Of a DNA stretch of 64,000 bases, positions 1 to 64,000 are shown piece after piece; within the stretch, counting starts at the first letter, position 1, and each line of letters begins with the position of its first letter. The notes beneath the pieces were generated by a model. That model saw only the letters and a list, made by a program, of their open reading frames with translations. It had not been told where the DNA came from and ran no database searches. A program made the translations under genes and the position numbers. This stretch comes from Acidobacteriota bacterium. GTDB lineage: Bacteria; Acidobacteriota; UBA6911; RPQK01; JAJDTT01. The stretch lies in the NCBI GenBank assembly GCA_965263035.1, contig OZ253580.1, positions 2,016,001-2,080,000 on the forward strand. Reading direction: 5' to 3'.

Positions 1-129
1 CGCTACCGGAATTTCAGCTCTAGCTCCGAAAAGGATGCCCCGCCGGGGAAGTACGATCTGGTGGTGGTCCTGCGCCAGAGGCTCTCCGGAAGAATGGCCA
101 CCTCCACCCGCAGCGTGGTCGTGGACTAA
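1..129 (+). CDS. 3' end of an upstream gene (Ig-like C-terminal domain, partial)
   Basis: Frame 1 is open to TAA at 127-129: ...KDAPPGKYDLVVVLRQRLSGRMATSTRSVVVD*, resembling the C-terminal beta-sandwich of acidobacterial VWA/GWxTD proteins. Confidence 0.5.
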   Translation, partial: RYRNFSSSSEKDAPPGKYDLVVVLRQRLSGRMATSTRSVVVD

Positions 130-176
130 GGAAAGAGAAAAGAGCAAAGTGACGGAAGAGAGAAGAAAAGGCCCCA

Positions 177-205
177 TTGACTCACGGATCCATTGTGGCT
201 ACGAT
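177..205 (+). promoter_or_regulatory. sigma70-type promoter for TBDR1
   Basis: TTGACT-N17-TACGAT, 57 bp upstream of the ATG at 263, which has an AAGGAGG RBS. Confidence 0.6.
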
Positions 206-262
206 GCTTCCAGGTTTTTAAGTCTGCATTCCCAGGCGGCTTGCAAAGTAAGGAGGTCGCAG

Positions 263-3200
263 ATGCGCCAAGCACCTCGCCTGCATTCCGCCATCCTGGC
301 ACTACCTCTGGCACTCGTCTTTTGCCTTTCCCTGCCGAACGCGTACGGTCAGTTGACCACCTATGGACAGATCGTAGGGCGCGTGATCGACCCGACGGGA
401 GCCGTGGTCCCAGGTGTCGAGGTCACAGTCACCAACACGGAAACCAACGTCCCACGATCTACGGTCAGCAACGACACGGGGAACTACTTGGTGGACAAGC
501 TCATCGCCGGCGTCTATGAGGCCAGGGCGGAGCTACCCGGCTTCAAGACCCACTTGGCCGAGGTCCGTTTGAACACCGGACAGGTGGCGCGCCTGGACTT
601 CCTGCTGAGCCCCGGCGAGATCTCCGAGCAGGTGACCGTCATGGGCCAGACCACGGCGCTGGACACGGACACGGCGGACATCAGCACCACGCTGGACGAG
701 ACCCAGATTACCGAGCTTCCCATCAACGACCGGAACCTGATCCTGCTGGCGGAGCTCTCCACCGGGTCCGTGAGCGTCCGCTTCTCCACCGACCCCCGCT
801 TCGTTCGAGATTCGGGCGGTCTTCCTGCCGTCAACGGCCTGCGGCCGGACTCCAGCCAGATCATGCTGGACGGCGCCGGCGCCCAGAGGCTCTACGATCA
901 GCGGGCCACCGTGAACCCCACGCCGGAAACGATCAAGCAGTTCAAGGTCATCAGCAACACCTTCTCGGCCGAATACGGCCGGGTCGGGGGCGCCGTGGTG
1001 AGCATGACCAGTCACAGCGGCAGCAACGAGTTTCACGGCTTCGCCTGGGAGTATCTGCGGAGCGACAAGTTCGACGCCAACGGCTTTTTCGCCAACCGGA
1101 CCGGACTGGGTAAGCTGCCGCTGAGCCGCCATACCTTCGGCGGCGCCGTGGGTGGGCCCATCATCAAGGACAAGACCTTCTTCTACGCCAGCTACGAGCG
1201 CTTCATGGACGAATCGAACCTGACCGGGTTCATGGACGTTCCGCCGGCCTCCGAGCTGGCGGGGAATTTCGGGCAGGGCGACGGGAAGCAGGGCCTGATT
1301 CCCATCTACGACCCCTTCAACGTCGTCGACGGCCAGCGGGTGCAGTTTCCCAACAACGTCATCCCCTCCAGCAGAATCCACCCCGTTTCCATGGCGGTCC
1401 GGGACAAGGTGCCCTGGCCGGCTCCCAACCAGACGACCTATCCCAACTACGCCTATCCCCACGTGATCGACCAGGTGAAGAACAAGATTTCGATTCGAGG
1501 GGATCACCACTTCGCCGACGATTCGACGCTGTTCGGGCGCTGGACTTGGCAGAACGACCCGCAGATCTCCCACGGCTCCGCTTCGTCCGGATCCTTCGGC
1601 TTCTTCGTGGGCCGTGGAAGGCTGGGTGTCCCCGGGATGAGAAGCAGCGTGTACGAGGTGGAGACGGAGTTGGAGACCGGCTGGCAGACCAGCGGCGGCT
1701 GGGTCAAGCCGGTCGGGACCAACCTGGTGAACGAGATCAACTTCACCGGTTGGAAGTCGGACTTCGGCAACCGGAGCGCCGACACCGTGGACTGGTTCCA
1801 GGAGTTCGGTTACGACTTGGCGGGACAGGACGGGATCTTCGCCCTCGACAACAATGGCCAGCGTGGTCCCGCCGACCTGCCTTCCATCGGCGTCAGCGGC
1901 TACTCCAATATCCAGGGTCAGGGTGAGTTCGACCAGGGCGACTGGGGGTTCAGCATCAAGGAGACGGCCTCCTGGCGCAAGGGCAACCACTACCTGAAAT
2001 TCGGGATCGAGACCGTTCGGAACATGAACGTGCGCCTGGGCTGGGTCAGGCCTGCCGCTTCCATCGGCTTCAACGGCTACCAGACGGGGCAGATCACCTA
2101 CGGTCCCGACGGCAGCATCACAGGTTCCACCTTCGGCCAGCCCTACGCCGACTTCCTGCTCGGTACCGTGGCCAGTGCACAGTCCCGGATCACGGGCGGA
2201 GCCGGATACGGCCTCGGAAACTGGGGCGGCTACAATCAGTCGTCCTACAGTTGGTTCATCAACGACGATTGGAAGGTCATGCCCGATCTCAGCCTCAACC
2301 TGGGATTGAGGCACGAGATCCCGCTTCCGGAGCACTGGCTGGAGAACAAGGGAAACTGCTTCATCGACGTCACCGGAGGGCGGGACAACCCCATCCACAT
2401 GGTGCCCAAGGGCTTCCCCTATGATTCTCCCCTGGTGACGAACGGCCAGCGAGACGCCCTGGTGGTCCCGGTGGTGGAACTGGACAGCCATCGCTGCCGG
2501 CCGGTTCCCTGGCAGGGCTTCGCCCCCAGAGTGGGAATCGCCTGGCGCATGTTCGGCACCAACCGGACGGTTCTCCGCGCCGGAGGCGGCGTGTCTTTCG
2601 ATCAGGAATACGGTGGCTGGAAGGTGGGCGTCGGCTGGGTCGGCCCCTATGTGGGCACGGTCCGCGGCATCCAGCCTCGGGGAGAGGCTCCCCAGTACAT
2701 GCATGGCAGCTTCCTCAATCTGCCCACGACGTCGGCGGCCAGAGTGCACAGCGACGGCTCCTACTCGTACGACGGAAGCGGCTCCCAGACCGGCCAGGTC
2801 TACAGCTACAACCTGTCGATCCAGCACGAGCTGTTCGATGACACCAAGGTGGAGATCGCCTACGTGGGCAATCAGGGCCGGCACATGAGAAATCATCGGG
2901 CCTGGAACGTGTCCCAGATCGCCGGCCAGCCGATCATCCTGAACACCGGAGAAACGATCCGGGCCGAGGGAAACCGGGATCAAAGGCGTCCCTATCCGCT
3001 GATCGCCACCACCCTGCAGATTCGCTTCGACGGATCGCAGAACTACAACTCACTGCAGGCCAAGATCGAGCGGATGCCGAAGGACGGGCTTGGCATTTCG
3101 GCCGGGTGGACCTACGGCCGGGTCTTCGCCACCAACTACGCCGGAACCTATATCGCGGTGGTGCCCAACGAGTTCGACCGCACGGGACTCAACACCCGGA

Positions 3201-3751
3201 CCAAGTGGGACCGGCTCCACAGCTACTACACGGCCCTCACTTGGAGACTGCCCATTTTGGGGAACGCCACCGGCCTCACCAAGACGTTGCTGGCAGGTTG
3301 GGAGGCCACCTCCGTCATTACCGCGGCCACCGGGTCGCCGTTCGGCGTCCGCGTGGGAAGAGACGTGAACGACATCGGTTCCCGGCGCCTGCTGATGCCC
3401 GATCGGCTGAGCCACGGTCAGCTCCCCGAGAGTCAGAGAACGGTGGACCGGTACTACGACGTCGGTGCCTTCGCCATACCGGCCGTGGGACGATTCGGCA
3501 ACTCCCACATGTGGCCGCTGGAAGGAGATGGGATCAGTGTCTTCGACATCGGCCTCCACAAGGGGTTCGCCATCGGAGAGGACAAGGAGCTGGATTTCCG
3601 CGTGGAAATGTTCAACGCCTTCAATCATCCCATCTTCGATACGCCCGGGGGCAAGGGTGGACAGGACGCCATCGAGGGCGGCGGGGCTGGACGGGTTTCT
3701 TCCGCCTCTCAACCGCGCCGGCTCCAGTTCGCGTTCCGCTTTTCGTTCTGA
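263..3751 (+). CDS. TonB-dependent receptor (CarboxypepD_reg N-domain, Oar-like), TBDR1
   Basis: Signal peptide; GRVIDPTGAVVPGVEVT; FSAEYGRVGG; SGSNEFHG; FAPRVGIAW; C-terminal RLQFAFRFSF. Start moved to ATG 263 on RBS evidence. Confidence 0.92.
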   Translation: MRQAPRLHSAILALPLALVFCLSLPNAYGQLTTYGQIVGRVIDPTGAVVPGVEVTVTNTETNVPRSTVSNDTGNYLVDKLIAGVYEARAELPGFKTHLAEVRLNTGQVARLDFLLSPGEISEQVTVMGQTTALDTDTADISTTLDETQITELPINDRNLILLAELSTGSVSVRFSTDPRFVRDSGGLPAVNGLRPDSSQIMLDGAGAQRLYDQRATVNPTPETIKQFKVISNTFSAEYGRVGGAVVSMTSHSGSNEFHGFAWEYLRSDKFDANGFFANRTGLGKLPLSRHTFGGAVGGPIIKDKTFFYASYERFMDESNLTGFMDVPPASELAGNFGQGDGKQGLIPIYDPFNVVDGQRVQFPNNVIPSSRIHPVSMAVRDKVPWPAPNQTTYPNYAYPHVIDQVKNKISIRGDHHFADDSTLFGRWTWQNDPQISHGSASSGSFGFFVGRGRLGVPGMRSSVYEVETELETGWQTSGGWVKPVGTNLVNEINFTGWKSDFGNRSADTVDWFQEFGYDLAGQDGIFALDNNGQRGPADLPSIGVSGYSNIQGQGEFDQGDWGFSIKETASWRKGNHYLKFGIETVRNMNVRLGWVRPAASIGFNGYQTGQITYGPDGSITGSTFGQPYADFLLGTVASAQSRITGGAGYGLGNWGGYNQSSYSWFINDDWKVMPDLSLNLGLRHEIPLPEHWLENKGNCFIDVTGGRDNPIHMVPKGFPYDSPLVTNGQRDALVVPVVELDSHRCRPVPWQGFAPRVGIAWRMFGTNRTVLRAGGGVSFDQEYGGWKVGVGWVGPYVGTVRGIQPRGEAPQYMHGSFLNLPTTSAARVHSDGSYSYDGSGSQTGQVYSYNLSIQHELFDDTKVEIAYVGNQGRHMRNHRAWNVSQIAGQPIILNTGETIRAEGNRDQRRPYPLIATTLQIRFDGSQNYNSLQAKIERMPKDGLGISAGWTYGRVFATNYAGTYIAVVPNEFDRTGLNTRTKWDRLHSYYTALTWRLPILGNATGLTKTLLAGWEATSVITAATGSPFGVRVGRDVNDIGSRRLLMPDRLSHGQLPESQRTVDRYYDVGAFAIPAVGRFGNSHMWPLEGDGISVFDIGLHKGFAIGEDKELDFRVEMFNAFNHPIFDTPGGKGGQDAIEGGGAGRVSSASQPRRLQFAFRFSF

Positions 3752-3767
3752 CGGAGAGTCGGGGGCA

Positions 3768-3946
3768 GGAGGGGCGACTTCCAGTCGCCCATTGGGACAG
3801 GCGACTTTCTTGTCGCCTGCTCTTCCGTATTGTTATGTGATTCGGCGGAAGAAAAGCGTAAAGTGGGGACTCCGTCCCCCCTGCCCCCCTGATCGGCGGC
3901 AAGAAAGCCGCCGCTCCCATCCGGCGACAAGAAAGTCGCCGCTCCT
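3768..3946. repeat. Cluster of five REP-like hairpins between convergent genes
   Basis: GGGCGAC-ttcca-GTCGCCC, CAGGCGAC-tttctt-GTCGCCTG, GGGGAC-tcc-GTCCCC, GGCGGC-aagaaa-GCCGCC and GGCGAC-aagaaa-GTCGCC. Confidence 0.75.
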
Positions 3947-3969
3947 GTCGTTTTTCTCGCGGGATTTCG

Positions 3970-5256
3970 TTACTCTCCGGGGCTCGATAGAGACTTCATC
4001 CTCTCTTCGTGCTCTCGCGCCTGCTCCATCTTGCCCTGCCTGACGTAGACCGCATGCAGCAGCCGATGATGCTCCGAGAGGGCCACCGTTCCCTCCTTGT
4101 CGGTGGGCATTCGAGCCAGACGCTGCTCCAGGTCCAGGGCCTTCCTGGCCCAGGTTTCCGCCTCCTGGAACTGCTGACGGTGGAGACTGGAGACGGCCAT
4201 CAGAAAAGGCCCGATCGGCGCCAGCGGGTTGATCTGCATGATCTTGCGAGCCCGGTTCGCAGCCTCCCGGATCTGGCCTTCCTCCAGCTCCAAATCGGCC
4301 AGATCGGCCAGGAGGCCGACGCCGACGGCGCATCGACGGACCGCTTTCCGTAATTCGGAGAGTGCCTCCCCCTTCCTTCCGTCTGCCTTGAGACTTCTCC
4401 CCAGAAAAATGAGCAGCCGGCAGTCGTTGGGATGGGATTGGGCGTATTCGCTCAGCCGTCCGGCCGCTTCGGAATATGAGCCTCGGAGCCAGGCCAGACC
4501 GCCCCGATACAGGTTCACTTCGGGGTGGCTGCCTTGCAGCATTTCGGCTTTCTCGATCGCCTCCCGGCCCAGGTCGGGAAGGCCCAACTCCAGGTAGACG
4601 CCCGCCAGTTCCAGATGCACGGAGGCGGATGCCTGCTCCGAGGAGGCCAGGTTCTGCAGGGTTCGCAACTGTTTCTTCAGATGTTCCCGCTTCCGGTGGA
4701 ATCGAAGCACGCCCCGGCCCTCGTCGCGCCGGCCTTGCCGGAGCAGAGCCCGCCCCAGATGGAAGAGGGCCGGCTCGTATTCGGGATCCGCATCCAAAAC
4801 CGCGAGAAAGGTCTCTCCTGCTTCCGGATAACGGCCCTCCTTCAACTCGATGCGTCCACGGTAATACAGGGCGGTGGGGTCGCCGGACCGCTCGTTGAGT
4901 ACACATCGGAACTCCTTTCGAGCCTCCTCGGTCCGGCCTTGGCGGAAGTAGACGATCCCGACTCGCGACCGGATCCTCCATTCCTCCTCGAAACCCGCCG
5001 CTCGCGCTTGCCGGAAACTCTCAAGGGCGTCGCCGTAGCGCCCTAGGACCGTCTCGCAGATCCCCTTCCGGTAGTAGAGGCGGGGATCGGGACCACCGGT
5101 CCTCAAGAGGGTCTCAAGGTCCTCCAAAGCGCCGAGGTAGTTGTCGCCACGCATCTTGGCCAAGACGCTCTCGCGCGAGATCGGTCCACCGTGAAGCGGA
5201 ACTCCCGCGAGGGCCAGAGTCTGGATGAGAAGCAGAAGCGTCGACGCGACCTTCAC
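3970..5256 (-). CDS. Secreted TPR protein
   Basis: Signal peptide plus multiple TPR helices; GTG start overlaps the upstream TGA (GTGA); paralog of 43837-45087. Confidence 0.85.
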   Translation of the reverse strand: MKVASTLLLLIQTLALAGVPLHGGPISRESVLAKMRGDNYLGALEDLETLLRTGGPDPRLYYRKGICETVLGRYGDALESFRQARAAGFEEEWRIRSRVGIVYFRQGRTEEARKEFRCVLNERSGDPTALYYRGRIELKEGRYPEAGETFLAVLDADPEYEPALFHLGRALLRQGRRDEGRGVLRFHRKREHLKKQLRTLQNLASSEQASASVHLELAGVYLELGLPDLGREAIEKAEMLQGSHPEVNLYRGGLAWLRGSYSEAAGRLSEYAQSHPNDCRLLIFLGRSLKADGRKGEALSELRKAVRRCAVGVGLLADLADLELEEGQIREAANRARKIMQINPLAPIGPFLMAVSSLHRQQFQEAETWARKALDLEQRLARMPTDKEGTVALSEHHRLLHAVYVRQGKMEQAREHEERMKSLSSPGE

Positions 5257-6914
5257 GGCTCTTGTATGAAAACAGAACGGTTCAGAGATTGTGGCGGCAT
5301 CACTTCCTGCATCTTGCCACACGGCCAGGAGATCCGAATCGAGTCGATCTTCGTCTTATGCCCCAGACCGAAGTGGAGGCGCGGGTCGTTCTGGCTCAGG
5401 TAACTGCTGGCCGACCGAAGCTCTCGAGTCAGTTTCAGGTTGCCGGCTTCAAGAGTCATGCGGGCCCCGACGGCGTCCCGGTTGCAGTGGCTTCCTCTCA
5501 GCCGGAAGCGGACCCAGTTGCCGCTTTCCCGGGTCCGGTTCTCCAGCAGGTCCGCCTTGCCTCCACAGTTGGTCACCAGCAGGTCCAGCTTGCCGTCGTT
5601 GTTGAAATCCCCCACGGCCGAGCCCCGGGAGACGTTCTGCACCGAAAAATAGCCTCCGGGACTGCCGGCCTCGGTGAAGCGTCCCTTCCCGTCGTTCAGG
5701 AACAACTGGTTCGGCTGGCGATACCGGCTGCCCGCATTGGCGCGGGCGGCCTCCTCCAGAACATGCCCGTTGGCCACGAAGAGATCCAGGTCTCCATCGT
5801 TGTCGGCATCGAAGAAGTTGGCGCCGAATCCCAAGGGAACGAAACTGGGCCCCGAGAGCCCCGTATCGATGATCCGGTCGCTGAAAAATTCTCCGCCCTC
5901 ATTCCAGTAGAGGGCGTTGTATTGGAGCGAGTAGTTGGTGACCAGGACATGGAAGCGGCCCCCACCGTCCAGGTCGCCGGCGTCCACTCCCATGCCGGCC
6001 TGGGCCATGCCGGAGCCGCCCAGGGCGGTGCCCGATTCCAGAGAGACGTCCTAGAAGCTGCCGTCGCCCTGGTTCCGAAACAGATAGTTGCCGGTGGTGT
6101 CGTTGGCCACGTACAGATCCTGATCCCCGTCCCGATCCAGATCCAGCCAGAGGACCCCAAGGCTCTTGCTGTACCGGGCGTCCTCCCGCAAGCCGGCGCT
6201 CCGGGTGACGTCGATGAAGGTACGCCCTCCCAGATTCCGGTAGAGGACGTTGTCAACTCCGTCGAAGCCATGGGGATAGCAGTAGATGGGAATCTGCTGG
6301 AAGTAGCAGGGTTCGTGGCCCTGAAAGGAGAACTCCAGATAGTTGGCCAGGTAAAGATCCAACAGCCCGTCCCCGTCGTAGTCGGCGAAAGCGGCGCTGG
6401 TCCCCCAGCGGGAATCGGCGGCCCCAGATCGCCTGCTCACGTCCTGGAAGGCGCCGTTGCCCAGGTTTCGGTAGAGCACATTGGGACCCACGTTGGTGAC
6501 GTAGATGTCCACGTGGCCATCGTTGTCGTAGTCTCCGAAGGTGCACCCCATGCCGTAGGACGGATCCCCGACTCCGGCCTGGTCGGTGACGTCGAAAAAG
6601 GTCCCGTCCCTCCGGTTTCGAAACAGCCGGTTCGAGCCTTGGCCGTTGACGAGATAGACGTCCATCCAGCCGTCGCCATCGTAGTCCAGAAAACCGCCGC
6701 CGGAACCCATGGTCTCGATCAGATACTTGGCCTTTGGGTCGGGTTCGGCGACCTGGTTGCGGTGTACGAATTCCAGCCCCGCCGCTCGGCTGACATCGGC
6801 GAAGCGGGGCGTGGTTTCGTCTTTCGCCGGGAGTTGGGCGTGGAGGACCAGAAGGAGGACCGGTAATACTCCCTTCGCCGGGGGCAACGTTGCCTGGGTC
6901 CGAGGCCGGATCAT
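5253..6914 (-). pseudogene. CRTAC1-family (FG-GAP/VCBS + ASPIC/UnbV) protein with an in-frame amber stop at 6051-6053
   Basis: ORFs 6051-7010 and 5253-6008 are in the same frame; GDGSF*DVSLESG versus GDGTFEDVSLVSG in the intact paralog; DYDGDG repeats; SSYLSQNDPRLHFGLG. Confidence 0.85.
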
Positions 6915-8590
6915 TCCGTCCAGAGCGCGTAGAGGGAGCCTTTTCGGAGGTGAATCCTCAGGACCACGGTCTGTCCGTTCAAGCGAGTCATGGAATCGGA
7001 GCCATTCCACCGGATCGGGAACCGGGTCCGGTCGCCGCTGAGCGACAGGCTGTCACCGCCGGAGAACCCGGGGACGGGGCGCCCCCCGGCATCCAGGACC
7101 TCGACTCGAATCCGGCCCTCGGGAGCGTCCAGATTGACCCAGAGGCGATCGCCGCTCATCACCAGGGGACGGGTGGTGAGGGTCCCCTCGCGCCGGCCCG
7201 CGTCCAGAGAGACGAACCCGTCCCGGCGCAGCACCGCCACGTGAATGGCGGAATGGGCGTCGTCGATGTAGTCGGCACGCTCCTGCGGGTTCAGGGAATC
7301 GGGGCTGCGCGGGCTCCCGTCCGAGTACCGGTCATAGGGGCAGACCCGCCACTTGAAGCCCGAATAGTAGAACCAAAGTTCTTCTTCCTTCTCCACCGGC
7401 CGGTTGGTGGGCATCAGCTGCATCCGGTCGTAGTTCCCGGCCAAACCCTGGTCGAGGCGCGAGGGACCGATGAAGGGCTCGCGGTTCCCCAGGCGTTCCC
7501 AATGCTTCAGGTCCCGGGTCATGGCCAGTTGGATCAGATGGAAGCCGTCGGTGTTCCGCCGCTCCGGCAAGCGGGCTCCGGTGGGGTAGAAGATCATGGG
7601 CAACCCGATGTACAGGCCCTCGTAAGGGAAGACGCCGATGTTGTAGGACTGGGCGTTCCAAGTTCCCCGGTTTTGGAACTCCACGTCAGGCGGAGACCAT
7701 CCGATGGACGGATCCGGGTCCACGAAGAGAGGCCGCGCCAGACCCGGGTCGGCGATCCGTCTTCGGATCACTTCGAGGGCGTGCTCCTGGTCCTGGTCAT
7801 CGGTGCTGAAGAGGAATCGGGGCTCCGACCAGTGCACGAAGTCCCGGCTCACGGAGAGGTTGTAGGAACGGCCGTACTTGCCGCCGAACTTGAGCAGTCC
7901 CAGGAATTGCCGCCGTTCCCGGTCGTAGGTGAGGGTGCCGGCATCGCCGGAAGGCAGGGTCGGAACTTCGAGGATGGTCCAGTGGACGGCGTCCGGGCTC
8001 ACTACCGGACGGCGTCCGCTGTGGCCCAGGAATCCCTTGTACCGCCGGGCCGGATCGGGATCATCGGGGTCGTGGACCACGTGCCAGAGGCGTTTCTTCT
8101 CGGGAGCCGCGATGAGGTTGTTGGCCCGGGATCCGCGGTATTCCACCGCGCCCAGATCGGGTTTCTCCCAGACCAGGCCGTCCCGGGACGTGGCCAGAGC
8201 CCAACGGAAACCCTCTTCTGCGTAGCGGAGCGGCCGGCCCTCGTAGACCAGCTTGTAGCGCCCCTCCTGTTCGATCCACATGGGTGCCGAAACCGTGGCG
8301 ACGAAGCGTCCGTCCGAGGGCTGGTCCGGCAATAGCACGGCCCCCTGTTTGGTGGGCCGCTGCATGACCCGGTCCAGATTCCGGATCTCGCCGACGATGT
8401 GGTCGTCCAGAAAGAGCTGCTTGCGGCCCGGCTCCAGGCGGACCGGGTCATCCCGGCCTGCGGATCTTCCCTGCCCCGACAGCAGCAGGAACATCAGCGT
8501 CGCGAAAAGACTGCAAAAGCGTGGACTCACGGCAGGTTCTCCGTTGCGCTTCGAGAAAAACCGGCGGCCTTCTTTCTGATTGGCGCTCAT
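6911..8590 (-). CDS. Secreted beta-propeller glycosidase-like protein (GH32/43/117/130-like clan) with C-terminal beta-sandwich, paralog 1
   Basis: KQLFLDD, ATSRDGLVWEKP, LRRDGFVS; ATG overlaps the upstream stop. Confidence 0.75.
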   Translation of the reverse strand: MSANQKEGRRFFSKRNGEPAVSPRFCSLFATLMFLLLSGQGRSAGRDDPVRLEPGRKQLFLDDHIVGEIRNLDRVMQRPTKQGAVLLPDQPSDGRFVATVSAPMWIEQEGRYKLVYEGRPLRYAEEGFRWALATSRDGLVWEKPDLGAVEYRGSRANNLIAAPEKKRLWHVVHDPDDPDPARRYKGFLGHSGRRPVVSPDAVHWTILEVPTLPSGDAGTLTYDRERRQFLGLLKFGGKYGRSYNLSVSRDFVHWSEPRFLFSTDDQDQEHALEVIRRRIADPGLARPLFVDPDPSIGWSPPDVEFQNRGTWNAQSYNIGVFPYEGLYIGLPMIFYPTGARLPERRNTDGFHLIQLAMTRDLKHWERLGNREPFIGPSRLDQGLAGNYDRMQLMPTNRPVEKEEELWFYYSGFKWRVCPYDRYSDGSPRSPDSLNPQERADYIDDAHSAIHVAVLRRDGFVSLDAGRREGTLTTRPLVMSGDRLWVNLDAPEGRIRVEVLDAGGRPVPGFSGGDSLSLSGDRTRFPIRWNGSDSMTRLNGQTVVLRIHLRKGSLYALWTE

Positions 8591-10224
8591 TCGGTCCAGA
8601 ACGAATACAAAGAGGCATCCCGAAGATGGATCTTCAGCCTCACCGTCCGGCCCGCCAAGTCGGATAATCCATTCCGCCCCTTCCATCCGACTGGGACACG
8701 GACCTGGTCTCCACCGGCCGCTGCGGAATCATCCAGCCCGAAGCCGGGCACGACGACGCCAGTTTCGTCCAGGATCTCCACCCGGGCTTCTCCCTCCGGC
8801 GCCCGGAGGTTCAGGAACAACCTGTCCCCTGCCATCTTCAGAAGTTTCGTCACCAGGAAACCCCCATTCTCGTCCGCATCCAGGGAAATGAACCCGTCCC
8901 GACGCAGGACCGAGACGTAAACGGCGCTGTGGGTATCCTCGATCCAATCCGCCCGCTCCTCCGCAGACAGGGTAGACGGATCCCGAGGCGCGCCGTTGCG
9001 GTACCGGTCATGCTGGGGGACGCGGCGCTTCATGCCGGTGTAGTAGAACCAGAGCTCGTCTCCCCGGTCCACCGGCTGGTTGGTCACATTGAGTTGCAGA
9101 CGGTCGTAGTTTCCCACCAGGCCCTCATCCAGGCGGGACGTAGTGATGAACGGCTGGCGGTTGCCCAGCCGCTTCCAGGTCTTGAGGTCGCGGGTCATCG
9201 CCAACTGCATCTCGTTGAACCCGTCGGTATTGGTCTTCTCGGGGAGCCGGATGCCGGTGGGATAGAAGAACATGAGCCAGCCCAGGTGCACGCCTTCGTA
9301 CGGGAACACGCCGATGTTGTAGCACTGGACGTTCCACGTCCCCCGGTTCCTGAATTCCCCGGGCGGTTGCTTCCAACCGGTGGCCGGATCGGGATCCACC
9401 ATCAGAGGCTTGGCCAGCCCCGGATCGGCCAGCCTGCGCCGGATGACGTCCAGCGCCATCCTCTGGTCCTCGTCATCGGTGCTGAAGAGGAACCTGGGCT
9501 CCGACCAGTTCACGAAGTCCCTGCTGACGGAGAGGTTGTAGGAGCGTCCGTACTTGCCGGTGAACTTGAGCAGCCCCAGGAATTGCCGGCTCGCCCGGTC
9601 ATAGGTGAGGGTGCCGGCGTCACCCGAAGGGAGCTTCTCCACCTCCAGCAGTTGCCAGTGGATGCAGTCCGGGCTCACCACCGGACGGCGTCCGCTGGCT
9701 CCCAGGAACCCCTTGTAGCGCCGCTCCGGATCCGGGTCATCCGGATCGTGGACCACCTGCCAGAGACGCTGCCTCTCAGGAGAATCGATCAGGTTGTTCT
9801 CTTTGTTGCCGTTGAACTCCAACGCCCCCAGGTTCGGTTTCTCCCAGTTGAGGCCATCCCGGGAGAGGGCCAGCGCCCAGTAGGTCGTGCCCTCCCCTCC
9901 GTTTGGCCGGTGCCTCGCCTCGTAGACGAATTTGTAAATTTTCTCATCGGGGATCCACATCGGAGCGCTGACCGTCTGCACGAAGGTCCCGTCCGAAGGG
10001 ATGTCAGCCTTGAGAACGACCCCCCGCTTGCGGGGCCGGTGAAAGCTCCGGACCAGATTCCCGGTCTTGTCGACGACATGGTCATCCAGAAACAGTTCCC
10101 GTTTCCCCGGCTCCAGAGGGATGGCGTCGACGGCTCTCGCCCACAGGCAGGGAGTCAACGACAGCCCTGCCGCCAACCAGACCAAACACACCCGCGTCCA
10201 TGCCGCCCTTCCCTCAGATCTCAC
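8587..10224 (-). CDS. Beta-propeller glycosidase-like protein, paralog 2 (tandem duplicate of paralog 1)
   Basis: RELFLDD, LSRDGLNWEKP, LRRDGFIS; long near-identical blocks shared with 6911-8590. Confidence 0.78.
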   Translation of the reverse strand: MRSEGRAAWTRVCLVWLAAGLSLTPCLWARAVDAIPLEPGKRELFLDDHVVDKTGNLVRSFHRPRKRGVVLKADIPSDGTFVQTVSAPMWIPDEKIYKFVYEARHRPNGGEGTTYWALALSRDGLNWEKPNLGALEFNGNKENNLIDSPERQRLWQVVHDPDDPDPERRYKGFLGASGRRPVVSPDCIHWQLLEVEKLPSGDAGTLTYDRASRQFLGLLKFTGKYGRSYNLSVSRDFVNWSEPRFLFSTDDEDQRMALDVIRRRLADPGLAKPLMVDPDPATGWKQPPGEFRNRGTWNVQCYNIGVFPYEGVHLGWLMFFYPTGIRLPEKTNTDGFNEMQLAMTRDLKTWKRLGNRQPFITTSRLDEGLVGNYDRLQLNVTNQPVDRGDELWFYYTGMKRRVPQHDRYRNGAPRDPSTLSAEERADWIEDTHSAVYVSVLRRDGFISLDADENGGFLVTKLLKMAGDRLFLNLRAPEGEARVEILDETGVVVPGFGLDDSAAAGGDQVRVPVGWKGRNGLSDLAGRTVRLKIHLRDASLYSFWTE

Positions 10225-10383
10225 TTTTCCCCTCCCATGTCACCAACGCCGATGGAGTCCCGCTCACCGCCAGAGTCCACCGGACACTACTCTTTCGTTT
10301 TTTTTCCTTCCTCTTTTCTCAGATTGTGGATTGCCTCCAATCATGACACCCTCTCTGGAAACATCCAACCGGGGGAACCCCAG

Positions 10384-11808
10384 ATGAATCACTCGAAAGT
10401 ATTGGTCACGAGCCTCCTGGCACTGCTTGCCATGCCCATCCTGCAGTCGGGCCATTCACCGGTCCAGATCGGAAGTGAACGCCAACTGTTCGTGGATCGT
10501 CTGCTGATCGACCGCATGGACGGAGTCCGATTGAAGATGCACTCTCCCGTTCGCAGGGAGGCCGCCCTGCGTATGGAGCATCCGTGGGAAGAACGGGGTG
10601 TTTCCTACATGGTGACGTTCAAGGACGGAGACCGCTTTCGGGCCTGGTACCGCGCCGACGCCGCCACCCATCGGACCGCCTACGCCGAGAGCAGAGACGG
10701 CATCACCTGGGAGAAACCCATGATCGGCCCGATCCCGTTCGGAGACCACAAGCAGACCAACCTGGTCTGGGAAGCCGAGGACAGAGCCGGCAACCTCTCG
10801 GTTCTCAAGGACCCGAATCCGGATGTGCCTCCCGACGAAAGGTACAAGGGGATCGTCCGTGGCCGGGGCCAGATCACGGCGCTGGTCTCGGAGGATGGCA
10901 TTCATTGGCGGCCGTTCCGGGAGAAGCCCCTGATCGACAACCACCCGGTCGACTCCCACAACATCCTGATCTGGGATCCGCATCTGGAGCGGTACGCCAT
11001 CTACTTCCGGGGCATCCGAAAGGTCCCCGGCGTGGCGATCGACAACACCTCCTGGAAGACTCTGGGAGTCCGCTGGGTGCGGCGCTCGTTGTCCCGAGAC
11101 TTTCGGAGCTGGTCGGAGCCGCGGCTCATCGAATCGGGAAGTTCCCCGATCGAACAGTTCTACACCAACGACACCGTCGTCTACGAACGGGCTCCCACCT
11201 GGTTTCTCATGTTCCCTTCCCGCTTCGTGGTGGAGCGGGTACCGGTTCCCGACTGGCCCGCCGGCTCCGGCGTCAACGACATCGTGCTGCTCTCCAGCCG
11301 GGACGGTCTCAACTGGGACCGGACCTTCCTGGAGGCCTTTCTGCGCCCGGGGCCCGATCCCAACACCTGGCACGAACGGGCGCTGTACATGGAACACGGA
11401 ATCCTGCAGACGGGTCCCCGGGAGCTGTCCATGTACGCCATGCACAACTGGAGAACGGACGACACTCACATCCGCCGGCTCAGTCTGCGAGTGGACGGGT
11501 TCGCCTCGGTTCATGGCGACTACGCCGGAGGTGTCCTGATCACCCGCCCGCTGGTCTTCGAGGGGAGTGAACTGGAGATCAACTTTGCCACCTCCGCGGT
11601 GGGCAGCCTCCGTTTCGAAATTCGGGACGGAAGCAACAATCCGCTTCCGGGCTACGGAATGCAGGACTGCGACGAGATCTACGGGGACGAGATCGACCGG
11701 GTCGTGAAGTGGAAGGGCAGCACGGATGTCTCCTCGCTGACGGGAAAGCCGGTCCGCCTCCACATCCGGTTGCGGGACGCCGACCTCTATTCCTTCCGCT
11801 TCCGGTAG
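10384..11808 (+). CDS. Beta-propeller glycosidase-like protein, paralog 3
   Basis: Start MNHSKVLV (signal peptide); RQLFVDR, AESRDGITWEKP, DSHN, LRVDGFAS; the ORF-track N-terminal extension is antisense shadow. Confidence 0.78.
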   Translation: MNHSKVLVTSLLALLAMPILQSGHSPVQIGSERQLFVDRLLIDRMDGVRLKMHSPVRREAALRMEHPWEERGVSYMVTFKDGDRFRAWYRADAATHRTAYAESRDGITWEKPMIGPIPFGDHKQTNLVWEAEDRAGNLSVLKDPNPDVPPDERYKGIVRGRGQITALVSEDGIHWRPFREKPLIDNHPVDSHNILIWDPHLERYAIYFRGIRKVPGVAIDNTSWKTLGVRWVRRSLSRDFRSWSEPRLIESGSSPIEQFYTNDTVVYERAPTWFLMFPSRFVVERVPVPDWPAGSGVNDIVLLSSRDGLNWDRTFLEAFLRPGPDPNTWHERALYMEHGILQTGPRELSMYAMHNWRTDDTHIRRLSLRVDGFASVHGDYAGGVLITRPLVFEGSELEINFATSAVGSLRFEIRDGSNNPLPGYGMQDCDEIYGDEIDRVVKWKGSTDVSSLTGKPVRLHIRLRDADLYSFRFR

Positions 11809-11967
11809 GAGTCTGCGCGGTAGGAATGATCGTAGCGAGAAAGCGGGGAATCGAGGCCAGATTTTCTCGATTTTGAGGTGCATAGTCGTTCTATTCGCCG
11901 AGAAATCGGGGAAATATGGACCGATTCTACCGCTTTCGCAGTAGATCAATTTCTGCCGCGCAGGCTC
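11809..11967. mobile_element. 159-bp MITE, copy 1
   Basis: TIRs GAGTCTGCGCGGTAGGAAT / ATTTCTGCCGCGCAGGCTC; near-identical to 45173-45331; begins immediately after a TAG stop. Confidence 0.85.
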
Positions 11968-11988
11968 CTGGGCGGGAATCGGACCCGG

Positions 11989-12660
11989 TCAGCGAGGCGC
12001 CTCCGGCCAGACGGCATCGGGGCTCGCAGCTTCCGGTTGATCGGGACCCAGGTTGGCCGGGTCCACGGCAGCCACAACGAAGTTCTCAGGAGGTACCGGA
12101 GATCCGGACAGGCGGCGAAGCATGGCGAGCTGACCGGCATGGGTCATGGCGTCGGCGAACGGTCCCTGCGCCAGCCGTTCTTCGTTCGTGCCGTTCAGTT
12201 CGGTACCCGCCATGAGGTGCCGCGCCAGATCCTCCAATATCGAGTGGAAGCGCGTGACCTCCGCGTCAAGGTCCGGCAACGGTTCCGGCCAGTACCGGCC
12301 TCCCTGAAAGAACGTTCGCGCGTATCCGAGAACACTTGTCATATGCCGTACCAGCTCGGCCGGCGTTCGCACCTGATTGCCGACCCGGAACGTGCCAAAG
12401 GATTCGGGCGCACCCCTGAGCGCCTTCTGCGTCCGGTAGGCGAGCGCGGCGAGAAAATGCCGAAGCATCGCGCGTTTGTCACTCATGACATTACAGAACT
12501 CCATGTAGTCATCGATGGATTCGCGAAAAGCCCGCTCAAGACCGTTGACCGTATCGCTCTGGAACGTGATCACGTCGCGCATTTCCACCACTTCCCCGTG
12601 GAATGCGTTGGCTTCGGCGTCGTACTCGGCGTGGCCAACGTATCCCTTGTACTCCAGCAT
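11989..12660 (-). CDS. HicB N-domain fused in frame to a DinB-like protein
   Basis: AGGAGG RBS; MLEYKGYVGHAEYD...FRESIDDYMEFC (HicB) followed by MSDKRAMLRHFLAALAYR...LVRHM...MTHAGQLAMLRR (DinB-like; internal ATG at 12486). Confidence 0.7.
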   Translation of the reverse strand: MLEYKGYVGHAEYDAEANAFHGEVVEMRDVITFQSDTVNGLERAFRESIDDYMEFCNVMSDKRAMLRHFLAALAYRTQKALRGAPESFGTFRVGNQVRTPAELVRHMTSVLGYARTFFQGGRYWPEPLPDLDAEVTRFHSILEDLARHLMAGTELNGTNEERLAQGPFADAMTHAGQLAMLRRLSGSPVPPENFVVAAVDPANLGPDQPEAASPDAVWPEAPR

Positions 12661-12698
12661 AGTTAATCCTCCTATCCCGCCCACTTTTGCGAATTTCG

Positions 12699-13700
12699 TC
12701 AAAGCCGGAGCTCTCTGTCCAGTTGGACCCTTCGCCCGCCCGCCCGCCGCGAGACGTCGGCTCCGATCATGATACGGCACACGGCCACCGTGTCCTTCAT
12801 CAGCTCGACGGGGCGTTGTCCCGTCCGGACCATGGACACGAAGTCGCCGAGCAGGCTCCGCATCATGAAGAAGGGGTCGTCGGCCGGCAGTACCGAGTGT
12901 CCCTGCGTTCCGTGAAGCGACATCTCCAACGTCTTCGCCATGGGATAGAGGACCTGCAGAAGGGCGCGGCGCCGGTTCGAATAGGTCACCTCCACCGACC
13001 AGTCGCCTCCCTGTACCCGATGACTGTTCCCGGCACCGTCCCGCCAGGGAATGGTCTTGAGGGGTCCCGGCTCTCCCAGAAAGGTGACGTTGACCGGTTC
13101 CCGGCCCCAGAGTTGAACCAGCGTCTCGCCCATGTGCCAGCCGTAACCGAACCAGTCCATGGCCGACAGGCCACGGAAGAGGCGGGCCGTCCCGACCGGG
13201 CTGGGCTCCGACTTCAGTTCCCGGAGCGCCGGATTGTAGCGTAAGTTGGAGCAGCTCATGAGAGGGTACTCCTCTCCGGCCTCGCTCCAGAGTTGTTGTA
13301 AGTCTTCCCAGCGACTGACTAGCGGCCGGTCGACAAAGATCGGGATCCCGCGCTGCAGGAAGGGGCGGGCCAAGGGCAGATGGACATCCCCCTCGTTCTC
13401 GGTAATCAGGACGCCGTCCACCCCGTCCAGGAGCTCCTCCGGCCGATCCGCCACGTGTGGAATCCGCCCGATCCAGGCGGCGTGTTCCGCCTTTCGGCGA
13501 TCCTCAGCCCAGATCGACACCACCCGGGCTCCGGCAAGCCGCCGCTCTTCCGGCGGTTGGGCCTCCAGGTAGCGCACGATGTTGGGGTAGGCTTCTTTCA
13601 ACCCCTGCCGAGCGTAGCCGTTGCAGAAGGCGGACAGGGAATAGGGATGGCCATGGGAGACTCCCAGGATGCCCAGACGCAATTCTGAATTCGCCGACAT
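12699..13700 (-). CDS. Gfo/Idh/MocA family oxidoreductase
   Basis: LRLGILG Rossmann start; VDGVLI; HLPLARPFLQRGIPIFVDRP (EKP-like); YGWH. Confidence 0.8.
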   Translation of the reverse strand: MSANSELRLGILGVSHGHPYSLSAFCNGYARQGLKEAYPNIVRYLEAQPPEERRLAGARVVSIWAEDRRKAEHAAWIGRIPHVADRPEELLDGVDGVLITENEGDVHLPLARPFLQRGIPIFVDRPLVSRWEDLQQLWSEAGEEYPLMSCSNLRYNPALRELKSEPSPVGTARLFRGLSAMDWFGYGWHMGETLVQLWGREPVNVTFLGEPGPLKTIPWRDGAGNSHRVQGGDWSVEVTYSNRRRALLQVLYPMAKTLEMSLHGTQGHSVLPADDPFFMMRSLLGDFVSMVRTGQRPVELMKDTVAVCRIMIGADVSRRAGGRRVQLDRELRL

Positions 13701-13711
13701 GCCGCCACCTG

Positions 13712-15448
13712 TTACTGGAATTGAAAGGCAAAGATCTTGGCTCGGCGCAAGTGGAAGCGAAGGCGCACCGGTTCTCCGGCCAGATCCTTCAGGCTCGGCC
13801 CGTTCCTCCAGGTGATTGCTTGCGCCACCGAGTTTCCCTGGAAGGCGTCGCAATCGTCCCGGCCGAATCCGGCCAACGGAACCCCGGTTGAGGCGTCCAG
13901 CACCTCGACCGCGACTCGGCCCTCGTCGCCCGCGGTGCGGGCGTTGATCTCCAGACGCTCACCCTCGAAAACCAGAGGCTTGGTGGTGAAATCCCCGTCC
14001 CCGGCCGTCAACGAGACGAATCCGTCCAGGCGCAACTTGGCCAGGTTGATGCTGCTCTCCTCGTTCTCACCTCGCGGCAGCGCCCAGTGACCCTTGCGGT
14101 AGCCGATGTAATAGAGCCAGATCTCGCCCAGGTCCTTCCGCACCACCGGCAACTGGGCCATGTAGACCATGCCGGCGTCGTAGGTGTCGGCGGGCCCGAC
14201 CGGCAGGAAAGGTCGGCCGTTTCCCAACCGCCGCCACTGCCGGCCGTCCCGGCTGGCGACCAACTGGATGTCCACGGTGTCCAGCCAAGGCGTCCGGGCC
14301 GTTCCTCGGACGGGCGGGATCCCCGGCTCCATCCCGCTGCAGATATGGTAGCGGGTCAGGAAGGCGACGTACTGACTCTCGTAGGGCAGGCACTCCAGGG
14401 TGTAGAAGCCGCCGGTGCACGGCGCGTCCCTCTCGTCGGGCGGGATCAGGAGGTAGGGCCGGTTGACCGCCACCGGGTCCTTCATCCCCTGGGGCGCGTC
14501 CCACTTCAGGAAATCGGGACTGGTGGCGATGCCGGGAGCCCGCACCCGCCCTTCCCGCGCCTGGAATCGGGAATCGCCTTCGAAGAGGGGAGGCCAGAGT
14601 CGTATGTGCGCCACGTACCGGCTGCGGGCTTCGTCCCAGAACACCACCTGGTGAGTGTCGTTGTTCAGGTAGACGGGATTGACCTCGGGGCTGGGATAGT
14701 TGGTCCACCGGATCCCGTCGGGAGAATAAGCGGCCCAGACGCCACCCTGGACGGTCTCGGCGTGAAATCCCGCTTGCCCCGGCTTGAGCGCGGGACGCCG
14801 GTAGAGCATCTTGTAGCGCTTCTCCGGGTCCTTTTCGTGGGGATCCTTGAAGACCCCCGGCGCCCGGACTCCACCCGGTTTGCCGAAGACGAAGTTGTGC
14901 TCCCGGGAGGCCCGTCCGGCGCAGAAGGACGAACGGAAGTCGAACTGCCCCACGGACGGCGCCTCCCAGTCGATCCCGTTGCTGGAGGTGTAGTACCCGA
15001 GAAGGTTCTCCTTCCAGAGATAGTCCACCACCTGGTTCCACATCTTGTAGATCTTCTCGTCCCGATCGTAGATCAGGTTGCTGTGTCCGAAATCCATGTC
15101 GGCGCCCCAGCAACGGTCCATCTGCAGGACGGGGTTCCCGGCGTATTTCAGGGGTTGGTTGACCAGCGAATAGACGCCTCGGCGGGATTCCACGATCTGG
15201 TCATCCAGGAAGAGTTGCTTCTGCCGGCCGACAACAATCGGTTCCGCCCCGGCCTCCATGGAGACCGTGGCGCCGGACAGGAGGACAAAGGCAAGCAAAC
15301 TGAAAGCAAGATACCGAGGCCGGAATTCTGGACTGTGAAGCGGCACTGCGTACGATTTGGAAACGATCATGGTGATCCTCATTAGGAAATTCGTCCGAGG
15401 CAACGACCCGGAACTGAGCGCATAGCGCCCCGATTTTCTCCCGGCCAT
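13712..15448 (-). CDS. Beta-propeller glycosidase-like protein, paralog 4 (start uncertain)
   Basis: KQLFLDD, TSSNGIDWEAP, NDTHQ, LRLDGFVS. Confidence 0.75.
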   Translation of the reverse strand: MAGRKSGRYALSSGSLPRTNFLMRITMIVSKSYAVPLHSPEFRPRYLAFSLLAFVLLSGATVSMEAGAEPIVVGRQKQLFLDDQIVESRRGVYSLVNQPLKYAGNPVLQMDRCWGADMDFGHSNLIYDRDEKIYKMWNQVVDYLWKENLLGYYTSSNGIDWEAPSVGQFDFRSSFCAGRASREHNFVFGKPGGVRAPGVFKDPHEKDPEKRYKMLYRRPALKPGQAGFHAETVQGGVWAAYSPDGIRWTNYPSPEVNPVYLNNDTHQVVFWDEARSRYVAHIRLWPPLFEGDSRFQAREGRVRAPGIATSPDFLKWDAPQGMKDPVAVNRPYLLIPPDERDAPCTGGFYTLECLPYESQYVAFLTRYHICSGMEPGIPPVRGTARTPWLDTVDIQLVASRDGRQWRRLGNGRPFLPVGPADTYDAGMVYMAQLPVVRKDLGEIWLYYIGYRKGHWALPRGENEESSINLAKLRLDGFVSLTAGDGDFTTKPLVFEGERLEINARTAGDEGRVAVEVLDASTGVPLAGFGRDDCDAFQGNSVAQAITWRNGPSLKDLAGEPVRLRFHLRRAKIFAFQFQ

Positions 15449-15461
15449 CGCCTCTCCACGG

Positions 15462-16244
15462 TTACATGGCCGTGTATCCTCCATCGACGACCAAGTTGGC
15501 TCCGGTCACGTAGCTGGAGGCGTCCGAGGCCAGGAACAGGATGGCGGCGGCCACCTCCCGTGCCTCCGCCATCCGGTTGAGCATGGTGCGGGCGCTGTAG
15601 CGCCGGACGAACTCGGCAGTGGACGGCAAGACCCGGATCCCGCCGGGGCTGACGCAATTGCAGCGCACGCCGGCTGGTCCATAGTAGCTGGCCACGAACC
15701 GCGTGAAATTGATCATCCCCCCCTTGTGAAAGAAGTAATCGGGGACGAAGGGTTGGCGGTCCAGACCCTGGTACAGACTCCGGTCGGGTCCGACCTGACC
15801 TTGAATCGAGGCCACGTTGACGATGGAGCCGCCGCCGGACTCCGCCATCAGGTCTCCAAAGGTCCGCGTCATCATGAACAGGCCGGTGGCGTTGACCCGC
15901 ATGCTCCGGGAAAAGAGAGCAGGATCATCGGTCCAATCCTTCATGCTGCGGCCGACCGCGGCATTGACCAGGACCTGAAGGGCGCCTTCCCGCTCCAGTA
16001 TGGTGGCCCTGAGATCCCGGATCGACTGCTCGTCTCCCTGGTCCAACGGGACCGGAACCACCGGGAGACCCTGCCGCACCAGCTTTTCGGCCACGGTCCG
16101 CATCCGGTCCAGCCGGAGGTCGCCTCCGTAGACCGTCGCCCCGGCTTCGGCCAGGGCCTGGATGAATGTCGGAGCGTGCCGTCCCGCCCCCCCGGTGACC
16201 AGCGCCACCTTGCCCTTCAGGGAGAAGCTGTCGAGTATTCCCAT
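15462..16244 (-). CDS. SDR family oxidoreductase
   Basis: ALVTGGAG, LVNAA, IVNVAS, YFFHK (YxxxK), YVTGANLVVDGG. Confidence 0.9.
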   Translation of the reverse strand: MGILDSFSLKGKVALVTGGAGRHAPTFIQALAEAGATVYGGDLRLDRMRTVAEKLVRQGLPVVPVPLDQGDEQSIRDLRATILEREGALQVLVNAAVGRSMKDWTDDPALFSRSMRVNATGLFMMTRTFGDLMAESGGGSIVNVASIQGQVGPDRSLYQGLDRQPFVPDYFFHKGGMINFTRFVASYYGPAGVRCNCVSPGGIRVLPSTAEFVRRYSARTMLNRMAEAREVAAAILFLASDASSYVTGANLVVDGGYTAM

Positions 16245-16247
16245 ACC

Positions 16248-17768
16248 TCAGCGGAAACGAAGGGCGAACAGATCCGCGTCCTGGAGCGCAAAGCGCAGCC
16301 GCACCGGACGACCCGCCAGGGAGGACACGTCGGGCCCTCCCTTCCACCGGACCTCCCGCTCCAGCTCGTCGCCGAAGATCACGGAACAGTCAGCGAGGCC
16401 GAATCCCTCCAGGGGAGTTCCCACCGCATCCTGCAACTCCACCCGGATGCTTCCGGCCGCCGAAGTCGAGAAGTTGAGGGTGAGCCGGCCGCCCTCGAAG
16501 ACGAGGGGACGGGTGACGATCTCGCCTCCCGCCATGGGGGCCGTCGCGGCCACGAAGCCGTCGATCCGGAGCGTATAGCGGCGGATGTTGGTGCTGTTCC
16601 CCCTCCAGTAGCCCTCGTTCACGTAAACGGAGAGTTCATTGGGAGCCCCCTCCAGATGGCTTCGGGTCTCCACGATGCCCCAATTCTGATAGTTGTCCCC
16701 GTAGACCCAGTTGCCCGTCGGCCTCAGCCCCGGACGGACGAAGGCCTCCTGCCAGCGGTGAAAGCTGATCCGGTCCCGGCCGGCCATGAAGATTCCCTCC
16801 GTCAGAGCCGTTCCGTACCGAATATGGACGCCGGCTCTCAGGCGCCGGTGCTCCGGCTCGGAAAGGGCTTTCATGGAGTCGGTCCATCCCCACTCGACGT
16901 AGCGTGTGGGAAAGCCCAACAGGATGTGGGGGGCCCGGTAGTAGGGCAGGATCTGGTTGGTGTAGAGCTCCTCGTCGGGCGCACCGGGGTAGCTGAGCCG
17001 GACCGGATCGGTCCAGTTCAGAAAGTCCTGGGAAACGCCGGTCAGAATGTCGCGGATACCGCGCCTTCCGGCGGGGTCGTCGGAAAGCTTCCTGAAATAC
17101 CGGTGATATTCGCGGTACTCGCGGCGCACCGGATCCCAGAAGGCCAGGTTCTGCGAATCGAACGCGCCCTTGGTGATGACCGGCCGGTCGGCCATGAGAT
17201 CCCAATGGATGCCGTCGGGAGACTTCCAGGCGTAGAGTCCCCGTTCCGAGCTCCCGCTGGACACCGCCTTGTACCGGGCGTCCGGGCCGGCCGCGGGGTT
17301 CGCGTCCTTGAAGGGCACGAAGTTGTGAATCGTGCCTCCCACCGGGAGCCGGTCCAGAATGATGTTGTTGACTTTGGATCCTTCGAACTCCACCAGACCC
17401 AGATTGGGGCGGTACCAGCGGATCCCATCCAGACTCTCGACGTAGCACACCACTTCCCGATGCGCCAATTTCAGGGTCTCGCCGGTGACGAATTGGGAGC
17501 CCCGGTAGTACATGCGATAGCGGCCGTCGTCCTGGAAGACGGTGAAGTAGCCGCACGCATTCCCCTCCCAGCTCCGATCGGTCACCAGGGCGACCTCCCG
17601 GGGAGCGGGCCGGCGTAGTTCGAGCCGGGCCTCACCGCGAGTCTCGTCGATCAGGGCGCCGTCCACGAAAAGCTCGAGGCGAGAACCGATCTCCAGTCCC
17701 GAATGCTGAGCCCATAGGGAAACGCCGCTCCAGAACAGGAGGACGAACAAGATCACTCGTGGGGGCAT
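16248..17768 (-). CDS. Beta-propeller glycosidase-like protein, paralog 5
   Basis: LELFVDG, FDSQN, ELYTNQ, LRIDGFVA; RBS AAGGGAG. Confidence 0.8.
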   Translation of the reverse strand: MPPRVILFVLLFWSGVSLWAQHSGLEIGSRLELFVDGALIDETRGEARLELRRPAPREVALVTDRSWEGNACGYFTVFQDDGRYRMYYRGSQFVTGETLKLAHREVVCYVESLDGIRWYRPNLGLVEFEGSKVNNIILDRLPVGGTIHNFVPFKDANPAAGPDARYKAVSSGSSERGLYAWKSPDGIHWDLMADRPVITKGAFDSQNLAFWDPVRREYREYHRYFRKLSDDPAGRRGIRDILTGVSQDFLNWTDPVRLSYPGAPDEELYTNQILPYYRAPHILLGFPTRYVEWGWTDSMKALSEPEHRRLRAGVHIRYGTALTEGIFMAGRDRISFHRWQEAFVRPGLRPTGNWVYGDNYQNWGIVETRSHLEGAPNELSVYVNEGYWRGNSTNIRRYTLRIDGFVAATAPMAGGEIVTRPLVFEGGRLTLNFSTSAAGSIRVELQDAVGTPLEGFGLADCSVIFGDELEREVRWKGGPDVSSLAGRPVRLRFALQDADLFALRFR

Positions 17769-17803
17769 GAGGACTCCCTTGTTTCCGATCATTCAGGTCA
17801 ACG

Positions 17804-19324
17804 TCACCGGAAACGAAGGGCGAACAGATCTGCGTCCTTGAGCACGAAACGCAGGCGGATCGGACGCCCCGCCAGGGCCGACACGTCGGGCCCTCCCTTC
17901 CACCGGACCTCCCGTTCCAGCTCGTCGCCGAAGATCACGGAGCAGTCGTCGAGGCCGAAACCGTCCAGCGGATTGCCCGCCGCATCCTGCACCTCCACCC
18001 GGATGCTCCCGGCGGCGGAAGTCGAGAAGTTGAGGGTGAGCCGGCCGCCCTCGAAGACGAGCGGCCGGGTCACGATCCCGCCTCCGGCCATGGGAGCCGT
18101 CACGGCTACGAAGCCGTCGACGCGGAGCGTATAACGGCGGAGTTTGGTGCCCTTCCCCCTCCAGTAACTCTCGTTGGCGTAAACGGAGAGTTCATTGGGG
18201 GCTCCCTCGATGTGGCTTCGGGTCTCCACGATGCCCCAGTTCTGAAAGTTGTCCGCGTAGACCCAGTTGTCCACCGGCCTCAGGCCCGGACGGATGTAGG
18301 CCTCCTGCCAGCGCCGAAAGCTGATCCGGTCCCGGCCGGCCATGAAGAGGCCCTCCGTCAAAGCTGTGCCGTAGCGAATATGGACTCCGGCTCTCAGACG
18401 CCGGTGCTCCAACTCGGGAAGGGCTCTCATCGAGTCGGACCACCCCAGCTCGATGTAGCGGCTGGGAAAGCCCAACAGGATGTGGGGGGCCCGGTAGTAG
18501 GGCAGGATCTGGTTGGTGTAGAGCTCCTCGTCCGGCGCACCGGGATAGCTGAGCCAGACCGGATCGGTCCAGTTCAGAAAGTCCTGCGAAGCACCGGTCA
18601 GAATGTCGCGGATACCGCGCTTGCCCTCCGGCAACCCTGCGATCTTTCTGAAATCCCGGTGATACCCGCGGTACTCGCGGCGCACCGGATCCCAGAAGGC
18701 CAGATTCTGAGAGTCGAAAGCACCCTTGGTGATGACCGGCCGGTCGGCCATGAGATCCCAGTGGATACCGTCGGGAGACTTCCAGGCGTAGAGCCCCCGT
18801 TCCGGACTCCCTCGTGACACGGCCTTGTAACGAGCGTCCGGAGCCGCCGCCAGGTTCGCATCCTTGAAGGGCACGAAATTGTGAACCGTGCCTCCAATGG
18901 GGAGCCGGTCCAGAATGATATTGTTCGCTTTGGACCCTTCGAAATCCACCAGGCCCAGGTTGGGGCGGTACCAATGGATCCCATCCAGGCTCTCGGCGTA
19001 ACAGATCACCTCCCGGTGAGGGCGCGTCAGGGTCTTGCCGGTGATGAAGTGGGAGCCCCGGTAATACATGCGATAGCGGCCGTCGTCCTGGAAGACGGTG
19101 AAGTGGCCGCACGCGTTCCCTTCCCAACTCCGATCGGTCTCCAGGACGACTTCCCTGGGAGTGGGCCGGCGAAGTTCGAGCCGGGCCTGTCCCCGGACCT
19201 CCTCGATCAGGGCGCCGTCCACAAAGAGTTCCAAGCGAGAACCGATCTCCAGTCCCGAATCCTGGGCTCGAACGTAAGCGTTGCTGCAGAACAGGAGAAC
19301 GAACAAAGTCACTCGTATCCGCAT
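17804..19324 (-). CDS. Beta-propeller glycosidase-like protein, paralog 6 (recent tandem duplicate of paralog 5)
   Basis: Highly similar to 16248-17768 at DNA level along its whole length. Confidence 0.8.
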   Translation of the reverse strand: MRIRVTLFVLLFCSNAYVRAQDSGLEIGSRLELFVDGALIEEVRGQARLELRRPTPREVVLETDRSWEGNACGHFTVFQDDGRYRMYYRGSHFITGKTLTRPHREVICYAESLDGIHWYRPNLGLVDFEGSKANNIILDRLPIGGTVHNFVPFKDANLAAAPDARYKAVSRGSPERGLYAWKSPDGIHWDLMADRPVITKGAFDSQNLAFWDPVRREYRGYHRDFRKIAGLPEGKRGIRDILTGASQDFLNWTDPVWLSYPGAPDEELYTNQILPYYRAPHILLGFPSRYIELGWSDSMRALPELEHRRLRAGVHIRYGTALTEGLFMAGRDRISFRRWQEAYIRPGLRPVDNWVYADNFQNWGIVETRSHIEGAPNELSVYANESYWRGKGTKLRRYTLRVDGFVAVTAPMAGGGIVTRPLVFEGGRLTLNFSTSAAGSIRVEVQDAAGNPLDGFGLDDCSVIFGDELEREVRWKGGPDVSALAGRPIRLRFVLKDADLFALRFR

Positions 19325-19478
19325 GATGACTCCCTTGGTTCCGGTGGAGGGTCGGAGTTGTTGAGAGAAAGCTAACACACCAAGGTTTCAGCGAACAACG
19401 GAGAGGAGGAACGATTGGGGAGATCACACGGGAGTCTGTGGGTCCCTCGTGACTTTCCCCTCTATCATGAAGGGTCGG

Positions 19479-21848
19479 ATGTTTATTCCTCTGCTTCCTA
19501 TTCCTCGCCTATTGGTTGTCGCCGGAATGGCTGCCTTCGGATTGCTTGCGCTCGCGTTCGCTCAGGTCATGGAGGGTCGTCTGACGGTCCGAATCTCGGA
19601 CCCCGGCGGAGGGGCGGTCGCGGCAAGTGTTCGGCTCGTCGGACGGAGCCCGGAATTCGTCGCTGCAGCGACGGCCGATGAAACGGGCCACGCGGTCATC
19701 AAGCGCTTGCCGCCGAGCCTGTATCAGTTGATCGTACGGCATGCCGGCTTCGAAGAATTCTCCATTCAAGTGGAGATCCGCTCCGCCGTCCCCCAGTCCG
19801 TGCAAGTCGTCCTGCAAGTCGGGACGCTCCATGAGGAAGTGACGGTCGAGAACTCGGCGCCTCTCCTCGACCCCTCGCAACCCTCGAACCCCATGCAGGT
19901 GGGCCGGCTGAAACTGAATCGCACACCGGGGACGACTTTGGGCCGGAGCACCATCGACGTCGTGACCACCCTGCCCGGCTGGCTGCTGGAAGCCAACGCC
20001 GTCCTCCATCCGCGCGGTTCGGAATACGACACCCAATACGTCATCGACGGGATGCCACTCTACGACAACCGTTCCATTGCGTTCGCTCCGGGATTCGAAA
20101 ACGACGAGTTCGAAGCGGTGAACGTTCTCACGGCCGGGATCCCGGCCGAATACGGGCGTCGTTTGGGTGGAGTCATCGCGCTCGACACACGCCGGGCCGA
20201 TGGGCGCGGACACCACACGGCTCTGGATCTTCAGGGAGGCGGGCACGGAACCTATTTCGGTTCCATGTCTCATCAGTACGCGGCGGATCGCACCACCGTT
20301 TCGGTCGGTCTGCAAGTCGGACGGACGGACCGTTACCTGGACCCGCCGTCCCTCGAGAACTTCACCAACAAAGCCAGTTCGGGCGGTTTCAATGCCCGTC
20401 TGGCACACGACATCTCCCCTCGCGACCAGTTGACGGTCTATCTCCGATACCACCGGTCCGGGTTTCTCGTGCCCAACGACCTGGAGCAACAGGCGGCGGG
20501 ACAACGGCAGGATCGGCAAATGGGTGAACTCGCGGGACAGGTCCACTACCAGAAGACCATTTCCGGGCGATCCGTGGGCTCTGTCCGGGGAATGGTCCGC
20601 GAGCTTTCCGGCAGGCTCTGGAGCAACCCGCTGGCGACTCCGGTCCATGTCCAACAAGACCGCGGTTTCCGCGAAGCCGCGCTCGTCGGCGACCTCACCG
20701 TCGACCATGGCTGGTACACGGTGAAGTTCGGCGGCGATGTCCGGGTCAACGACATTCGTGAGATGTTTCAACTAGCGCGTCCGGGGAAGCTGACCCATCC
20801 CGTCCTGAGCTTCCACGACCAGCGGCGTAGCACGGAGCTCGGGCTGTTCGTTCAGAATCAGGTTCGCCTCGGAAACTTCGTTACCAACCTCGGAGTCCGA
20901 TTAGACGGTTACAGACTGCTGGTAGACGATACGGCCGTCAGCCCCAGGGTCGCCCTCAGTTACTACGTCCCGAAAGCCGAAATCCAGCTGTTCGCCTCCT
21001 ACGATCGCATCTTCCAACCTCCTCCCATGGAGAATCTGTTGTTGTCGAGCGGGGCGCCGGCACTGGGAATCGACGTCGTGGAGGGCAACCTCGCGGTGCC
21101 CTCGAGCCGAGCCAACTTCTTCGAGGTCGGGCTTCGAAAATCCGTGGGCGACGCTCTGCGCCTGGACCTGAAACACTTCTGGCGTGCCTTCCAAAACTTC
21201 ATCGATGACGACGTTTTTCTGAACACGGGCATCTCGTTCCCCATCACCTTCGACACCGCCCGCATCGAGGGGACCGAAATCCGGCTCGAGCTGCCGCGCT
21301 GGAGACGAGTCTCCTCGTTCGTCAGCTACTCCAACATGCTGGGCCGCGCGACTTCGCCCGTGACGGGAGGATTGTTCATCGAGGGCGGAGAGGCGGAAGA
21401 GTTGCGAAACGTCGTCGTGCGGTTTCCCATCAGTCAGGATCAGCGCAACACGGTCGCGGCCCGGCTTCTATACGAACTCCACCGGCGAGTCTGGATCGGA
21501 TTAGGGGCGCGCTACGGCAGTGGTTTGCCGGTCGAGTTGGCCGATGATGACGACGATTCCGATGAGGACGCCGCCGTGCCGGAACACGACTCTGATGAAG
21601 ACAGCTCCATCCCGCCCGAGATTCTGGGCCGGGTGAATTTTCGGCGCGCCAGAATCCGGCCCAATTTCAGCCTGGACTTCTCCGTCGGCGCCCGGCTCTG
21701 GGAGGTCGACTCACAATCGGTCTCGGTTCAGTTCGACCTGCGCAACGCCACCGACCAGCTCAACGTGATCAACTTCAACGGGCTCTTCTCGGGCACCGCC
21801 CTGGCTCCTGGCCGGCAGGCCATCCTGCGACTGAAGATGCGATTCTGA
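19479..21848 (+). CDS. TonB-dependent receptor (shorter acidobacterial type), TBDR3
   Basis: CarboxypepD_reg N-domain; LHPRGSE, YVIDG, IPAEYGRRLGGVI; C-terminal LRLKMRF. Confidence 0.85.
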   Translation: MFIPLLPIPRLLVVAGMAAFGLLALAFAQVMEGRLTVRISDPGGGAVAASVRLVGRSPEFVAAATADETGHAVIKRLPPSLYQLIVRHAGFEEFSIQVEIRSAVPQSVQVVLQVGTLHEEVTVENSAPLLDPSQPSNPMQVGRLKLNRTPGTTLGRSTIDVVTTLPGWLLEANAVLHPRGSEYDTQYVIDGMPLYDNRSIAFAPGFENDEFEAVNVLTAGIPAEYGRRLGGVIALDTRRADGRGHHTALDLQGGGHGTYFGSMSHQYAADRTTVSVGLQVGRTDRYLDPPSLENFTNKASSGGFNARLAHDISPRDQLTVYLRYHRSGFLVPNDLEQQAAGQRQDRQMGELAGQVHYQKTISGRSVGSVRGMVRELSGRLWSNPLATPVHVQQDRGFREAALVGDLTVDHGWYTVKFGGDVRVNDIREMFQLARPGKLTHPVLSFHDQRRSTELGLFVQNQVRLGNFVTNLGVRLDGYRLLVDDTAVSPRVALSYYVPKAEIQLFASYDRIFQPPPMENLLLSSGAPALGIDVVEGNLAVPSSRANFFEVGLRKSVGDALRLDLKHFWRAFQNFIDDDVFLNTGISFPITFDTARIEGTEIRLELPRWRRVSSFVSYSNMLGRATSPVTGGLFIEGGEAEELRNVVVRFPISQDQRNTVAARLLYELHRRVWIGLGARYGSGLPVELADDDDDSDEDAAVPEHDSDEDSSIPPEILGRVNFRRARIRPNFSLDFSVGARLWEVDSQSVSVQFDLRNATDQLNVINFNGLFSGTALAPGRQAILRLKMRF

Positions 21849-22004
21849 GGGTGCCCTCTTTCGTCTCTTTGGGAACTCTCCCACCGGCCGCTGGCCGGCG
21901 CAATCCTGGCAGAAAAGGGGATATCTGGAAGCGGCGCCGTTTCAGTCTCCGGTTCCGGGTCGGTGTTGAAGAGGGGGACAAGAATGTCCCTGTACCCTTC
22001 ACGA

Positions 22005-22190
22005 GTACCCTTTAAGGGACTTCACCCACGGTGGGTGAAGAGGGCCACCTGGCCGGGAGCGACCCTAATGTCCCTGTGCCCTCGGAGCACCTGGAGGGGA
22101 TTCGTGCCCCGGCCGGTAGCCGCGATGGAGACCCGGTGGGAAGTTGGCGCCTCTGAGCACCAGTACAGGAACCGATCCGAATCGCGGCGG
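22005..22190 (+). ncRNA. IS110 bridge RNA (5' hairpin, target-binding loop, donor-binding loop); ends approximate
   Basis: Hairpin CTTCACCCAC/GTGGGTGAAG; stem GGCCGGG/CCCGGCC enclosing AATGTCCC and GGAGGGGA; stem GCCGCGAT/ATCGCGGC enclosing GGGAAGT and GTACAGG; these guides match the target and the circle junction. Confidence 0.8.
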
Positions 22191-22223
22191 CCCGACGTCC
22201 ATTTAAACACTGGGAGGGTCGGG

Positions 22224-23471
22224 ATGAAACAGAGTCAATGGTTTGTGGGAGTCGATTGGGCGTCCCAGGCGCACCAGGTCTGCGTGCTGGACACGCAAGG
22301 CACCTGTCGGGGACAGCGGAGCTTCCCGCACAGCGGTTCGGGCCTGGCCCAGATGGCCGACTGGATTCTGCAGCAGACGGGAACGAGTGCACAGGCCGTC
22401 TCGGTGGCGATTGAAGTGAACCACGGTCCGGTGGTGGATTTCCTGATGGAGCGGCGTTTTGCCGTCTATGCCATCAATCCGACGCAGCTGGATCGATTCC
22501 GCGACCGCTTCTCGCCGGCCGGAGCCAAGGATGACCGCCGCGATGCCCGGGTGCTGGCCGACGCGCTGAGAACCGACGGCCATCGCTTGCGCCGTCTCAA
22601 ACCCGTCGCTTCTGAGGTGATCCAGCTGCGCGAGTCCTCACGACTGGGTGACCAGTTGACCCGCGAGCGGACCCGGCTTCTCAACCGCCTCCGCGATCAA
22701 CTCTGGCGCTACTATCCGCAGTTCCTGGACCTCAGCGAGAATCTCGCCGAGCCCTGGGTGCTGCAAGTGTGGAAGCTGGCCCCGACGCCGGACGACGCCC
22801 AGAAGCTGCGCCCGAGCCGGGTCGCCAAGGTGTTGAAAGACCATCGGATCCGGCGAATCGACGCCCGCGAAGTCCTGCGTCGCTTGCGGGTTCCGGCCTT
22901 CCCCGTCGCCGCCGGCACCACCGAGGCGGCGGTGGCTCACGTCGCCAGCCTCGCGGAGCGCCTCGCCCTGGTGCAGAGCCAGCTCAAGGACACCGGTCGT
23001 CAGGTCGAGCGTCTGATCCGGGCTTGGGACCAGCGGTGCGAGTCGGCGCCGGGGTCCCCAGGACCGAGGCGGGATGCGGCGATCCTCGCCTCCCTGCCCG
23101 GGGTCGGCCGAATCGTCCTCGCCACTCTGCTCTCGGAAGCCTCCGATCCGTTGCGCCGCAGAGATTACGCCGCCTTGCGTTGTCTGTGCGGGGTCGCCCC
23201 CGTGACCCGGCGCTCCGGCAAACACACCCTTGTCGTCCGCCGCCAAGCCGTTCATCCTCGGCTGCGCGAGGCGACCTACCACTGGGCCCGCGTGGCCGTG
23301 CAACACGACCCGATCAGCCGGGCCAAGTACGATGCCCTGCGCGAGCGGGGTCACGGCCATGCCCGGGCCCTGCGATCCGTTGCGGACCGTCTGCTGGCGG
23401 TGGCCTGCGCCATGTTGCGAGACCAGACCCTGTTCGATCCGAATCATGCGAGACAGCGCCGTGCCGCTTGA
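22224..23471 (+). CDS. IS110 family transposase/recombinase (DEDD RuvC-like + Tnp domain)
   Basis: FVGVDWA, VAIE, AKDDRRDA, LASLPGVG, CGVAPVTRRSG; RBS GGGAGG before ATG 22224. Confidence 0.95.
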   Translation: MKQSQWFVGVDWASQAHQVCVLDTQGTCRGQRSFPHSGSGLAQMADWILQQTGTSAQAVSVAIEVNHGPVVDFLMERRFAVYAINPTQLDRFRDRFSPAGAKDDRRDARVLADALRTDGHRLRRLKPVASEVIQLRESSRLGDQLTRERTRLLNRLRDQLWRYYPQFLDLSENLAEPWVLQVWKLAPTPDDAQKLRPSRVAKVLKDHRIRRIDAREVLRRLRVPAFPVAAGTTEAAVAHVASLAERLALVQSQLKDTGRQVERLIRAWDQRCESAPGSPGPRRDAAILASLPGVGRIVLATLLSEASDPLRRRDYAALRCLCGVAPVTRRSGKHTLVVRRQAVHPRLREATYHWARVAVQHDPISRAKYDALRERGHGHARALRSVADRLLAVACAMLRDQTLFDPNHARQRRAA

Positions 23472-23617
23472 TCCCGATCCGGGCCGAGGTCCACTCCAGG
23501 CTTCGCCCGTGTGCGGCCGCTGCAGGAGCTCGAGGGTGAGGCCCACGGGGCGTCCATCCGGTACCAAATGGGCTCCGTGCCGAGAAGGGTCCAGGAGGTC
23601 TATGGCCAGCGAAAAGG

Positions 23618-23684
23618 CGACCCCCAGCGGGAGGCCCGGCGAAGGGAGCGTAGCGACCAGAGCGGGGCCTCCCGCTGGGGGTCG
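23618..23684. repeat. Perfect 20-bp inverted repeat in the IS110 right end
   Basis: CGACCCCCAGCGGGAGGCCC ... GGGCCTCCCGCTGGGGGTCG with a 27-nt loop. Confidence 0.85.
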
Positions 23685-23775
23685 ATTCCCCCTTGACAAA
23701 GGGTGGGAAGTCCCCTCCCACTTCGATCCCCACGTTGGTCGACAGAACACCTCCCAAATTTAGAAAAATGGATAT

Positions 23776-25062
23776 ATGGAGCGGACAGAGGCCGCAGGAA
23801 GGGTCCGTCCACGGGAGAAGATTCTGCTCACCGGGTCCACCGGATACATCGGCGGCCGCTTGCTTCGCCGGCTCGAAGCCGACTCCTTTCCGGTTCGGTG
23901 CCTGGTCCGGCGTCCGGAAGTGCTCGGACCGCAGGTCGCGGCCACGACCGAGGTGGCCGGAGGAGACCTGCTCAAACCGGAAACGCTGCCGACGGCCATG
24001 CGGGGGATCACCACCGCCTACTATTTGGTTCATTCCATGGCCTCCATCATCATCGGCTCGGGGAGCCTGTCCTTCGAGATGATCCGGTCTCTGGTGGAGA
24101 AGCTGCCCGTCATGCTGACGCCCCGCTGGGTCCACACCATGGCGCAGCCGATCGCCGTGGAAGACGTCATCGAATACCTGCTCGCCGCGCTCGAGGCCCC
24201 TCTCGAAGGAAGCCGGGTCAATGAGATCGGGGGATCCGAACGGGCCTCCTATGCCGATATCATGGCGGAGTACGCCCGCCAGCGAGGCCTGCGTCGAAAG
24301 ATGATTTCCGTTCCCGTTCTCTTGCCCCGCCTGTCCCGCCTGTGGCTGGGTCTGATCACGCCCATCTACGCCCGGGCCGGCCGCCAACTGGTGGAGAGTC
24401 TCCGCAACGAAACCGTAGTCGACAGCGCCGCGGCCTCGGAGATCTTCAGTATCCGGCCTCGCGGTCTGGCCCCGGCGATCCGCCGCGCACTGGTGAACGA
24501 AGATCGCGAGTTCGCGGAGACGCGTTGGTCCGATGCCGTCTCCTCCCTGGGTTCCACGTCCTTGCGATCCGGGGTCCGCTATGGGACCCGCATCGTCGAT
24601 TCGCGGGTTCGTTTCGTTCCGGTCCCGGCCCCACAGGCGTTCTTGCCAATCCGGCGAATCGGCGGGGGATCGGGATGGTACGGATCGAACTGGCTCTGGA
24701 GAGTTCGGGGCGCGCTGGATCTGCTGGCCGGTGGCCCCGGCATGCGGCGTGGACGAAAGGATGCCGAACATCCCGCGATTGGAGAGACCATTGATTTCTG
24801 GAGGGTCGAGGCGTACGAAGAGAACCGGCTGCTCCGCCTCAAGGCGGAGATGCGGCTCCCCGGCCGCGCCTGGCTCCAATTCGAGGTCGAACCTCACGGC
24901 TCGGGATCGTGGGTCCGGCAGACCGCCGAGTTCGGCCCCTTGGGATTCCTGGGTCTGGCCTACTGGTACAGCCTGTACCCAGTGCACCACATCATCTTTG
25001 CACGGTTGCTCCGGGGAATCGCCTTCCTGGCAGTCCGGGAAACATGGGAGCCGAGGGGATGA
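23776..25062 (+). CDS. YbjT-like atypical SDR + DUF2867 protein with an apparent internal in-frame deletion
   Basis: ILLTGSTGYIG; AYYLVHSM joined directly to ASIIIGSGSLSFE; DFWRVE, LRLKAEMRLPGRAWL, GLAYWY. Confidence 0.75.
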   Translation: MERTEAAGRVRPREKILLTGSTGYIGGRLLRRLEADSFPVRCLVRRPEVLGPQVAATTEVAGGDLLKPETLPTAMRGITTAYYLVHSMASIIIGSGSLSFEMIRSLVEKLPVMLTPRWVHTMAQPIAVEDVIEYLLAALEAPLEGSRVNEIGGSERASYADIMAEYARQRGLRRKMISVPVLLPRLSRLWLGLITPIYARAGRQLVESLRNETVVDSAAASEIFSIRPRGLAPAIRRALVNEDREFAETRWSDAVSSLGSTSLRSGVRYGTRIVDSRVRFVPVPAPQAFLPIRRIGGGSGWYGSNWLWRVRGALDLLAGGPGMRRGRKDAEHPAIGETIDFWRVEAYEENRLLRLKAEMRLPGRAWLQFEVEPHGSGSWVRQTAEFGPLGFLGLAYWYSLYPVHHIIFARLLRGIAFLAVRETWEPRG

Positions 25063-25168
25063 GAGGACCGGAGGTCACGTATCGCTGGACGTATCTTCCG
25101 ATCTGACCCACCTCAAGGCGTGCTCCAACGTCGGCCCATGCTAGAATCCCGGCGAAAGGGGGCAGCGC

Positions 25169-27058
25169 ATGTTGAACTGGTGGCGTGAGTTCCTGCCGGA
25201 AGTGTCCAATCCCCAAGAACCACGAGAACCGCCGGGTCCTCCTCGACCCATCCGGTTCATCCGGAAACAGATCAGGATCCTGGGCTGGCTCCTGCCGGGA
25301 GCCTGTTTCTGGTTCATGGCCTGTGCGGGAGAGCCGGAACCACCGGACGCGGAAAGCGTGCCCACGGTGACGACGGGACTGGGCAACGCCTTGGGCACCC
25401 GGGCCTTGACCGTCAACGGCTCCATTCATCCTCACGGAGAACCCACCACCTACTACTTCGAGTACGGCACGACGAAGAACTACGGGTTCCGGACGGCCGA
25501 ACGGCCCCTTCCGCCGCGGCTGGCCGCCTATTACCACGAGAGCTGGGACGAGGGGATGGGGGGATGGGACTCCTGGCTGAACCAGACCCTTTTCGCCTCC
25601 GGCGGGCCCTCGGGAGGATACGTGAGGCTGGCCGAGCCCAGCCGGAACGACCACAACCACGACGACGGGATCGGCACCCTGCACCTGACCAAGTACTTGT
25701 GGTGCGGCCGCTGCCTCTCCCCGGACAGGGATCCGGGCCCCTGTCTCGCCGCCGGAGACCCCGACCTGAGGGACGCCAAGGTCTCCGTAAGGGTCAGGGG
25801 AAATGATTGGAAACCCAACGGTTCGGAGTTGCTCTGGTGGAGCCAGGCGTACGTCCACGTCCAGATGGTGGACGATCCCGGCTGGAGGGCGTCCAACTGG
25901 GCCTATACCGGGTTTCTGCTGACCGATTTCCTCATGGACGGGGAATGGCACAAGGTGGATTACCGGCTCTGGAACGACACCTCGTACTGGAGCTTCGGGG
26001 GAAACAATCCCACCCGGCAAGGAGGGGTCGCCCGCCGCTACGACTACGGCTCCATCGACACCATTCAAGGACATCTCAACGACGACTTCTTTCACCTGAC
26101 GGCTTTCATCGACGTCGACAACCCGCCCTCGGGATCCATCGACTTCGACGAGTTCCAACTCGTGTACCGCAACGAGTCGCTGGTCTTCCCCGACAACGGA
26201 GGCCGTCTGGTGACTTGGCCCCAGGACTCGGCGGACGATCCGGCAATGCTGACCGACGGCTGGCGCCACGGCTCCGGCCGCATGTGGAAGAGTTCTCCCG
26301 ATCCGGAGGCGCCCCACGAGTTCGTGTATGCCTTCGATAGGCCTGTGACCATCGACGCGATCCAGGTTCACCAGAACCCGGAATGGCCGGGCAAGGAGGT
26401 GGAAGTCCTGGTCTCGGAAGATGGGGAGACCTACACCTCAATCCTCAAGCAGACCCTGCCCCGGGAGGGAGAACCCAACGCCAACTTCGCCTTCACCCTG
26501 GACCGGGGCCTCGCGGCCCCGGCCGGCCATCTGAAGGTCCGCCTCCTCTCGGGATACGACAACCGTCACTGGGGCTTGGGCGAAATCGAGGTCTTCGGCG
26601 CCGGCGCTCTCATGCGGACCGACGACGATCTCTACAACGTCAACTTGGACATCGAGCATCTCACGCCGGGGACCACGTATCACTACCGGCTGGTGGCCAA
26701 CAACGGAGTGGGCACAACCTATGGCGCAGACCAAACCTACACCTTGCCCGCCGACCATCGCCCCCTGGTGAAGACCGGGGCGGCGAGCCGCATCCAGGCA
26801 GGAGCCGCCAAGGTGGAAGGAAGGCTGAACCCCATGGGAGTGCGGACTCGGTTCTTTTTCCAGTATGGGACCGATACCGGCTACGGGCGCGAGTCTTCCG
26901 CCGGCTATGCCGGGTTGCAGGTGACGCCCAGGCTGGTCTTTTCCAACCTGACGGATCTGGCCCCCGGGACCACCTACCACTATCGCCTGGTGGGAGAAAA
27001 CGAGCGGGGCGTCAGCTACGGGGAGGACGCCACCTTCACCACTGTGCCGGCCAGATGA
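25169..27058 (+). CDS. Probable lipoprotein with FN3 and discoidin-like domains
   Basis: Lipobox-like FMAC; two L(T/A)PGTTYHYRLV FN3 motifs; VEVLVSEDGETY...GLGEIEVFG (F5/8 type C-like). Confidence 0.65.
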   Translation: MLNWWREFLPEVSNPQEPREPPGPPRPIRFIRKQIRILGWLLPGACFWFMACAGEPEPPDAESVPTVTTGLGNALGTRALTVNGSIHPHGEPTTYYFEYGTTKNYGFRTAERPLPPRLAAYYHESWDEGMGGWDSWLNQTLFASGGPSGGYVRLAEPSRNDHNHDDGIGTLHLTKYLWCGRCLSPDRDPGPCLAAGDPDLRDAKVSVRVRGNDWKPNGSELLWWSQAYVHVQMVDDPGWRASNWAYTGFLLTDFLMDGEWHKVDYRLWNDTSYWSFGGNNPTRQGGVARRYDYGSIDTIQGHLNDDFFHLTAFIDVDNPPSGSIDFDEFQLVYRNESLVFPDNGGRLVTWPQDSADDPAMLTDGWRHGSGRMWKSSPDPEAPHEFVYAFDRPVTIDAIQVHQNPEWPGKEVEVLVSEDGETYTSILKQTLPREGEPNANFAFTLDRGLAAPAGHLKVRLLSGYDNRHWGLGEIEVFGAGALMRTDDDLYNVNLDIEHLTPGTTYHYRLVANNGVGTTYGADQTYTLPADHRPLVKTGAASRIQAGAAKVEGRLNPMGVRTRFFFQYGTDTGYGRESSAGYAGLQVTPRLVFSNLTDLAPGTTYHYRLVGENERGVSYGEDATFTTVPAR

Positions 27059-27090
27059 CGTGCCGTGAGAGTCGAGCGAGGAGGACCGCC

Positions 27091-28221
27091 ATGAACGGAT
27101 CCCACGATTCCACTCGGAGAGGTTTCTTGGGCCAAGTCGGGCTGGCGGCCACGCTGTCAGCCTGCTCACAGCCGACCCCGGAAAACGATGAGACAACGTC
27201 GATCCGGCCTCGAATCCGCATCGGAACCCGCGTCAACGCCAACTGGATGCAGAGCGAGGACGACGCCGACCTTCGGTTCCTGAAACAGATCGGCGTCGAC
27301 TACGTGGACATCGTCCTGAGCATGGTCGAGGGCTACAACGAGACCGGCAGCTTTACCCGGGACGCCTTCCGGAGTCTCAACGATCGGCTCCAACGGGTCG
27401 GCCTTCGCATCGAACGGGCCAACTCGCTGGGACCCCACTACCTGGACGCCCACCTGGGCCGGCCCGGCGGGCAGAAACAGATCGACAATCTGAAGCGGAT
27501 CGGAGAGATCCTGGCCGAGCACGAGATCCCGGTGTACGGCATCCAGGCCTGCCAGGCGGCCCTGCATTTGGAGTACTCGCGGACCGCCTGGACTCGTCCG
27601 CGCGGCCGGGGAGGCTACGAGTACTATTCCTTCGAGCTGGAGAAATCCAAGGCGGCGCCCCCTCCCAAGTACCGCGTCAGCTCGCAACAACTCTGGGACG
27701 GCCTGTTGAACATCTATCGCCAGGTCATCCCCGTCGTCGACGGGAGCCGCACCCGGGTCGCCATGCACGGAAACGATCCCCCGCTGTACGAATATCTGGG
27801 GAATCCGCAGATTCTGTGCCGGTACGAGGACTTCGACCGGCTCTTCTCGGAAGTCCCCAGCCCCAACAACGGGATCACCTTCTGCGTCGGCACCCGTTAC
27901 GAATCCGGAGAGGACGTGTTCGAGGGCATCCGGCATTTCGGAGGCCGGGGCAAGCTGTTTCACGTCCACTTCCGGAACGTTCGCGGGACCCTTCCAGCGA
28001 ACGGGGGGTATGCGGAGGTCGCCGTGGACGAGGGCGACATGGAGATGGAGAAGGTCCTGCGCACCCTGGCGGAGGTGAATTACGACGGCGTCATCGACTA
28101 CGACCACGCCATGGGAATCACCGGAGACAAGCCTCTGCCGAAGCAGTACATCGCCTTCGCGGTCGGCTACATGAGGGGCCTGCTCCATAGCATTCCGGGA
28201 CAACGGCGAACTCCCTCCTGA
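27091..28221 (+). CDS. Mannonate dehydratase (UxuA)-like protein with a Tat-lipoprotein signal
   Basis: TRRGFLG...LSAC; LKQIGVD, AMHGNDPP, PSPNNGITFCVG, HVHFRNV, DEGDMEM, DH, AFAVGYMRGL. Confidence 0.8.
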   Translation: MNGSHDSTRRGFLGQVGLAATLSACSQPTPENDETTSIRPRIRIGTRVNANWMQSEDDADLRFLKQIGVDYVDIVLSMVEGYNETGSFTRDAFRSLNDRLQRVGLRIERANSLGPHYLDAHLGRPGGQKQIDNLKRIGEILAEHEIPVYGIQACQAALHLEYSRTAWTRPRGRGGYEYYSFELEKSKAAPPPKYRVSSQQLWDGLLNIYRQVIPVVDGSRTRVAMHGNDPPLYEYLGNPQILCRYEDFDRLFSEVPSPNNGITFCVGTRYESGEDVFEGIRHFGGRGKLFHVHFRNVRGTLPANGGYAEVAVDEGDMEMEKVLRTLAEVNYDGVIDYDHAMGITGDKPLPKQYIAFAVGYMRGLLHSIPGQRRTPS

Positions 28222-28236
28222 CCCGGAGGCTGTCCC

Positions 28237-29694
28237 ATGATCCAAGGCGCCGGCGCCACCGCACTGCTGGTTCTTCTCTCGGGTGTCCCCTCCCTGGCGG
28301 AACCGGGGCCAACCGCATCTCCCCTGACCGTGGGCCGCCAGAGACAGCTCTTTCTCGACGACCGGGTGATCGAATCCACCAAGAATTTGACCCGGAGGCT
28401 CCATCATCCCCGGCGACATCCTGCCAATCCCATCCTGGAAGGAACACGGCCCTGGGAGAAGTGGCTGCTGGAGGTCAATGGGCGGGCGGTCCTCTACGAT
28501 CCGGCGGCCCGCCGGTTCAGGATGTGGTACGGCGCCCACCTGGTGGATGATTCCGCACCCACGGGCATCCGGTACAAGGTCTGTTACGCCTTCTCGGAGG
28601 ACGGAATCCGCTGGCGCCGGCCCCGGCTGGGCCAAGTGGAGTGGGAAGGGTCCCGCGAGAACAACATCCTGAGGTGGGGAGAGAACTGGATGCGCCGGCC
28701 CAACGTGATTCTGGACCCGGCGGATCCCGATCCCGATCGGCGCTTCAAGATGACCTACGTCGACGTGATGGACGGCCGCACCGCCATCGCCAAGGGATAC
28801 TCCAGGGACGGTCTCGAATGGCGGCTCAACGCCGACGGCAAACCCTGGTTCTACCGTTACCACAGCGCCAATCTGCTGGGTTGGGATCCGCGGATAGGAC
28901 GCTACGTGCTCTATCCCCGCATGCCCGGCGCCCAGAATTCCATCGGCCGCTCCACCAGCCCGGACTTCACGGCCTGGTCCGAACCCCGAACCGTGCTGGT
29001 CCCTGGGGCCGAGGAACCGAACCGTCATTTCAAGGGCTTGGCGGCTTTCCTCTACGAAGGCCTCTACCTGGGTTGGCTCTGGGTCTTCGAGCGGGGAGAG
29101 GCGGGGTGGGCGAGAGCGGACGCGGAGTTGGCCTTCAGCCGGGACGGCATCCGCTGGCGGCGTCTCTCGCCGGGAGCGTACTTTCTTGCTCGGGGGGAAC
29201 GCTCGTCCTGGGACAGCGAGATGGTCCTGCCGGTCGCGCCGGTGATCCACGGCGACAAGGTCTGGATCTACTACAGTGGTTGGAACCTTCCCTATTCCAT
29301 GGATGCCATGCTTCGGGCCCAGGACGGGTGGATCGAGGGTGGACGGAGAATGCAGCGGGCCATTGGCTTGGCCACTCTCCGGCGGGACGGATTCGTCTCC
29401 CTGGAAGCCGCAGCCGGGGGCGGATCCCTGACGACACGGCCCCTTGCCGTCCCAGCGGGAACGCTTCGGGTCAACGCCCAGGTCGAGGGCCAGTTGCGGG
29501 TCGAGGTCCTGGAAGCGGACGGACGGCCGATTCCCGCTTTTTCGAGGGCGGATTGTGACCCCATTCAAGGCGATGATGTCGACCGGCTGGTCCGGTGGAG
29601 AGGAAAGCCGAGTCTACAGACGCTGAGAGGCCGGTCCGTGCGGCTCCGCTTCCACCTTGCGGACGGCAGGCTCTACAGCTTCTGGTTGCAGTAG
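28237..29694 (+). CDS. Beta-propeller glycosidase-like protein, paralog 7
   Basis: RQLFLDD, FSEDGIRW, HSANL, LRRDGFVS; close paralog of 46140-47621. Confidence 0.78.
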   Translation: MIQGAGATALLVLLSGVPSLAEPGPTASPLTVGRQRQLFLDDRVIESTKNLTRRLHHPRRHPANPILEGTRPWEKWLLEVNGRAVLYDPAARRFRMWYGAHLVDDSAPTGIRYKVCYAFSEDGIRWRRPRLGQVEWEGSRENNILRWGENWMRRPNVILDPADPDPDRRFKMTYVDVMDGRTAIAKGYSRDGLEWRLNADGKPWFYRYHSANLLGWDPRIGRYVLYPRMPGAQNSIGRSTSPDFTAWSEPRTVLVPGAEEPNRHFKGLAAFLYEGLYLGWLWVFERGEAGWARADAELAFSRDGIRWRRLSPGAYFLARGERSSWDSEMVLPVAPVIHGDKVWIYYSGWNLPYSMDAMLRAQDGWIEGGRRMQRAIGLATLRRDGFVSLEAAAGGGSLTTRPLAVPAGTLRVNAQVEGQLRVEVLEADGRPIPAFSRADCDPIQGDDVDRLVRWRGKPSLQTLRGRSVRLRFHLADGRLYSFWLQ

Positions 29695-29797
29695 CCTCCG
29701 AACGAGACCGCAATGGCGGGTTCCGGGAGAACCGCCCCCATGCCTCTCGGCTTCGGAGTCGCATGGCGGCGGCCTTCTCCGCCGCGATCGGAGCCGT

Positions 29798-31021
29798 ATG
29801 GAGTCTCGCTGGCTGACTTTCGGGGTACGCCGGAGCTTGGGCCGCTCACTCGCCTTGCTGGTGGCGGCGGGAATCCTCCTGAAGCTCCTGGACCTGGCCT
29901 TCGTGGAATTGAACCGCCGCTCGGTCATCCTGCCCCATTTCGACGTGACGCTGATTCCGTACCACGATCCCAGGGTCACCAGGCGCCACCTCCTCCTGCT
30001 CGACTACGAGCGGGACCCCCGGATCATCTTCACCGGGGACTCCCGGACCAAGAACGGCGTGGTTCCGCAGGTCATGGCCCGGATCCTGGGAGTGGATCCG
30101 GAATCCTTCTTCAACTTCGGAACCGGTTCCCAGGTCGTGCGCTTCGCCCGAGAGGCCTTTCTGCCCCACCTGCTGGAGATGGGGGTGCGGCCCCGGCACC
30201 TGATTTTCTGCGTGAGCCCCGACTGGCCGCTGGCCAAGGAGGTCGGCCGCCGGCTGGTCGAAAGATACCGGATGTCCCTTGCCTACCGCATGTCGCATCC
30301 GGAGCCTGACGAAAAGGATCGGTTGGAGCGGACACTGGACCATTTTCTGGCTCGCAACCTGGCGTTTTTCCGCTATCGATCCGACTTGGTGCACCGCGAG
30401 ATCCTGCCCGACCTTCGTTGCTGGTTCCTGAACGACTGTCATCTTTCGGCGGTCCAGGCCACCCGGCCGCTGCGGTTCAAGGAGGTGGAGTTTCGCGACG
30501 GCTACGTCACTCCCTACGGTTGGAATCCGCAGGCCTGGGACGGCACGACCACCGGTCGGCACGGGGGACGGGTTCGTTTCGATTCCCAGACTCCGTTCGA
30601 TGCGGACAACCTGACCCGCCTCATCGATGAGGTCCGAGCCGCCGGCATCAACCCGATCCTGCTGCTGCTGCCGGTCCATGCCTCGTTCCGGGAGGTGCAC
30701 GGCGAGGCGATGAATCGGAACCTGTCCAGGCTGCGGGAGATCGCAAACCGGCTCGAGGTGGACCTTCTGGCGCCGGCGGGGGAATACTCCGACCCCGGTC
30801 TCTTCACCGACGGCCATCATCTCTCGTTGCGGGGAGCCGTCTATTTCAGCGCGGGACTCGCCCCGAATCTGCGGCCCTACTTGGAAAAGACGAGCGCGGC
30901 GAGGGCCCAGGCTCCGTCCCTGGCGGAAACCGGGGAGCTCACCACCGACGAGCTGGTCGATTGGATCTTCCGCCTGGACCCGGTGATTCGGGACCATTGG
31001 AGGGAAGAGGAGCCAGGGTGA
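29798..31021 (+). CDS. Membrane-anchored SGNH-superfamily protein (DltD/AlgJ-like esterase or acyltransferase)
   Basis: N-terminal TM; IIFTGDSR; FTDGHHL (DxxH). Confidence 0.65.
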   Translation: MESRWLTFGVRRSLGRSLALLVAAGILLKLLDLAFVELNRRSVILPHFDVTLIPYHDPRVTRRHLLLLDYERDPRIIFTGDSRTKNGVVPQVMARILGVDPESFFNFGTGSQVVRFAREAFLPHLLEMGVRPRHLIFCVSPDWPLAKEVGRRLVERYRMSLAYRMSHPEPDEKDRLERTLDHFLARNLAFFRYRSDLVHREILPDLRCWFLNDCHLSAVQATRPLRFKEVEFRDGYVTPYGWNPQAWDGTTTGRHGGRVRFDSQTPFDADNLTRLIDEVRAAGINPILLLLPVHASFREVHGEAMNRNLSRLREIANRLEVDLLAPAGEYSDPGLFTDGHHLSLRGAVYFSAGLAPNLRPYLEKTSAARAQAPSLAETGELTTDELVDWIFRLDPVIRDHWREEEPG

Positions 31022-31097
31022 CGCTCCTGACGCCTTCCGCATCCGTCCGGTGAGGAATCACGGACCAGGTGAAAGGGGGCCGCGAACCGGGTGGGGC

Positions 31098-32537
31098 TCA
31101 GGCTTCCTCCAGGATCGTGGCTGCCAGATAGACGTGCCTTCCCTCTTCCTGCCTTCGGTTGAAGTAGTAGGTCAGAAGGACCCGTCCGTCCGGCATCAGA
31201 GCACCCTGGGGGTAACCGAGATCGCGCATGAATCCATCGTCTCGCACCACCAGTTCCTCGGCCTCGTCGATGTGCCTGCATTCCGGATCCAGCAGGCGCG
31301 CCCGGACCCCGAAGGGCTCCTGCCGGTAGCCGTAGGCCAGGAGGATCCGCCCACTGGGCATTGCCATGGCCCAATAGGGGTAACCCCACAGTCGATGGCG
31401 GGCCGGTGGACTCCAGGTCTTTCCGCCGTCTGTCGAGGTCGCCGTCACCAGGCGTCCAGCCGGGTTCACGGGGCCGCCCCAATTCTCCCGCTGGCGTTCG
31501 GTGGCGCCGGCGTGAATTCGGATGAAGGCCACCAGCTTGCCCGAGAGCGTCTCCTGGACGAAGGTTTCGTTGTAGGCGATGGCGCCGTCGACCAGGGCGC
31601 CGGACGGCAGCTCCAATGGATCCGAGGGTCCCGCGATTTCTCCCACGAACGACCAGCTCTTGCCCAGGTCCGGCGATTCCATCAAGGCCGAGCGCCAGGG
31701 ATTGGGATAGGAGTACAGGGGAAGGACGAGCCGTCCGCTCCGGAGTTGGATGACGGGGCTCCGGAGGTTCGCGGGCGAAGGAGCCCCGGGCAACAGGGAG
31801 GGGACGCCGTCGATGGGAGAGACCCAGTAGCGCGGACTCCAGGTTCGGCCCCGATCCAGGGATCGCCTCACGCCGACGCCGGAGATCACGGCATAGGTTC
31901 CCAGTTTCTCGGCGCTGTAGGACAGGCGATAGCGTCCGGCACCGCCCGGGACCCTTTCCTGGGGCAGTGCCCGAACCCGCTCATAGGCGGCCCTGGTGAC
32001 GGGCTCCATGACCGAAGTGCAGTAGAGGACGGAGCCGTCCGCGAGCAGGGTCAGATTGACGTTGTGAACTCCGCCGTAGTCGACCGGGACCGGAGTTCCC
32101 CAGGTCTTTCCTCCATCACGGGAACTGACGACGAAGTTCTCCGTTTCGATGTGTGTGTGCTTGCGGGCGGCGGCGGGATGCCTCCGGAAGGCCAGCAGGA
32201 TCTCACCGTCCGGGAAGATGACGGGAGAGGGGCCGGGACCATAGTAATAGTGCGGGTTTTTCCGAATGTCGAATTCCCGCACCTTCTTCAGTCGCCCGGG
32301 GCCGGCTGGCGCACTTCCCAGCGCAGTCGCGGGAAGTGCGCCAGCGGGCGCCCAAGCGAGGGCGGCGGCGCCGAGTCGCGACGCGTCTCTCAAGAAAGTT
32401 CGTCTGTCGGGCAGTGACGATCCCGACGCCGACGAGCGTGCCGATGTGCTCCCAAGGGCGGGACCGCTCGAAGACTCGATCGATGGACCCGACGGGCCGG
32501 AGGCTTCAATCGATGGCGAAGCAGTAGTACAGCCCAT
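31098..32537 (-). CDS. Tat-exported Asp-box (BNR) sialidase-family protein (start uncertain)
   Basis: DRRTFL Tat motif; Asp-boxes SRDGGKTW, SLDRGRTW, SPDLGKSW, STDGGKTW; DLGYP. Confidence 0.8.
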   Translation of the reverse strand: MGCTTASPSIEASGPSGPSIESSSGPALGSTSARSSASGSSLPDRRTFLRDASRLGAAALAWAPAGALPATALGSAPAGPGRLKKVREFDIRKNPHYYYGPGPSPVIFPDGEILLAFRRHPAAARKHTHIETENFVVSSRDGGKTWGTPVPVDYGGVHNVNLTLLADGSVLYCTSVMEPVTRAAYERVRALPQERVPGGAGRYRLSYSAEKLGTYAVISGVGVRRSLDRGRTWSPRYWVSPIDGVPSLLPGAPSPANLRSPVIQLRSGRLVLPLYSYPNPWRSALMESPDLGKSWSFVGEIAGPSDPLELPSGALVDGAIAYNETFVQETLSGKLVAFIRIHAGATERQRENWGGPVNPAGRLVTATSTDGGKTWSPPARHRLWGYPYWAMAMPSGRILLAYGYRQEPFGVRARLLDPECRHIDEAEELVVRDDGFMRDLGYPQGALMPDGRVLLTYYFNRRQEEGRHVYLAATILEEA

Positions 32538-33165
32538 CGCCTCCGGTACCCTGCAAGTTCTCCTGGCTGCAGCCCCGAGAGCCATGCGCCGAGTTCCACG
32601 AGGTGGGATTCTTGCCCCCACCGGTGCGGTCGTGGTGGCCGACCTGGGCGCTGCCTTCGCCGTGACTCGTCCAGTTTCCGCAGGTGGTGTCGTCGCTGCC
32701 CGTGAAGGCCGTGCCGTCCAACTGCGAGCCGGTCAGGACATCGTGCCGGTTGGGACTGTCTCCCCGTCCGTTGACCATCCTTCCGTACTCGTTCAACTGC
32801 GTCTCCTTGGTCAGATTGTTTTTGTCCGAATGGAGATCGTCGACGTCGCTGGCGATCTGGACGCCCTTGGCATTGAACCAGGGCCCGCTGCCGATCCGGT
32901 CGCGGGCATTGACGGCGGCCTGCCCACCCGAGGCGGTCGCGCTCAGATACGCGCGCCAGGTGCGGCTGCCGGCCCCCACGGCTCGAGCCAGCATCTGGCA
33001 GCGGCCGTCGGCTCCGGCCAACCCTCCCAGATCGGCTCCGTTCCCGGGACCCGAGCTGACGATGAAGAAGCTCATCTTGGGATCCGCATTCTGAGCCGAC
33101 ACCGGGAGCGCAGCGAGTGCACCCACAAAGATCGCAACAATGAGAAGGGGGACTGTCTTATTCAT
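32506..33165 (-). CDS. Secreted endostatin-like (C-type lectin fold) protein
   Basis: GADLGGLAGADGRCQ, WRAYLS, ARDRIGSGPW, LYYCFA; RBS AGGAG. Confidence 0.75.
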   Translation of the reverse strand: MNKTVPLLIVAIFVGALAALPVSAQNADPKMSFFIVSSGPGNGADLGGLAGADGRCQMLARAVGAGSRTWRAYLSATASGGQAAVNARDRIGSGPWFNAKGVQIASDVDDLHSDKNNLTKETQLNEYGRMVNGRGDSPNRHDVLTGSQLDGTAFTGSDDTTCGNWTSHGEGSAQVGHHDRTGGGKNPTSWNSAHGSRGCSQENLQGTGGDGLYYCFAID

Positions 33166-33374
33166 CTCTATTCTCCTGCGATTTGGGACTTGGAAGCTTC
33201 GTGGAATGGTATCACTTTGCCCTTTCGAACGGAGCAAATGGGGGAACGCCGTGCGGAGCTTCAGGAGTTCCCCCAAAAAATCAAATCAAATCTCCGCAAG
33301 TGGTTGAAAGCACGAGAGTCAGAAGATTCGACAAGTGGAATCAGTCGAATTTACCAAAAATGGGAGAAGCCCTC

Positions 33375-33457
33375 GTAGGGGCGACCCTTGTGTGGTCGCC
33401 CTCCCCGGGCCGAGCAGTGGGGGGGCGACAGCGGGCACCCACAAGGGGTGCCCCTAC
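33375..33457. repeat. GTAG-family REP doublet (REPIN-like)
   Basis: GTAGGGGCGACCCTTGTGTGGTCGCCCT ... GGGCACCCACAAGGGGTGCCCCTAC, inverted, each with a GTAG foot. Confidence 0.8.
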
Positions 33458-33602
33458 GTCGCGATCCTCGTTCAACCCTGCTTCCCCTGTCTCCCGAACT
33501 CCCAGAAAAATGGAGAAAGTCCTGGCGGAGCTTCGGTTGAAGTGATCCGGGAAGAGAGGTTAATCTCCTTCGCACCGTTTCCGAAACAGAGGAGGAAAGA
33601 CG

Positions 33603-34763
33603 ATGAGGAATCAGCGAGTGGATCTGGTCGCAGTTCTGGTATTGGCCCTTGGGTGGATGTTCGCGCCAGTGCCCCAACATCTGGCGGCACAGCAGGAGTC
33701 CGGACAGTACGAACACATCGACGGCGCCGTGATCTACGATCATGACCCGTCCACCAAGCTGGGCGATGACGTCTTCGGCAACGTCATCGCGGATTTCGAG
33801 AACGATGTGCCCGGGCGTTGTTCCCACGGAGGGCCGGTCTGCCTGGAATACCCCAACGGCAACGTCGTCGCGTTCTATGCCAACACCAGCGACCACAACC
33901 TGGACGGTTGGAGCGAATATGCCGTCAGCGGGGACCGGGGCAAGACCTGGAACCGCTACAACCGGGTCCCCTACTCCTTCGACGCCTACATCAGAAATCA
34001 GAAATTCCCGGTCTGGGTCGAGGAGGGTCTGGTCACGGAACGGGGGACCATCGTCCTGTTCCTCACCCACTTTGAGATCGGGAGCGAAGCATCCCGGATC
34101 CGGCTGGGCACCATCCGGAGCTACGACAACGGCGGCACCTGGACCGATTACGAAACCCTGGATGGGAATTTCGTCGGTTATCCCTGCTCCACGGCCGTGT
34201 CGGGCGAAACCAACTACGTCATGGTCGACAGCAGTGCGGGTCCCCATGTCCTTTACGTCAGCACGGATGACGGACGGACCTTCAGCAAGAGAAGCACGAT
34301 GTCGCTGGACGACGACAAATGGTACGGAACCATGACCATCATGGCGGACGGCCGACTGCTTGCCGGCGCCTATACCCATCACGACGAGGATCACTTCTAC
34401 TACTGCATCAGCAAAGACCAGGGACGCAGTTGGGGACCTCAGCAGAAAGCCTTCGTGGACAAGATGATTCGCGACCCCGAGCTCGCCTATCTCGGCGGCA
34501 AGTACTACCTGCATGGAAGGTCGGGGCATAACGGAGAGGGGAGCCGCCGGTTCGTGCTCTACCAGTCGGACGACGGCGTCAACTGGGGGAACGGCATCAT
34601 CGTCAGCGGAGATAAGGAACACCCCGACGGCTACAGCCAGAACTGCGTCATCAACACCTACGACGATTCGGTCGCGGACGAGCTGATGGTGGTCTACAGC
34701 ATCGTCTACAAGGGCCGCGACACCAACGAATACGTGTTCTTCATCCGCCCGGACGGAAAATGA
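33603..34763 (+). CDS. Secreted Asp-box sialidase-family protein
   Basis: Signal peptide; SGDRGKTW, SYDNGGTW, STDDGRTF, SKDQGRSW, SDDGVNW; DGYS. Confidence 0.8.
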   Translation: MRNQRVDLVAVLVLALGWMFAPVPQHLAAQQESGQYEHIDGAVIYDHDPSTKLGDDVFGNVIADFENDVPGRCSHGGPVCLEYPNGNVVAFYANTSDHNLDGWSEYAVSGDRGKTWNRYNRVPYSFDAYIRNQKFPVWVEEGLVTERGTIVLFLTHFEIGSEASRIRLGTIRSYDNGGTWTDYETLDGNFVGYPCSTAVSGETNYVMVDSSAGPHVLYVSTDDGRTFSKRSTMSLDDDKWYGTMTIMADGRLLAGAYTHHDEDHFYYCISKDQGRSWGPQQKAFVDKMIRDPELAYLGGKYYLHGRSGHNGEGSRRFVLYQSDDGVNWGNGIIVSGDKEHPDGYSQNCVINTYDDSVADELMVVYSIVYKGRDTNEYVFFIRPDGK

Positions 34764-35134
34764 AGCCGGCGCGGGTCCCTTCCGGAGGAGCTTCGCCGCG
34801 ACCTCGCGCTTCCGGTTGCTCCGGGTTTTCCGGCGGCCTCTTCCCGTAGCGCTTCGATTCGCTCCGAGTCGGGAAGTGCCCCCTTTTGGAGGTTGTTGTT
34901 CACCCTGAAACGGAAGCCATTGGAGAATAGTTTCTGAGGCTCACGAAATGGGTCCCCGCGGCGGCGCTGTTCCTGACCTGTGTCGCTGGGCACGCGGGAG
35001 AGTTCACCCGTGGCAACCCGTGGCAAAAGTCCTCACGGCATTCAACGGTCCGTGTTCCCAGGACGCCTCTGGCCCCTACCGGCACGGTACCGGGGACCAT
35101 TGGCAGCGTCGAGAAACACAGCCGGCGGGTCGAA

Positions 35135-36439
35135 ATGGTGGTGGCGCCCGCGGGCACACCGGACAACATCCTGATCATCACAGTTGACAACCTCGGCTAT
35201 GGCGACCTGAGAAGCTACAACCCGGACTCCCCCATGATCACCCCCAGCCTCGACAGGCTGGCCTCCCAGGGTGTCCGGCTGACCAGCTTCTACACGGCTT
35301 CCCCCACCTGCACCGTTTCCCGCGCCTCGCTCCTGACCGGACGGGTCCCCCAGCGTCATGGCCTGACCGAGCAGTTGGCCGGCGTCGCCGGAAATTACGG
35401 CGTCGGATTGAGCCAGAACGAAATCATGATTCCGCAGCTCCTGACGCGGGCGCCGATTCCCTACGCCACCGGTTGCTTCGGCAAGTGGAACATCGGATTC
35501 GCCCCCGGCTCGCGACCCACCGAACGCGGATTCGACGAATTCATCGGCCATGCCTCCGGGAACATCGATTACTACCGCCACAACTACCGTCAAATGCACG
35601 ACCTCTACGAGGCCACCCGCAAGCTCGACGGCGAGGGGCGCTACGCCACCGACCTGTTCGGAGACGCGGCGATCGACTTCATTCGGAGGAAGTCCAAAGC
35701 CTCGCAGCCCTGGTTCTGCTACCTGGCGTTCAACGCGCCCCATTTCCCGGTGGCGGGAAACAAGCGCCCGGGACAAGCCAATGCCTGGCAGGCGCCGGAC
35801 TGGGCCTTCGAGGCGTGCGGATCGAGTCCGGAGGATCCCGACCCGGCCACCCGGTATGGTGCCGTGGTGTTCGCCCTCGACCACGCCATCGGGCGCGTCC
35901 TGGAGGCGCTGGAGGAGACGGGTACGGCGAACCGCACCTTCGTGTTCTTCATGTCGGACAACGGTGCTTTCCGGCTCGGGCGCCAGGGACTCGACGTGGG
36001 CGTCAACACCCCTTTGCGCCAGGGCGGCGTGACCTGCTGGGAAGGCGGCCTGCGGGTGGCGGCGATGGCTCGCTGGCCGGGCCGGATCGAGGCGGGCGCC
36101 GTCGTCTCGGAGCCGCTCTGGTCGCCCGACCTGCTGACGGCCTGCGCCAGGATCGCAGGAGCCGCCCTGCCGGGAGAGGTCCGATTGGACGGCAGGGATC
36201 CCCTTCCGGTCCTCACCGAGGGGGCACCATCGCCACACGAGTCATTCTATTTCGAGTACCGGAGCCACGCCGCCCTGCGCCAAGGGGATTGGAAAATCGT
36301 GCGCGAGCGACCGGAACAGCCCTGGCAGCTTTTCGATCTGGCCGGAGACCTGCCCGAATCCAACGACCTGGCGGAGCGGTACCCCGGCCGAGTCGCCGAG
36401 CTCGAGGCCGAAATCCAGCGCTGGAAAAATTCTTTCTGA
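35135..36439 (+). CDS. FGly-type (S1) sulfatase
   Basis: NILIITVDNLGYGDL, CTVSRASLLTG, GKW, FNAPH, SDNG, WEGGLRV. Confidence 0.9.
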   Translation: MVVAPAGTPDNILIITVDNLGYGDLRSYNPDSPMITPSLDRLASQGVRLTSFYTASPTCTVSRASLLTGRVPQRHGLTEQLAGVAGNYGVGLSQNEIMIPQLLTRAPIPYATGCFGKWNIGFAPGSRPTERGFDEFIGHASGNIDYYRHNYRQMHDLYEATRKLDGEGRYATDLFGDAAIDFIRRKSKASQPWFCYLAFNAPHFPVAGNKRPGQANAWQAPDWAFEACGSSPEDPDPATRYGAVVFALDHAIGRVLEALEETGTANRTFVFFMSDNGAFRLGRQGLDVGVNTPLRQGGVTCWEGGLRVAAMARWPGRIEAGAVVSEPLWSPDLLTACARIAGAALPGEVRLDGRDPLPVLTEGAPSPHESFYFEYRSHAALRQGDWKIVRERPEQPWQLFDLAGDLPESNDLAERYPGRVAELEAEIQRWKNSF

Positions 36440-36550
36440 CGCCGGTTCAAGGGTCACCCGGGACCTCGTCCGGAAACCTCATGGACGAAGCGGGCGAACC
36501 CGGCGCTTCCGCTTGCGGGCTTCCGTCTCCGGCAGGATCGTCTGCTCGCC

Positions 36551-36579
36551 TTGTCCGGTCCCAGGAGCGGCCATACAAT
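36551..36579 (+). promoter_or_regulatory. sigma70-type promoter followed by a leader hairpin
   Basis: TTGTCC-N17-TACAAT; hairpin AATGCATG...CATGCATT at about 36587-36620. Confidence 0.55.
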
Positions 36580-36706
36580 CAAGAGCAATGCATGAGGCCG
36601 CCCGCCGGCCGCATGCATTCGCTCCCACGGCCGGGATGCTGAAGGCGTTTCAACTCGGAGCCCGGATCAGGGCCGAACCTCATCCTCACGATTGGAGGTA
36701 CGAGTC

Positions 36707-38305
36707 ATGAGTCCCAAACGGAGTCGTCCTGCGTGGTTTGCGGTCCTCTCGACCCTGGTCCTGGCCCCAGTGCTGTTGGGTCAGGCCGGACCCGTTCCTC
36801 AGGAGCCGGTCGAGATCGGAACCACCCCCCAGTTCTTCATCGACGACTACATCGTCGACAATCGATGGGCCCTGAATTACCGGCGCGAGTCGCCCGAGAT
36901 GGTCCTGCGGGTCTTCCACCCCATGCAGAAGCATCCGGAAAATCCCCTGATCGATATGGGCAAGGACGGCCCCAGTTGGCCCTCGATTCTGAGAGATCCG
37001 GACACCGGCCGGTTCCGCCTCTGGTATCAGGCCAACCTCCTGGTCGACAACCCCAAGCCCGGCGCCGGCGGCGTCTACCGGGTGGGGATCGCGTACGGAG
37101 AATCGGACGACGGCATCCACTGGCGCCTTCCGAACCTGGGCATTCTGCGCGGCCCCCACCCGGGGTCGGTGAAGAGGGACGTCTGGAAGGGGAGCAAGGA
37201 GAACAACTTCGTGTGGCGGGGCGTCTCCCGGCGCCGGGGCACCGGGGCCTACGTCCCGGACGCCACCCAGATTCCGCCGGAGGCCCGCCGGGGGTACAAG
37301 TACGTCATGTTCAATCTGGATCTCGACGGGGGGCACCTGGTGGGCTCCCACGACGGCATCCACTGGGACCCCTCCAGCGACGTCCGGCTGTTCACCATGC
37401 ACAGCGACTTTCCCAACTCCGTCATCTACGATCCCGACCGGAAGGAATTCGTCCTCTACTGCCGTGCCAAGCACATCTACCGTGCCGGACAGAAAGGGGG
37501 CGTTCTCAACACCGGAGCCTCTCGCCGCATCGCCCGCATGGCCAGCAAGGAACTTTGGACCGAGTGGAGGTCCGAGCCCCAGACCATCCTGATCCCCGAC
37601 GAGCTGGACAATCGCGAAGGCTTCAACTTCTTCTACAACATGACCGCCTACCGTCACGCCGGTATCTACTGGGCCTTTCTGGGTCCCTTCAAGTGGAACA
37701 CCGAAATCCGGTCGGAGCTGGCCTTCAGCCGCGACAGCATCCACTTTCAGCGCCTTTCCAGCCGTCCCCAGGTCCTTCCGTTGGGAACGGAGGGGAGCTG
37801 GGACAGCGACATGATCTTCCCTGCCTACCAGTGGGTCGAGGTGGGCGAGGAGTGGTGGATGTACTACTCCGGTTGGAACGGGCCCCATGGGGTGCGGGAG
37901 AACCTGGAGAAGGGAGTCTGGCGCACCGGCGGCATCGGCCTGGCCACCATACGCAAGGAGGGCTTCATCTCCATGCGGGGACCTGAAAACGGCGGTGTGA
38001 TCGCGACGAGGAAGATCCGTTGGCCCGGCGGCCGGCTCTTCATCAACGCCGACGCTCAAGGAGGCGAGTTGAAGGTCCGCGTCAGCGACTCCAGGCGCAA
38101 ACCGTACCCCGGGCTGGACTACCGGGACTGTGCTCTCTTCAACGGGAACGAGGTCTCCCACGAGGTGAGCTGGGAGCACCGTTCCATCGAGTCGCTCACC
38201 AACCAGATCGTCCGGCTCGAGTTCCTCCTCACCAGGGCAGACCTCTATACCTTCCGGTCCGGCGGCGGGTCCACGGGAGGCAGTCCCGCCTCCAGCCAGG
38301 ATTGA
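36707..38305 (+). CDS. Beta-propeller glycosidase-like protein, paralog 8
   Basis: QFFIDD, ESDDGIHW, SDFPN, IRKEGFIS; RBS GGAGG. Confidence 0.75.
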   Translation: MSPKRSRPAWFAVLSTLVLAPVLLGQAGPVPQEPVEIGTTPQFFIDDYIVDNRWALNYRRESPEMVLRVFHPMQKHPENPLIDMGKDGPSWPSILRDPDTGRFRLWYQANLLVDNPKPGAGGVYRVGIAYGESDDGIHWRLPNLGILRGPHPGSVKRDVWKGSKENNFVWRGVSRRRGTGAYVPDATQIPPEARRGYKYVMFNLDLDGGHLVGSHDGIHWDPSSDVRLFTMHSDFPNSVIYDPDRKEFVLYCRAKHIYRAGQKGGVLNTGASRRIARMASKELWTEWRSEPQTILIPDELDNREGFNFFYNMTAYRHAGIYWAFLGPFKWNTEIRSELAFSRDSIHFQRLSSRPQVLPLGTEGSWDSDMIFPAYQWVEVGEEWWMYYSGWNGPHGVRENLEKGVWRTGGIGLATIRKEGFISMRGPENGGVIATRKIRWPGGRLFINADAQGGELKVRVSDSRRKPYPGLDYRDCALFNGNEVSHEVSWEHRSIESLTNQIVRLEFLLTRADLYTFRSGGGSTGGSPASSQD

Positions 38306-38409
38306 GGGGACGAGGCACCCTCTTAACGCCGTCCTGGGATCCCGAGTATGGGCGCCACGACGATCTCGTCATTGTGGACAACCCGCAAGGAAAACAAATT
38401 CTCCCAATT

Positions 38410-38438
38410 TTGACAACGACTAGCTTCTATGCTACCAA
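38410..38438 (+). promoter_or_regulatory. Promoter for TBDR2
   Basis: TTGACA-N17-TACCAA with a TGn extension. Confidence 0.55.
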
Positions 38439-38554
38439 GGTCGCAAGAAACCAGCCTTTCGGAATGTTCTTCTGAGGCTTGTCGATTTGTTTTTCTCTTC
38501 TATGTTCAGACCAGCGCTTCACCGCTCGGTCCGGTTCCGCTCCCGGAGGTGTCT

Positions 38555-41500
38555 ATGAGTATCGATCGTTTCACGACTGCACGACCTGATTTCCGGTCCG
38601 GCGTTCCGGGAATCCTGGTTCCGATCCTGCTGGCGTTGGCTTTGGCGGCCCCGCCGGCCTACGGACAGAGCACCACATTCTCCCAATTGGTGGGGTCGGT
38701 GCGGGATCAGACCGGAAGCGTTATTCCGGGCGTCGAGATCTCGGCGTCCATCACTGAGATCGGTTTGGAACGGGGCACCGTCACCAACGATCAAGGCTAC
38801 TACGTGATCGACAAGCTTCCCGCCGACGTGTACGAGGTCAAGGCGACTCTTCCAGGATTCAAGACACAGTTGGCCCCTAACGTGGAGCTTCGCGGCGGAC
38901 AGAAAGGCCGCGTGGACTTTCTCATGGAGCCGGGAGAGATCGTGGAGAGCATCACGGTCATCGACGCCATCGCGACCATCGAAACCGAGACTCCGGACAT
39001 GAGCTCCACGCTCCGCCAGAGGGAGATGCTGGACCTTCCCTTCTCCGGCAACACGGGCCGCGACCTGATCCACTTGGCGGAGTTGGCTACGGGGGCGGTG
39101 ACCGTGCGCTTCGCCCAGGATTCCCGCTTCGTCCGCGACGGCGGCGGACTCCCCGCAGTCAACGGCCTGCGACCCGACGCCAGTAGCGAGATTCAGTACG
39201 ACGGGGCCCGTAATCAGACCCTTTACGACCAGAAGGCGGCCGTCAAACCCACGCCGGAAACGGTGAAGGAGTTCAAGGTCGTCACCAACACGGTTTCGGC
39301 CGAGTACGGCAAGGTGGGCGGCACCGTGGTGAGTATGGTCAGCAACAGCGGCTCCAACGAGTTCCACGGCCACATCTGGGAGTACTTCCAGAACGAGGGC
39401 ATGAACGCCAACGGCTTCTTCGCCAACCGTTCGGGTCTGGGAAAGCTGCCATTCACCTCCCACAACACGGGAGCGGCGGTCGGTGGGCCCATCATCAAGG
39501 ACAAGACATTCTTCTATTCCGCCTACGAATTGTTTTACAACGACTTCGCGGTTCCGGGAGAAATGGAGGTCCCCTCGCTGGCCGAGCGGCAGGGGGACTT
39601 CAGTCTGGGAGACGGTGCCTGGGGACTGCAGACCATCTATGACCCCTTCAACGTGGTGGATGGGCAACGGCAGCCCTTCCCGGGCAACCGGATTCCCCAG
39701 GAACGCATTCATCCCGTCTCCAGACGGGTGATGGATCTGGTCCCCTATCCCGAGCCCAACAGCTCGGAAATCCCCAATTACAACTATCAGCACGCCACGA
39801 ATCGGAGGATCAACAAGTTCTCGACCCGCCTCGACCACAACTTCGAGAGCGATTCCAGCATCTTCGGCCGCTTCTCCTATCAGACGGATCCTGCGGTCTC
39901 CCACGGTGGGGCCCAGAACTTCTATGGAGGCGGGAATTTCTCCAGCTACACCGGCCGGGGACGAGTGGGTGTCCCGGGCATGCTCAACGGTGTCTACCAG
40001 TCCAATTCCACCAACGACAACGGGTGGCAGACCATGGGCGGCTGGGTGAAGCCCTTCGGCGCCCGAGTGGTCAACGAGCTGAGCGTGAGCGGCTGGTGGT
40101 TTCGAGGCCATCGCTACACCGAGGACCAGACCAACTGGGTGCAGGAATTCGGTTACGACATCGCGGACAAGGTGTCGCTGGTCGCCGAGGACGGTGGAAG
40201 AGGCCCGGGCGGTCTGCCTGATATTCGCATCGAAGGTTACGGGCGGATCAGCGGAGAAACCGACGGGCGGCGACAGGATCGGGGCCTCAACCTGAAGGAC
40301 ACCCTGGCTTGGCAGCAAGGAAACCACTATCTCAAGTTCGGATTCGAGCATATCCGCTACTACGACAACCAATTGCGATGGGTCCCGTCCGGAAGCGCCA
40401 GCAACCGCTTCGACGGCTACCTCACGGGTCAGATCCTCCAGGACGGCGAAGGCAACGTCACGGGTTCGACCCGCGGGCAGCCCTTCGCCGACTTTCTGTT
40501 GGGAGCCTCCTCCCGTGTCGACGCCAATATCCTGGGAGGCGGGGGCTATGGAACCGGCAGCATCCGCGGCATCGACACCATGTCGTTCTACGCCTTCTTT
40601 CTCCAGGATGACTGGAAGGTCAATCCCGACCTGACCGTGAATCTGGGCGTGCGCTGGGAGATCCCCCTTCCCGGCACTTGGTTCATGGACAAGACGACGT
40701 GCTTCTTCGACCTCTCGGGAGGCCGGTACGACGCCGTTCAGATGGTGCCCAAGGGATTTCCCGTCGACTCGGACATCGTCACCGGCGGTGACCGCTCTCT
40801 GCTGGTGATCCCACACGTGGAGCGGAACAGTAGAGCCTGCGTGGATCCCCATTACAAGGACATCGCTCCCCGAGTCGGTTTCGCCTGGCGGATGTTCGGC
40901 ACCAACAGGACGGTCCTGCGCGTGGGCGCCGGCGTCTCCTTCGACCAAGTGATCGGCGCCTGGTACGGCGGCACCGGCTGGCTGGGGCATTACGCCGGAA
41001 AGGTCAGCAGCACTCACCAGCGGGGAACCATGCCCGACCTGTTCCTGGGCACCTACCGGACGGTCCCCACCGTTGCCGCATCCAGGATCCACCCACCCGG
41101 CTATCAGCACGACCCGTCCTCCTCCCAGACCGGCCAGATCTACAGCTACAATCTCTCGATCCAGCATGAGTTGATGCCGGGCACCAAGCTGGAGATCGCC
41201 TATGTGGGCAATCAGGCCCGGCACATGAGGTCCAGCCGTGGTTGGAACGTGGCCCAGCCCGAGGGGAAGGCGATGTTCCTGCAGACGGGCGAGCGCCTCG
41301 TGGCCACGGGCTCACGGCAGGAGCGCAGGCCCTATCCCCAACTGGACGGAAACCTGACCACGTTCTTTGACGGCAGCAGCAACTACAACTCCTTGCAGGC
41401 GAAGGTGGAGCGGACCCTGCGGGACGGCCTTTCCTTCTCCACTGGATGGACCTGGGGTGCCGCCTTCATTTCCAACACCCACGGGGCCTACTTCTCCGGC

Positions 41501-42091
41501 GTCCAGAATGAGTTCGCCAGGCACGAACTCAACGGCCGGCCGCGCTACAACCGGACCCACAGCCTCTACGCCACCCTGGTCTATGAGCTGCCCTTCTTCA
41601 GACAGGCCAAGGGTCTGACCAGAACTCTCCTGGGGGGTTGGGAGACCACGGGCATCGTCACTCTGGCCAGTGGCGCACCCTACGGCGTGCAGGTCAGCAG
41701 CGACCTGAACGATGTGGGGCGGCGCCGGTTGTTGCTTCCCAACCGGACCTGCAACGGGAACCTGGGTGAGAGTCAACGGACGGTGAACCGCTTCTACGAC
41801 ACCAGTTGCTTCCAGCCGGCGCCGCGCGGTGAATGGGGCAATTCAGCCATGTTCCCGCTGGTGGCGGACGACGTCCACATGTTCGACATCGGCATCCACA
41901 AGAAGTTCGTCATGGGAGAGGAGAAGTCTATCGACGTGCGGTCCGAGATGTTCAACGCCTTCAACCACACGATCTTCAACACGCCGGGTGGAATCGGCGG
42001 TCAGGACTCGGTGGACCGCTCCAGCATTGGCCGAGTCTCAGGGGCCACCTCGGCGCGGCAGATCCAGATCAGCCTGCGGTTCTCCTTCTAG
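38555..42091 (+). CDS. TonB-dependent receptor TBDR2 (paralog of TBDR1)
   Basis: Same architecture as TBDR1; shared RFVRDxGGLPAVNGLRPD and QTGQ(V/I)YSYNLSIQHEL; C-terminal RQIQISLRFSF; RBS GGAGG. Confidence 0.92.
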   Translation: MSIDRFTTARPDFRSGVPGILVPILLALALAAPPAYGQSTTFSQLVGSVRDQTGSVIPGVEISASITEIGLERGTVTNDQGYYVIDKLPADVYEVKATLPGFKTQLAPNVELRGGQKGRVDFLMEPGEIVESITVIDAIATIETETPDMSSTLRQREMLDLPFSGNTGRDLIHLAELATGAVTVRFAQDSRFVRDGGGLPAVNGLRPDASSEIQYDGARNQTLYDQKAAVKPTPETVKEFKVVTNTVSAEYGKVGGTVVSMVSNSGSNEFHGHIWEYFQNEGMNANGFFANRSGLGKLPFTSHNTGAAVGGPIIKDKTFFYSAYELFYNDFAVPGEMEVPSLAERQGDFSLGDGAWGLQTIYDPFNVVDGQRQPFPGNRIPQERIHPVSRRVMDLVPYPEPNSSEIPNYNYQHATNRRINKFSTRLDHNFESDSSIFGRFSYQTDPAVSHGGAQNFYGGGNFSSYTGRGRVGVPGMLNGVYQSNSTNDNGWQTMGGWVKPFGARVVNELSVSGWWFRGHRYTEDQTNWVQEFGYDIADKVSLVAEDGGRGPGGLPDIRIEGYGRISGETDGRRQDRGLNLKDTLAWQQGNHYLKFGFEHIRYYDNQLRWVPSGSASNRFDGYLTGQILQDGEGNVTGSTRGQPFADFLLGASSRVDANILGGGGYGTGSIRGIDTMSFYAFFLQDDWKVNPDLTVNLGVRWEIPLPGTWFMDKTTCFFDLSGGRYDAVQMVPKGFPVDSDIVTGGDRSLLVIPHVERNSRACVDPHYKDIAPRVGFAWRMFGTNRTVLRVGAGVSFDQVIGAWYGGTGWLGHYAGKVSSTHQRGTMPDLFLGTYRTVPTVAASRIHPPGYQHDPSSSQTGQIYSYNLSIQHELMPGTKLEIAYVGNQARHMRSSRGWNVAQPEGKAMFLQTGERLVATGSRQERRPYPQLDGNLTTFFDGSSNYNSLQAKVERTLRDGLSFSTGWTWGAAFISNTHGAYFSGVQNEFARHELNGRPRYNRTHSLYATLVYELPFFRQAKGLTRTLLGGWETTGIVTLASGAPYGVQVSSDLNDVGRRRLLLPNRTCNGNLGESQRTVNRFYDTSCFQPAPRGEWGNSAMFPLVADDVHMFDIGIHKKFVMGEEKSIDVRSEMFNAFNHTIFNTPGGIGGQDSVDRSSIGRVSGATSARQIQISLRFSF

Positions 42092-42131
42092 CGCGACCGG
42101 GCCTCTGGCCGGTAATCCTTCGGTAATCCTT

Positions 42132-42164
42132 AAGGGGCCGCCATCCGGCGGCCCCTGTTTTTTT
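42132..42164 (+). terminator. Rho-independent terminator
   Basis: GGGGCCGCC-atcc-GGCGGCCCC followed by a T run. Confidence 0.85.
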
Positions 42165-42172
42165 GGCGCTAA

Positions 42173-42190
42173 GAGTCTGCGCGGTAGAAT
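42173..42190. mobile_element. Orphan MITE left end
   Basis: CTAA|GAGTCTGCGCGGTAGAAT. Confidence 0.65.
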
Positions 42191-42196
42191 GTTCCG

Positions 42197-43840
42197 GTGA
42201 ACTGGGCAGAGTTCCCTTTGTCGGCGCTGTTTGTCGCCTCGGCTTCCGCCTTGGCCTTCGGGGCCGACACCGGCCGCCCTCCGTTCTTCGTCGACGTCAG
42301 CGAGAAGGCGCAGCTGTCCTTCCTGCACGCGCCCAGGGCCGAGAGTGAGAGCTGGATGGCCAAGTTCATGGTCATCACCATGGGGTCCGGCGGGGGATTC
42401 TTCGACTACGACAACGACGGCCGTCTCGATGTCTATCTGGTCAACGGGGTCGAACCCAATCGGCTCTTCCGGAACCGGGCCGACGGCAGTTTTGCCGATG
42501 TCACCGGGGAAGCGGGGGTGGGCGATACCTCGTATGGGATGGGGTGTGCGTTTGCGGACTATGACAACGACGGCTTTCAGGACATCTATGTCAGCAATCT
42601 GGGTCCCAATGTCCTCTACCGCAACAACGGGGACGGCACTTTCAGCGACGTCAGCACCAGGGCCGGGGTGGGAAACCCGCTCTGGAGCACCAGCGTGGCC
42701 TTTGGCGACTACGACCGGGATGGGCACGTCGACCTCTATGTGTGCAACTATCTGAAGTTCTCCTTCGCCAGCCATCGCAACTGCTACTTCGGCGATATTC
42801 CCATCTACTGCTATCCCCACAGTTACGACGGCGTCCCCAACACGCTCTATCGCAATCGGGGTGACGGCACCTTCCGGGACGTCACGGCTCGAGCCGGCCT
42901 TCGGGAAGCCGCCGAGTTCAGCAAGGGGCTGGGCGTGATCTGGCTCGACTTCGACCTGGACGGCGACCTGGATCTGTTCGTGGCCAACGACACCACCGCC
43001 AATTACCTGTTCGAGAACCAGGGAGACGGCACCTTCGAGGACGTTTCTCTGGTCTCCGGGACCTCTCTCAGCGCCATGGGAGTCGCTCAGTCGGGAATGG
43101 GCGTGGACGCCGCCGATCTGGACGGCAAGGGGCGCTTTCACGTCATCGTGACCAACTATTCTCTCCAGAACAACGCCCTCTACTGGAACGAGGGCTTCGG
43201 ACTCTTCAGCGATCGTATCGTCCGGACCCGCCTCGCCGGACCCGGCTTCGTCCCGCTGGGTTTCGGCGTCAACTTCTTGGATTACGACAACGACGGCCTT
43301 CCGGATCTGTTCGTGGCCAACGGGCACGTTCTGGAGCAGGCGGGGACCGTCAATGCCAGCACCGGCTACCGGCAGCCGAACCAACTGTTTCGCAATGCCG
43401 GCGAAGGTTTCTTCGAAGAGGTCTCGTCTCGGGCCGGCGATTACTTCAAGGTCGAGAACGTCTCTCGCGGATCGGCCGTCGGAGATTTCAACAACGACGG
43501 GAGGCTGGATCTGTTGGTTTCCAACAACGGGGGCAAGGCGGATCTCCTGGAGAACAGGACCGGGTCCGAAAACAACTGGATCAAACTCAAGCTGGAGGGA
43601 ACGCACTGCAACCGAAACGCCATCGGGGCGAAGGTCTTCGTCGACGCGGGAGGGGTTCGACAGTTGCAGGAGGTCCGCGCGGGAAGCAGCTACCTGAGCC
43701 AGAGCGATCTCAGGATCCATTTCGGCCTGGGGAAGGCGACCCGGATGGATTCGATTCGAGTCGACTGGCCCTGCGGCAATAGGACCCGGATCCCCGCCCC
43801 GGGAAAGCTGAACCGGATTCTGGAGATTCGGGAAGAATGA
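42197..43840 (+). CDS. CRTAC1-family (FG-GAP + ASPIC/UnbV) protein, intact
   Basis: Repeated DYDNDG/DFDLDG motifs; SSYLSQSDLRIHFGLG. Confidence 0.9.
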   Translation: MNWAEFPLSALFVASASALAFGADTGRPPFFVDVSEKAQLSFLHAPRAESESWMAKFMVITMGSGGGFFDYDNDGRLDVYLVNGVEPNRLFRNRADGSFADVTGEAGVGDTSYGMGCAFADYDNDGFQDIYVSNLGPNVLYRNNGDGTFSDVSTRAGVGNPLWSTSVAFGDYDRDGHVDLYVCNYLKFSFASHRNCYFGDIPIYCYPHSYDGVPNTLYRNRGDGTFRDVTARAGLREAAEFSKGLGVIWLDFDLDGDLDLFVANDTTANYLFENQGDGTFEDVSLVSGTSLSAMGVAQSGMGVDAADLDGKGRFHVIVTNYSLQNNALYWNEGFGLFSDRIVRTRLAGPGFVPLGFGVNFLDYDNDGLPDLFVANGHVLEQAGTVNASTGYRQPNQLFRNAGEGFFEEVSSRAGDYFKVENVSRGSAVGDFNNDGRLDLLVSNNGGKADLLENRTGSENNWIKLKLEGTHCNRNAIGAKVFVDAGGVRQLQEVRAGSSYLSQSDLRIHFGLGKATRMDSIRVDWPCGNRTRIPAPGKLNRILEIREE

Positions 43841-45087
43841 TTCGCTGGTGGAATGCCGGCTTCTGCGTGCTGGTCTGCCTCACGACCGCTGCCCTGTGCC
43901 GGGACGCCGACTTTGAGCGGGCTTTGAGAATGATGGGGGAGTTGGACTATCCGGGAGCGCTGGCGGCGTTTCGTCAGTTGGCAGAGCGCCCCGATCCCGA
44001 TCCCGCGATCTACTTTCAAATGGGAGCCTGTCAGACCGTCCTGGGGCAATACTCCGCGGCTTTGGAGAGCTTCCGGCAGGCGACGGAGGCTGGATTGGCG
44101 GAGAGCTGGCAAATCTGGTCCGCTCGAGGCATCGCTCACTTCAACCTGGAACGATTCCCCGAAGCCCGGCGAGAATTCGAGCGAGTCCTGGGTCAGGAAC
44201 CGGACGAGTTCACTTCCTTGTTCTTCTTGGGCCGGTTGGATCTGGAGGGAGGCGAGTTGGACGCCGCGGAGGCCAGGTTCCGCCGCGTGATCCAGCTTGA
44301 ATCCAGCTACGAGCCCGCATTCTACTATCTCGGACGCACCTTGATCCGCAAAGGAAAGACCGCGGAGGGGAAACGGATTCTTCGATACCACCAGCGGCGG
44401 GAACACCTCCACAACCGGCTCCGCACCCTCACCGATCTGGCCAGATCCGAGAATACGCCGGCGGAGATCTACGCTGAGATGGCCGGAGTCTATCTCGATC
44501 TGGGAATTCGGCAGCAGGCCCGGAAGGCTCTACACAAGGCGGAGGAGATCGCTCCCGCTACCGAGTTGACCCGGCTGGTTCGCGGCCGGTTGAGCTACCT
44601 GGACGGTAACTTCGACCTGGCCGAAGAGCATCTGGCGGCTTACCTGAAGATCGAAAGTCAGAAGTGCGATGCGCACCACTTCCTGGGTCTGGCCCTGAAG
44701 GCTCAACGGAAATTTTCGGCCGCGGCGCGAGTCCTGCGCCGCGCCTCGGATCTCTGTCCTCCCGAAGTCTCCCTGCTGGCCTCCCTGGCCGAGGTGGAGA
44801 TCCAGAACCGGAATCTGCTGGTGGCGCTGGCGCTGGCGGACAAGATCACCAAGCTGGACCCGGCCGCGGCGGAGGGTCCGTTCCTGAAGGCCGTTTCCTC
44901 CCTGTACCGTCATGATCTCCAGGGAGCGGAGAAGTGGGCGCTGCGCGCCCTCCACCTGGAGCAGGAGAATCCCGAGTATCACCGCCTTCTGGAAGCCATT
45001 TATCGCAACCGGGGCGACACCGAAAAAGCGGACCTCCATCGGAAACAGATGGAAATTCTGTTGTCCGACCGGAAATCATCGGAATGA
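43837..45087 (+). CDS. Secreted TPR protein
   Basis: Signal peptide plus TPRs; ATGA overlap with the CRTAC1 gene. Confidence 0.85.
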   Translation: MIRWWNAGFCVLVCLTTAALCRDADFERALRMMGELDYPGALAAFRQLAERPDPDPAIYFQMGACQTVLGQYSAALESFRQATEAGLAESWQIWSARGIAHFNLERFPEARREFERVLGQEPDEFTSLFFLGRLDLEGGELDAAEARFRRVIQLESSYEPAFYYLGRTLIRKGKTAEGKRILRYHQRREHLHNRLRTLTDLARSENTPAEIYAEMAGVYLDLGIRQQARKALHKAEEIAPATELTRLVRGRLSYLDGNFDLAEEHLAAYLKIESQKCDAHHFLGLALKAQRKFSAAARVLRRASDLCPPEVSLLASLAEVEIQNRNLLVALALADKITKLDPAAAEGPFLKAVSSLYRHDLQGAEKWALRALHLEQENPEYHRLLEAIYRNRGDTEKADLHRKQMEILLSDRKSSE

Positions 45088-45172
45088 TCCGGCCGTCCGG
45101 GCGTCAGGCCTGAGTCCGGAAGACCGGCCGTGGAACCGCTTGCTCCCCTGCCGCATCCATGACCTCCGCTAG

Positions 45173-45331
45173 GAGTCTGCGCGGTAGAAATGATCGTAGC
45201 GAGACAGTGGGGAATCGAGGCCAGATTTTCCCGATTTGGAGGTGCATAGTTGTTCTATTCGCCGAGAAATCGAGGAAATATGGACCGATTCTACCGCTTT
45301 CGCAGTAGATCCATTTCTGCCGCGCAGGCTC
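45173..45331. mobile_element. 159-bp MITE, copy 2, flanked by CTAG on both sides
   Basis: CTAG|GAGTCTGC...GCAGGCTC|CTAG; the right CTAG contains the stop of the minus-strand TPR gene. Confidence 0.9.
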
Positions 45332-46093
45332 CTAGCGCGTGCCCAGACCGTACAGGTTCAACAACTCGATGAATTCCTGACGGTCACGAAATCGGTCGAA
45401 CGCCTGCTCTGCGGCCAGCCGCTCCTGGTCCAGGAACCCGACCGCCAACGCCTTCGCCAGATAATTCAAGCATTGCGCCAAGTTCTCCATCTCGGCAAAG
45501 AGGCGCGCCAAGTTGTAGTGCGTTTCCGGATCCAATCCCCTTGGATCCGAATAGGTGACACGGGTTCCGCTTCTCTGGTCGAAGGCCTGAGGATCCAGGT
45601 CCATGGCTTTGCGGTAGGCTCGACGGGCCAAGTCGTAGTGACCCCACAACATTTGACCATATCCCAGATTGACGTAGAAGAACGACTGGGGATCGATGGC
45701 AATCGCTTGTTCGAAGGAGCGAGCCGCCTTCTCGTATTGTCGGTTCGACAGCAGGGCGATTCCCAGCGTGTTGTGGGCCGGGGCGTACCGCGGATCGAGT
45801 CTGATGGCGTGTTCCGCCGCCTTTCGTCCCTGCCAAAAGCGTCCGGTCCGACAATACGCGATCGCCAGTTTGTTGAAGATGGCCTCGTGATACGGATTCA
45901 AGGTCGTCGCCTCAAGGTACTTGAGGATGGCGAGATGATCCTTTCCTTCCTCCAACATCTGGTCGGCCTCTCCCATGAGGCGGTAGGAGGCGAGGACGCT
46001 CTCGCGAGGCACCGGGAGCTTCGTGATCCGGGAATGACCGCAGCCGAGGAGGAACCCCGTGAGGAGAACGATCGCGGTTCTCGAGGCCATCAT
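45332..46093 (-). CDS. TPR lipoprotein
   Basis: Lipobox LLGC; TPRs; THYNLARLFA. Confidence 0.8.
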   Translation of the reverse strand: MMASRTAIVLLTGFLLGCGHSRITKLPVPRESVLASYRLMGEADQMLEEGKDHLAILKYLEATTLNPYHEAIFNKLAIAYCRTGRFWQGRKAAEHAIRLDPRYAPAHNTLGIALLSNRQYEKAARSFEQAIAIDPQSFFYVNLGYGQMLWGHYDLARRAYRKAMDLDPQAFDQRSGTRVTYSDPRGLDPETHYNLARLFAEMENLAQCLNYLAKALAVGFLDQERLAAEQAFDRFRDRQEFIELLNLYGLGTR

Positions 46094-46139
46094 GGGATCC
46101 ACGGCGAGAAAGGCGGAGTTCATGAGAAGAGGCATACCC

Positions 46140-47621
46140 TCAATCAATGAATTGGAAGGCGTACAGGTTGCCGTCCCGGAGCTGGAACCGGAGCCGGAGA
46201 GCCCGATTTCTCAGAACCCCCAGGTCGGCGCTTCCGTTCCAGCTCACCCGGTGGCCCAGCGAGTCCCCGCTTACCGGGTCGCACGCCTCGCTGGTGAATC
46301 CCGACAGGGGACGGCCACCGGTGTCCAGGATCTCGACTCGCAGATCGCCCCCCACGTCGGCGTTCAGGATCAACCGGTTCCCGGACATCCTGAGGTCCCG
46401 GGTGGTCAGCCGGCCGGTCTGCTCCCCGGCCTCGAAGGAGACGAAACCGTCGCGGCGAAGGGTCGCCAGACCGGTGGCCCGCTGTCTGCGCTGTCCCTTT
46501 TCCACCCATCCAGCCTGGACCTTCCGGAGATCCGTCCCGTAGGGGAAGTTCTCTCCCCAATAGTAGACCCGGATCCGGTCCTGATGGACCACCGGCGCCA
46601 CGGGAATGCTCAAATGACTGTCCCAGGCGCCTGCCTCTCCGCGCCCCAGGATGAACTCTCCCGGGAAGATCCGTTGCCAGCGGACGCCGTCGGGGCTGTA
46701 GGCCAGTTCCGCATCGGCCCGGACCCAGCCCTCGTCGCCCCGCTCGAAGACCCAGAGCCATCCCAGGTACCGACCTTCGTACAGGAATGCGGACAAGCCC
46801 TTGAAGTGCAGGTTGGACTCGTCCGGACCCGGCACCAGGACCGGCTGGGGATCGGACCAGGTGACGAAGTCGGGACTGCTTGATCGCCCCACCGAATTCG
46901 GCGACCCCGGCATCCGGACGTAGAAGACGAACCTCTCGATCCGGGGGTCCCAGCCCAGCAGGTTGGCACTGTGCGCTCGCCGGAACCAGGGCTTGCCGTC
47001 GGCGTTGAGCTTCCAGTGGACGCCGTCGGCCGAGTGACCCTTGGTGATGGCGGACTTGCCGTCGAAGACATCCACATAGGTCATCTTGAAGCGCCGATCG
47101 GGGTCCGGATCGCGCGGATCCTGGATGACGTTGGCCCGGCGCATCCAGCGAGTGCCCCAGGGAATGATGTTGTTGCTGCGTGAGCCCTGCCATTCCACCA
47201 GACCCAACTCGGGCTTGGTCCAATGGACCCCGTCCTTGGAGACGGCATACCCGACCTTGTACCGGATCCCGCGATGCGCCGCATCGTCGACCAGGGACGA
47301 CATGTACCAGATCTTGAATTCCCCACTCTCCTGATCGAACAGAACCGGACGGCCATTGGGATAGGTCGTCCAGCGTTCCCAGGGAGTGTCTCCAACGATG
47401 ACGGGGTTCGCCGGATGCCGTTGGAGTCGATGCAGTCTCCGCTTCAGATTCCGGGTGGAAGCGACGACGCCATCGTCCAGGAACAACTGGCGGGCGGTGC
47501 CGATCTCCAGGATCGGCGCCGTCTGCTTCCGCGCCTCACAGGCCCCTGCCGCCAACAAGGCTCCCAGAACCGCAAGTCGCAGACTTCGAAGGCGCCACCG
47601 GACAATTATCTGATAGGCCAT
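46140..47621 (-). CDS. Beta-propeller glycosidase-like protein, paralog 9 (probable lipoprotein)
   Basis: AGAC lipobox-like; RQLFLDD, HSANL, LRRDGFVS. Confidence 0.78.
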   Translation of the reverse strand: MAYQIIVRWRLRSLRLAVLGALLAAGACEARKQTAPILEIGTARQLFLDDGVVASTRNLKRRLHRLQRHPANPVIVGDTPWERWTTYPNGRPVLFDQESGEFKIWYMSSLVDDAAHRGIRYKVGYAVSKDGVHWTKPELGLVEWQGSRSNNIIPWGTRWMRRANVIQDPRDPDPDRRFKMTYVDVFDGKSAITKGHSADGVHWKLNADGKPWFRRAHSANLLGWDPRIERFVFYVRMPGSPNSVGRSSSPDFVTWSDPQPVLVPGPDESNLHFKGLSAFLYEGRYLGWLWVFERGDEGWVRADAELAYSPDGVRWQRIFPGEFILGRGEAGAWDSHLSIPVAPVVHQDRIRVYYWGENFPYGTDLRKVQAGWVEKGQRRQRATGLATLRRDGFVSFEAGEQTGRLTTRDLRMSGNRLILNADVGGDLRVEILDTGGRPLSGFTSEACDPVSGDSLGHRVSWNGSADLGVLRNRALRLRFQLRDGNLYAFQFID

Positions 47622-47691
47622 GGGTCCATCACTGGGCTCGACGGACCGAATTCCTCATTGCGCTTCGGCCGATGTCGGAGTCCAGCCTGAA

Positions 47692-49206
47692 TCATTGAAA
47701 TCGAAAAGAGTAGAGATCCGCATCCCGCAGCACGAATCGGAGGCGAATCGGCTTCCCGGCGAGCGTGCTGAGGTCGGTTCCCGACTTCCAACTGACTCGA
47801 CGCTCCAGTTCGTCGCCGAAGATCTCGCTGGACTGATCGATCGCATATCCCGGCAGGACGACGCCCGAGGCCTCCTGAATCTCCACCCTCACCGAGCCCA
47901 CGGCCGAGGTGGAGTAGTTGAGGTAGAGGGAGCTCCCGGCGAACGTCAGCGGCGGCGTCACGAACTCACCGCCCCCGCTGGACGCGTGGACCGAGACGAA
48001 ACCGTCGGGCCGGATGGTGCAGCGCCGGAGCCGGCAGCTCTGCTGGTGGTAGTTTTCCGTGTAGTACATCGAGAGCTCGTCGGGAGCCGTCCGGAGGATG
48101 CCCTGTCCCATGATGATGGCCCGATCCACCCAGTTTCCGGGATCGAGGCCGGGGCGGATGAAGGCCTCCAGAAAGATTCGATCCCAGCGGACGCCGTCAC
48201 GGCTGGAGAGGAAGACGATGTCCGCAACGCCGTTGCTGTAGGTCCAATCGGGGTGAAAAGTGCGCCCGGGGACAAAGCGCATGGGAAACATCAGATAGAC
48301 ACCCTTGGCTCGACGATAGGGGACGGCTGCGTTGGTATACAGATGGTCGAGAGGCTCAGCCGGGAGGTCCAGGAGCTTCAACGGACTCCAATTTACGAAG
48401 TCGCCGGAAGTCGCGTAGCGGAGCCGGCGCACGATCGCGCCCCGCTCATGCTTTTCCCGGTCGAACTCGACCTTCAGGTCCTTGTGCACGAAGCCCCGGC
48501 CATAGTAGCGATACCGTAGGGTCCATGGATCCTGGAAGACGACATTGTGGGAGTCGAAGGGCCCTCCCGTGAGAATGGGCTCTTCTTGAACCAGGCGCCA
48601 GCGCAGTCCGTCGGCAGAGACCAGGCCCCATGCGTTCCTGCCCCGGGTGACGGCCTTGTAGCGCTGGTCGCCGGGCACGCCGGGGCGTTCGTCCTTGAAG
48701 ACCGATATGTTGCCGCCAGGCCCGTCCCACACCAGATTGTTTTCCCTGGAACCCTGGAAGTCGATCAGTCCCAGGGCGGGGCGTTCCCACAGGACTCCGT
48801 CGCGGCTCTCTGCGTAGCCGGTATGGCCCCATCCCGGCTTCACCCCGACGCCGGATTGGGCCTGGTACCACATCCGGTAGCGGTCGCCGTCCTGCAGGAC
48901 GCTCGACGCCCATGAGTTGCCGCCCTCCCAGGGACGGTCGAAGTCGAGCACCTCTTCTCGGAGCCGGGGTGGGTGGAGCTTCAACTCGAGCTGACTCATC
49001 TCCGAGATCAAGGTCTTGTCGATGAACAGTTGTCGTTCCGAGCCCACTGCGGTCTGGGCCCTGGACATCCCCGACAGCACAAGAGAGGCGATCGTGAGGG
49101 CGTATACGAAGCGATGACCGAGCCGGCGACGGGGACTTGCGTCGCCGCGGCGACTCGAGGGTTCATCCGGCCGGTTCCGCCGCCTGTTCCCATGGCGAAT
49201 GCTCAT
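47692..49206 (-). CDS. Beta-propeller glycosidase-like protein, paralog 10
   Basis: RQLFIDK, FDSHN, HLYTNA, IRPDGFVS; RBS GGAGG. Confidence 0.78.
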   Translation of the reverse strand: MSIRHGNRRRNRPDEPSSRRGDASPRRRLGHRFVYALTIASLVLSGMSRAQTAVGSERQLFIDKTLISEMSQLELKLHPPRLREEVLDFDRPWEGGNSWASSVLQDGDRYRMWYQAQSGVGVKPGWGHTGYAESRDGVLWERPALGLIDFQGSRENNLVWDGPGGNISVFKDERPGVPGDQRYKAVTRGRNAWGLVSADGLRWRLVQEEPILTGGPFDSHNVVFQDPWTLRYRYYGRGFVHKDLKVEFDREKHERGAIVRRLRYATSGDFVNWSPLKLLDLPAEPLDHLYTNAAVPYRRAKGVYLMFPMRFVPGRTFHPDWTYSNGVADIVFLSSRDGVRWDRIFLEAFIRPGLDPGNWVDRAIIMGQGILRTAPDELSMYYTENYHQQSCRLRRCTIRPDGFVSVHASSGGGEFVTPPLTFAGSSLYLNYSTSAVGSVRVEIQEASGVVLPGYAIDQSSEIFGDELERRVSWKSGTDLSTLAGKPIRLRFVLRDADLYSFRFQ

Positions 49207-49229
49207 GTCTGGATTCCTCCAAGGTTTAG

Positions 49230-49246
49230 GAGTCTGCGCGGTAAAA
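49230..49246. mobile_element. Orphan MITE left end
   Basis: TTAG|GAGTCTGCGCGGTAAAA. Confidence 0.6.
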
Positions 49247-49449
49247 GTCGTCACGGCATTCGACCGTCCCTGCGTCCCGGCGGACTGCGTTGCGACTCGG
49301 TCACATCCTCCCGGCATGCTCCCTCCGTTGCGCCTTGTCCGGCGGGCGCAGGACCGGTCTCGGTGCTCGCGGGACTTTCACCACGGACTGCCAGTTGCGC
49401 CGGGCCGAGAGCCACGGTGCAGCCGATCACGAACGGTCCGGCGCCGAGT

Positions 49450-51120
49450 TCAGCCGGAGACGATCTTGAAATCCGCCGGTTCGATCAACGACTGACCCGA
49501 GATCTCATCCACCACCCGAAGCACGATCCGGTAGGAGCCGGGAGGGAGTTCCTTGAGCTCCACGTCCTGAAGCAGCACGACGCGGTCCGCCAACTCGATC
49601 ATCCTGGGCTCATCCGCCCGAATCCGCTCCTTGCCTCGGAAGAGGAGAAGCTGTGCCCGGACCAGGGGCGCCATGAGTGATTGATCGACCTTCAGTTCAT
49701 AGATCTCGGTGTACAGATGCAGGGTGGCCCCGGCGCGGAACCGCCGGTTGATGTTGGGGTAGACCTTGAGGCCACTCGGTGTGTTAAAGGGAGACGAGAG
49801 TGCGTCGTCTCGGCCGGAGGAGGCCAGACCATCGGCCAGGATGAGGCTGCTGGAGGCCAGATTCCCCATCTCCGGCTCGACCACGTGGATCGAGGTGGCC
49901 GCCTTCGAGACCCGCCCGCTCCGCTGGTCCTTGGCCACCAGGGTGAACTTGTAGCGGCCCGGCCGGATTGGAATTTGTTTCTGGTAGAGGAAATGGGTGT
50001 CCGTGGTGAGGATCTCCTCCGCGCCCTTTTCCCCTGCCAGCACGTCCTCGAATTCGTACACCGCCTCTCCCACCAGATTCTCGACCTTTCCGTAGATCTC
50101 CACCATTGCCCGCTGGCCCGACTCGCCGAAATCCTCGTAGGAGAGTTCAGTGGCCGGAATCTGGACGGTCAGGGGCACCAGGAAGGCGTTTTCGCCGACC
50201 CGGTAGGCGGCGGAGGTCACCTTCAGCGGCATGGGGTTGTAGTGAACCAGGGTCTCGACCTCGGTCTCCACTCTCTCGAACCTGAACTCGGGGGGCTTGC
50301 GAAGATCGAAGTATTGCCGCACGCGGTCGAAGGGCTGAGCACCTCTCATGTACAGCGGCTCGCCCTGTAATCCCAGATGGCGCATGGCGAGATCGGAGAG
50401 CATGGTCCCCCCCCGGGTGGCCAGACCCATCTGCTCCCAGTTGGTCGGCCCGCCGGTGCTGACCCAGAGGGCGTCCTTCTCGGAAGGTCTCAGGGCCAGT
50501 TTGTATTCTCCAGTCTTGCTGGCGTCAACGAACTCGATCTCGATCCCCGAGCCGATGCCCGGAATGTAGTTGTAGAACCAGCGCTGGAAGGCGTAGGTGC
50601 TGGTCCAGCCGCCACCCTCCTCGGGCCGGCGCCGGTACACGCCGCCATTGTGATCGTCGATGGTGTTGGGAGGACCGAAAGCGATGTAGATGCGCCCGCG
50701 GTCCGTATACCACCCCTCGACACCGGAAGCGAAGCGCTCGTTCACGTAGGCGATCCGCCGGTAGTGTTCTTCCTTGAATTCGTTGTAGGCCGTCCTGGGA
50801 TCCGGGTCGCGCCGGCGCCAGAACTGCTCGATGAAGGCATCGCGCTCGTCGTCCGTGGTGAGCTTCTCGAAGACCTCCCGTTCTTCACGGGCGATGATGT
50901 AGACGACGTCCTCGGCCAACCATTTCTTGTAGTAGTCCTGTTGTTCCTCGAGCCTCATCTGTCGCTGTCGGTCGTCATCGTCTTGTGAGGTGACCACCGA
51001 GCAGAAGAGGCTACCCAGTAACAGGGCCCGGATCAGCCCTGTGGACCACTGGATCAGGATGGGAAACACTGTCGTCGAGTATAGCACAGGGGCTCTCGGG
51101 CGCGGCTGTTCCGCTCCCAT
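49450..51120 (-). CDS. GWxTD domain protein (start uncertain)
   Basis: KWLAEDVVYII, FIEQFWRRRDPDP, EGWYTDRGRIYIAFGPP. Confidence 0.9.
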   Translation of the reverse strand: MGAEQPRPRAPVLYSTTVFPILIQWSTGLIRALLLGSLFCSVVTSQDDDDRQRQMRLEEQQDYYKKWLAEDVVYIIAREEREVFEKLTTDDERDAFIEQFWRRRDPDPRTAYNEFKEEHYRRIAYVNERFASGVEGWYTDRGRIYIAFGPPNTIDDHNGGVYRRRPEEGGGWTSTYAFQRWFYNYIPGIGSGIEIEFVDASKTGEYKLALRPSEKDALWVSTGGPTNWEQMGLATRGGTMLSDLAMRHLGLQGEPLYMRGAQPFDRVRQYFDLRKPPEFRFERVETEVETLVHYNPMPLKVTSAAYRVGENAFLVPLTVQIPATELSYEDFGESGQRAMVEIYGKVENLVGEAVYEFEDVLAGEKGAEEILTTDTHFLYQKQIPIRPGRYKFTLVAKDQRSGRVSKAATSIHVVEPEMGNLASSSLILADGLASSGRDDALSSPFNTPSGLKVYPNINRRFRAGATLHLYTEIYELKVDQSLMAPLVRAQLLLFRGKERIRADEPRMIELADRVVLLQDVELKELPPGSYRIVLRVVDEISGQSLIEPADFKIVSG

Positions 51121-51156
51121 CGCACTCGCTTACTCCGAAAGTAAGGGGACTCTTCG

Positions 51157-51579
51157 TCAGTGTACCCGGCGACCGGCGAAGGGATTGACGATCTGGACGC
51201 CCGCCTTCGCAAAGTCTCTGCCGTTTCGGGTGGCGACAATCAGGCCATGGACCAAGGCCGTGGCGGCGATGAGACTGTCTTTGATGGGCATGGTCCGACC
51301 GGATGCGCGAAGCTCTGCCAGCAGCCGAGCGCAACGTAGTCCGCTCTCCGCTTCCCACGGGAGGCATTCAATGCGCTGAACGCCCGCTCGGAACCATCGT
51401 TCGAGCCTCCGGCGGCTCCTCCCTTGCGGAAGCAGGAGAATACCGAATCTGACCTCACCAAGGACTATGGGATCGACCACGATGTCCCGTTCGTTTCGCT
51501 TGAGCCATTCGACGACACCGGTGTGGGGGCTTCGCTTTGTCGGTTCACTCAGGACATTGGCGTCGACGAGATACTTCAC
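51157..51579 (-). CDS. vapC: VapC PIN-domain toxin
   Basis: YLVDANVLSE, DSLIAATA, ATRN..DF. Confidence 0.9.
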   Translation of the reverse strand: MKYLVDANVLSEPTKRSPHTGVVEWLKRNERDIVVDPIVLGEVRFGILLLPQGRSRRRLERWFRAGVQRIECLPWEAESGLRCARLLAELRASGRTMPIKDSLIAATALVHGLIVATRNGRDFAKAGVQIVNPFAGRRVH

Positions 51580-51806
51580 AGAGTGTCAGTCGATTCGGAT
51601 TCGATGGGAGTGAAGAACCCTTTCTCGGGACAACTGAGCAACCAATCGACCAGACCCTCGTTCGGCGGTTTCGTCCGCCGAACGAATCGATACTCCCCTC
51701 GGTCCAAACGCTCGACGTCGAACTCCTGACCAGCCTCGATCTGGTCCTGTTTCCGGAACTCGGCCGGCAACACAATCTGACCCTTGGAAGATATTGTGGT
51801 CTTCAT
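51576..51806 (-). CDS. vapB: AbrB/MazE/SpoVT-type antitoxin
   Basis: TISSKGQIVLPAEFR; 4-bp overlap with vapC. Confidence 0.85.
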   Translation of the reverse strand: MKTTISSKGQIVLPAEFRKQDQIEAGQEFDVERLDRGEYRFVRRTKPPNEGLVDWLLSCPEKGFFTPIESESTDTL

Positions 51807-51811
51807 GACAG

Positions 51812-51843
51812 GTAAGATATCGACTTACTTTGTAAGCCGTCAA
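51812..51843 (-). promoter_or_regulatory. vapBC promoter/operator (probably leaderless)
   Basis: TTGACG-N18-TATCTT, 7 nt before the ATG; CTTAC/GTAAG palindromes overlap it. Confidence 0.65.
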
Positions 51844-51909
51844 GCCCGGGAGTCGTTCGCTCCCTTAACAAGATCGGGGCTGACCCACACCTCCGCCAAC
51901 GGCTGCTAG

Positions 51910-52004
51910 GAGTCTGCGCGGTAGAAATGATCGTAGCGAGAAAGTGGGAAATCTGGGCCGATTCTACCGCTTTCGCAGTAGATCAATTTCTGCGGCGCAG
52001 GCTC
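51910..52004. mobile_element. MITE copy 3 (95 bp, internal deletion), flanked by CTAG on both sides
   Basis: Same TIRs; the right CTAG contains the stop of the VOC gene. Confidence 0.88.
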
Positions 52005-52472
52005 CTAGTGCCAGTACTGCAGCTCGACGATGTTGTCCTCGGGGTCGGTCATGTAGATCAGGGTGAGACGGCCCTCTTCCGGGATGTCCAGGGTCGTGAT
52101 GCTCCCCAGATCCGCACCTCCCCACTCCAGGACCTGAAGCCGCTTCTCTTCCAGGTCGTCCACCTGGAACGCGATGTGGGCGAAGCCGGGCCGGTTGAGA
52201 GCCGGGACCGGCCGTCGGGCGTTCTCGTCGAATTGAAAGATTTCCAGGGTGGGGCCGCCCGCGCCAAATCCGGGTAGCTTCAGATGAACGCCCTCCATGT
52301 GGACTCCCTTGAGTCCGGTGAGGGCATCGATGTGTGCGCCCCGCCGATCCCGTTCGATCCCGACCGGACGGCAGTCGAAAACTTCCACGTAGAATTTCAC
52401 CATCGCTCTCCAGTCGGCGGCGACCAGATTGGTGTGAGCGTACCGGATGCCCCGGCGTCGTCTTTCAGGCAT
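52005..52472 (-). CDS. VOC/glyoxalase family protein
   Basis: YAHTNL, FYVEVF, LEIFQF, HIAFQVDD, TDPEDNIVEL. Confidence 0.85.
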   Translation of the reverse strand: MPERRRRGIRYAHTNLVAADWRAMVKFYVEVFDCRPVGIERDRRGAHIDALTGLKGVHMEGVHLKLPGFGAGGPTLEIFQFDENARRPVPALNRPGFAHIAFQVDDLEEKRLQVLEWGGADLGSITTLDIPEEGRLTLIYMTDPEDNIVELQYWH

Positions 52473-52757
52473 GTTCTCACGTCTCCTGCGAACAGAGAGT
52501 ATCAGGCGAGGCTGGACTCGACTTCCCTCGTCACCCCTCAAGTCCGCCACCGATGTCCGGTTCGCGAGTGGATGAGACAATCGTGCGATCGACCTCTACA
52601 CCGTCTGCGTGATCCCAAGCTTGGGTCAGGGTATTATTCCAGCGTCCGGCACAGACGGCCCATCCCGCCAGGATAGACTCCAAGACTCTGTCAAACAGAT
52701 GAGAACGCAATCGAGACGATCGTCTTCCACGCCGCGGACGGACGGGGGAACTGTCCC

Positions 52758-54380
52758 GTGAGACTCCACCTTGCCGATCACCTGATCCTGGTCGCCTACC
52801 TCATCGGCATGATGTTGCTGGGCTGGCGGCTGTCCAAGCGGCAGCATACCGACGAGGAGTATTTCCTGGGCGGGCGCCGAATGCCTTGGTTTGCCGTCGG
52901 GGTGAGCCTGATCGCCACTCTGCTCTCCAGCGTCGCCTATCTGGGGACCCCGGGGATCGTCTGGCGCTTCGGCTTCGCTGTCTTCCTGAACACGCTGGTG
53001 GGGATTGCCATCACCGTCGGTTTGATCCTGTTCGTCACCATTCCCTTCTTCGTCCGTTTCCGCTTCACCACAGCCTATGAGTATCTGGAACACCGGTTCA
53101 GCCTCTCGGTGAGGCTCCTCGGCGCCTCCATGTTCCTCCTGTTCATGACCATCTACATGGGTGTGATCGTGCTCCTCTCCGCCCGGGCGCTGGCCGTCGC
53201 CACCGGACTGCCCCTGCTTCTCGTCATCGTCAGCGTCGGGACCGTCGCCACCCTCTACACCATGATGGGCGGGATTCGGGCCGTGATCTGGACCGACGTG
53301 ATCCAGGTGGCCCTGCTGGTGGGGGGAGGCCTTTTCGCCATCGCCTATGTCGCCTGGTCCACGGGTTCTGGACCCCTGGACTGGATTCAGGCCGTGAACG
53401 CCCGGGACAACGAGAGCATGCCGCTGGCTTCGTTGGACCCCACCATTCCCGCCACCGTCGTCACCCTCATCCTGGGAGCCTGCCTCTGGACCCTGATGGC
53501 CCATACCGCCAACCAGACCATCATGCAGCGTTACTTCTCGACGGGGGACATGAGGGCGGCCAAGCGAAGCTACCTCACCAGCGCCGCCGTCGACGTCCTG
53601 CTGCTGGTGGTGCTCACGATCATCGGCGCCAGCCTGATCTATTACTTCACCGAAGGTCCCGGAACGCTTCCTCCAGACCTGGACCCGGCCAACGGCCGGG
53701 GTCGGGACGGCATCTTTCCCTTCTTCGTCGCGACCCGGATTCCCGCCGGACTCGCTGGCGCCATCTTTGCGGCTCTTTTGGCGGCCTCCATGTCCACCAT
53801 CGATTCGGGCGTCAACTCCTTCGCCACCGTGGCCACCGTCGATTTCGGGCGGCTGCGCAGGAGACAGACGGCAAACCACGTGGGCCAAGCCCGCGTCATC
53901 ACTCTGGTGGTCGGGCTGGCCGTGACCCTTTTCGCCGTCTTTTTCGACCGGCTGACCGGCACCGCCGACATCCCGACGATCCTCCCCAAGACCTTCAACT
54001 CGCTGGCGGGCGGGATGGGAGGATTGTTCCTGGCGGGTATGCTGATCCCCCGGGCCGGCAGCCGGGCGGTCTGGCCCGCGGCCCTGGTGGGTGTCGGCAC
54101 CGCGCTCGGCGTCGCTTACTCGGGAGAACTGCTTCGGTATCTGGGACCTTCGGCCATCGATCTGGTGGGCGGCTGGCTAAGTCCGGAGTTCGCGCGCCGG
54201 CTGGCGGACCAAGGGATGGGCTTCACCTGGATCATCCCCTCCTCCACCGCGGCCAGCCTGGGAACGGCCTGGTTGCTGAGCTTCGTCGTTCCCAACCGGG
54301 ACCCGGATCGAATCCGTGGACTCACCTGGTCCACGCGCCGGGAACCCTCGTCCCTTACGGCCCCAGGGACTTCGGGCTGA
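52758..54380 (+). CDS. Sodium:solute symporter (SSS family)
   Basis: YFLGGRRMPW, TAYEYLEHRF, GGIRAVIWTDVIQ, MQRY, AASMSTIDSGVNS. Confidence 0.92.
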   Translation: MRLHLADHLILVAYLIGMMLLGWRLSKRQHTDEEYFLGGRRMPWFAVGVSLIATLLSSVAYLGTPGIVWRFGFAVFLNTLVGIAITVGLILFVTIPFFVRFRFTTAYEYLEHRFSLSVRLLGASMFLLFMTIYMGVIVLLSARALAVATGLPLLLVIVSVGTVATLYTMMGGIRAVIWTDVIQVALLVGGGLFAIAYVAWSTGSGPLDWIQAVNARDNESMPLASLDPTIPATVVTLILGACLWTLMAHTANQTIMQRYFSTGDMRAAKRSYLTSAAVDVLLLVVLTIIGASLIYYFTEGPGTLPPDLDPANGRGRDGIFPFFVATRIPAGLAGAIFAALLAASMSTIDSGVNSFATVATVDFGRLRRRQTANHVGQARVITLVVGLAVTLFAVFFDRLTGTADIPTILPKTFNSLAGGMGGLFLAGMLIPRAGSRAVWPAALVGVGTALGVAYSGELLRYLGPSAIDLVGGWLSPEFARRLADQGMGFTWIIPSSTAASLGTAWLLSFVVPNRDPDRIRGLTWSTRREPSSLTAPGTSG

Positions 54381-54414
54381 GACGGGCCTGGATCTACGTC
54401 CTGAGTACGTCGGA

Positions 54415-54520
54415 CACCCGTTCCGCCACCAAATATTTTTAAATCTCCATAAATAAAGAATAATTTAGGATTTAGGGAAAATAGATATCACTTTAAGGAT
54501 CAGAAGTGATACTGAGCGGT
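54415..54520 (+). other. Putative att junction: tRNA-like 3' fragment followed by an AT-rich arm
   Basis: CACCCGTTCCGCCA, then an abrupt AT-rich tract with an inverted repeat TATCACTT/AAGTGATA. Confidence 0.4.
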
Positions 54521-54523
54521 CGG

Positions 54524-55400
54524 CTATTTCCTTGCCAGAAGCCCCGACATGGCCAGCACCTCAGTGACGGCCACACCCCCGGTGACTAGCTTTTGGAACG
54601 CTTACGCCCTTCCCGCCAAATTCAGCGGACAGCTGTCGAATTTCAGGCTCACGTCCCCTTCCAGCTTCAGCACCAGTTCATGCTCCAAGAGCCGAGCCAG
54701 CGGTAATATGGTGTTCAGGCGCCACCGCCTTTTCGCCTCCCGTTGAGCCGTCCCGTCTGCGTCGAGAAACAAACTCGGAGGAGTTCTGCACGCTGCCAGC
54801 ACCGACCGGCTCACGTCCTCATGGAGCGTACACAGTGCCTCCGGTGAACCCGGCCCGAGCTTGGACAGAATCAATCCTTCTGCAAAGATCCACGGCGTCC
54901 CTCTCCCCAGCGGGTAGCCGTCGTCTAGACCAAGGCCAGTCCTCCGCCCAGGGACTTGAAATCCGCCTACATGTCTGCAAGAGGGTCCGGTTCTTGGTCC
55001 TGGTCGGCATCCTCGCCCTGGGGAACCGGGAGCAAGAATCCGGTAAGAGTTGAAGACTCAGAAGCTAGCGAACTCTCCAAGGCCGCAACGAATGTGCCAG
55101 TCTGGTCTGCTACCTCAAGCGGCCCCTGTCCCTTCCATGGATTCGCAGGATCGACGGCCTACTGGCTCAGAGCCACGGAATCCCAGGGAACCATCCGGGG
55201 AGAGTCCGTGTCCGGTCCGCACAGATCCGCCGCGAAGCGCCAGGACGCGGGAGACGGCCCGCACTTCACGTCTCAACTTCCAACCGGCGTCAGGATCCGT
55301 CGCCCGTGTTCGCAGCTGATCAGAAACAAGACTTCTCCGGTGCGGACCAATTTACATTCTATCGGATTCAGGACCGATGGAATCGGCACCTGCGCTGGTT
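54524..55400 (-). pseudogene. Degenerate phage portal-like gene
   Basis: One frame with several stops: VRTGEVLFLI...PWKGQGPL...LLPVP...LGPGSPEAL...VLAAC..PPSLF..DGTAQREAKRRW...NLAGRA*AFQKLV...SGLL. Confidence 0.5.
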
Positions 55401-55803
55401 TCCTGACCCGCTGTGCCCCTCAGCCGGCTATCCAGATGAATGTCGGGGGCGTGCTTGAACCGAGTCAATCGCAGAAGCTGAACTCTGGTGTGCATCGCAT
55501 TGCGCGGCGGTTCCAGGTCCATCCTGGCCTCCTCTGTGTTGGGAAGAAAGCTCATCCTAACCTCGCCCTGAATGGAGCGGACAGATCACATGATAACGAA
55601 ACTCTGAGCGGTTGGGACTTGTCCCGGGGAGGCCAATCGGCTACTATCGGGTGTTCCTAGGCGAGCCCGCCGAGTGCTTGAACACCCGGCAGGCTCTATG
55701 CTCACTCGTCCTGCGTCTGAGGAAGAGCCAGCCTAATCGGTATTCTACCCGATTTTCACCGCTGCCTGAGTCCGGCGCAGGACACCCTCTTGGAGGACCT
55801 GCC

Positions 55804-56205
55804 ATGTCGCAGTCAAATCTCACCAAAACCTCCGCTGTCTTGTTGGGTGCCCTTTTCTTGCTGGCTCACCTGTACCTACCGGGAGCTCCGCTACTCACCA
55901 AAACCCAGAAGTCCATGGCGATTTCGGCTATCGAGCAAAACCCCGAAGTTCTGGACGCTGCCATCACGCAGAAGAACGATGTTCTGAGTCTGGCTATAGT
56001 GGCCTCCTACAGGACCTCAGAATCCAGAGCCAAGAATCTTGCTGAGAGCTTTTTGCGGATGGTCAAGACACTCGGTCCAGACACCAATCCTGGAAAGGAC
56101 GTTGGCCGGGGTGTGTACGACTACCACCTTGGGGTGTACTTCTCCAACGAGAAGAACCTTGTTCGAGGATTCAAGGCAAGCTCCAACCACTGGATCACTT
56201 GGTGA
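55804..56205 (+). CDS. Hypothetical exported protein
   Basis: GGAGG RBS, N-terminal hydrophobic segment, lower GC than the host genes. Confidence 0.6.
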   Translation: MSQSNLTKTSAVLLGALFLLAHLYLPGAPLLTKTQKSMAISAIEQNPEVLDAAITQKNDVLSLAIVASYRTSESRAKNLAESFLRMVKTLGPDTNPGKDVGRGVYDYHLGVYFSNEKNLVRGFKASSNHWITW

Positions 56206-56561
56206 ATCCCGACAAAGAGGCAGGAGTCAGTACTGCGAGCGACGGTCTGCTGAAGCCTTGCAGGGAGTGTAAGAACCCGGTCTCGATTACAGCGGGGTTC
56301 TGTCCCAAGTGCGGAGCGAAGAAACCGGCACTGTCAGCGGCTGGACCCCTGCTAGAGAGCATCGGTCAAGGCTTGATGGGCGTAGGCTGCCTGTTGACCA
56401 TCCTGATCACAATCCCCGTCCTCGTTTTCCTGCTCGTCCTGGGAGCCTGCCAACATTGCTCCTGCCGTTCCGGCAATCTGAGAGCGGACGGGCAGAAAGA
56501 CCGTCTGTCATTAGCACGTCAAGTTGACCAGTTTTTTACACGTGATCTGTCCCGCCGTTGA
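56202..56561 (+). CDS. Zinc-ribbon membrane protein
   Basis: CRECK...CPKCG followed by a TM helix; GTGA overlap with the upstream gene. Confidence 0.55.
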   Translation: MNPDKEAGVSTASDGLLKPCRECKNPVSITAGFCPKCGAKKPALSAAGPLLESIGQGLMGVGCLLTILITIPVLVFLLVLGACQHCSCRSGNLRADGQKDRLSLARQVDQFFTRDLSRR

Positions 56562-56903
56562 AAAATCGACCTCCCGTCATGTCGCTTGGTGACCGTCGGT
56601 CGCCCTCCCGGTTAGTCCTGGCCGGAATCTTGATTTCGGCCATTTCAGCTCTTCACATCCTGGGCGATGTCGGCTCACCCAAAGGACGTCGCTAATCCAA
56701 GGAGCCGCAGGGTTGACTTGGTCCACCCTGGACGTACGCTGCTGCTTCGCCCACCTCCCGCCTCGACCGACGTGGATGCCGATCCATCAGATTTTCCTGT
56801 AGCTGAGGGGAACACTTAGAGGGCGGTCGCGTGGGGCATCGTCTTCTTGTCCTCGGCGGCATGTAAACCTTGCCCACTTGGGCCAAGAACAGGAGAGGGT
56901 TTT

Positions 56904-57713
56904 ATGCCCGGACAGATTCGGGGCGTCGTCGTTTTGCTCTGCTTGAGCGCTCCCACGGAGGCCAGGGAAGGGTGTGAGATCCCCGGTTATCCCAGTCCCC
57001 CCGGTGGCGTGATGAACTTGGGGCTTTCCTGGTGTCCCGCCAACATCGGCCTGCCGGTACGCTCGTTGGCCCTCCACACCGCTGGCGCGCACTGGCCACG
57101 GGCAGATCTTCCACTCCGGAGCAGATCCAGCCGAGGCGTCAGGACATCCAAGCTGCCTGCGACGGACTCGCCGCCTTGGATATCTCCATATGCCAATGTC
57201 CACCAGGACTCCTATCCGTCCCCCTGCCCCCCGCTCCCACCGGAGATCCAGCTGGATCGCTATCTGTTAGGCGCGGAAAAGCTGATGGCCCAAAAAGACC
57301 ATCAGGCCGCTCTGGACATAGTGGGCAAAATTCTGGCTCTGCAAAAAGACCACCAGCTGTCCTTACCCGAGGAGTTCCACTTCACACACGCGGAACTGGC
57401 GTTCGCTGCCGGGTCGTTCCAGGCGGCACTGGAGGCAGTGAACAAGTATCTGATGAGAGCCGGGAGGGGCGGAGAGTTTTACCGAGAGGCGCTGGATTTG
57501 TTGGATGACGTGGAGACGGCCCTACCCGAGCGGAACCGCTGCACCGGCCAGCCTAAGGGATCGGAATGCTGGATGGCGTTAACCGACAGGCCGGGATGCT
57601 ACGTCTGGGATCCTAACTTCCAGCCGGACGCGACTGTGACCTGGACCACCGAGTGTCCCGAGGGCCTGGGTGGCGGCAGATTCGGGGTCGGTCGGGTTGG
57701 CGGATTATCATAG
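56904..57713 (+). pseudogene. Frameshifted and truncated secreted protein (Cys-rich, helical and MORN-like start)
   Basis: CEIPGYP...WCP continues in a second frame (STPEQIQ..CQCPPG); LPPEIQLDRYLL...FYREAL; VTWTTECPEGL, then coding sense is lost at about 57670. Confidence 0.5.
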
Positions 57714-57738
57714 AGCGATAAAGTACATTATCGGACGG
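57711..57738. other. Xer/dif-like tyrosine recombinase core site
   Basis: TAGAGCGATAA-AGTACA-TTATCGGACGG (11-6-11, with CGATAA/TTATCG inverted). Confidence 0.5.
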
Positions 57739-57743
57739 GCTCT

Positions 57744-57860
57744 TTCCGGGGATGGGGGGAGCTTCCGGAGACGGGGGAAGCTTCGGGAAGAACGGGGATC
57801 GTTCGGAAGAGCGGGGGGCGTTCGGAATGAGGAGGACGCTTTCCGAAGAGCGGGGGGGCG
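57744..57860 (+). repeat. Six degenerate 19-20-bp tandem repeats
   Basis: TTC(C/G)G-led purine-rich units starting at 57744, 57763, 57782, 57802, 57821 and 57841. Confidence 0.65.
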
Positions 57861-58085
57861 GCTCAAGGCGGGGACCCGACCCTCACCGGGCCCGGAAGGG
57901 GCGGCGCCGCAGCACCCGCGTGGAACGGACCGCGGAGGCTCGACCTCAGCCGCCGGGCCGGGCAGCGGAGGGGACCGAATCGGACGCTCGCCCGCTGGCG
58001 GGGGGGTGCGCGCACCGCGAGGCGGCGCTCCCAGGAACTCCGAGCCCCCGCGCCGGCGCCGGGGGTCTCTAAGGCCGTCGATAAC

Positions 58086-58139
58086 TGCAACACACTCGCC
58101 CGGGGGTGTGTTGCACTCGCTGGGGTCGCTCACTATCTT
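58086..58139 (+). promoter_or_regulatory. Promoter with an overlapping operator-like inverted repeat and no downstream ORF
   Basis: TGCAACACAC...GTGTGTTGCA overlapping TTGCAC-N17-TATCTT. Confidence 0.55.
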
Positions 58140-58219
58140 TCATTTATCCCTGCGGGCAGGTCCGGACGGGTAGGAATTCGAGGGTCCGGACCGGGAGGAT
58201 CGGAGCCGGAGCCCCCCCC

Positions 58220-59002
58220 TCAGCGAGGACGGGGCAGCGAGCTTTTGATGGCGACGTCCTGAATCAGCGACCGGAGCGCGTCGCTCGCCCACAGCGACGC
58301 ATGCCGGGAACTCATCGAGGGCAGGCCCAGCACCCGGGTCCCGGTCAGATACCCGGCCCCGGCGTAGTAGTTCCCCTTCAGCCGGCCGAGCTTGACCCGC
58401 CGCGACGTGCGGGAGTCCGGATCCACTCTCCACTCGCCCACGATCTCCATCCCGAAGGCGCTCTTGACGGCCGCCCAGGGGGAGCGGCCCGGGCCGTTGC
58501 CGTCACACAGGATCCACTCCGGGGCCACCGAGATCAGCGCCTTCGCCAGCCAGTCGACACTGTAGACCCAGAGCTCGAGAGGGAGATCTCCCACCCGGGC
58601 CGTCCGGTAGGCGCAGACATTGAAGCAGGCCGTGGCTCGAAGCGCCCCTTCCCACTCGGACCCGTAGAGAGTCTCGAACAACCGGTGCACCCGCTTTTGA
58701 TGGGGAGAGTACGGGTCCCCGTCCGGCCAGCGCTCATCCAGATGGGCGTTCCACGGCGGCTCCCGCCGTTCATAGGGCGCCCCCAGATAACCCTCGTCCC
58801 GGTCGTGCGCCAGGGCCTCACGGCCACCTGAAGGGTTGACGCCGAGAAAGACCACGGAGGAGCCCTGCTCGATGCAGCGGGCGTCCCCGGACCAGCACTT
58901 GAACCCATGGAGGTTCCGAGGGGACTTCGTCAAGAGCACCCGGGCCATCCGTTCCAGCATGGCCGCAGCCAGAAAACCCTTCCTCGAGATCCGTTTCACC
59001 AT
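58220..59002 (-). CDS. Uracil-DNA glycosylase superfamily protein (atypical)
   Basis: VVFLGVNPSGG (motif A-like), FN, PEWILCDG, VLGLPSMS (motif B-like); AAGGAGG RBS 9 nt before ATG 59002. Confidence 0.6.
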   Translation of the reverse strand: MVKRISRKGFLAAAMLERMARVLLTKSPRNLHGFKCWSGDARCIEQGSSVVFLGVNPSGGREALAHDRDEGYLGAPYERREPPWNAHLDERWPDGDPYSPHQKRVHRLFETLYGSEWEGALRATACFNVCAYRTARVGDLPLELWVYSVDWLAKALISVAPEWILCDGNGPGRSPWAAVKSAFGMEIVGEWRVDPDSRTSRRVKLGRLKGNYYAGAGYLTGTRVLGLPSMSSRHASLWASDALRSLIQDVAIKSSLPRPR

Positions 59003-60005
59003 CGTGCCCATCCTCCTTGCGGAGCCCACAAAAGGGAGAGAAGAGCCGAATTGATCGGCTTCGCCGGCTCGAACGCCCTCGAGGGTAGCTGGATACCTTC
59101 TCACAAGTTCCTGCCTCGAGCGGGCCGGACCGGATCCGCACCGGCCGTCGTTTCCGCCTCTAGAACCCATCGGGCCGCAAGAAGATTCCCCGCCGTAACT
59201 CCGCCCGGCGGGCTCGACGTCCCTGACTTCCGCGCGCAGGGACGTCAGAAGGTCCCGGATGCTGTCGAGCCGGGCTCCTCAGCGCCAGGAGTCGGTCCGT
59301 TTTGCTCTTGTCGGGCCGATTCCGAGAAAAAAGACCTCCGTAGAGGGCCTATGTTGGCCTCGCGCGGGAGGACGAAGGGTTGGATATAGGCCCTTGGGCG
59401 GCGCCCCGGCTCCCGCCGCTCGGGCCCGCGGAAAGAGGATTTCTCAAACCGCCCCCGGCGGTTGTATGGTCAATAGTGGATCCGGGCCTGTACGGGGAAA
59501 ATCCGCCGTCCCGACTTCCGGAACTCGCCGGGCAGTGTCGTGTATTCGGTGGAGTTTGCGGAACACGATAATCGGCCGGCTGAACGAACAATCTCCGATC
59601 TCGGACTTGATACACAGGCCACCGGCGGTCCGCCGCCGCCGCGGGCAGTTCGACTCTCTCAGAGGAGAAGCTGGCCCCAGCCGGTAGAAGGAGAGGGCAA
59701 ATGCAAGACCTGCGAGGGCCGAGGAAGATCCGGTCGGGGCTGGTGATGGTGTGGCCCCACCCTTCGAGAAGCGAGCGCGGCCTACCGGAGCCGGGCCGGC
59801 CACGGCCGCGGGGCCGAGATCCGGCCGAATCTCGCCGCCGTCGGGTGGCTGGTGGAGTTTCAGCCTGGACGGGAAGCCGTTGCGCGCCGTGGTGGTGTCC
59901 ACGGACGAGGAGGCCCACGACGTGGCCCAGGAGTACGTGGACACAGGACAGGGTGACAGGGACACTCCCTAGGATGATGCAATTCTTCGCTGTACGGAGC
60001 ACAAT

Positions 60006-60170
60006 ATGTGGGAAAATGATTCGCTGGAATTCCCGATCACGCTCCAAGATCCCATGGCTCCAGGTGTTGCGCGGCAACATCCCAGGGGTAGACACGAGAA
60101 ACGGTCCGTCGTCGGGTCCACCCTCACCATCAAGGGAGAGGTGAGTGGAGGAACGGAGGAGCGGGAGTGA
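60006..60170 (+). pseudogene. Truncated bactofilin N-terminus
   Basis: GGAG RBS; MWEND...KRSVVGSTLTIKGEVSGG, then a premature stop. Confidence 0.55.
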
Positions 60171-60201
60171 CGAGGAACGGAACGGGGTGCCGCTGAGCCG
60201 G

Positions 60202-62556
60202 ATGGACAAGCGAGGTCTCTCGGAGCGCGATATCTGCACGAAGTTCATTACGCCGGCCCTGCGCAGGGCCGGGTGGGACGAGATGTCGCAGATTCGCGAG
60301 GAGGTGAGCTTCACCAAGGGCCGCATCATCGTGCGCGGCAAGCTGGTCACACGCGGACGAGCCAAACGCGCCGACTACATTCTTTACGTCAAGCCGAACA
60401 TCCCGATCGCCGTGATCGAGGCGAAGGACAATTCCCACAGCGTCGGCGACGGCATGCAGCAGGCGCTGGATTACGCCGAGACCCTGAACGTTCCCTTCGC
60501 GTTCTCTTCGAACGGCGACGGCTTCGTGTTCCACGACCGTACGGGGGCCAGCACACCACTCGAGTCGAACCTTCCTCTCGAAGGCTTTCCGTCACCGACC
60601 GATCTGTGGGCGCGCTATCGGGCCTGGAAAGACCTGACGCCGGAAGCCGAGAAGATCGTCCTTCAAGACTATTTCGAGGACGGGAGCGGCAAGACGCCGC
60701 GCTACTACCAGGCCAACGCCGTCAACGCCGCGATCGAGGCCATCGCCAAGGGGCAGGACCGTATCCTGCTCGTCATGGCCACGGGCACGGGAAAGACGTA
60801 CACCGCCTTCCAGATCATCTGGCGGCTGTGGAAGGCGCGGCGCAAGAAGCGCATCCTGTTCCTCGCCGACCGAAACGTGCTCATCGACCAGACGATGGCG
60901 AACGATTTCCGTCCCTTCGGCGGCACGATGACGAAGCTCTCGCGCCGCATCGACACCGCCTACGAGGTCTATCTCGGACTCTATCAGGCGATCACCGGGC
61001 CGGAGGAACACCAGAAGGCCTACCGGAAGTTCTCGCGGGGGTTCTTCGATCTGATCGTGATCGACGAATGCCACCGGGGCAGTGCCGCCGACGATTCAGT
61101 GTGGCACGAGATCCTCGAGTACTTCTCCTCCGCAACCCAGATCGGCCTCACGGCCACGCCGAAGGAGACGAAGTACGTCTCCAACGTCGCCTATTTCGGG
61201 GATCCGGTCTTCTCCTACTCCTTGAAGCAGGGCATCCGCGACGGTTTCCTCGCGCCCTACAAGGTGGTCAAGGTCCATATCGATCGCGACGTGGAAGGCT
61301 ACCGCCCAGAGAAGGGCAAGCTCGACCGCGACGGCAAGGAGGTTGAGGATCGCGTCTACAACTCGACGGACTTCGACCGGACGCTGGTCATCGCCGACCG
61401 GACGACACGCGTAGCGCAGAAGGTCACGGCTTTCCTGAAGGAGAGTGGCGATCGTTTCCAGAAGGCGATCATCTTTTGCGTCGATCAGGAGCACGCCGCG
61501 CGGATGCGTCAGGAACTCATCAACGAGAACGCCGATCTTGCCGAGGACAATTCGCGTTACGTCATGCGGATCACGGGTGGCGATGCTGCGGGACAGGCCG
61601 AACTCGGGAACTTCATCGACCCGGAATCGAAATACCCTGTCCTGGTCACCACATCGCGGCTGCTATCCACCGGCGTCGATGTCCAGACCTGTCGGTTGAT
61701 CGTACTCGACCGAGCGGTGGGGTCGATGACCGAGTTCAAGCAGATCGTCGGCCGCGGTACCCGCGTGCACGAAGACACACGAAAGTTCTACTTCACGCTC
61801 ATCGACTTCCGGCGTGCCACCGTTCATTTCGCGGACCCGGAGTTCGACGGCGAGCCGGTCCAGATCCACGCGCCGGGAGAAGACGATCCGATCGTCCCAC
61901 CCGATGTGCCGCCTACGGACGAGGACGGGCTCGGCGACGACGAGATCATGATCGATGGAGTGGATCCACCACCACCGGGTCCGGGGCCACAGAAGAAAAT
62001 CTATATCGACGGCGTCGAGGTGGCCATCATCGCCGAGCGGGTGACATACCTCGACGGGAACGGCAAGCTGGTGACCGAGTCGCTGCGCGACTTCACGAGG
62101 AAGGCCCTGCGCAGGCGCTTCGCGAGCCTTGACGACTTCCTGAACCGTTGGAACGCCGTCAAGCGCAAGCAGGCGATCATTGATGAGATGGCGGCCGAGG
62201 GCCTGCCGCTGACCGTGATCGTCGAAGAGTTAGGCAAGGATCTCGACCCCTTCGATCTCGTCTGTCACGTTGCCTTCGACGCCAAACCGCTGACCCGCCG
62301 TGAGCGGGCCGAGAACGTCAAGAAGCGGGATGTGTTCACGAAATACGGAGGTCAGGCCCGCGCCGTGCTCGACGCGTTGCTCGACAAGTATGCCGACGAG
62401 GGCATACTCAATCTCGACGACGCCAACGTCCTCAGGATCCCGCCACTCGACAGTCTCGGCACACCGTTGGAACTGGTCCGCGCCTTCGGCGGGAAGCCCG
62501 ATTTCGACCGGGCCGTGCACAATCTTCAGTTCGCTCTCTACCGGGAGATTGCCTGA
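60202..62556 (+). CDS. hsdR: Type I restriction enzyme R subunit (EcoAI/EcoEI-like)
   Basis: ADYIL..IAVIEAK nuclease motif; MATGTGKT; DECH; QIVGRGTR; DLDPFDLVCHVAFD C-domain. Confidence 0.95.
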   Translation: MDKRGLSERDICTKFITPALRRAGWDEMSQIREEVSFTKGRIIVRGKLVTRGRAKRADYILYVKPNIPIAVIEAKDNSHSVGDGMQQALDYAETLNVPFAFSSNGDGFVFHDRTGASTPLESNLPLEGFPSPTDLWARYRAWKDLTPEAEKIVLQDYFEDGSGKTPRYYQANAVNAAIEAIAKGQDRILLVMATGTGKTYTAFQIIWRLWKARRKKRILFLADRNVLIDQTMANDFRPFGGTMTKLSRRIDTAYEVYLGLYQAITGPEEHQKAYRKFSRGFFDLIVIDECHRGSAADDSVWHEILEYFSSATQIGLTATPKETKYVSNVAYFGDPVFSYSLKQGIRDGFLAPYKVVKVHIDRDVEGYRPEKGKLDRDGKEVEDRVYNSTDFDRTLVIADRTTRVAQKVTAFLKESGDRFQKAIIFCVDQEHAARMRQELINENADLAEDNSRYVMRITGGDAAGQAELGNFIDPESKYPVLVTTSRLLSTGVDVQTCRLIVLDRAVGSMTEFKQIVGRGTRVHEDTRKFYFTLIDFRRATVHFADPEFDGEPVQIHAPGEDDPIVPPDVPPTDEDGLGDDEIMIDGVDPPPPGPGPQKKIYIDGVEVAIIAERVTYLDGNGKLVTESLRDFTRKALRRRFASLDDFLNRWNAVKRKQAIIDEMAAEGLPLTVIVEELGKDLDPFDLVCHVAFDAKPLTRRERAENVKKRDVFTKYGGQARAVLDALLDKYADEGILNLDDANVLRIPPLDSLGTPLELVRAFGGKPDFDRAVHNLQFALYREIA

Positions 62557-62559
62557 GAG

Positions 62560-64000
62560 ATGTCCGTCAGCACCCTCGTCAAGTCGATTCAGAACATCAT
62601 GCGCCAGGATGTGGGCGTCGACGGCGATGCGCAGCGCATCAGCCAACTGTGCTGGATGTTCTTCCTCAAGATCATCGACGATCAGGACCAGGAGCTCGAA
62701 CTTCTCAAGGACGGCTACCGTTCGCCTGTTCCCGTCCGTCTGCGTTGGCGGAACTGGGCCGCCGATCCGGAAGGCATCACGGGCGAGGAACTGCTCGACT
62801 TCGTCAACGGCGATCTCTTTCCGCGGCTGAAGGGGCTCCCGCCCAGGGCCGGCCCTCGCGCGAACGTCGTGCGCGACGTGTTCGAGGATGCCTACAACTA
62901 CATGAAGTCCGGCCAGCTGATGCGGCAGGTCGTCAATAAGATCAACGGCATCGATTTCAACAACCTGGCTGCGCGCCGGCACTTCGGCGACATCTACGAG
63001 CAGATCCTGAACGACCTGCAATCGGCCGGCAACGCGGGCGAATACTACACGCCGCGCGCCGTGACCTCGTTCATGGCGCGGATGATCGACCCGAAACCGG
63101 GTGAGACGCTGTTCGATCCGGCGTGCGGCACCGGTGGGTTCCTCACCTGCTCCATCCGTCATATGCACGAACGCTATGTGAAGCGGCCCGAAGATGAAGC
63201 AAAAATGCAGGCCTCACTGAGGGCGGTGGAGAAGAAGCCGCTTCCCCACATGCTGGCCGTCACGAACATGCTCCTGCACGGCATCGAGGATCCGTCCTTT
63301 CTGTGCCGCGACAACACGCTCGCACGGCCCTACATCTCGTGGGGCCGGGACGAGCGCGTGGACATCGTCCTGACCAATCCACCGTTCGGCGGCAAGGAGG
63401 AGGACGGCATCGAGTCGAACTTCCCGAAGCACTTCCAGACGCGCGAGACGGCGGACCTGTTCCTCGCTCTGATCATCCGGCTCCTGAAACCCGGAGGCAG
63501 GGCTGCCGTGGTCCTACCCGATGGCTCCCTGTTCGGCGAGGGTGTCAAGACCCGGCTCAAGGAGCATCTGATGGAGGAATGCAACCTTCACACCATCGTG
63601 CGCCTGCCGAACTCAGTGTTCCGTCCATACGCCTCGATCGGGACGAACTTGTTGTTCTTCGAGAAGGGCGAACCAACCAAGGATGTCTGGTTCTGGGAAC
63701 ATCTCGTTCCCGAGGGTCAGAAGGCCTATTCCATGACCCGGCCCATCCGGTTGGAGCATCTTGAGGACTGTGCCGCTTGGTGGGGCGGGGCGCAACGCAA
63801 GAGCCGCGAGGAAGGTGGCTATGCTTGGAAGGTGACTGCCGAGGAGATCACGGCGCGCGGGCACAATCTCGACATCAAGAATCCTTATACGGAGGAAGAG
63901 GACTACGGCGATCCCGAGACGCTTCTGGAGGAGTTGATGAACGCCGAGGCCGAGGTGATGTCAGTGCGAGACTGCTTGAAGAGAATCCTGGCCGAGGCGC
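62560..64000 (+). CDS. hsdM: Type I R-M methyltransferase subunit (runs off the window end)
   Basis: MSVSTLVKSIQNIMRQDVGVDGDAQR; GEYYTPR; DPACGTGGFL; NPPF; absent from the ORF track because the stop lies outside the window. Confidence 0.95.
   Translation, partial: MSVSTLVKSIQNIMRQDVGVDGDAQRISQLCWMFFLKIIDDQDQELELLKDGYRSPVPVRLRWRNWAADPEGITGEELLDFVNGDLFPRLKGLPPRAGPRANVVRDVFEDAYNYMKSGQLMRQVVNKINGIDFNNLAARRHFGDIYEQILNDLQSAGNAGEYYTPRAVTSFMARMIDPKPGETLFDPACGTGGFLTCSIRHMHERYVKRPEDEAKMQASLRAVEKKPLPHMLAVTNMLLHGIEDPSFLCRDNTLARPYISWGRDERVDIVLTNPPFGGKEEDGIESNFPKHFQTRETADLFLALIIRLLKPGGRAAVVLPDGSLFGEGVKTRLKEHLMEECNLHTIVRLPNSVFRPYASIGTNLLFFEKGEPTKDVWFWEHLVPEGQKAYSMTRPIRLEHLEDCAAWWGGAQRKSREEGGYAWKVTAEEITARGHNLDIKNPYTEEEDYGDPETLLEELMNAEAEVMSVRDCLKRILAEA

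Follow-up and report, generated by a model that had tools for sequence, protein, structure and literature searches.

Does the transposase gene that lies beside a REP-like hairpin in this Acidobacteriota genome belong to an intact insertion sequence with its own guide RNA, and at which bases would such an element recombine? We addressed both questions in the window, that is, the whole 64,000-nt stretch of DNA analysed here, whose numbering is used throughout. Our reading, to which we assign a probability of about 0.9, is that 21991-23713 on the forward strand is an intact IS110-group insertion sequence moving by bridge-RNA-guided recombination. It draws on what is observed: the anatomy of the element, the matches of guides to flanks and to element ends, their covariation, a fold that is conserved, and the presence in the genome of several copies whose genes are intact and keep the catalytic residues. 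IS110 bridge-RNA elements are already known, and this copy stands out mainly by a crossover at CC, not CT. The features are collected in Table 1.

Table 1. Features of the element and its flanks (L, left; R, right; T, target; D, donor; a final G, guide).
Feature	Position	Strand	Details
REP-like target hairpin	21973-21990	+	left arm GGGGGACA (21973-21980), loop AGAA, right arm TGTCCC
LT	21983-21988	+	AATGTC, left of core
Core CC, left copy	21989-21990	+	
IS110-group insertion sequence	21991-23713	+	1723 bp with one core copy counted; no terminal inverted repeats
Left non-coding end	21991-22223	+	233 nt; RD = TGTAC (21991-21995)
-10-like TACCCT	21993-21998	+	left end
Subterminal repeat arms	21994-21999, 23699-23704	+	ACCCTT and AAGGGT, 6 bp
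Bridge RNA scaffold, as modelled	about 22019-22193	+	covariance model R1
Bridge RNA 5' stem-loop	22020-22040	+	9 bp; 9/9 pairs compensatory (helix 1)
Bridge RNA closing stem	22042-22046 with 22189-22193	+	
Target-binding loop module	22049-22116	+	stem GGCCGGG 22051-22057 / CCCGGCC 22108-22114
LTG AAUGUC-CC-U	22067-22075	+	six LT positions, two core positions, then the clade-common U
GTGC/GCAC hairpin	22076-22090	+	within target loop
RTG GGAGG-GG	22093-22099	+	reverse complement CC-CCTCC = 23712-23718
Putative handshake dinucleotide AU	22100-22101	+	after RTG; GGAGGGGA runs to 22100
Donor-binding loop module	22119-22188	+	stem GCCGCGAT 22119-22126 / ATCGCGGC 22181-22188
LDG GGGAAGU, then UG at core positions	22138-22146	+	identical to right end 23705-23711
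RDG GUACA-GG	22163-22169	+	reverse complement CC-TGTAC = 21989-21995; handshake AA to 22171
Recombinase gene	22224-23471	+	415 aa; GGAGG eight bases upstream
Right-end hairpin	23619-23683	+	perfect 19-bp stem, just 5' of the -35-like hexamer
-35-like TTGACA	23693-23698	+	right end
LD GGGAAGT	23705-23711	+	right element end
Core CC, right copy	23712-23713	+	
RT CCTCC	23714-23718	+	host DNA right of element

Recombinase and crossover core

The gene product matches PF01548, the N-terminal DEDD RuvC-like domain, over the full profile (5.5e-36, 1-155 of 155), PF02371, the C-terminal Tnp domain (8.3e-18), and NCBIfam NF033542, the curated equivalog of IS110 family RNA-guided transposases (187.4 bits at a cut-off of 140 bits, profile 1-342 of 343). 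Alignment with IS621 (8wt6) by phmmer (E 8.8e-8) placed D11, D104, D107 and S331 on D11, D102, D105 and S241 of IS621; E60 probably corresponds to E64, which lies in the motif AIEV, where the phmmer alignment is off by three residues. All five residues and the 415-aa frame are kept in each of the four full copies in the genome. These matches support the predicted assignment of the recombinase as an IS110-family RNA-guided transposase (DEDD/Ser).

The first-pass annotation had drawn the element as 21991-23714, with GTCCC as the core shared by both sides and a four-C site restored by its removal. The right junction reads GGGAAGT-CCCC-TCC (23705-23718), and CC stands at both junctions of all four full genomic copies with no other target duplication. 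Among relatives, CC lies directly before the RD 5-mer (TGTAC/TGTAT) in 83 of 83 left junctions and directly after the LD 7-mer in 65 of 67 right junctions. The predicted recombination core is the dinucleotide CC, not GTCCC, which is shared only by accident, a C run and GT happening to stand on both sides. With this core the element is 21991-23713, one base less than drawn before, the predicted circle junction holds two Cs and not three, and the REP hairpin of the empty site most likely had five Cs; since the left arm at the target has five Gs, five Cs give back a perfect 8-bp stem. The earlier description of the core as C-rich rather than CT holds, with CC in place of GTCCC. A CT core one base rightward (...C-CT-GTAC) was rejected, as the left donor guide ends at GGGAAGT and the L003-type left flanks misfit. 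Our literature search for a bridge recombinase with a CC core found none; CC cores may already be reported all the same, and natural core diversity is probably covered in the supplementary tables of PMC11208160.

That the same element recombines as first drawn, by a crossover over the 5-nt GTCCC or over three Cs, with a four-C empty site and a three-C circle junction, is very improbable. In this copy and in L002, GTCCC does occur on both sides of the element, and the genome has seven four-C sites (AATGTCCCCTCC). Against a GTCCC core, the left flanks of L003, L004 and L005 end in G-CC, so that CC alone is common with the right junction, and relatives with non-C-rich flanks have an overlap of plainly two bases (for example, left ACAACT-CC-TGTAC and right GGGAAGT-CC-ACAGG). 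Moreover, the RTG and the RDG both have exactly GG as their last two bases in 33 of 33 distinct guide sets. This regularity, together with the CC at every left junction, also speaks against the four-C restored site, in which the five Gs of the left arm would lack the five Cs needed for the perfect stem.

Predicted bridge RNA and its guides

The structure of covariance model R1 was drawn by hand after the IS621 layout and then tested on distant relatives. R1 matched 5' of the gene in 85 of 85 sources, and all 80 fetched relatives have the same fold. In the R1 alignment, which was fitted to the model and is hence biased towards the structure, compensatory changes occur in 34 of 44 scaffold pairs; 91.3% of scaffold cells are paired, compared with 77.2% in shuffles and 32-48% with partners slid, and none of 500 shuffles reached the observed pairing and compensatory values. 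Folding of the left end as a single sequence gave z = -1.73, with 11 of 200 shuffles equally stable; as this is not clearly above shuffles, the case for structure rests on covariation. An Rfam scan of 21800-23900 returned six matches with E up to 1, none at gathering score and none within the left end, and there is consequently no curated family for comparison. An RNAalifold run on the ten closest RNAs (52 pairs, 0 compensatory changes, guides paired with one another) was dropped and replaced because the ten sequences were too alike (93% mean column identity).

The guides of this copy match its own flanks and ends. AATGTCCC at 22067-22074 is identical to the flank at 21983-21990, and the LDG match with the right end extends to 10 nt (GGTGGGAAGT, 22135-22144). 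UG at the LDG core positions mismatches the core CC, and the donor-loop handshake AA matches just one of the last two LT bases. Relative to the DNA, both loops are sense on the 5' side and antisense on the 3' side. When the left end minus its first 10 nt was dinucleotide-shuffled 20,000 times, the individual frequencies of the four guide motifs were 0.4%, 14%, 2.9% and 1.3%; at least two appeared together in 0.67% of shuffles, and all four in none. A check of the window sequence found every guide, stem and hairpin string of the first-pass annotation at its position. Its bispecific layout was borne out, with two internal loops and the strand sense defined for IS621 (PMC11208160), as was its donor loop, in which GGGAAGT equals the right end and GTACAGG is antisense to the core plus the left end.

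The target loop appears to occur in two registers. In most clade members, this copy included, the core occupies LTG positions 7-8 and is followed by a U identical to the first base of the left end; in L003, L004, L005, L012-L017 and L062 it occupies positions 8-9. The U is possibly a bottom-strand 'handshake'. An IS621-like 7+2 LTG, under which this copy seemed one C short, was rejected, since relatives show 6+2 plus one base as the common register.

Covariation of guides with flanks and ends

The genome contains four full copies, at 100, 99, 85 and 83% identity, and one left-end fragment (L005, 154 nt). The full copies stop at the same bases, and the two pairs that they form are 83-85% alike. 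The left target guide exists in three genomic versions, each matching its own left flank: AAUGUCCC with flank AATGTCCC in L001 and L002, AAAGCCGC with flank AAAGCCGC in L003 and L004, and AAAGUCGC with flank AAAGTCGC in L005. Comparison of these sequences confirms that one genome holds what appear to be sister copies retargeted to different REP subfamilies.

A genome-wide census placed the flank hairpin in a REP family whose members mostly have five Gs and six Cs, with TCC next to them. Of the four five-C sites two are occupied, whereas all 22 six-C sites are free; this offers a natural experiment on the reading of the spacing between the two target guides. For this genome, the insertion is an ordinary one into an intergenic REP hairpin.

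The suggested test of guide-flank covariation across copies was positive within the genome and also across the 80 relatives. The own RTG was perfect against the 5-nt right flank in 29 of 41 unique insertions (mismatched pairings, 2/451) and the own LTG against the left flank in 18 of 55 (other guides, 18/1485). On the donor side, the own LDG 7-mer was found exactly 3' of the gene in 67 of 85 elements and the exact own RD 5-mer in 83 of 85; the four LDG and two RDG variants each follow the ends of their own elements, GUACA or AUACA in the RDG going with TGTAC or TGTAT left ends, respectively. CC fills the LTG core positions in 26 of 33 guide sets. The LDG core positions vary (UU, CU, UC, CA, UG and similar), with CC in 1/33. 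The dinucleotide 3' of the RTG is AC in 24/33 sets, compared with an invariant GT in LD, and is AU here. L031 and L075, considered as tandem copies with a natural right-end/left-end junction, were rejected: just TGTAC(C) follows the core, and the remainder is unrelated.

The clade, with 33 distinct guide sets observed, takes in Acidobacteriota, Vicinamibacterales, Bryobacterales, Rhodothermales and Paracoccaceae, among others. We tentatively suggest, though we hold it to be somewhat less than an even chance, that the clade is a natural CC-core bridge-recombinase lineage with a two-register target loop, and that one genome has been naturally retargeted among three REP subfamilies together with a register shift. 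The recombinase may be reprogrammable, as the first-pass annotation called it, given that its guides vary in nature while the scaffold stays constant.

Proposed cycle and known systems

Folding of 23590-23714 in the right end gave -79.4 kcal/mol (z = -6.56), and none of 200 shuffles was as stable. In a circle with a CC junction, TTGACA would lie 17 nt from TACCCT, which agrees with TATAAT at 3/6 positions and is under the scan threshold; the promoter scan of the integrated element detected no complete sigma-70-like promoter. A hexamer starting with TTG or TTT stands at equal distance from the end in 65 of the 67 relatives with a right end found, and TANNNT is present at the left end in 73 of 83. 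RNA-library contigs span 21973-22183 (X17) and 22018-22187 (X18, a variant), but they say nothing on transcription or RNA ends, because DNA is possible in those libraries and a DNA-run contig has identical ends; stretches of the element that these contigs leave uncovered likewise speak neither for nor against it. Loose contig ends at 21990 that continue with CCCTCC were rejected as an empty locus, as they are other REP copies (41-nt matches, 3-4 differences).

After the life cycle of IS621, we infer RNA production, circle formation, use of the promoter and present-day activity for this element. It would excise as a circle in which ...GGGAAGT of the right end is followed by a single CC and then by TGTAC... 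of the left end, and the TTGACA and TACCCT thereby brought together would drive transcription of the left end. The transcript would fold into the 5' stem-loop and the two internal-loop modules, the donor loop pairing through GGGAAGU with the right end and through GUACA-GG with the core and left end, and the DEDD/Ser recombinase would swap strands at CC.

It is unlikely that this bridge-RNA IS110 member is no longer active here and that its guide matches are a fossil record of earlier insertions. Such a reading would fit the low number of full copies, just four in two diverged pairs, the one copy cut down to its 154-nt left end, the two perfect five-C targets still free, and the finding of no circle or empty-site joint in the contigs of four public runs, contigs being prone to drop rare forms. 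It sits poorly with four genes that are open over 415 aa with their catalytic residues and with guides, ends and scaffold that are intact; furthermore, L001 and L002 lie in separate REP copies although just 10 of 1724 bases differ between them, which points to fairly recent movement. A function of the left-end structure mainly as a cis-acting 5' leader controlling recombinase expression, with flank similarity as a by-product, is barely credible. The RNA does lie immediately 5' of the gene, and the 5' stem-loop of the IS621 leader is reported to reduce downstream expression (10.64898/2026.03.19.712850). A leader would leave unexplained why loops and flanks change together while the stems stay constant, and why both loops are sense on their 5' and antisense on their 3' sides. 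Bridge-RNA-guided recombination of an intact element remains our preferred reading.

This element confirms that raw sequence suffices for reading bridge-RNA guides. For bridge-recombinase engineering, enzymes unbound to CT might be drawn from the well-populated natural CC-core clade, with its 5+2 RTG and its left-guide register that can shift; if true, a CC-core lineage with two registers would widen the set of usable cores.

Like IS621 of Escherichia coli, an IS110-group element (PMC11208160, PMC11208158), this one combines a DEDD RuvC-like domain and a Tnp domain with catalytic Ser, a predicted left-end bridge RNA with target- and donor-binding internal loops, a dinucleotide core, a REP target, a -35-like hexamer in the right end with a -10-like one in the left end, and a dinucleotide 3' of the RTG able to pair, by the handshake logic, with the final two bases of LD. 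It differs in its core (CC, versus CT in IS621), its distantly similar protein (415 aa versus 326-328), its RTG (5+2 nt versus 2+2) and its LTG (in this copy and most of its clade 6+2, with one more U ahead of the hairpin, versus 7+2); unlike those of IS621, its two ends are equally long, the right one measuring about 240 nt. Inclusion of the core in all four guide pairings is stated for IS621, whereas here the LDG core positions fail; this is not a criterion of the family.

ISPpu10 of Pseudomonas putida (10.64898/2026.03.19.712850) is likewise an IS110 bridge-RNA element inserting into REP, and its left target is the 3' arm of the target-DNA hairpin, as it is here, where AATGTC is part of that arm; it has a CT core and an RNA described as lacking a 5' stem-loop, whereas this element has CC and a well-supported 9-bp 5' stem-loop. 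The enterobacterial IS622/ISCro4 (10.1101/2025.05.14.653916; PDB 9t56 chain against the recombinase, E 1.3e-7) belongs to the same family and has the same guide layout, including handshake guides, but uses a CT (or programmed GT) core and 14-nt recognition (7+2+5). The IS1111 group (PMC11208160) shares the recombinase family and the bispecific-RNA principle, but carries its seekRNA/bridge RNA at the right end, with subterminal inverted repeats that measure 7-17 bp; here the left end holds all four guides, and the subterminal repeat has 6 bp. An unsystematic look at the right end, with its long hairpin, brought out no guide-like match. Finally, the second core base is C in this clade, whereas T was kept in the core-change experiments considered here.

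The element and its bridge RNA

Between a long gene ending at 21848 and a gene starting at 23776 lies an element whose single gene (Table) encodes a recombinase matching PF01548 over the entire profile (5.5e-36) and PF02371 (8.3e-18). The protein scores 187 bits (cut-off 140) against NF033542, the NCBI equivalog 'IS110 family RNA-guided transposase', and matches the solved structures of IS621 (8wt6, E 8.8e-8) and ISCro4 (9t56). Its D11, D104, D107 and S331 align with IS621 D11, D102, D105 and S241, and E64 (motif AIEV) is likely the counterpart of IS621 E60, where the pairwise alignment is off by three residues. By each testable family criterion the element belongs to the IS110 group, in agreement with the first-pass annotation, which had proposed an IS110 element with a bispecific guide layout and whose sequence strings were all found at their coordinates.

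Features of the element and of repeats in the genome (window coordinates unless a locus is named)
Feature	Position	Description
IS110-group element	21991-23713	1.7 kb, single gene
Recombinase gene	22224-23471	415 aa; PF01548 + PF02371 matches
-35-like TTGACA	23693-23698	right end
-10-like TACCCT	21993-21998	left end
Right-end hairpin	23619-23683	perfect, 19 bp; z -6.56
Subterminal inverted repeat ACCCTT/AAGGGT	21994-21999 and 23699-23704	6 bp; flanks donor sequences
L005, solo left end	L005:1501-1700 (G000:C1:2558570-2558723 + following bases)	154 nt
REP form 1		GGGGGACA-loop-TGTCCCCC-CTCC; 37 copies with five Gs, six Cs, TCC
REP form 2		GGGCGAC-AAGAAA-GTCGCCC-CTCC; 33 copies of AAAGTCGCCCCTCC
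REP form 3		GCCGCC form
~170-nt repeat, unrelated to the IS	11801-11974, 45165-45338, 51905-52011	three copies, 92-95% identity

When the left end was shuffled 20,000 times preserving dinucleotides, the four guide motifs appeared singly in 0.4%, 14%, 2.9% and 1.3% of the shuffles, at least two in 0.67% and all four in none. A covariance model of the RNA scaffold (R1), built from the ten nearest RNAs and a structure patterned on the IS621 layout, matched upstream of the gene in 85 of the 85 sources searched (E 1e-47 to 1e-6). Across an alignment of 51 distinct rows, standard pairs filled 91.3% of cells, compared with 77.2% in shuffles and 32-48% with slid partners; 34 of 44 pairs had changed on both sides, and none of 500 shuffles reached any of the five fold measures. 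Fitting the rows to the model favours the structure, yet the fold is credible given the effect size and the slid controls. Support is poor for the innermost helix of the donor-loop stem, a run of three pairs in which 41% of cells pair.

Guides and junctions in copies and relatives

On the single 6.2-Mb contig of the host genome there are four full copies, namely L001 (the copy studied), L002 (99%), L003 (85%) and L004 (83%), plus the left-end fragment L005, and R1 matched at exactly these five places and nowhere else. Each of the four genes has an uninterrupted 415-aa frame and keeps the catalytic residues; 10 of 1724 bases separate L001 from L002, and the two occupy different REP copies. The decisive point is that the target loop changes with the flank: L001 and L002 pair loop AAUGUCCC with flank AATGTCCC, L003 and L004 have AAAGCCGC in both places, and L005 combines AAAGUCGC with AAAGTCGC. 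The guide/flank covariation that the first-pass annotation had looked to other copies for was recovered as three versions of the left target guide (LTG), each with a fitting left flank of its own, while the right target guide (RTG, GGAGGGG), the donor guides, both element ends and the right junction GGGAAGT-CCCC-TCC are constant in all copies.

In L005 the left end stops at GTGTCC, inside the donor-loop hairpin, and CCTCC-CAATC comes next, resembling the right target; an internal deletion probably joined the RNA gene to the right-end core where both have GTCC. The L005 left guide AAAGUCG fits AAAGTCGCCCCTCC, the REP form with the most copies (33 free), and no full copy with this guide is present in the genome. 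The same contig (G000:C1) bears 13 more PF01548 matches (e.g. 1745998-1746423 and 6067676-6068101; open frames ~280-322 aa), which represent a second, more numerous IS110-family element; R1 gave no match at these loci.

A scan in which each species was represented by one genome yielded 297 encoded relatives, of which the best 80 were fetched (58-82% protein identity). These 80 came from MAGs labelled Acidobacteriota, Vicinamibacterales, Bryobacterales, Rhodothermales, Longimicrobiales, Paracoccaceae and others, with one isolate, an Azospirillum. Altogether 85 elements gave 33 distinct guide sets. Every RTG among them consists of five variable bases and a closing GG, and the right donor guide reads GUACA-GG or AUACA-GG. 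Upstream of the RNA, 83 of 85 elements carry the left-end 5-mer predicted from their own right donor guide, in all 83 directly after CC; downstream of the gene, 67 of 85 carry the right-end 7-mer predicted from their own left donor guide, and CC comes next in 65 of these. At 29 of 41 unique insertions the own RTG, read as its reverse complement, equalled the five bases past the right CC, compared with 2 of 451 for other elements' guides, and left flanks matched the own LTG in 18 of 55 (other elements' guides, 18 of 1485), the weaker matches belonging mainly to elements aimed at long C runs, with register slippage. In two relatives (L031:2917-2945 and L075:3091-3120), the right flank past the core is TGTAC(C) followed by unrelated DNA, resembling the own left end rather than the RTG-predicted sequence; these look like insertions at donor-like sites, as reported for IS621 off-target events.

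Core, guide register and REP targets

Because CC stands at the left and right junctions of relatives and the RTG ends in GG, the junction sequences indicate that the recombination core is CC. Of the C-rich rather than CT core proposed earlier, the non-CT character holds, and GTCCC gives way to CC plus chance identity of adjoining bases at the L001 junctions. A two-base core makes the empty site of L001 a hairpin of five Gs, loop and five Cs, then TCC, with a perfect 8-bp stem. The most frequent L001-type REP in the genome has six Cs (AATGTCCCCCCTCC, 22 copies); five-C and four-C sites have two free and seven copies, respectively. Both L001-type insertions are in five-C sites (2 of 4 occupied vs 0 of 22 six-C sites; hypergeometric P = 6/325, ~0.02, a hand calculation on very small numbers), a preference that fits a fixed spacing between the left and right target guides. 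The REP family is large, its members often stand in arrays with alternating orientation, and all forms end in CCTCC (e.g. 21973-21990).

CC occupies LTG positions 7-8 in 26 of 33 guide sets, with U at position 9 in 20 of 33, and the core lies at 7-8 in unambiguous cases, such as ACAACU-CC-U with flank ACAACT-CC-TGTAC, and likewise in L001. Seven left-target bases are matched and the core is at 8-9 in L003, L004, L005, L012-L017 (from two other Acidobacteriota MAGs) and L062, as it is in IS621 and in the donor loop of the L001 RNA; the genome holds both registers of one loop, 7-8 in L001 and 8-9 in L003, L004 and L005. Immediately 3' of the RTG, 24 of 33 guide sets have the dinucleotide AC, complementary to the invariant GT ending the right element end, and such complementarity is required by the IS621 handshake model as excerpted from PMC11208158. 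In L001 this dinucleotide is AU, which gives one pair plus a G-U wobble. The donor-loop handshake bases, AA in L001 and GA in most relatives, partially fit the last left-target bases.

Element ends and comparison with known systems

A consensus scan found no sigma-70-like promoter in the integrated element. A circle with a CC junction would put TTGACA 17 nt from TACCCT; a TTG- or TTT-starting hexamer stands at equal distance from the end in 65 of 67 relatives with the right end located, and 73 of 83 left ends carry TANNNT. This arrangement, with its weak -10, agrees with a predicted junction promoter of the kind that IS110 elements reconstitute across the junction (PMC11208160, in excerpt). 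Just upstream of the -35-like TTGACA is the right-end hairpin (Table), with no T run after it; relatives have different hairpins at roughly the same place, and the structure is possibly an insulator against read-through. Both arms of the subterminal repeat are altered together in the relative L025 (ACCTGT/ACAGGT), and others keep just ACC/GGT, as read by eye.

Public RNA-library contigs cover the L002 left junction plus RNA (run X17, 21973-22183) and a variant RNA (run X18, record 23, 22018-22187), cover that does not demonstrate transcription; no joints on the element were seen in the public-run contigs, the only form searched. The X18 variant has the same scaffold with 13 differences and 4 indels and the left guide AAAGUCCCC (L016 type), so a relative with another target guide was present in another sample.

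A literature search for 'bridge recombinase' together with 'CC core' found no paper, although supplementary tables may list natural cores; the experimental non-CT cores described in the excerpt of PMC11208160 changed the first base only (AT, GT, TT). Relative to IS621, the element has a CC core, a longer RTG, an LTG of 6+2(+1) and a left donor guide without a match to the core. It is a readable instance of a known system, predicted to operate like IS621 and ISPpu10.
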